Virus record (IMG/VR): IMGVR_UViG_2563366946_000004 | Direction: 5' to 3' (one strand) | Length of the DNA: 6,770 nt | Source: a virus | Lineage: Duplodnaviria > Heunggongvirae > Uroviricota > Caudoviricetes | Part shown: positions 1-6,770 of the stretch, piece by piece | How the letters are laid out: every line of letters begins with the position of its first letter | Numbering within the stretch: position 1 is the first letter of the stretch | The notes under the pieces: model-generated | What the model was told of the DNA's origin: nothing | Seen by the model: only the letters and a program-made list of their open reading frames with translations | The model's database searches: none | Position numbers and translations under genes: made by a program

Positions 1-2875
1 ACCATCACGTCGGCAAACATCGACCGTCTGCGCTTTACCTTCGGTGTGCAGGCACTGGTGGAAACCACCTCAAAGGGGGACAGGAATCCATCGGAAGTCC
101 GCCTGCTGGTTCAGATACAACGTAACGGTGGCTGGGTGACGGAAAAAGACATCACCATTAAGGGTAAAACCACCTCGCAGTATCTGGCCTCAGTGGTGGT
201 GGATAACCTGCCGCCGCGCCCGTTTAATATCCGGATGCGCAGGATGACGCCGGACAGCACCACAGACCAGCTGCAGAACAAAACGCTCTGGTCGTCATAC
301 ACCGAAATCATCGATGTGAAACAGTGCTACCCGAACACGGCACTGGTCGGCGTGCAGGTGGACTCGGAGCAGTTCGGCAGCCAGCAGGTGAGCCGTAATT
401 ATCATCTGCGCGGGCGTATTCTGCAGGTGCCGTCGAACTATAACCCGCAGACGCGGCAATACAGCGGTATCTGGGACGGAACGTTTAAGCCAGCATACAG
501 CAACAACATGGCCTGGTGTCTGTGGGATATGCTGACCCATCCGCGCTACGGCATGGGGAAGCGTCTCGGTGCGGCGGATGTGGACAAATGGGCGCTGTAT
601 GTCATCGGCCAGAATTGCGACCAGTCGGTGCCGGATGGCTTTGGTGGCACGGAGCCGCGCATCACCTGTAATGCCTACCTGACCACACAGCGCAAGGCGT
701 GGGATGTTCTCAGTGATTTCTGCTCGGCGATGCGCTGTATGCCGGTATGGAACGGGCAGACGCTGACGTTCGTGCAGGACCGACCGTCGGATAAGGTGTG
801 GACCTATAACCGCAGTAATGTGGTGATGCCGGATGATGGTGCGCCGTTCCGCTACAGCTTCAGCGCCCTGAAAGACCGCCATAATGCTGTTGAGGTGAAC
901 TGGATTGACCCGGATAACGGCTGGGAGACGGCGACAGAGCTTGTGGAGGACACGCAGGCCATTGCCCGTTACGGTCGTAACGTCACGAAGATGGATGCCT
1001 TTGGCTGTACCAGCCGGGGGCAGGCACACCGCGCCGGGCTGTGGCTGATTAAAACGGAGCTGCTGGAAACGCAGACCGTGGACTTCAGCGTGGGTGCAGA
1101 AGGGCTTCGCCATGTACCGGGCGATGTCATTGAAATCTGTGATGATGACTATGCGGGGATCAGCATCGGCGGGCGCGTGCTGGCGGTGAACAACCAGACG
1201 CGGACACTGACGCTCGACCGTGAAATCACGCTGCCATCCTCCGGCACCACGCTGATAAGCCTGGCTGACGGACAGGGGAATCCGGTCAGCGTGGAGGTCC
1301 AGTCCGTCACCGACGGCGTGAAGGTAAAAGTGAGCCGTGTTCCTGACGGCGTTGCAGAATACAGCGTGTGGGGGCTGAAGCTGCCGACGCTGCGCCAGCG
1401 CCTGTTCCGCTGTGTGAGTATCCGTGAGAACGATGACGGCACGTATGCCATCACTGCCGTGCAGCATGTACCGGAAAAAGAGGCCATCGTGGATAACGGG
1501 GCGCACTTTGACGGCGACCAGAGCGGCACGGTGAATGGTGTCACGCCGCCAGCGGTGCAGCACCTGACTGCCGAAGTCACCGCAGACAGCGGGGAATATC
1601 AGGTGCTGGCGCGCTGGGACACGCCGAAGGTGGTGAAGGGGGTGAGCTTTATGCTTCGCCTGACCGTGGCAGCGGATGACGGCAGTGAGCGGCTGGTCAG
1701 CACGGCCCGGACGACGGAAACCACATACCGCTTCAGGCAACTGGCGCTGGGGAACTACAGGCTGACAGTCCGGGCGGTAAATGCGTGGGGGCAGCAGGGC
1801 GATCCGGCATCGGTATCGTTCCGGATTGCCGCACCGGCAGCGCCGTCGCAGATTGAGCTGACACCGGGGTATTTTCAGATAACCGCCACGCCGCATCTTG
1901 CGGTTTATGATCCGACGGTACAGTTTGAGTTCTGGTTCTCGGAAAAGCGGATTGCGGATATCAGGCAGGTTGAAACCACAGCACGCTATCTTGGCACGGC
2001 GCTGTACTGGATAGCCGCCAGTATCAATATCAAACCGGGCCATGATTATTATTTTTACATCCGCAGTGTGAACACCGTTGGCAAATCGGCATTTGTGGAG
2101 GCTGTTGGCCAGCCGAGTGATGATGCATCCGGCTATCTGAATTTTTTCAAAGGAGAGATAGGGAAAACCCATCTGGCTCAGGAGTTGTGGACGCAGATTG
2201 ATAACGGTCAGCTTGCGCCTGACCTGGCTGAAATCAGGACGTCCATTACGGGTGTCAGCAATGAAATCACGCAGACCGTCAATAAGAAACTGGAAGACCA
2301 GAGTGCAGCGATCCAGCAGATACAGAAGGTTCAGGTTGATACAAATAATAACCTGAACAGCATGTGGGCTGTGAAGCTGCAGCAGATGCAGGACGGACGC
2401 CTTTATATCGCGGGTATTGGTGCCGGTGTTGAGAATACTCCTGACGGTATGCAGAGTCAGGTGCTGCTGGCGGCGGACAGGATTGCGATGATTAATCCTG
2501 CGAATGGCAACACAAAGCCGATGTTTGTTGGGCAGGGCGATCAGATATTCATGAACGAAGTGTTCCTGAAATATCTGACGGCTCCCACCATTACCAGCGG
2601 TGGCAATCCCCCAACGTTTTCACTGACACCTGATGGTCGACTTTCTGCGAAAAATGCGGATATCAGCGGTAACGTGAACGCGAACTCCGGGACGCTCAAC
2701 AACGTCACGATTAATCAGAACTGTCGGATTCTGGGAAAACTGTCAGCTAACCAGATTGAAGGTGATATTGTCAAAACGGTGGGAAAAGCCTTTCCGAGAA
2801 ATGGCAGTTATGCCAGCGGTACAATAACGGTCACTGTGTACGATGACCAGGCTTTTGACCGTCAGATAGTAGTCC
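1..2875 (+). pseudogene. J: Lambda-like tail tip / host specificity protein J (central tail fibre), N-terminal and central part; 5' end lies upstream of the window; interrupted by an IS insertion at 2876
   Basis: Frame 1 is open from base 1 with no upstream stop in the window. The translation carries long stretches I recognise from lambda J (e.g. [78 protein letters not shown], fibronectin-III-like segment, [20 protein letters not shown]). J-derived coding ends at 2875 where the IS terminus TGAACC begins. The supplied ORF 46..3036 continues into the IS only as read-through. Confidence 0.9.
2873..2875. repeat. Target-site duplication (TCC), left copy, flanking the IS insertion in J
   Basis: TCC lies immediately outside the IS terminus at 2873-2875 and again at 4186-4188. 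A 3-bp duplication is typical of IS3-family elements. Confidence 0.75.
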
Positions 2876-2900
2876 TGAACCGCCCCGGGTTTCCTGGAGA
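2876..2900. repeat. IS terminal inverted repeat, right end (IRR)
   Basis: TGAACCGCCCCGGGTTTCCTGGAGA matches the reverse complement of 4161..4185 at 23 of 25 positions (AA/TT mismatch at positions 15-16). Confidence 0.8.
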
Positions 2901-2917
2901 GTGTTTTATCTGTGAAC

Positions 2918-3808
2918 TCAGGCTGCCAGATCATCGTTTCCGATGGAAGCATAATAAGCTTTTTCTGCTTCTGCCGGAGGAGTATGGCCCAGCCTTTCCA
3001 GCAATCGTCGATTGTTATACCAGTCCACCCACGTGAGTGTGGCCAGTTCCACTTCTGCACGGTTTTTCCAGCTCTTACGGTGTATTACCTCCGCTTTGTA
3101 AAGGCCATTGATGCTCTCCGCCATCGCGTTGTCATACGAGTCGCCTGTACTTCCTGTTGATGCCAGTAATCCGGCTTCCTTAAGCCGCTGTGTGTAGGCC
3201 AGCGATACATACTGAGAACCTTTATCACTGTGATGGACCGTGCCGGACGGTCGACGGGCCCATAACGCCTGCTCCAGTGCATCCAGCACGAATGTCGTTT
3301 CCATGGACGATGAGACCCGCCACCCCACGATGTATCCGGCAAACACATCAATGATGAACGCCACATAGACGAAGCCCCGCCATGTGCTGACGTAAGTAAA
3401 ATCAGCCACCCACAGCTGGTCAGGTCGTTCTGCCACGAACTGACGGTTTACGCGGTCGCCTGCGGCAACGGCTTTCCGGCTGATGGTCGTACGGACCTTT
3501 TTACCCCGGAGAACACCGGCAAGTCCCATAACCGCCATGAGACGTGCCACAGTGCATCTGGCCACTCTGATACCTTCCCGTAACAACTGACGCCAGACTT
3601 TACGCACACCGTATACCTTGTGATTTTCATCGTATACGCGCTGTATCTCTTTCTTCAGCCAGTCATCGCGCTGCGCACGGGCACTGCGTTTATCCGGATG
3701 ATGTCGCTGTTGCTGACAGTGGTAATACGTTGACGGGGCAATATGCAGTTCGCTGCATAGCGGTCCGACCCCGTACTGCTCACGCAGCTTATCCAGCAGT
3801 GGCATCAT
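2918..3808 (-). CDS. IS3-family transposase OrfB (DDE catalytic domain), normally expressed as an OrfAB fusion by -1 frameshifting
   Basis: Supplied 296-aa minus-strand ORF with DDE-type motifs ([31 protein letters not shown]). It overlaps the orfA stop in the -1 frame. The stop (TGA, complement of 2918-2920) sits just inside the IRR. Confidence 0.9.
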
Positions 3809-3815
3809 TTTTTCC
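3805..3815 (-). other. Programmed -1 ribosomal frameshift site (A6 slippery run) at the orfA/orfB overlap
   Basis: Minus-strand sequence ...CTGGAAAAAATGATGCCA...: orfA ends ...LWKK-TGA, and orfB continues MMPLLDK in the -1 frame. An A AAA AAN heptamer at the orfA/orfB overlap is the canonical IS3-family arrangement (established knowledge). Confidence 0.7.
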
Positions 3816-4131
3816 AGAGGCGGTCGAACTCCGCCTTCGCAAAATAAGCGGAAGCCTGGCGAAGGATATCGTTACTGCGGCGCAGTTCACGATTTTCACG
3901 TTCCAGCTCTTTCAGACGCTGACGTTCAGCGGTGGTGAGCCCTCCATCACCGCCCCCGGTATCCCGCTCATGCTGGCGAACCCAGACACGCAGAGTCTCC
4001 GGCGTACAGCCAATCTTTGGAGCAATGGAACAAATTGTCGCCCATTGTGAGTCATATTCGCTCTGACTTTCCAGAACCATACGAATCGCCCTCTGACGGA
4101 CTTCGGGGGAAAAACGAGTATTTTTAGTCAT
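3805..4131 (-). CDS. IS3-family transposase OrfA (HTH DNA-binding and leucine-zipper region)
   Basis: Supplied 108-aa minus-strand [59 protein letters not shown]...[39 protein letters not shown] is 54 bp inside the IS left end. Confidence 0.9.
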
Positions 4132-4160
4132 CCTGTTTACCTCTTTCTCAGGAAGTTTAG

Positions 4161-4185
4161 TCTCCAGGATTCCCGGGGCGGTTCA
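4161..4185. repeat. IS terminal inverted repeat, left end (IRL) of the minus-orientation copy
   Basis: Reverse complement of 4161..4185 is TGAACCGCCCCGGGAATCCTGGAGA, identical to the start of the second IS copy at 6451. Confidence 0.85.
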
Positions 4186-4188
4186 TCC
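4186..4188. repeat. Target-site duplication (TCC), right copy
   Basis: TCC immediately follows the IS end (GGTTCA at 4180-4185) and matches 2873-2875. Confidence 0.75.
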
Positions 4189-4490
4189 CCCCCGTTCTGT
4201 TTCGTGGGGGTAAGCATGAAAACTTCAACAGCAACAACCAACAGTCATACTGGTATTCAACCTGTAAGCTGCAGGTACTGAAGAACGGACAGGAAATCTT
4301 TCAGCAACCCGCGACGGATGTCAGCAGGGTATTTTCATCAGTCATTGATATGCCTGCCGGACACGGCCATGTCACCCTGACTTTCAATGTTTCTTCATAT
4401 GGTGCTAATAACTGGACGCCAACGACCAGTATCAGCGACCTTCTTGTTGTTGTGATGAAGAAATCTACAGCCGGTATCAGTATCAGTTGA
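4186..4490 (+). pseudogene. J: C-terminal ~100 codons of tail tip protein J, separated from the rest of the gene by the IS
   Basis: The frame starting at 4188 is open to TGA at 4488-4490 and encodes [100 protein letters not shown]. This resembles my recollection of the lambda J C-terminus (...DMPAG.G......[14 protein letters not shown]). With the IS and one TCC removed this frame is contiguous with the upstream J frame (...[15 protein letters not shown]...). Confidence 0.8.
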
Positions 4491-4507
4491 ATTTTATAAC
4501 CCAGATA

Positions 4508-4536
4508 CGGGCGCCAGAAATGGCGCCTTTTTTATT
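4508..4536 (+). terminator. Rho-independent terminator between J and stf
   Basis: Perfect 6-bp stem GGCGCC (4510-4515) / GGCGCC (4522-4527) with loop AGAAAT, followed directly by TTTTTT (4528-4533), 18 bp downstream of the J stop codon. Confidence 0.65.
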
Positions 4537-4548
4537 TGTGGAGTGAAT

Positions 4549-6453
4549 ATGGCAGTACAGATTTCAGGCGTGCTGAAAGACGGTGCAGGAAAACCGATAC
4601 AGAACTGCACCATTCAGCTCAAAGCAAAACGTAACAGCACCACGGTTGTGGTGAACACGGTGGCCTCAGAAAATCCGGATGAAGCCGGACGTTACAGCAT
4701 GGATGTCGAGTATGGCCAGTACAGCGTTATCCTGCTGGTTGAAGGTTTTCCGCCTTCACATGCCGGGGCCATCACCGTGTATGAGGATTCTAAGCCGGGG
4801 ACATTGAATGATTTTCTGGGCGCTGCAACAGAAGATGATGTTCGTCCGGAGGCACTGTATCGTTTTGAAAAGATGGTGGAAGAGGTGGCACGCAACGCTG
4901 AAGCCGCCTCTCAGAGCGCAGCGGCAGCAAAGAAATCAGAAACAGCAGCGGCATCGTCCAGGAATGCGGCGAAAACATCAGAGACGAATGCAGGTAACAG
5001 CGCGAAAGCGGCAGCTTCTTCAAAAACAGCCGCACAAAACGCAGCAACAGCGGCAGAACGTTCAGAGACAAATGCCCGTGCGTCAGAAGAAGCCTCCGCA
5101 GACAGTGAAGAGGCTTCCCGCCGTAATGCAGAGTCAGCCGCTGAAAATGCCGGAGTCGCCACCACAAAAGCGCGGGAGGCCGCAGCAGACGCAACAAAGG
5201 CCGGGCAGAAAAAGGATGAGGCTCTGTCGGCAGCGACACGGGCTGAAAAGGCGGCAGACCGCGCAGAAGTCGCAGCGGAAGTGACTGCAGAGCCCTATGC
5301 GAATATAGTGCCGCCGCTGCCTGATGTGTGGATACCGTTTAACGATTCACTGGATATGATTGCGGGTTTTTCTCCGGGCTATAAAAAAATAGCTATTGGT
5401 GACGATGTGGTTCAGGTCGCCAGTGATAAACAGGTTAATTTCAGTCGCGCATCAACGGCAACATATATCAACAAATCTGGCGAACTGAAAACGGCGGAAA
5501 TTAATGAGCCGCGATTTGAGTGTGATGGCCTGCTTATTGAGGGACAAAGAACGAACTACATGCTCAATTCGGAAAGTCCAGCCAGCTGGGGGAAGTCATC
5601 AAACATGGATGTGCCCGAAACCGGGACAGATAGTTTTGGTTTTACTTATGGAAAGTTTGTCTGCAACGATTCTCTGGTTGGGCAAACTTCGGCTATTAAT
5701 ATGGCATCAATTGCTGCAACAAAGTCAGTTGATGTCTCAGGCGATAACAAGTACGTGACAACCTCATGCCGTTTTAAAACAGAACGACAGGTAAGGTTAC
5801 GTATACGGTTTGATAAGTATGATGGTAGTGCAACAACTTTTCTTGGCGATGCGTACATTGATACGCAAACGCTTGAAATTAATATGACAGGTGGGGCTGC
5901 CGGCAGAATTACGGCACGAGTCAGGAAGGATAAGACCACAGGCTGGATTTTTGCAGAGGCAACGATTCAGGCAATTGATGGTGAGTTAAAAATAGGCTCT
6001 CAGATACAGTATTCTCCTGAGCGGGGTGGGGCAACAGTATCTGGTGACTATATTTATCTTGCCACCCCACAAGTAGAGAATGGGCCGTGTGTATCATCAT
6101 TTATTATTTCAGGAGGCAGCGCAACGACAAGAGCCAGTGATTTGGTTAGTATCCCTACCAGAAATAATCTTTATAAGTTACCATTTACTTTTTTACTTGA
6201 GATTCATAAAAACTGGGATATTGCACCAAACGCCGCACCCCGCGTGTGGGATATAGCAGCAGCCAATACCGGGCAATCAGCAATTGCAGCAATCAACAGA
6301 GGTAGTGGTAAGTTATATATGAGTCTGTCAAACCCTTCAGGCTTGTATGTTAATAGCGCAGCGACAGATGTATTTGCAGAGAAAACCACATTTGGATGTA
6401 TTGCAAAAGCTGATGGTCACTTTCATGTGGTGACAAATGGTAAAGCGGTTTGA
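4549..6453 (+). CDS. stf: Side tail fibre protein (Stf-like); lambda-Stf-like N-terminal anchor, Ala/Ser/Glu-rich repeats, distinct C-terminal domain; 3' end abuts the second IS and is probably truncated
   Basis: ATG at 4549 is preceded by GGAG (4540-4543) at 5-nt spacing. The supplied ORF starts at an upstream GTG (4543), but MAVQISGVLKDGAGKPIQNCTIQLKAKRNSTTVVVNTVASENPDEAGRYSMDVEYGQYSVILLVEGFPPSHAG matches the N-terminus of lambda Stf / Rac StfR as I recall them (MAVKISGVLKDGTGKPVQNCTIQLKA...). The stop TGA (6451-6453) is the first three bases of the IS terminus. Confidence 0.85.
   Translation: MAVQISGVLKDGAGKPIQNCTIQLKAKRNSTTVVVNTVASENPDEAGRYSMDVEYGQYSVILLVEGFPPSHAGAITVYEDSKPGTLNDFLGAATEDDVRPEALYRFEKMVEEVARNAEAASQSAAAAKKSETAAASSRNAAKTSETNAGNSAKAAASSKTAAQNAATAAERSETNARASEEASADSEEASRRNAESAAENAGVATTKAREAAADATKAGQKKDEALSAATRAEKAADRAEVAAEVTAEPYANIVPPLPDVWIPFNDSLDMIAGFSPGYKKIAIGDDVVQVASDKQVNFSRASTATYINKSGELKTAEINEPRFECDGLLIEGQRTNYMLNSESPASWGKSSNMDVPETGTDSFGFTYGKFVCNDSLVGQTSAINMASIAATKSVDVSGDNKYVTTSCRFKTERQVRLRIRFDKYDGSATTFLGDAYIDTQTLEINMTGGAAGRITARVRKDKTTGWIFAEATIQAIDGELKIGSQIQYSPERGGATVSGDYIYLATPQVENGPCVSSFIISGGSATTRASDLVSIPTRNNLYKLPFTFLLEIHKNWDIAPNAAPRVWDIAAANTGQSAIAAINRGSGKLYMSLSNPSGLYVNSAATDVFAEKTTFGCIAKADGHFHVVTNGKAV
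4897..5280 (+). repeat. Low-complexity Ala/Ser/Glu/Thr-rich tail-fibre repeat region inside stf
   Basis: The translation shows degenerate recurring units (SETNA..S..AA.., AAKTSETNAGNSAKAAASSKTAAQNAATAAERSETNARASEEASADSEEAS...). The DNA here is GC-rich and open in several frames on both strands, which produces the spurious overlapping ORFs 4808..5284(+), 4790..5239(-) and 4911..5165(-). Confidence 0.7.
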
Positions 6454-6475
6454 ACCGCCCCGGGAATCCTGGAGA
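6451..6475. repeat. IRL of the second IS copy
   Basis: TGAACCGCCCCGGGAATCCTGGAGA, identical to the IRL of the first copy. Confidence 0.85.
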
Positions 6476-6504
6476 CTAAACTTCCTGAGAAAGAGGTAAA
6501 CAGG

Positions 6505-6770
6505 ATGACTAAAAATACTCGTTTTTCCCCCGAAGTCCGTCAGAGGGCGATTCGTATGGTTCTGGAAAGTCAGAGCGAATATGACTCACAATGGGCGACA
6601 ATTTGTTCCATTGCTCCAAAGATTGGCTGTACGCCGGAGACTCTGCGTGTCTGGGTTCGCCAGCATGAGCGGGATACCGGGGGCGGTGATGGAGGGCTCA
6701 CCACCGCTGAACGTCAGCGTCTGAAAGAGCTGGAACGTGAAAATCGTGAACTGCGCCGCAGTAACGATAT
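6505..6770 (+). CDS. IS3-family transposase OrfA of the second IS copy, 3'-partial (window ends)
   Basis: ATG at 6505, 54 bp inside the IS end. Translation [30 protein letters not shown]... is identical to orfA of the first copy over the visible part. Confidence 0.9.
   Translation, partial: MTKNTRFSPEVRQRAIRMVLESQSEYDSQWATICSIAPKIGCTPETLRVWVRQHERDTGGGDGGLTTAERQRLKELERENRELRRSND

Follow-up and report, generated by a model that had tools for sequence, protein, structure and literature searches.

IS3-family elements move by a copy-out-paste-in route. Within this family, IS629 is reported to leave target-site duplications of 3-4 bp, and prophages are the commonest class of location, with 62% of its sites (PMC3271280). 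The C-terminal Ig-like domain of lambda gpJ inserts its loops L1-L4 into LamB (PMC11101478), and LamB is the native receptor of phage 21 as well (PMC11336670). A clean insertion of an IS629-type element is textbook behaviour of insertion sequences and an already known kind of event. The stretch of DNA analysed here (the window, 6,770 nucleotides) very probably records such an event: a simple and recent IS insertion that interrupts gene J of a phage-21-like lambdoid prophage at codon 1061 and deprives J of its receptor-binding tip. The window contains the following features.

1..2875, plus strand: 5' part of J, the tail tip attachment gene; codons 103-1060 and base 1 of codon 1061 (the window opens within J)
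2873..2875: TCC, left copy of the target-site duplication; empty-site alleles have one TCC
2875..3036, plus strand: continuation of the truncated J frame into the IS; 53 unrelated residues (LNRPGF...SPPT) before the frame stops
2876..4185, minus strand: complete IS3-family element assigned to the IS629/IS1203/IS3411 group; 1310 bp, transposase genes antisense to J
2876..2900: right terminal inverted repeat (IRR) of the J-borne IS; 23 of 25 positions agree with the other end
2918..3808, minus strand: orfB; 296 aa, HTH_21 and rve (DDE integrase core); shares 4 nt with orfA, in the -1 frame
3734..3850, minus strand: ALIL pseudoknot (Rfam RF01497), a programmed -1 frameshift signal at the orfA/orfB overlap, beside an A6 slippery run
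3805..4131, minus strand: orfA; 108 aa, HTH_Tnp_1
4161..4185: left terminal inverted repeat (IRL) of the J-borne IS
4186..4188: TCC, right copy of the target-site duplication; empty-site alleles have one TCC
4189..4490, plus strand: orphaned 3' part of J; runs from the second base of codon 1061 to the stop after codon 1160 and covers the greater part of the Ig-like receptor-binding domain
4549..6453, plus strand: side-tail-fibre-like gene with phage_tail_N and spike fibre domain; 634 of 686 codons remain before the break, and the second IS supplies the TGA
6451..6770, plus strand: second copy of the element, opposite in orientation to the J-borne one; continues past the end of the window

The ends of the J-borne element read TGAACCGCCCCGGG... 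and ...CCCGGGGCGGTTCA; they are of the 5'-TG...CA-3' type and form imperfect inverted repeats. OrfB scores 314.6 bits against the NCBIfam model transpos_IS3, and an Rfam search returned the ALIL pseudoknot at full length with 120.2 bits (gathering score 50). The element resembles IS629/IS1203/IS3411 of O157:H7 and Shigella in its 1310 bp, its TG...CA ends with imperfect inverted repeats, its orfA/orfB pair with a programmed -1 frameshift and ALIL pseudoknot, its 3-bp target duplication and its target, a prophage gene. Compared to the O157:H7 IS1203-type copy, however, it is a variant: it is 96.2% identical over 1310 bp to a copy of strain SS17 annotated as 'IS3-like element IS1203 family' and carries a private cluster of five substitutions at IS positions 93-102 (OrfA V16I). 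Hundreds of E. coli copies are 99.5-99.6% identical to it, and none of the E. coli copies searched reached 100%, the top match being 99.6%. The close relatives are annotated at NCBI merely as 'IS3 family transposase', and the OrfB protein is identical to that of the copy in strain FDAARGOS_1301. Length, ends, two overlapping reading frames, duplication and an identity above roughly 90-95% place the element, as judged from its sequence, in the IS629/IS1203/IS3411 group, at group level rather than under one named isoform, in agreement with its initial designation as IS629-type. The intact reading frames and ends and the presence of two identical copies in the window are suggestive, and suggestive only, of transposition competence.

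The first-pass annotation had described a 1310-bp IS flanked by a TCC direct repeat and had stated that removal of the IS and one TCC yields a continuous J frame up to 4490. Both statements were borne out. The element occupies 2876-4185 between TCC at 2873-2875 and 4186-4188; at the excised junction, GTC (Val, codon 1060) at 2872-2874 is followed by CCC (Pro), composed of C2875, C4189 and C4190, and the frame beyond is free of stops through ...DMPAGHGH... to the TGA at 4488-4490. Frame restoration by itself is weak evidence of a clean insertion because the frame survives whether the IS is removed alone or together with one TCC (a prior of 1 in 3); the prior for a 3-bp flank match by chance is 1 in 64. 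The decisive test is the comparison with empty sites. The alignment with IS-free alleles that had been proposed along with the original description is collinear and gapless: over its 445 nt, the excised junction shows 100% identity to unbroken J alleles, both in numerous complete E. coli genomes, among them the ExPEC prophages of CFT073, UTI89 and Nissle 1917, and in phages 21, ev017, mEp460 (mEp460_4F5) and PhiR57_1. In all, 269 records in complete genomes match this empty-site junction at >=99% identity. On the FDAARGOS_1301 locus (L001), where an intact J spans 2695..6177, the 5' part of J (window 1..2875) aligns to 3001..5875 and window 4186..6450 to 5873..8137, so that the two blocks share exactly 3 bp, TCC. 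Since the IS-free alleles read GTAG-TCC-CCCCGTT with a single TCC, the repeat is a true target-site duplication. Nothing contradicts insertion itself, which the alignments confirm. In the proposed course of events, one active-looking copy of the group would have transposed into codon 1061 by copy-out-paste-in, and fill-in of the staggered target cut would have duplicated TCC with no other change.

According to Pfam, J has the same domain order as lambda gpJ (PDB 8iyk, 8xcj), with hub domains, two FNIII/Ig domains, the tail tip fibre region and, last, the C-terminal Ig-like receptor-binding domain. The 5' part contains FNIII-A_GpJ, Phage-tail_3, Ig_J, Ig_J_second, Phage_Tail_Tip and the start of Ig_GpJ_C. 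The latter is split by the IS, with profile positions 17-39 before the element and 41-135 of 135 after it (E = 2.7e-24 for the orphaned 3' part). A loss of about 100 C-terminal residues had been estimated at first; the number cut off is exactly 100 (1061-1160), about 70% of the receptor-binding domain. Over its 1058 visible residues, the restored protein matches J of the phages ev017 and PhiR57_1 at 100% and that of phage 21 at 99.9% identity, from all of which the window gene differs in being broken at codon 1061. The orphaned 3' part taken alone is 100% identical to J of phage 21 and ev017. All 28 nucleotide differences between restored J and the intact J of FDAARGOS_1301 are synonymous (0 nonsynonymous). 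The view that J was intact at the time of insertion and has undergone no further decay was upheld by this identity to IS-free alleles. The 5' part now codes for residues 1-1060 followed by 53 junk residues, and the last 100 residues have neither a promoter nor a start codon.

The lost region is homologous to the solved receptor-binding domain of lambda gpJ (entries 8xcj, 8iyk), though distantly similar only (E = 1e-26 over 137 aa). Its identity to the receptor-binding domain of phage 21 is 100%. LamB is a plausible receptor in view of this match to phage 21, a native LamB user, and the lambda structure points in the same direction. The top PDB match is A8 gpJ (PDB 9wca), an engineered lambda gpJ chimera of the same fold family that shares 112 of the 138 C-terminal residues (81%) but recognises OmpC (bioRxiv 10.1101/2022.09.30.509847); OmpC was downgraded as a candidate, the domain in the window being that of a phage which natively uses LamB. 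Without their receptor-binding tip, any tails of this prophage should be incapable of irreversible receptor binding and of triggering DNA ejection, and it is sound to expect that any particles would not adsorb.

A second IS copy, absent from the first-pass annotation, begins at 6451 and truncates the side tail fibre gene. It is identical to the first copy at 320 of 320 bases, the five private substitutions included. Beyond the window, 52 further codons of the side tail fibre gene are expected, beginning AATGAAGTTTATTG... after the 3-4 bp duplication of the second IS. The consequence for adsorption may be moot if the prophage is not otherwise inducible. The damage to the side tail fibre gene is independent of that to J.

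For the distribution of the insertion, 160-nt sequences spanning the junction were compared with 5,426 complete E. coli genomes, and the GTDB representatives and JGI metagenome contigs were scanned for exact 27-mers; the source genome is in none of these collections. The filled J junction is contiguous in none of the 5,426 complete genomes, and the 27-mer scans detected it neither in the GTDB representatives nor in the JGI contigs. The sole full-coverage match, H81, consists of two separate pieces around a different insertion site. Likewise, a 160-nt query spanning the junction of the second copy at 6450/6451 has no match in the 5,426 genomes. The prophage hosting the IS is of the ExPEC (B2-type) kind, in contrast to the Sp prophages of O157, and an O157:H7 Sp prophage origin, a guess from the IS type, was rejected as the locus matches ExPEC/APEC prophages. 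Prophages with this type of tail module adjoin sitABCD in HM670 and FDAARGOS_1301, the two IS-bearing relatives with a visible flank.

Only three loci with an IS in the tail module could be identified among the complete genomes (HM670, APEC E12053 and FDAARGOS_1301), each at a different site, namely the window equivalents of ~2587-2589 and ~4398-4400 and a position downstream of the tail fibre gene. They share with the window the same element (the FDAARGOS_1301 copy is 99.5% identical), a location in J or its neighbourhood and duplications of 3-4 bp (ACC, TAT and ATAA/TAA), but differ in site and orientation, and none has the window's junction. At least two other ExPEC/APEC strains thus have independent insertions of this IS in J. 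No claim of an insertion hot spot is made for J, since by rough count the hits are no more numerous than chance and the known prophage bias would produce.

A recent date had originally been argued from the absence of decay in J. The date itself probably stands, but that argument is a weak clock: the ~3 kb of unmutated sequence cannot date the event, and neutral DNA of this length can stay free of mutations for thousands of years. The better argument is the missing junction in complete genomes, GTDB representatives and JGI contigs, because of which the insertion is strain-private and probably recent. An old insertion, with J as a long-standing pseudogene yet to acquire further lesions, would be compatible with such slow decay and with a source lineage not represented in the searched collections, but we consider it unlikely: against it stand the failure to find the junction in any of these collections, a protein sequence without nonsynonymous changes and 100% identical to J of viable phages, and the identity of the two IS copies over 320 nt with private substitutions common to both. 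An IS-mediated rearrangement is highly improbable. Identical inverted copies do bracket 4186..6450, which could mark a compound transposon or an inversion or deletion by recombination between them, and the right end of the second copy, with its duplication and far flank, lies beyond the window. The first copy, however, lies between matching TCC repeats of its own, and its flanks are collinear with IS-free alleles, in the same orientation, and map to contiguous L001 3001..8137. Had the copies recombined to give an inversion, the TCC pair would have been parted and the 2.3-kb segment flipped. An inversion or compound-transposon origin of the first copy was rejected on these grounds.

It is also conceivable that the insertion represents a reversible or selected 'off' state, in which precise excision by transposase and IEE restores J, or in which a double loss of adsorption was selected to disarm the prophage. 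Precise excision of IS629/IS1203v has been documented (bioRxiv 10.1101/2023.06.07.543989), and with the duplication intact and the flanks undamaged it would regenerate wild-type J. Moreover, the hits fall on both the receptor-binding domain of J and the C-terminus of the tail fibre, and other strains carry independent insertions in the same region of J. Three IS-bearing loci at three different sites nevertheless resemble random insertion combined with the known prophage bias and show no sign of selection, and excision would depend on the source strain having IEE; an 'off' state is very unlikely. The same low probability is given to the idea that sister IS copies disabled both adsorption devices through selection for a disarmed tail, through a target preference for this region or as an IS-based switch that precise excision could reset.

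For annotation, J should be entered as one pseudogene that an IS has split in two, rather than as a pair of hypothetical genes, and the prophage in the window should be scored as tail-defective. The locus adds a further example of IS629-group elements preferentially inactivating structural genes of prophages. Its private junctions at 2875/2876 and 6450/6451 are handy strain-typing markers, comparable to the IS629 sites used for O157:H7.

The J gene, which codes for the tail tip attachment protein of a lambda-like prophage and extends beyond the start of the window, is interrupted by an insertion sequence (IS copy 1). The comparisons confirm, at sequence level, a textbook strain-private IS629-group insertion in a phage-21-type J, together with a sister insertion (IS copy 2) in the neighbouring tail fibre gene. 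Both the IS and J have database entries with 99.5% identity or more, and events of this kind are well described. The relevant features are as follows.

46..3036, plus strand: open reading frame of J running into the IS
2873-2875 and 4186-4188: TCC direct repeat, immediately outside both ends of copy 1
2876..4185: IS copy 1, 1310 bp, transposase genes on the minus strand
4131..3805, minus strand: orfA, 108 aa, HTH_Tnp_1
3808..2918, minus strand: orfB, 296 aa, HTH_21 and rve
3734..3850, minus strand: ALIL pseudoknot (Rfam), full-length, 120 bits against a gathering score of 50
4549-6453, plus strand: side-tail-fibre-like gene, phage_tail_N and spike fibre domain, 686 aa uncut
6451-6770, plus strand: IS copy 2, inverted relative to copy 1 and running off the window, its right end and duplication outside
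4084-4093 (copy 1) and 6543-6552 (copy 2): substitution cluster

The first-pass annotation had proposed that removal of the IS and one TCC restores J, and its coordinates and residues (IS, TCC, Val/Pro join, stop at 4490) are all correct. Deletion of 2876..4188 fuses C2875, which follows GTC (Val) at 2872-2874, with CC4189-4190 to a Pro codon, and the frame stays open to TGA at 4488-4490, the protein ending ...DMPAGHGH...[16 protein letters not shown]. Neither frame restoration (1 in 3 by chance) nor a matching 3-bp flank (1 in 64) is strong evidence alone, so the empty site was tested directly with a 445-nt excised junction built from 2650-2875 and 4189-4408. This query is 100% identical, collinear and gapless to intact genes annotated 'gpJ: phage attachment tail tip protein J' in many complete genomes, including CFT073, UTI89, Nissle 1917, ATCC 25922, DSM 30083, APEC O1 and S88, and to phage 21, ev017, mEp460_4F5 and PhiR57_1; 269 records match at ≥99% identity. 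Empty-site alleles carry a single TCC (...GTAG TCC CCCCGTT...). Aligned to the FDAARGOS_1301 locus (L001), the stretch before the IS (window 1..2875) lies on 3001..5875 and the stretch after it (window 4186..6450) on 5873..8137, an overlap of exactly the TCC. The single TCC and this overlap indicate a true 3-bp target-site duplication, as proposed, and a simple insertion in which flanking DNA was neither lost nor rearranged. The insertion target is where a C7 homopolymer begins (GTC CCC CCC GTT in intact alleles; 2873-2875 and 4186-4195) and falls on the boundary of the receptor-binding domain; all 100% identical alleles conserve the run.

The interrupted frame contains FNIII-A_GpJ, Phage-tail_3, Ig_J, Ig_J_second and Phage_Tail_Tip, the full lambda gpJ series. 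The window starts at J codon 103 and Val1060 is the last intact codon of 1160, so that exactly 100 residues are severed (about 100 had been estimated); truncated J continues for 53 unrelated residues into the IS. Compared over its 1058 visible residues, excised J shows 100.0% identity to the J proteins of ev017 and PhiR57_1, both isolated phages, and 99.9% identity to the phage 21 protein. The 28 nucleotide differences from the intact FDAARGOS_1301 allele are all synonymous and all lie in the first 1390 nt, while the remaining 3.7 kb hold one mismatch, at about 6156. This identity and the synonymous-only differences show that J coded for a proven-functional protein until the insertion and has not decayed since, in agreement with the earlier reading. 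The pattern in window 1-1390 suggests that the 5' part of J is mosaic or recombinant and has been under strong purifying selection. A 625-aa open reading frame antisense to J (295-2172, minus strand), which has neither domain nor homology support, is probably spurious in GC-rich coding sequence.

The severed residues comprise most of Ig_GpJ_C, the C-terminal receptor-binding domain, with profile positions 17-39 upstream of the IS and 41-135, out of 135, downstream. In lambda, four bottom loops of this Ig-like domain insert into LamB, and this binding sets off a cascade of conformational changes by which the tail is opened (PMC11101478). The C-terminal 138 residues match lambda gpJ structures 8iyk and 8xcj (E about 1e-26) and 'A8 gpJ' (9wca; E = 1e-71, 112/138 identical). 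OmpC is bound by A8, which is an engineered chimera (bioRxiv 10.1101/2022.09.30.509847); the domain in the window, by contrast, is identical to the one in phage 21, which natively uses LamB and can use OmpC only after one J mutation (PMC11336670). Loss of about 70% of the Ig-like domain should abolish receptor binding.

The termini of copy 1, TGAACCGCCCCGGG... and ...CCCGGGGCGGTTCA, form imperfect inverted repeats matching at 23 of the first 25 positions. OrfB scores 314.6 bits against the NCBIfam transpos_IS3 model, and orfA and orfB have 4 nt in common, at an A6 run; the ALIL pseudoknot corresponds to the IS3411/IS629-type programmed -1 frameshift signal. The identity of copy 1 is 96.2% to a copy from O157:H7 with the annotation 'IS3-like element IS1203 family' and rises to 99.5-99.6% for very many copies on chromosomes and plasmids of E. 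coli, Shigella and Salmonella. IS1203 and IS3411 are regarded as IS629 isoforms, and IS629 reportedly makes 3-4 bp duplications in targets without sequence specificity (PMC3271280). Given the domains, frameshift signal, identities and isoform status, 'IS629-type' is a fair label at group level.

The suggestion of a recent event, initially drawn from the lack of decay, stands on other ground: about 3 kb may stay free of decay for a long time, and strain-private distribution is the stronger argument. None of 5,426 complete E. coli genomes carries the left junction of copy 1 as a contiguous match, the sole full-coverage match being two pieces around another insertion, and neither the GTDB species representatives nor the JGI metagenome contigs contain the exact junction 27-mer. 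If the IS were excised precisely, the intact duplication and flanks would give back a wild-type J; for IS629/IS1203v, precise excision with transposase and IEE has been documented (bioRxiv 10.1101/2023.06.07.543989).

Three further complete genomes (ExPEC/APEC strains) carry independent insertions of the same IS in this prophage tail module, two of them inside J at different sites.

Other insertions of the same IS (L001-L003, the respective loci)
HM670: in J, about window 2587-2589, plus strand, duplication ACC, IS at L003 5590-6899
APEC E12053: in J, about window 4398-4400, minus strand, duplication TAT, IS at L002 6088-7397
FDAARGOS_1301: downstream of the tail fibre genes, minus strand, duplication ATAA/TAA, IS at L001 8585-9894

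With only three IS-bearing loci against 269 empty-site records (≥99% identity), and with the known bias of IS629 towards prophages, which hold 62% of its sites in O157:H7 (PMC3271280), the rate is not clearly above chance and J is not claimed as an insertion hot spot.

Copy 2, which the first-pass annotation of this insertion did not mention, is identical to copy 1 at 320/320 bases and cuts the side-tail-fibre-like gene after codon 634/686, the first IS bases, TGA, providing a stop codon; its junction is absent from the complete E. coli genomes searched. An inversion between the copies is ruled out by the intervening segment (4186..6450), which aligns collinearly to IS-free alleles and differs at one position in 2265 nt. 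At IS positions 93-102 the two copies differ from the common variant by the same five closely spaced, private substitutions (CAGAGGGCGATT, commonly CAACGGGCAGTC), and are thereby sister copies that arose by recent activity within the source genome. Four of the altered codons are silent and the fifth changes OrfA (V16I); the cluster resembles a short patch acquired by recombination from a diverged isoform. No 100% identical IS copy occurs in 5,426 complete genomes. In the NCBI annotation the tail fibre gene is divided between an N-terminal 'pseudo' piece and a 'phage head spike fiber domain' CDS of its own, probably an annotation artefact, as L001 has one uninterrupted 686-aa frame (L001 6236-8296, L003 7549-9609; equivalent to window 4549 onward). 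The interval from the J stop to the start of the tail fibre gene contains a GC-rich hairpin with a T run behind it (GGGCGCCAGAAATGGCGCCTTTTTTATTT, 4499-4535), which looks like an intrinsic terminator.

Follow-up and report, generated by a model that had tools for sequence, protein, structure and literature searches.

Insertion sequences of the IS3 family move by a copy-out/paste-in route that passes through a circular intermediate, and inverted pairs of insertion sequences can recombine. IS629 (isoforms IS1203 and IS3411) is known from E. coli O157:H7 and from Shigella prophages. In O157, 62% of IS629 copies reside in prophages or prophage-like elements, and insertion creates duplications of 3-4 bp without a sequence-specific target (PMC3271280). 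Inverted repeats also bracket the 3' tail-fibre coding DNA of the Mu G/Gin, P1 C/Cin and e14 P/Pin cassettes, which have a serine invertase, short crossover sites and two alternative fibre C-termini.

Here we describe a window (the whole stretch of DNA analysed, 6,770 nt) in which two IS629 copies lie in tail fibre genes. The window matches positions 5453-12222 of a scaffold from a draft E. coli genome (L004, GCA_000350645.1) at 100%, and forms one contig of it, with N gaps on both sides and its right end inside the second IS copy. L004 is a short-read draft scaffold in which repeat interiors are consensus sequence, and the rest of the prophage falls mostly within a 4.6-kb scaffold gap. The window is very probably the tail-fibre end of a phage-21-like lambdoid prophage with a Jouyvirus backbone, in which two independent simple insertions of IS629 broke J and stf. 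The closest matches to the prophage backbone come from ExPEC/APEC-type strains, and sitABCD cargo adjoins stf; a literature search for phage 21 with sitABCD found no papers. The features of the window are as follows.

1..2875, plus strand: 5' part of J (central tail fibre/host-specificity protein), codons 103-1060 of 1160; NCBIfam lambda_TipJ, 1987 bits
2873..2875, no strand: left TCC target-site duplication of copy 1, from flank reading; intact genomes have a single TCC
2876-4185, minus strand: IS629 copy 1, complete, 1310 bp; IRR 2876-2900, IRL 4161-4185
3808..2918, minus strand: orfB of copy 1, 296 aa; Pfam rve
3734..3850, minus strand: ALIL pseudoknot, an IS3-family frameshift stimulator; Rfam RF01497, 120 bits, E=1e-31
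4131..3805, minus strand: orfA of copy 1, 108 aa; Pfam HTH_Tnp_1
4186..4188, no strand: right TCC target-site duplication of copy 1, from flank reading
4189..4490, plus strand: detached 3' fragment of J, codons 1061-1160; TGA stop 4488-4490
4509..4538, plus strand: terminator-like hairpin and T-run in the J-stf gap; phage 21 has an annotated terminator in the same place
4549..6453, plus strand: stf', truncated side tail fibre gene, ATG at 4549, codons 1-634 of 686; Pfam phage_tail_N
6448..6450, no strand: left GTT target-site duplication of copy 2; the right GTT lies outside the window, at L004 13294-13296
6451..6770, plus strand: first 320 nt of IS629 copy 2; IRL 6451-6475, orfA start at 6505, cut by the contig end and scaffold gap

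The IS629 copies and the fibre genes they interrupt

A repeat search of the window returned inverted arms at 3866-4185 and 6451-6770 (320 nt, 100% complementary) separated by a spacer of 2265 nt (4186-6450). A perfect inverted repeat of this length within 6.8 kb is far beyond chance, and it bears out the first-pass annotation, which had described two inverted IS copies bracketing a segment; copy 1 occupies exactly 2876-4185 and copy 2 begins at 6451. Judged from its sequence, the element is IS629, a member of the IS3 family. Over all 1310 nt, copy 1 shares 99.0-99.1% identity with elements annotated as 'IS3 family IS629' in Stx phages, and its transposase matches NCBIfam transpos_IS3 at 314.6 bits. 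Its 25-nt terminal inverted repeats, TGAACCGCCCCGGG(TT/AA)TCCTGGAGA, match at 23 of 25 positions, and they start with TG and finish with CA, which together with a length of about 1.3 kb is typical of the IS3 family. Copy 1 also has the two overlapping reading frames of IS629, orfA (HTH) and orfB (DDE/rve), with the ALIL pseudoknot region spanning both their overlap and the A-run GGAAAAAATGA, and the two frames are probably joined via a programmed -1 frameshift.

The identity of the two copies is a softer matter. The statement that they are identical stands for the 320 nt visible in the window; including the outer 121 nt of copy 2 that reappear at L004 13173-13293, identity covers only 441 of 1310 nt, and repeat consensus could have produced it. 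About 868 nt of the copy 2 interior is an N gap in L004, and it is an assumption that copy 2 is complete and matches copy 1 throughout. L005, a sister assembly, shows 197 nt of copy 1, and over that length copy 2 departs from it at 2 positions. Claims of exact IS identity or of structural isomers cannot be supported by a draft contig whose end falls within a repeat. The existence and orientation of copy 2 look sound on the assembled sequence. Beyond the N gap in L004 lie the other IS end and the second GTT, followed by the last 159 nt of stf, so the final 52 stf codons are located past copy 2.

Copy 1 interrupts J at codon 1060 of 1160; the start of this gene lies 306 nt upstream of the window. 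The reading frame continues into the element as a fusion ORF (46..3036). The receptor-binding domain of J (Pfam PF12421, Ig_GpJ_C) covers aa 1038-1160 of the reconstructed protein; copy 1 splits this C-terminal domain, and the detached fragment holds most of it. The stf gene, earlier taken to be carried intact in the enclosed segment, is in fact cut after codon 634 of 686, and the stop codon of stf' (TGA, 6451-6453) is formed by the first three bases of copy 2. The C-terminal region of Stf (residues 560-681) gives a weak Laminin_G_3-like match, and the intact stf site in another assembly, L003, reads ...AAAGCGGTTAATGAAG.

Both IS copies and one copy of each duplication were removed in silico, and the excised sequence aligned with phage 21 (OL657228.1) free of gaps at 99.5% over 6337 nt. 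The reconstructed Stf is identical to that of phage 21 at 686 of 686 residues and the reconstructed J has 1 difference in 1058 aa. The 5' part of J is collinear with phage 21 J, and a patch at window positions 21-888 holds 25 of the 30 mismatches to phage 21 found within positions 1-2875. This gap-free alignment, together with the TCC duplication, confirms the earlier reading that the present arrangement is collinear and non-inverted.

Origin of the arrangement

Both copies are flanked by direct duplications of the kind that IS629 makes, TCC/TCC at copy 1 and GTT/GTT at copy 2, and because each copy has its own 3-bp duplication, both are simple insertions that arose independently. Copy 1 entered J at codon 1060 of 1160 in minus orientation, duplicating TCC, and copy 2 entered stf after codon 634 of 686 in plus orientation, duplicating GTT. 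The first-pass annotation had proposed a check of whether the outer flank of copy 2 carries a target duplication of its own; it does, so copy 2 was inserted on its own and did not come from a rearrangement. The inner 2265 bp is native DNA in native orientation, collinear with phage 21, and the same layout is present in L005. A recent common origin of the two copies is probable, for example through a local hop of one of them. The arrangement is real but ordinary.

Other origins can be imagined for a 2.27-kb segment that lies between two IS copies, among them a composite transposon in which IS629, the J 3' end with stf', and IS629 arrived, or can move, as a unit. We consider this exceedingly improbable, and as an origin it is refuted. 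A composite transposon would share an outer duplication and enclose foreign cargo, whereas the outer triplets here differ (TCC versus GTT), each IS has a duplication of its own, and the inner DNA carries J and stf onward in their native form, exactly as phage 21 has them; the matches listed for 4186-6450, moreover, sit in phage-21-like prophage contexts. The earlier suggestion of composite-transposon-like mobilization is not supported, given the unlike outer flanks and native inner DNA. A single intramolecular replicative transposition (inversion-insertion) could account for copies that are inverted, near each other and identical where visible. Such an event would invert the intervening DNA and leave one copy of a duplication, in inverted orientation, at each IS, but the segment is collinear and the duplication at each IS is direct, and we regard this route as next to impossible. 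It is also conceivable that the draft assembly itself created copy 2, or made it look perfectly identical to copy 1, by wrongly joining a repeat-consensus end to stf, since the contig stops 320 nt into a multi-copy repeat before an N gap and the repeat interiors of short-read assemblies are consensus. However, each junction of copy 2 in the assembly joins it to unique flanking sequence, the two GTT triplets match, and identical junctions occur in the independent assembly L005, making an artefact highly improbable.

Possible inversion of the enclosed segment

The pair, as about 1.3 kb of near-identical inverted DNA, would be a passive potential substrate for RecA. A stronger proposal is that 4186-6450 actively inverts by homologous recombination and is polymorphic in the population, with consequences for how stf and the J 3' end are expressed. 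In its favor, the inverted copies, 2.27 kb apart, share identical sequence over at least 441 nt and presumably over all 1310 nt, and in E. coli O157 genomes inversions are driven by recombination at repeats (PMC7430833; PMC8743559). However, only two assemblies (L004 and L005) carry the pair, and both are collinear, although a minority inverted isomer in the culture might go unseen in a consensus assembly. The TCC/TCC and GTT/GTT duplications have been kept at their respective IS copies, and matching direct duplications at each IS imply that the fixed state was reached with no inversion or with an even number of them. The window, moreover, contains neither a gene for a site-specific recombinase nor an alternative fibre exon, and both genes are already truncated, leaving orientation without a functional read-out. 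Together these observations make active inversion very unlikely. The first-pass annotation had also proposed that stf and the J 3' fragment would change orientation relative to the late operon on inversion; that idea proves functionally empty because the same two IS copies have already split J and truncated stf.

The stf junction was sought more widely with 400-nt queries in both IS orientations, and was absent from 5426 complete E. coli genomes; a lone '100%' junction match among these consisted of two separate pieces joined by the search tool. None of the 5426 genomes with the junction means none with the IS pair. The junction likewise had no match in metagenome and viral contigs, nor in species-representative genomes, a set that says little as it has one genome per species. 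Since the junction is absent from the complete genomes and from the metagenome and viral contigs, the inverted isomer could not be sought there, and junction sequences are in any case the same in both isomers, such that short contigs cannot distinguish the orientations. Recombination between the copies is thus possible in principle but unevidenced. An inversion, were it to occur, would be a by-product with no functional effect rather than a switch.

The stf insertion site, consequences and comparison with known systems

The position at which copy 2 entered stf (nucleotide 6450/6451) is of some interest in its own right. At this same nucleotide, another assembly has IS629 in the opposite orientation, and a fourth assembly has sequence that is neither stf nor IS629. 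Other independent IS629 insertions were seen in J and downstream of stf. The left flank of the stf site, GCGGTT|AA, resembles the IS629 terminus GCGGTTCA. It is nevertheless doubtful that the nucleotide following ...AAAGCGGTT is a true preferred target. Comparison of six IS629 insertion sites, with both flanks where available, gave no consensus target. A shared motif suggested by matches of about 18 nt past the IS end was discarded: in the one flank read (L008), the similarity was partial and apparently due to chance. If the preference were true, it could reflect targeting of sequences that resemble the inverted repeats, or selection for disabling the receptor-binding fibre ends of sit-carrying phage-21-like prophages, the latter amounting to the grounding of a useful prophage. 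Recurrent events at one stf nucleotide are a small lead on target choice in the IS3 family.

J and stf are both interrupted in their C-terminal regions, and the positions of the domains suggest a loss of phage infectivity. We infer that any particles of this prophage would now lack working receptor-binding fibres, and that it is decaying and immobilized; probably no adsorbing particles can be produced, yet the prophage retains the sitABCD iron/manganese transporter. J and stf should be annotated here as IS-disrupted pseudogenes, and the significance of the locus beyond annotation is little.

Set beside the systems described at the outset, the J/stf/sitABCD region is most like that of phage 21, with a J-stf terminator in the matching position and a Stf that is 100% identical once restored, but unlike in phage 21, both fibre genes of this prophage are interrupted. 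The interrupting element agrees with IS629 in its length of 1310 bp, its 25-nt repeats, an orfA of 108 aa and an orfB of 296 aa, an A-run with an ALIL pseudoknot, a 3-bp duplication and a prophage location. Compared with the known IS629 of O157, the backbone is a phage-21-like sit-carrying prophage rather than an O157 Stx phage, and the mechanism is no different.

The likeness to Mu G/Gin, P1 C/Cin and e14 P/Pin, in which inverted repeats bracket 3' tail-fibre coding DNA in a prophage, is superficial only. The repeats here are whole IS elements, and the two genes have simply been disrupted. Recombinase ORFs in the window and the L004 flanks are limited to the IS629 transposase genes, with no invertase of the Gin/Cin/Pin type, and the segment has a single stf frame (equal to phage 21 Stf residues 1-634) and no opposing fibre ORF. 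With the repeat-mediated inversions of E. coli O157:H7, the locus shares the principle that inverted homologous repeats of mobile elements are recombination substrates (PMC7430833). Those inversions are mostly large and were observed by optical mapping or long reads, whereas the two assemblies that carry the IS629 pair both hold the segment in its non-inverted form.

Structure and identity of the IS629 pair

The repeat search of the window returned a single outstanding inverted pair (3866-4185 and 6451-6770), whose 320-nt arms are 100% complementary and lie 2265 nt apart. The arms belong to two IS copies, and both the repeat search and the junction sequences agree with the coordinates and orientations that a first-pass annotation had given them:

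2876-4185, minus: copy 1, a 1310-bp element
2876-2900 and 4161-4185: terminal inverted repeats of this element, matching at 23/25 positions (repeat search)
Within copy 1, minus: two overlapping ORFs of 108 and 296 aa, with HTH_Tnp_1 and rve domains and an NCBIfam 'IS3 family transposase' match
From 6451, plus: copy 2, running off the window end

As read from the sequence, TCC borders copy 1 on both sides (GTAGTCC/TGAACCGCC on the left and GGCGGTTCA/TCCCCCCG on the right), while copy 2 opens at 6451 with the opposite IS end from that at the left border of copy 1, TGAACCGCCCCGGGAATCC. Over its full 1310 nt, copy 1 is 99.0-99.1% identical to Stx-phage features annotated 'IS3 family IS629', and Rfam places an ALIL pseudoknot (RF01497, 120 bits) across its ORF overlap, beside an A-run. 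The element is IS629, which abounds in E. coli O157. In this lineage, prophages or prophage-like elements account for 62% of its copies, and its duplications are 3-4 bp, without a sequence-specific target (PMC3271280). The best phage-collection match to the IS (99.5%, AF017626.1 731-2040) falls under the annotation 'int: integrase'; the record, from E. coli strain EC38, bears the label Escherichia phage 21, and the match represents a further IS629 insertion in this prophage family.

Two insertions in a phage-21-like prophage

Searched as an exact protein, the truncated Stf was found in four NCBI assemblies. The window is 100% identical to positions 5453-12222 of the scaffold locus L004 (GCA_000350645.1, scaffold KB732220.1), where N runs flank it on both sides (788-5452 and 12223-13172). 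The window is one contig of a draft scaffold, both of its ends being contig ends beside N runs, and its right end falls inside copy 2 since the assembly did not resolve the repeat. Past the gap, the scaffold resumes with the final 121 nt of the IS, followed by GTT and AATGAAGTTT, the continuation of stf; the uninterrupted stf site of the related prophage locus L003 reads AAAGCGGTTAATGAAG. Comparison of this far end with the intact site shows that copy 2 has a direct 3-bp duplication of its own, GTT. Such a duplication on the outer flank had been proposed as the mark of an independent insertion, as opposed to a rearrangement, and GTT/GTT identifies the former. When each IS was excised in silico together with one of its two duplication copies, the remaining sequence aligned with phage 21 (OL657228.1) gap-free over 6337 nt at 99.5%, with Stf identical at 686/686 residues and a single difference in 1058 aa of J. 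This alignment upholds the collinear, non-inverted arrangement described earlier, and the pair arose by two simple insertions, independent of each other, without rearrangement or net inversion.

The description of the copies as identical holds over 320 nt in the window and 121 nt beyond the gap, but about 868 nt of the interior of copy 2 is unsequenced, and short-read assembly may yield one consensus for all the IS copies of a genome. In L005, a sister assembly with the same two-IS layout, two mismatches separate the copies (3223-3419 vs 5685-6013), at positions 99 and 102 counted from the IRL end, among the 197 nt of copy 1 that are visible; either exact pair identity is not general or this difference is assembly noise.

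Outside the IS copies, the window matches the J-stf region found in many phage-21-like prophages and, at 99.4%, that of phage 21 itself. The phage 21 gene order, J (central tail fibre, 1160 aa), terminator, stf (side tail fibre, 686 aa), two small ORFs, and sitDCBA, is common to chromosomal relatives, of which ExPEC/APEC-type strains match most closely. Just to the right of stf, phage 21 (8969-11137 of locus L012) and L004 (14128-17577) carry the sitABCD iron/manganese transporter operon, which is phage cargo because it is present both in the phage 21 genome and in chromosomal prophages.

Within window 1-2875, mismatches to phage 21 and two related prophages (L001 and L003) total 28-30, with 25 in the first 888 nt and some at 1381-1390; divergence from the three is ~2.9% in the first 888 nt vs 0% at 1391-2875. 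For phage 21, 25/30 mismatches cluster at 21-888, reflecting either a patch acquired by recombination in J's conserved part or a consensus of collapsed repeats beside the 4.6-kb scaffold gap. The GC content of J falls from ~0.62 to ~0.50 near 1800-1950, which suggests a mosaic boundary inside the gene. A 625-aa ORF antisense to J (295-2172, minus), in its GC-rich (~60%) part, is most likely a non-coding shadow ORF.

Fibre gene damage and recurrent IS629 insertion

The stf ORF (ATG at 4549) had been taken as intact, but is truncated: its stop codon, TGA 6451-6453, consists of the three bases with which copy 2 opens. Because copy 1 interrupts J at codon 1060 and copy 2 removes Stf residues 635-686, encoded past the IS, both insertions strike distal C-terminal parts of fibres, in J the receptor-binding domain (Pfam PF12421, residues 1038-1160). 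The C-terminal region of Stf (560-681), whose role is uncertain, gave a weak, sub-threshold Laminin_G_3-like Pfam match. The prophage is presumably unable to make adsorbing virions, and it still carries sitABCD. In this phage-21-like prophage, the inactivation of J and stf by two IS629 insertions is real but ordinary, and its biology is already known.

The stf site after AAAGCGGTT (6450/6451) holds IS629 in plus orientation in the window and in L005. At the same nucleotide, the assembly locus L006 (7438/7439) carries IS629 in the opposite orientation, with J intact, and the L007 contig (3521/3522) ends 8 nt into TGAAGTGG, which matches neither stf nor IS629. We take TGAAGTGG to resemble an IS911-type end, although it is too short for identification. 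The position could be a hot spot for insertion; the data support no claim of enrichment because the loci are ascertainment-biased, the exact-protein look-up being able to return only this site. Its left flank, GCGGTT/AA, resembles the IS629 terminus GCGGTTCA, and no consensus target was found among the other IS629 sites examined. In the tail region of related prophages, three further independent IS629 copies lie in J of L002 (9088-10397), 215 nt downstream of the window's J site, in J of L003 (8590-9899), 286 nt upstream and in the other orientation, and in L001 (11585-12894), downstream of the 92-aa ORF that comes after stf.

Inversion, transposition and fibre switching as possible readings

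Inverted IS pairs can recombine, and the 4186-6450 segment could conceivably invert by recombination between the IS629 copies, although nothing here shows that it does. Inversions driven by repeats have been described in O157 (PMC7430833). Against inversion at this locus, the matching duplications TCC/TCC and GTT/GTT imply that the fixed sequence has undergone either no inversion or an even number of them. The first-pass annotation had suggested comparing related genomes for either orientation; both copies occur in two assemblies only, L004 and the closely related L005, and each is collinear. The stf junction with IS629 occurs in 0 of 5426 complete E. coli genomes, so the pair is absent from all of them, and the IS junction sequences were not found in metagenome and viral contig collections. 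Because short junction sequences are identical in both isomers and only molecules spanning a whole IS discriminate, short-read data cannot settle orientation. The consequence earlier attached to inversion, a reorientation of stf and the J 3' end, would be functionally silent, since both genes have already been disrupted; inversion, if it occurs, thus carries no functional stake.

A composite-transposon origin, also raised earlier, is excluded by the unlike outer flanks and by inner DNA that continues the native locus, as is intramolecular inversion-insertion. ORF and domain analysis found no invertase gene in the window and the L004 flanks and no alternative fibre exon in the window, and the arrangement is therefore not a Gin/Cin/Pin-type switch, which has both.

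Follow-up and report, generated by a model that had tools for sequence, protein, structure and literature searches.

Truncation of a side tail fibre gene by an IS629-group element in a phage 21-like Escherichia coli prophage

The side tail fibre gene (stf) of the prophage described here has, in all likelihood, been hit by a simple insertion of an IS629-group element, with truncation of Stf and a 3-bp duplication of the target GTT; we put the probability of this reading at about 0.96. The window, by which we mean the whole stretch of 6,770 nucleotides that was analyzed, occurs letter for letter in scaffold KB732220.1 (GCA_000350645.1, locus L003, 5453-12222), and includes, in this order, the J gene, an insertion sequence (IS) on the minus strand, the end of J, stf, and the start of a second IS copy (Table 1). 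We propose that a 1310-bp IS629-group element transposed into stf of a phage 21-like, sitABCD-carrying E. coli chromosomal prophage, presumably by the copy-out/paste-in route usual for the IS3 family. Insertion took place between codons 634 and 635 of 686, duplicating the GTT target; with the IS landing in frame, translation of stf halts at its first three bases, and the product lacks 52 residues. In J, the break made by an identical copy in the opposite orientation falls at codon 1061 of 1160; this leaves the prophage with neither host-recognition protein whole, as in a decaying prophage that keeps its sit operon as cargo. The junctions, the two target duplications, the 3' part of stf past the IS and the match of the rebuilt protein to intact Stf are directly observed; which insertion came first, when each occurred, and the loss of fibre function are inferred.

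Table 1. Features of the window (positions are those of the 6,770-nt stretch unless a locus is named)
Feature	Coordinates	Strand	Evidence or remark
J, 5' part (central tail fibre / tail tip), to codon 1061 of 1160	1..2875	+	99.6% identical to phage 21 J; Pfam J domains
TCC, left target duplication of IS copy 1	2873..2875	.	Right copy at 4186-4188
IS copy 1, complete IS629-group element (IS3 family), 1310 bp, termini TGAACCGCCCCGGG...CCCGGGGCGGTTCA	2876..4185	-	Boundaries mapped
IS orfB, 296 aa, rve (DDE) catalytic domain	2918..3808	-	
ALIL pseudoknot (RF01497)	3734..3850	-	120.2 bits (gathering score 50), E 1e-31
IS orfA, 108 aa, HTH_Tnp_1 domain	3805..4131	-	
J, 3' remnant, last ~100 codons and stop	4186..4490	+	Colinear with phage 21 J, offset +1799
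Truncated stf, 634 native codons and IS-derived TGA	4549..6453	+	Sequence, domain searches, phage 21 comparison
GTT, left target duplication of IS copy 2	6448..6450	.	Right copy outside the window, L003 13294-13296
IS copy 2, first 320 bp (left terminal repeat; orfA from ATG 6505)	6451..6770	+	Identity to IS copy 1

The stf junction and the missing 3' end

The stf reading frame, whose start is the annotated ATG at 4549 (the mechanical list of open reading frames, ORFs, gives an upstream in-frame GTG at 4543, i.e., 4543/4549..6453), ends with ...ADGHFHVVTNGKAV, where GTT is the last sense codon and the next codon is the TGA at 6451-6453. At 6451 begins the left terminal repeat (TGAACCGCCCCGGGAATCCTGGAGACTAAAC...) of an IS3-family element of 1310 bp, and the 320 bases from there to the end of the window show 0 mismatches to IS copy 1, relative to which this second copy is inverted. 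As had been stated in the preliminary description, the stop codon of stf is supplied by the IS, TGA 6451-6453 being its bases 1-3. That TGA falls in frame here is unremarkable, because both ends of this IS start with the triplet; insertion brings an immediate stop in one of the three reading frames, and in the other two frames a stop follows after 10 and 17 codons when the left IS end is entered, or after 54 and 14 when it is the right one.

The intact form of the gene is abundantly represented. Positions 5300-6450 share 99.9% DNA identity with stf of Escherichia phage 21 (OL657228), and likewise with the prophage of UTI89 and those of over 560 further E. coli records. The stf gene of phage 21 has 2061 nt and encodes 686 aa (UMO75437.1); position 6450 of the window corresponds to 4651 of locus L001, and the phage 21 gene runs for 159 nt beyond the junction point (NEVYCEYNGVTADKNIRFGGQTNTGERHLFGHIRNFRIWHKELNDRQLKEVV, then stop). 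In UTI89, too, stf is open over all 686 codons and encodes the same protein as in phage 21, although PGAP annotates it in two pieces. The prophage studied here resembles phage 21 and extraintestinal pathogenic E. coli (ExPEC) prophage copies such as that of UTI89 in the first 634 residues of Stf (identical in amino acids), in having J upstream, and in carrying a 92-aa ORF, a 97-aa ORF and sitDCBA downstream; it differs from them in that stf is interrupted after codon 634, without its last 52 residues, and in that J is interrupted too.

The missing 3' end lies beyond the far end of the IS. The window ends where an N-gap of the scaffold begins, inside IS copy 2; past this gap, the same scaffold (L003) resumes with the terminal 121 bp of the IS, which match copy 1 throughout, and reaches the far junction, ...GGGGCGGTTCA/GTT AATGAAGTTTATTG... 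(GTT AAT GAA GTT TAT TGT...), that is, a second GTT and the in-frame remainder of stf. The 92-aa ORF, the 97-aa ORF and sitDCBA follow in phage 21 order. When the IS and one GTT are taken out, the reconstruction gives a 686-aa protein with 0 amino acid and 1 nucleotide differences from phage 21 Stf. Both stf/IS junctions are found in a second assembly (L004) as in L003. In this sense, the direct repeat and the in-frame continuation of Stf predicted past the far IS end were both located in L003, and the native frame did continue past 6450, as had been supposed: 52 more codons follow in phage 21 and UTI89, and they are also found beyond the IS.

It is very unlikely that the IS marks the boundary of a deletion or rearrangement, with the 3' end of stf and the downstream phage genes gone or elsewhere. 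Such an event is seen at this very locus in SFAD3, where stf at L001 4745 adjoins an IS629-like element that has a deletion next to it and unrelated prophage DNA on the far side, and the interior of IS copy 2 is an N-gap in L003 and L004, its continuity coming from scaffolding, the matching GTT and colinearity. However, in L003 and L004 alike the far IS end leads into a second GTT, into stf resumed exactly at the point of interruption, and then into the genes of phage 21 in their order as far as sitA, which argues against a boundary; no unrelated, non-phage DNA lies beyond the IS.

Homologous proteins point to the same full length. A protein search listed 120 relatives with 59-100% identity and three kinds of N-terminal module (PF08400, PF12571, and PF03406); the complete homologues listed align through position 686 and share their terminal motif, those stopping earlier among the matches listed are partial, frameshifted or diverging earlier, and none of the 120 relatives listed natively ends at NGKAV. 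Stf is here shorter than full-length homologues (634 vs 686 aa), as anticipated. That the IS landed at or replaced the native stop, leaving stf full length, had already been rated the less likely alternative, and is permitted only by the bare coincidence of the in-frame TGA; intact alleles of 686 aa, the 52 codons on the far side of the IS and the complete homologues listed, which reach position 686, refute it for practical purposes. There is also next to no chance that the junction is an assembly chimera at a repeated IS, with stf intact in the strain (uninterrupted site, GCGGTTAATGAAG), for, even if IS629 is multicopy and these short-read scaffolds have gaps at each IS, the left stf/IS and right IS/GTT-stf junctions both lie within contigs in two assemblies, and a matching 3-bp duplication would not arise from a chimera.

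One argument put forward for truncation does not survive comparison. The lack of a tail-fibre assembly chaperone gene (tfa) after stf had been read as support, and a tfa-like gene had been expected past the far IS end; nonetheless, no tfa follows stf in intact phage 21 or UTI89, where the 92-aa and 97-aa ORFs are found instead, and its absence is uninformative because intact phage 21 has none after this type of stf. No tfa-like gene was found beyond IS copy 2 in the source scaffold either, the two ORFs and sitDCBA occupying that place. The 92-aa ORF overlaps the stf stop (ATGA) and belongs to phrog_1361, a family of unassigned function, with no Pfam match; the 97-aa ORF encodes a membrane protein.

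The inserted element and the interruption of J

IS copy 1 has the size (~1.3 kb), the imperfect terminal inverted repeats and the 5'-TG...CA-3' ends of the IS3 family, with a 14-bp terminus common to both ends (TGAACCGCCCCGGG). Its two genes overlap, and the orfB protein matches NCBIfam transpos_IS3 with 314.6 bits. The ALIL pseudoknot, the frameshift-stimulating RNA of IS3-family elements, is located at the orfA/orfB overlap, and PGAP notes a "programmed frameshift" for near-identical IS copies; orfB is accordingly annotated here as predicted to be expressed as an OrfAB fusion through -1 frameshifting. Full-length matches at 99.6%, with the annotation IS3 family transposase, are present in E. 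coli genomes, and copies in E. coli whose first 320 bp are 97.9-99.4% identical carry the PGAP name "IS3-like element IS629 family transposase."

From these sequence comparisons the element is assigned to the IS629 group, an assignment at group level. Isoforms are recognized in ISfinder by at least 95% nucleotide identity to the reference sequence. The likeness to the IS629/IS3411/IS1203 group of E. coli O157:H7 and Shigella includes the length of 1310 bp, the TG...CA termini and the 14-bp terminal repeat, the pairing of an orfA with a helix-turn-helix (HTH) domain and an orfB with an rve/DDE domain, the ALIL pseudoknot, the 3-bp duplications and the position in prophage late genes. O157-type copies (IS1203 according to PGAP) are more distant, with ~95-96% identity to the IS of the window over the part compared. 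Target duplications are of 3 bp at both copies (TCC at copy 1, GTT at copy 2); for published IS629, duplications of 3-4 bp have been described, and 62% of the copies are situated in prophages (PMC3271280).

J has been interrupted by copy 1 in the same manner. Its frame reads 53 codons into the IS, which gives the ORF 46..3036, and at the corresponding site the intact J of loci L001, L002, L005, and L006 has TCC only once (GTAGTCCCCCCCGTT). The two IS copies are inverted with respect to each other and bracket 2265 bp. The suggestion that one type of IS struck both receptor-binding proteins is thus borne out, copy 1 lying in J and being identical to copy 2 over 320 bp.

For annotation purposes, the gene calls "tail fibre" (634 aa) and "J" (1011 aa) are IS-disrupted pseudogenes, and the prophage is to be scored as defective for host recognition. 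The event is ordinary IS-mediated prophage decay, and knowledge of IS3-family transposition or of tail fibres is left unchanged by the insertions in stf and J. The general pattern is one of phage 21-like late genes eroded by IS, with the adjacent sitABCD iron/manganese transporter cargo intact.

Predicted effect on the Stf protein

Stf begins with a phage_tail_N domain (PF08400, residues 1-131, E 8.6e-69), followed by an Ala-rich helical/coiled-coil stretch and by a GTA_spike_fiber domain at residues 329-529 (NF048003, 55.3 bits with a cut-off of 36); comparison with the solved RcGTA Rcc01080 chain (PDB 6tb9) gives an E-value of 6.3e-10. The N-terminal phage_tail_N domain and the situation of the gene directly after J (stf starts 59 nt past the J stop) are shared with the Stf/Tfa module of lambda. 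In contrast with that module, the phage 21-type Stf has a distal GTA head-spike-fibre domain and a putative concanavalin-like end, and stf is not followed by a tfa chaperone gene, even in intact phage 21.

The truncated protein keeps phage_tail_N, the Ala-rich coiled coil and GTA_spike_fiber, and its C-terminal domain is short of the final 52 residues. A weak match to Laminin_G_3 (PF13385) at residues 560-681 (23.9 bits, below the gathering cut-off of 27.6; E 5e-5) is seen in intact Stf and disappears from the truncated form; the same match is obtained in 16 of 32 homologues at E<0.01, and the distal C-terminal domain is probably concanavalin-like. Among the 52 lost positions, 17 are invariant across homologues (G..G.RHLFGH.RN.R.W.K.L.D.Q..E), and the lost segment holds the densest conserved motif of the Stf C-terminal domain. 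AlphaFold models were too poor to show a fold, both for the full intact homologue P0001 (32 sequences, mean pLDDT 45) and for the 416-aa C-terminal form P0063 (40 sequences, mean pLDDT 54). Since the most conserved motif of the C-terminal domain lies in the lost segment, loss of Stf function is likely: the distal domain of truncated Stf is most likely unable to fold, and the fibre most likely non-functional. As far as sequence alone can tell, a truncated fibre might still assemble.

Other insertions at and near the site

The stf/IS junction, in either orientation, was absent from all complete E. coli genomes searched, the site being uninterrupted in 576 of 576 complete-genome records carrying the 126 bp around it; exact junction scans of genome, metagenome and viral contig collections gave no match. 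An exact-sequence look-up of the 634-aa product matched four assemblies. Among drafts, an IS629 in reverse orientation interrupts precisely this bond in the unrelated assembly GCA_036320145.1 (L005), where J is intact; of 264 positions compared, 2 differ between this IS and that of the window. The L005 element inserted independently, because recombination between inverted IS copies cannot interconvert the junctions. A third assembly (L006) ends at the same bond as GCGGTT/TGAAGTGG, with 8 visible bases. These bases might be an IS3-family tip, for instance that of an IS911-like element, or might instead reflect a 2-bp deletion of AA together with two terminal errors.

It is conceivable, if rather doubtful, that the bond GCGGTT/AATGAAG is a sequence-specific hot spot for IS629-group elements, perhaps also for other IS3-family elements, whose target preference in the case of the IS629 group is called unknown in the literature. 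Support for this idea comes from L005 and L006, both at the same bond, and from three further IS insertions no more than 450 bp downstream in other strains; same-bond recurrence is only suggestive, because the look-up selects exactly this truncation. Resemblance of the target to the IS end was considered and set aside as evidence: GCGGTT, the 6 nt left of the site, is the reverse complement of IS bases 3-8 (AACCGC), and an equally good match occurs at 3-5.5% of the positions of an 8-kb reference. For IS911, a report of IS-end-like targets is cited in PMC3299598.

Other disruptions are frequent within the same 450 bp. An ISEc23 insertion with an 8-bp duplication (TATAATGG) is situated 19-26 bp downstream of the site; the 300-bp query is incompletely covered in about 128 complete-genome records, and among 13 of these that were sampled, 12 break at the ISEc23 point. 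FDAARGOS_1301 carries an IS629-like element with the duplication ATAA just before the 97-aa ORF, the IS629-like element of SFAD3 falls in this stretch as well, and a frameshift allele is represented by a cluster of 599 sequences. The 450-bp block is the most AT-rich of the region, with 39% G+C.

Insertions at and near the interrupted bond of stf

The bond at which the side tail fibre gene stf is interrupted in the window is also occupied in another draft assembly, and possibly in a second. GCA_036320145.1 carries an IS629-group element at the equivalent of window position 6451, in the orientation opposite to that of the window's copy, with its right terminal repeat adjoining GCGGTT of stf; the central tail fibre gene J is uninterrupted in this prophage. 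Since the two elements differ at 2 of 264 nt, this insertion is an event independent of that in the window. GCA_023887185.1 encodes the same 634-aa product as the window's stf, and there GCGGTT is followed by TGAAGTGG at the contig end. These last bases may belong to the terminus of an IS911-like element inserted at this very bond. Alternatively, the end could have arisen through loss of AA (a 2-bp deletion) from GCGGTTAATGAAGT, together with two end errors.

Two further IS629-like insertions lie close to this site. That of FDAARGOS_1301, flanked by a 4-bp duplication (ATAA), separates the ribosome-binding site of the 97-aa ORF downstream of stf from its ATG. The SFAD3 element is bordered on one side by stf (at phage 21 position 4745) and on the other by unrelated prophage DNA, which indicates an IS-associated deletion.

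In E. coli E138, stf is cut short by ISEc23 (IS66 family), 19-26 bp downstream of the window's IS629-group site. A 300-bp query was not fully covered in approximately 128 complete-genome records, and 12 of the 13 sampled among these were broken at the ISEc23 point.

Coordinates of the insertions and neighboring features
Feature	Location	Remarks
Identical IS copies	window 2876-4185 and 6451-6770	inverted orientations
IS629-group element	L005 7439-7702	GCA_036320145.1
Contig end	L006 3515-3529	GCA_023887185.1
IS629-like insertion	L009 3148-4457	FDAARGOS_1301; close to window's site
IS629-like insertion	L008 1693-3002	SFAD3; close to window's site
ISEc23 insertion	L007 3669-6211	E138
ISEc23 target duplication	L001 (phage 21) 4670-4677	8 bp, TATAATGG
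stf	L002 2750-4810	UTI89
sitDCBA and chromosomal genes beyond	L003 (source scaffold) 14128-17577 and 19742-21905	
GC-rich hairpin, then T-run	window 4510-4537	between J and stf

Frameshifted and misannotated forms of stf

A common frameshift allele of the window's stf type is represented by P0013 (a cluster of 599 sequences), which departs from intact Stf after ...NGVTA (phage 21 position about 4690), its terminal 28 residues being out of frame; the frameshift is most likely located in the A-run of GATAAAAATATC. PGAP calls UTI89 stf as two features, a "phage head spike fiber domain-containing protein" and a partial N-terminal pseudogene, although the gene is a single uninterrupted 686-aa ORF identical to phage 21 Stf; the two-piece call is thus an annotation artefact.

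The inverted IS pair and its surroundings

The window's inverted IS pair is a substrate for inversion via homologous recombination. The 2265 bp between the copies comprise the 3' end of J and stf codons 1-634, and retain colinearity with phage 21. As in phage 21, the iron/manganese transporter operon sitDCBA adjoins the tail fibre module in the source scaffold, where it is intact whereas J and stf are both broken; chromosomal genes with YmgL, DUF1398, MlrA-type (MerR family) and BLUF-EAL domains follow. The phage 21 record lists the hairpin and T-run between J and stf as a terminator.

Follow-up and report, generated by a model that had tools for sequence, protein, structure and literature searches.

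Which kind of module forms the distal half of the side tail fibre (Stf) encoded in this stretch of viral DNA, has it been exchanged between phages, and what might it bind? These questions are raised by the 6,770-nucleotide window analysed here, meaning the whole stretch of the IMG/VR record IMGVR_UViG_2563366946_000004 (Caudoviricetes), whose features are collected in Table 1. Our overall reading, which we hold to be probable, is that the window carries a phage-21-like stf gene with a lectin-like, glycan-binding and horizontally exchanged distal module, and that this gene was inactivated by an insertion sequence (IS).

Table 1. Features of the window, with positions, strands and remarks.
Feature	Position	Strand	Remarks
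Gene J, 5' part (central tail fibre / host specificity protein)	1..2875	+	leaves window at left; interrupted at 2875/2876
IS629-like IS3-family element, copy 1 (1310 bp)	2876..4185	-	splits J
Copy 1 orfA and orfB	4131..3805 and 3808..2918	-	ORFs of 108 and 296 aa
Gene J, 3' remainder, receptor-binding C-terminus	4186..4490	+	stop 4488-4490; GC 0.472
GC-rich hairpin plus T-run, terminator-like, in the J-stf interval	4509..4528	+	phage 21 has an annotated terminator here
Stf collar (tail-attachment) domain and linker, residues 1-131	4549..4941	+	
Stf Ala/Ser-rich alpha-helical shaft, residues about 132-244	4942..5280	+	AlphaFold2 helix in P0001; lambda alignment
Stf conserved adaptor, residues 245-296, PPLPDVWIPFNDSL and small beta-hairpin region; start of distal module	5281..5436	+	
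D1, concanavalin-A-like beta-sandwich, residues about 297-543	5437..6177	+	homologous to RcGTA head spike fibre
D2, first two thirds, Laminin_G_3-like sandwich, residues about 544-634	6178..6450	+	last 52 residues missing
IS629-like element, copy 2, first 320 bp	6451..6770	+	leaves window; inverted relative to copy 1

A side tail fibre gene of the phage 21 type

Judged by sequence identity, the stretch 4549-6450 holds the side tail fibre gene, stf, of an E. coli prophage that is lambdoid and phage-21-like. The 634 residues encoded in the window equal residues 1-634 of Stf from Escherichia phage 21, a Jouyvirus (100% identity; OL657228.1, CPT_21_22, UMO75437.1), and are the same in ev017, PhiR63_2 and PhiR57_1; at the DNA level, the window stf is 99.9% identical to its counterparts in phage 21 and ev017. 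Window and phage 21 also have in common that stf directly follows J, with no lom gene between. They differ in that the intact phage 21 CDS encodes 686 residues, whereas the window Stf ends at 634 by an IS629-like insertion, and in that the window J is IS-split as well. Downstream of stf, phage 21 and the matching prophages carry sitABCD. The earlier note had regarded the distal module as one of unknown kind; by the above comparison, however, it is already catalogued, being residue for residue that of phage 21 Stf, and the allele is very common, being found in roughly one in ten complete E. coli genomes.

We propose that the Stf chain would be built of four parts: a collar, a shaft, a short conserved adaptor and two concanavalin-A-like beta-sandwich domains. 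The collar domain (residues 1-91) would dock on the tail tip, the anchor role being taken from lambda-type Stf (PMC12617516). That the first ~115 residues form a lambda Stf-like anchor was well seen: PF08400 matches residues 1-131 with 230.2 bits (gathering score 26.6), lambda orf-401, which makes up the N-terminal half of Stf there, shares 74% identity with residues 1-158, and the collar matches the Ur-lambda Stf structure 9e7m_Ta at 85-90% identity. The alpha-helical shaft (about residues 102-245 in the four-part scheme) would presumably form a trimeric coiled coil; trimerisation is suggested by analogy with Ur-lambda, whose proximal coiled coil spans residues 102-393 (PMC12617516). It is 53% identical to the lambda Stf shaft, and a long helix occupies the shaft in the AlphaFold2 model of P0001 (pLDDT 60-79), in which the shaft is 42 residues shorter. 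The description of this part as an Ala/Ser-rich repeat shaft holds as far as its lambda-like character goes; the repetition is, however, one of residue composition only, as no DNA-level tandem repeat was found in the shaft. Window Stf and Ur-lambda Stf are thus alike in collar, linker and Ala/Ser-rich shaft, and presumably also in their role as accessory adsorption fibres, whereas the distal half of lambda Stf (orf-314, gp37-like) is unrelated to the lectin-type sandwiches of the window module.

An adaptor followed by two lectin-type sandwiches

In the C-terminal half, no similarity to lambda orf-314 was detected (best BLASTP E 1.1 over 27 residues), in agreement with the earlier view that the chain from residue ~245 on is unlike the lambda tip; it is not a diverged version of it either. 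The adaptor that opens the module is conserved: among 73 family members, conservation reaches at least 90% at P214, P216, D217, W219 and P221 (P0001 numbering), and many of the cluster representatives listed align best at query residues about 10-105, which we take as evidence for the adaptor. Its first strand, PLPDVWIPF, might belong structurally to D2, in which case D1 would be an insertion within it.

D1 has a variable core between the conserved edge motifs NEPRFE..GLLIEGQRTN and TPQVE..SSFI..TRASD, and its profile match assigns it to NCBIfam NF048003, the phage head spike fibre domain. The match covers residues 329-529 and profile positions 1-181 of 182, and scores 55.5 bits with the whole protein and 57.1 bits with the C-terminal part against a curated cut-off of 36. 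By phmmer, Stf residues 297-543 align with residues 44-285 of Rcc01080, the RcGTA head spike fibre (E 6.2e-10). The two are homologous and have the edge motifs in common, albeit distantly (E 6e-10 over about 245 residues). Rcc01080 is, however, not a tail fibre: it is a single chain of 325 residues without a coiled-coil shaft, which is attached to the pentameric capsid spike base via an N-terminal (I/L)-G repeat peptide, and its experimental structure comprises residues 2-10 only and nothing of the globular part.

D2, which spans about residues 545-686 in intact phage 21 Stf, resembles the Laminin_G_3 fold. In that protein, PF13385 matches residues 560-681 with E 5e-5 and 23.9 bits, which is under the 27.6 cut-off; the family is found in 30 of the 73 relatives at E<=1e-3 (best 1.9e-11), and a Pfam search gave no PF13385 match in the truncated window copy. 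The same search left the distal part of the window protein without a significant family, and its weak matches, Phage_sheath_domII and SpnB_Rossmann at E 0.03-0.07, were treated as noise. The AlphaFold2 model of the distal module consists of jelly-roll beta-sandwiches only, two in number, with pLDDT >90 throughout. The module had been thought to belong to a family that could not be named; profile search and structure prediction, on the contrary, supply a name for D1 above the curated cut-off and a likeness for D2, both being concanavalin-A-like sandwiches.

Exchange of the module and the step in GC content

The module family is large, with 2584 cluster representatives (50% identity) at E<=1e-3, and 227 phage records from many groups carry the module. 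It is joined to N-termini of the PF08400, PF12571, PF03406 and PF18668 types, and its carriers with unrelated N-termini include lambdoid, Dhillonvirus, T1-like, T5-like, rV5-like and P2-like phages. The lateral fibres of Dhillonvirus (KarlBarth gp28), Drexlerviridae, T5-like and rV5-like phages have the same module at 41-59% identity over 80-99%, whereas their N-terminal attachment parts differ from that of the window Stf. Among sibling Jouyvirus phages, near-identity lasts until about residue 270-330, beyond which only ~30% identity is left, and the D1 and D2 cores have been swapped independently among relatives. This range of N-terminal types and phage groups upholds the earlier proposal of a horizontally exchanged receptor-binding module. 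A mosaic junction had been placed at residue ~245, of which the exchange is real but the single joint is not, since relatives break at three places, near residues 270-335, 545-570 and 660. We envisage that the module would be exchanged horizontally either whole or domain by domain, with recombination taking place in the conserved edge motifs. Because such conserved joints surround two independently swappable sandwich cores, the module is a natural chassis for host-range engineering.

The DNA had been judged by eye to become AT-richer from ~5281, and it does: GC is 0.553 over stf positions 4549-5280 and 0.444 over 5281-6450. A computed GC profile bears out the shift, and the best two-segment change-point by maximum likelihood is 5338, inside the adaptor stretch, with a likelihood ratio that was matched in none of 500 base shuffles. 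Could this step be purely a matter of amino-acid composition, an Ala-rich shaft being followed by ordinary sandwiches with no exchange at this place? The shaft does have the highest GC (0.587, reaching 0.61-0.64 in 150-bp windows at 5074-5298), the anchor reaches just 0.516, and it is first-position GC (GC1) that falls most, from 0.639 to 0.490. Part of the step is indeed due to the GCN alanine codons that fill the shaft. However, third-position GC (GC3) drops as well, from 0.484 to 0.372, which argues that the shift is real, and the occurrence of the module on at least four unrelated N-terminal families and the abrupt divergence of the sibling Jouyvirus phages also speak against composition alone. 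We therefore regard a purely compositional origin as very improbable, and attribute the step to horizontal module exchange combined with an Ala-rich shaft upstream.

What the module might bind

Naming the distal domain permits a testable guess at the class of ligand. The fold, together with homology to Rcc01080, leads us to infer a glycan-binding class, since Rcc01080 binds Rhodobacter capsule polysaccharide (PMC7296036, PMC10218006). The receptor had been considered not inferable from sequence; this stands for the specific ligand but not for its class, for which fold and homology both point to a surface glycan. Most likely, the Stf module serves primary adsorption by binding glycans reversibly. 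Its ligand would be a polysaccharide of the cell surface, such as O-antigen, capsule or LPS core, contacted by the variable cores of the two sandwiches. Virions would thereby gather at the surface and J would come within reach of its receptor in the outer membrane, which is how lateral fibres act in lambda, T5 and related siphoviruses.

This reading accords with what has been reported for other phages. Lateral fibres are generally facultative glycan binders (PMC8594841, PMC11990801), and the BASEL authors describe the lateral fibres of the module-bearing groups as facultative O-antigen binders, a role stated as likely for the small siphoviruses (PMC8594841). The L-shaped fibres of T5 and DT57C (Ltf, LtfA, LtfB) follow the same logic in that they are non-essential, bind O-antigen and speed adsorption; unlike window and phage 21 Stf, they carry at their end an autocleaving chaperone domain of the Peptidase_S74 type (pfam13884). 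A literature search found no receptor experiment on phage 21 Stf or any module-bearing fibre, and nothing relevant on phage 21 Stf, the ECOR13 side tail fibre, the KarlBarth lateral fibre or Jouyvirus. Three candidates for a characterised module carrier were ruled out: DT57C LtfA/LtfB by their Peptidase_S74 end, Gifsy-1 Stf as being of lambda type, and the chimeric lambda STF-V10, which uses the phiV10 tailspike.

Concanavalin-A-like and LamG folds also bind proteins. It is thus conceivable that the module binds a protein receptor, for example a porin such as OmpC, with the lectin-like fold serving as a scaffold only. LamG and neurotoxin Hc domains, which are among the structural matches, include protein binders, Ur-lambda Stf targets OmpC (PMC12617516), and lysogens with the stf allele carry differing O types (O1, O2 and O4 among those shown). 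The last observation also means that one narrow O-antigen target is not suggested. Nevertheless, the one characterised homologue binds a polysaccharide, as described above, the closest folds are carbohydrate-binding modules, and in module-bearing phage groups the lateral fibre locus is hypervariable, which the BASEL authors linked to O-antigen diversity (PMC8594841). We consequently judge a protein receptor to be unlikely. Marginally less likely still, in our estimate, is an enzymatic role, in which the module would act on O-antigen or capsule as a glycanase, lyase or esterase as opposed to a passive lectin. As regards a tailspike depolymerase or a fibre with an intramolecular chaperone, Pfam searches of the window Stf and of the intact phage 21 protein detected neither a beta-helix catalytic domain nor Peptidase_S74. 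A sialic-acid ligand, which CBM40 matches and the O2:K1 strains among the best matches had brought to mind, was set aside, given that the matches reflect just the shared fold and that the lysogens are of several O types. Reversible glycan binding hence remains our preferred reading of the module.

A coupled partner gene in place of tfa

Lambda Stf is paired with Tfa, whereas relatives of the module instead have the gene of a 92-residue protein after stf. In phage 21, Lambda_2E9, PhiR63_1 and KarlBarth, the gene after stf encodes a protein of 85-93 residues (PHROG 1361) without a Pfam family, and no Tfa-type chaperone gene lies directly downstream; in KarlBarth, the one locus examined among the Dhillonvirus, Drexlerviridae, T5-like and rV5-like phages, the small partner gene directly follows the lateral fibre gene. 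The partner gene accompanies stf in all 80 of 80 loci, and in 79 of them its start is offset from the stf stop by -3 or 0. These arrangements are read from relatives, as the window itself is cut by the IS at 6451. They suggest that the module would travel with a translationally coupled 92-residue protein and not with a Tfa-type chaperone. What makes the family of wider interest is that it is large, occurs in the lateral fibres of several model coliphage groups and comes with an obligatory partner gene.

The 92-residue protein is acidic and conserved. As a tentative proposal, which we consider possible but rather doubtful, the fibre might be a trimeric coiled coil that ends in three separate two-domain lectin arms, that is, a collectin-like bouquet as opposed to a tip in which three chains intertwine; folding of the arms would need no chaperone, be it Tfa-type or intramolecular, the PHROG 1361 protein would be a new assembly, capping or accessory factor, and the whole would represent a widespread class of receptor-binding device. 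Compatible with such a bouquet are the single-chain nature of the GTA head fibre homologue and the outcome of the fold comparison, which returned no match for the 92-residue protein.

Insertion sequences in J and stf

The J frame is open already at base 1. Its product can be aligned with phage 21 J and bears the RefSeq name gpJ; a stop codon upstream of base 46, which the ORF list had led us to suspect, was ruled out by this open frame. J is split by copy 1 of an IS629-like element, on either side of which stands the 3-bp target duplication TCC (2873-2875 and 4186-4188). Its terminal inverted repeats, read directly, are TGAACCGCCCCGGG, and an ALIL frameshift pseudoknot (RF01497) lies at 3734-3850 on the minus strand (120 bits). 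A length of ~1.3 kb, inverted repeats, a 3-bp duplication and orfA/orfB with a frameshift signal are what defines an IS629-like IS3 element, and its RefSeq name is IS3-like IS629 family transposase. Excising the IS together with one TCC repeat gives a J C-terminus equal to the phage 21 one across the final 120 residues shown.

Copy 2 begins with the TGAACCGCCCCGGG end at 6451 and shows 0 mismatches to copy 1 over 320 bp; it is found in 5775 E. coli records at >=80% coverage, as IS3/IS629 transposase. Its first three bases, TGA, provide the stop codon of the truncated stf ORF, whereas phage 21 at this point reads AATGAAGTT... Position 6450 is hence a junction with an insertion sequence and not the natural end of stf. 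The ORF had been taken as a complete 634-residue protein; since codon 635 already belongs to the IS629-like element and the intact length is 686, it would be wrong to treat the 634-residue product as a natural protein. The 52 residues lost comprise, in the model, the strands 607-610 and 623-631 and the helix 637-643, with H624, R629 and W631 being near-invariant, and include the most conserved strand of the distal module. Because these are core strands of D2, the truncation probably abolishes function and stf in the window appears to be dead; likewise, because an identical IS copy splits J, the tail of this prophage is defective. The stf::IS junction was absent from 5426 complete genomes, which makes an assembly join at the repeated IS conceivable. 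As the fibre allele is known, common and inactivated in a defective prophage, the window itself matters little.

As a side observation, low GC extends beyond the fibre tip, in that the J 3' end (4186-4490) has a GC of 0.472 compared with 0.566 in the body of J.

The fibre gene of the window and its truncation

The window carries the tail-end genes of a lambdoid E. coli prophage, and is matched best by prophages from extraintestinal pathogenic and avian pathogenic E. coli and by phage 21 and its relatives (genus Jouyvirus). The product of the side tail fibre gene, stf, is phage 21 Stf, identical over all 634 residues present, and the gene is already known and annotated. When counted at ≥95% identity over ≥80% of bases 5550-6450, the allele occurs in approximately 577 of 5426 complete E. 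coli genomes; strains annotated with differing O types are among its carriers.

Features of the window, of intact Stf and of related loci
Feature	Location	Strand	Basis or remark
Gene J, 5' part	open from base 1	+	reading frame and phage 21 alignment
IS629-like IS3-family element, copy 1	2876-4185	-	1310 bp, orfA + orfB, TCC duplication
J 3' remainder	4186-4490	+	last 305 bases of J
Terminator-like hairpin	4509-4528		between J and stf
stf ORF	4549 (ATG)-6450	+	identical to phage 21 Stf residues 1-634
IS629-like element, copy 2, first 320 bases	6451-6770		inverted relative to copy 1
D1	Stf residues ~297-543		beta-sandwich; NCBIfam NF048003
D2	Stf residues ~545-686 (intact protein)		beta-sandwich; Laminin_G_3-like
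Small partner gene	L001:7058-7333 (phage 21); L005:5019-5294; L006:5373-5651; L007:4296-4550		fetched loci

The earlier note had taken this reading frame as complete; it missed a truncation by an insertion element and overstated the novelty of the gene. From position 6451 the sequence reads TGAACCGCCCCGGGAATCCTGGAG..., the end of an IS629-like element; thousands of E. coli records bearing an IS3/IS629 transposase annotation match it, and the stf stop codon is formed by the first three bases of this copy 2. In phage 21 the frame runs 52 codons further (NEVYCEYNGV...RHLFGHIRNFRIWHKELNDRQLKEVV), to a total of 686 residues. Judging from the structure model, the truncation removes the last strands and terminal helix of the D2 domain; also lost is its best-conserved motif, with H624, R629 and W631 (numbering of P0001, the intact homologue that we modelled), which are at least 90% conserved.

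Copy 1, which splits gene J, is complete, is flanked by the 3-bp duplication at 2873-2875 and 4186-4188, and contains an ALIL frameshift pseudoknot (3734-3850; Rfam, 120 bits). Excising it with one TCC restores the J C-terminus of phage 21, with full identity in the 120 final residues shown. Across their 320 comparable bases the two copies show no difference; they are mutually inverted and bracket 2265 bp, comprising the J 3' end and the truncated stf, in the manner of a composite transposon. The stf::IS junction was present in none of the 5426 complete E. coli genomes and is thus specific to this strain or, with lower probability, a join created by assembly at the repeat. With stf truncated and J interrupted, the prophage is presumably unable to build functional tails.

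Decaying stf genes are seen in other lysogens too. In two of the RefSeq genomes examined, BEN2908 and HM670, the same gene is split near nucleotide 364 (L002:7236-9296 and L003:8549-10609); it is annotated there as an N-terminal pseudogene plus a 574-residue product called "phage head spike fiber domain-containing protein", a name that hides its tail-fibre nature. In a further locus (L036:4929-7595) an insertion of ~2.66 kb lies in the stf 3' end, a few codons downstream of the insertion site in the window; its ORFs encode 141, 116 and 537 aa, its end reads GTAAGCG, and it is possibly an IS66-type element.

An exchanged module on a lambda-type fibre

The earlier note is partly right in its interpretation of distal Stf as an exchanged receptor-binding module distinct from the lambda tip. 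The lambda-like anchor and shaft that it described are both there: identity to lambda orf-401 is 74% across Stf residues 1-158, and the shaft aligns to that of lambda at 53% (no tandem repeat was detected in the shaft at the DNA level). To the gp37-like tip of lambda, orf-314, the distal part shows no similarity. The N-terminal domain belongs to PF08400 (Pfam) and, in the predicted model of P0001, aligns structurally with the Ur-lambda Stf collar domain (9e7m_Ta). Twelve such domains are docked around the Ur-lambda tail tip and belong to four trimeric fibres that each contain a flexible linker and a coiled coil (PMC12617516).

That the module is horizontally exchanged is borne out by its presence on unrelated N-termini in many phage groups: close homologues carry it fused to PF08400 (lambda type), PF12571 (P2 type), PF03406 and PF18668. 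A translated search located it in 227 phage records, among them lambdoid, Dhillonvirus, Drexlerviridae, T5-like and rV5-like phages, where it is mostly annotated as a lateral or side tail fibre, and an exhaustive profile-free search gave 2584 cluster representatives at E<=1e-3. One of these family proteins, P0163, a representative of 4244 residues, has six separate regions that match the module, pointing to a giant protein with repeated module copies. Three unannotated records, MG065653.1, OR847733.1 and OR844870.1, which bear the names Campylobacter phage C14 and Listeria phage LM 4-11-1, match it about as closely as rV5-like coliphages typically do; mislabelling or mixing of samples may be the cause.

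The junction placed at residue 245 stands as the boundary between shaft and module, but it is neither the sole joint nor the most recent one, since relatives show several. Lambda_2E9 Stf is near-identical to about residue 270-330, falls to ~30% in the D1 and D2 cores and recovers in the last 26 residues, while PhiR63_1 has a D1 ~93% identical and a different D2; these patterns indicate that each core is swapped independently of the other. Conserved motifs along the edges of the sandwich cores (NEPRFE..GLLIEGQRTN, TPQVE..SSFI..TRASD and RHLFGHIRNFRIWHK) are likely to serve both as recombination sites and as structural framework.

The drop in GC content that had been judged by eye was confirmed by calculation, from 0.553 (4549-5280) to 0.444 (5281-6450), with a change-point at 5338 in a two-segment likelihood scan whose score was reached by 0 of 500 shuffles. 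The step is in part compositional: GC peaks locally in the Ala-rich shaft (0.587), and the fall is largest at first codon positions. Third-position GC in stf declines too, from 0.484 to 0.372, and a purely compositional origin is excluded. The J 3' end is also low in GC (0.472, versus 0.566 in the J body, where GC3 is 0.677), so that low GC marks both host-range determinants and not the stf tip alone.

Predicted function of the distal module

An AlphaFold2 model was made of P0001, the distal part of which is 100% identical to the window and the shaft 42 residues shorter, from an alignment of 73 diverse family members (mean pLDDT 84, >90 throughout the distal module). After the collar it predicts a long helix, a conserved adaptor (PPLPDVWIPFNDSL) and the two beta-sandwich domains, with pentraxins and LamG domains among the fold matches of the module. 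D1 passes the curated cut-off of the "phage head spike fiber domain" family (55-57 bits vs 36) and is directly homologous (E 6e-10) to Rcc01080, which forms the head spike fibre of the gene transfer agent from Rhodobacter capsulatus. Rcc01080 binds capsular polysaccharide; it consists of one chain seated on a pentameric base, and only residues 2-10 are resolved (PMC7296036, PMC10218006). D2 of the intact protein matches Laminin_G_3 at 23.9 bits, below the 27.6 cut-off; that family is matched by 30 of the 73 relatives, with a best E value of 1.9e-11. Profile searches with the window protein and intact phage 21 Stf detected no beta-helix, Peptidase_S74 chaperone domain or glycoside hydrolase family.

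Taken together, D1 homology to a capsule-binding fibre, the predicted fold class and the established adsorption behaviour of the lateral fibres of lambda, T5 and the BASEL siphoviruses (PMC12617516, PMC11990801, PMC8594841) make a glycan-binding accessory fibre the best-supported reading. Such a fibre would act as an accessory adsorption organelle, its distal lectin-type domains reversibly binding surface polysaccharide so that J meets its outer-membrane receptor sooner. An enzymatic module is a weaker alternative. Binding of the module to a protein receptor is likewise weaker than glycan binding. The literature searched gave no report of a receptor for phage 21 Stf or any module-bearing fibre.

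The partner gene and its surroundings

The tfa partner that the earlier note expected beside the module is absent, and its place is taken by a gene for an acidic protein of 85-93 residues with the N-terminus MKDLTLKF, which follows stf in phage 21, Lambda_2E9, PhiR63_1 and KarlBarth. A homologue of the 92-residue phage 21 protein (PHROG 1361; no Pfam family or structural neighbour was found for it) is encoded in all 80 related loci fetched from viral contigs, and in 79 of them its start lies at -3 or 0 from the stf stop, overlapping or abutting it. The protein may be an assembly or accessory factor; in the window, its gene would sit past copy 2.

In the best-matching prophages and phages, stf is followed by two small genes and then by the sitABCD iron/manganese transporter genes. 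These are encoded on the other strand, directly after the fibre genes (L001:7734-11183 in phage 21; L002:9969-13137) and are fitness cargo occupying the place of lambda's b region. Between J and stf, lambda carries lom, whereas the window and the phage 21 type have no lom there.
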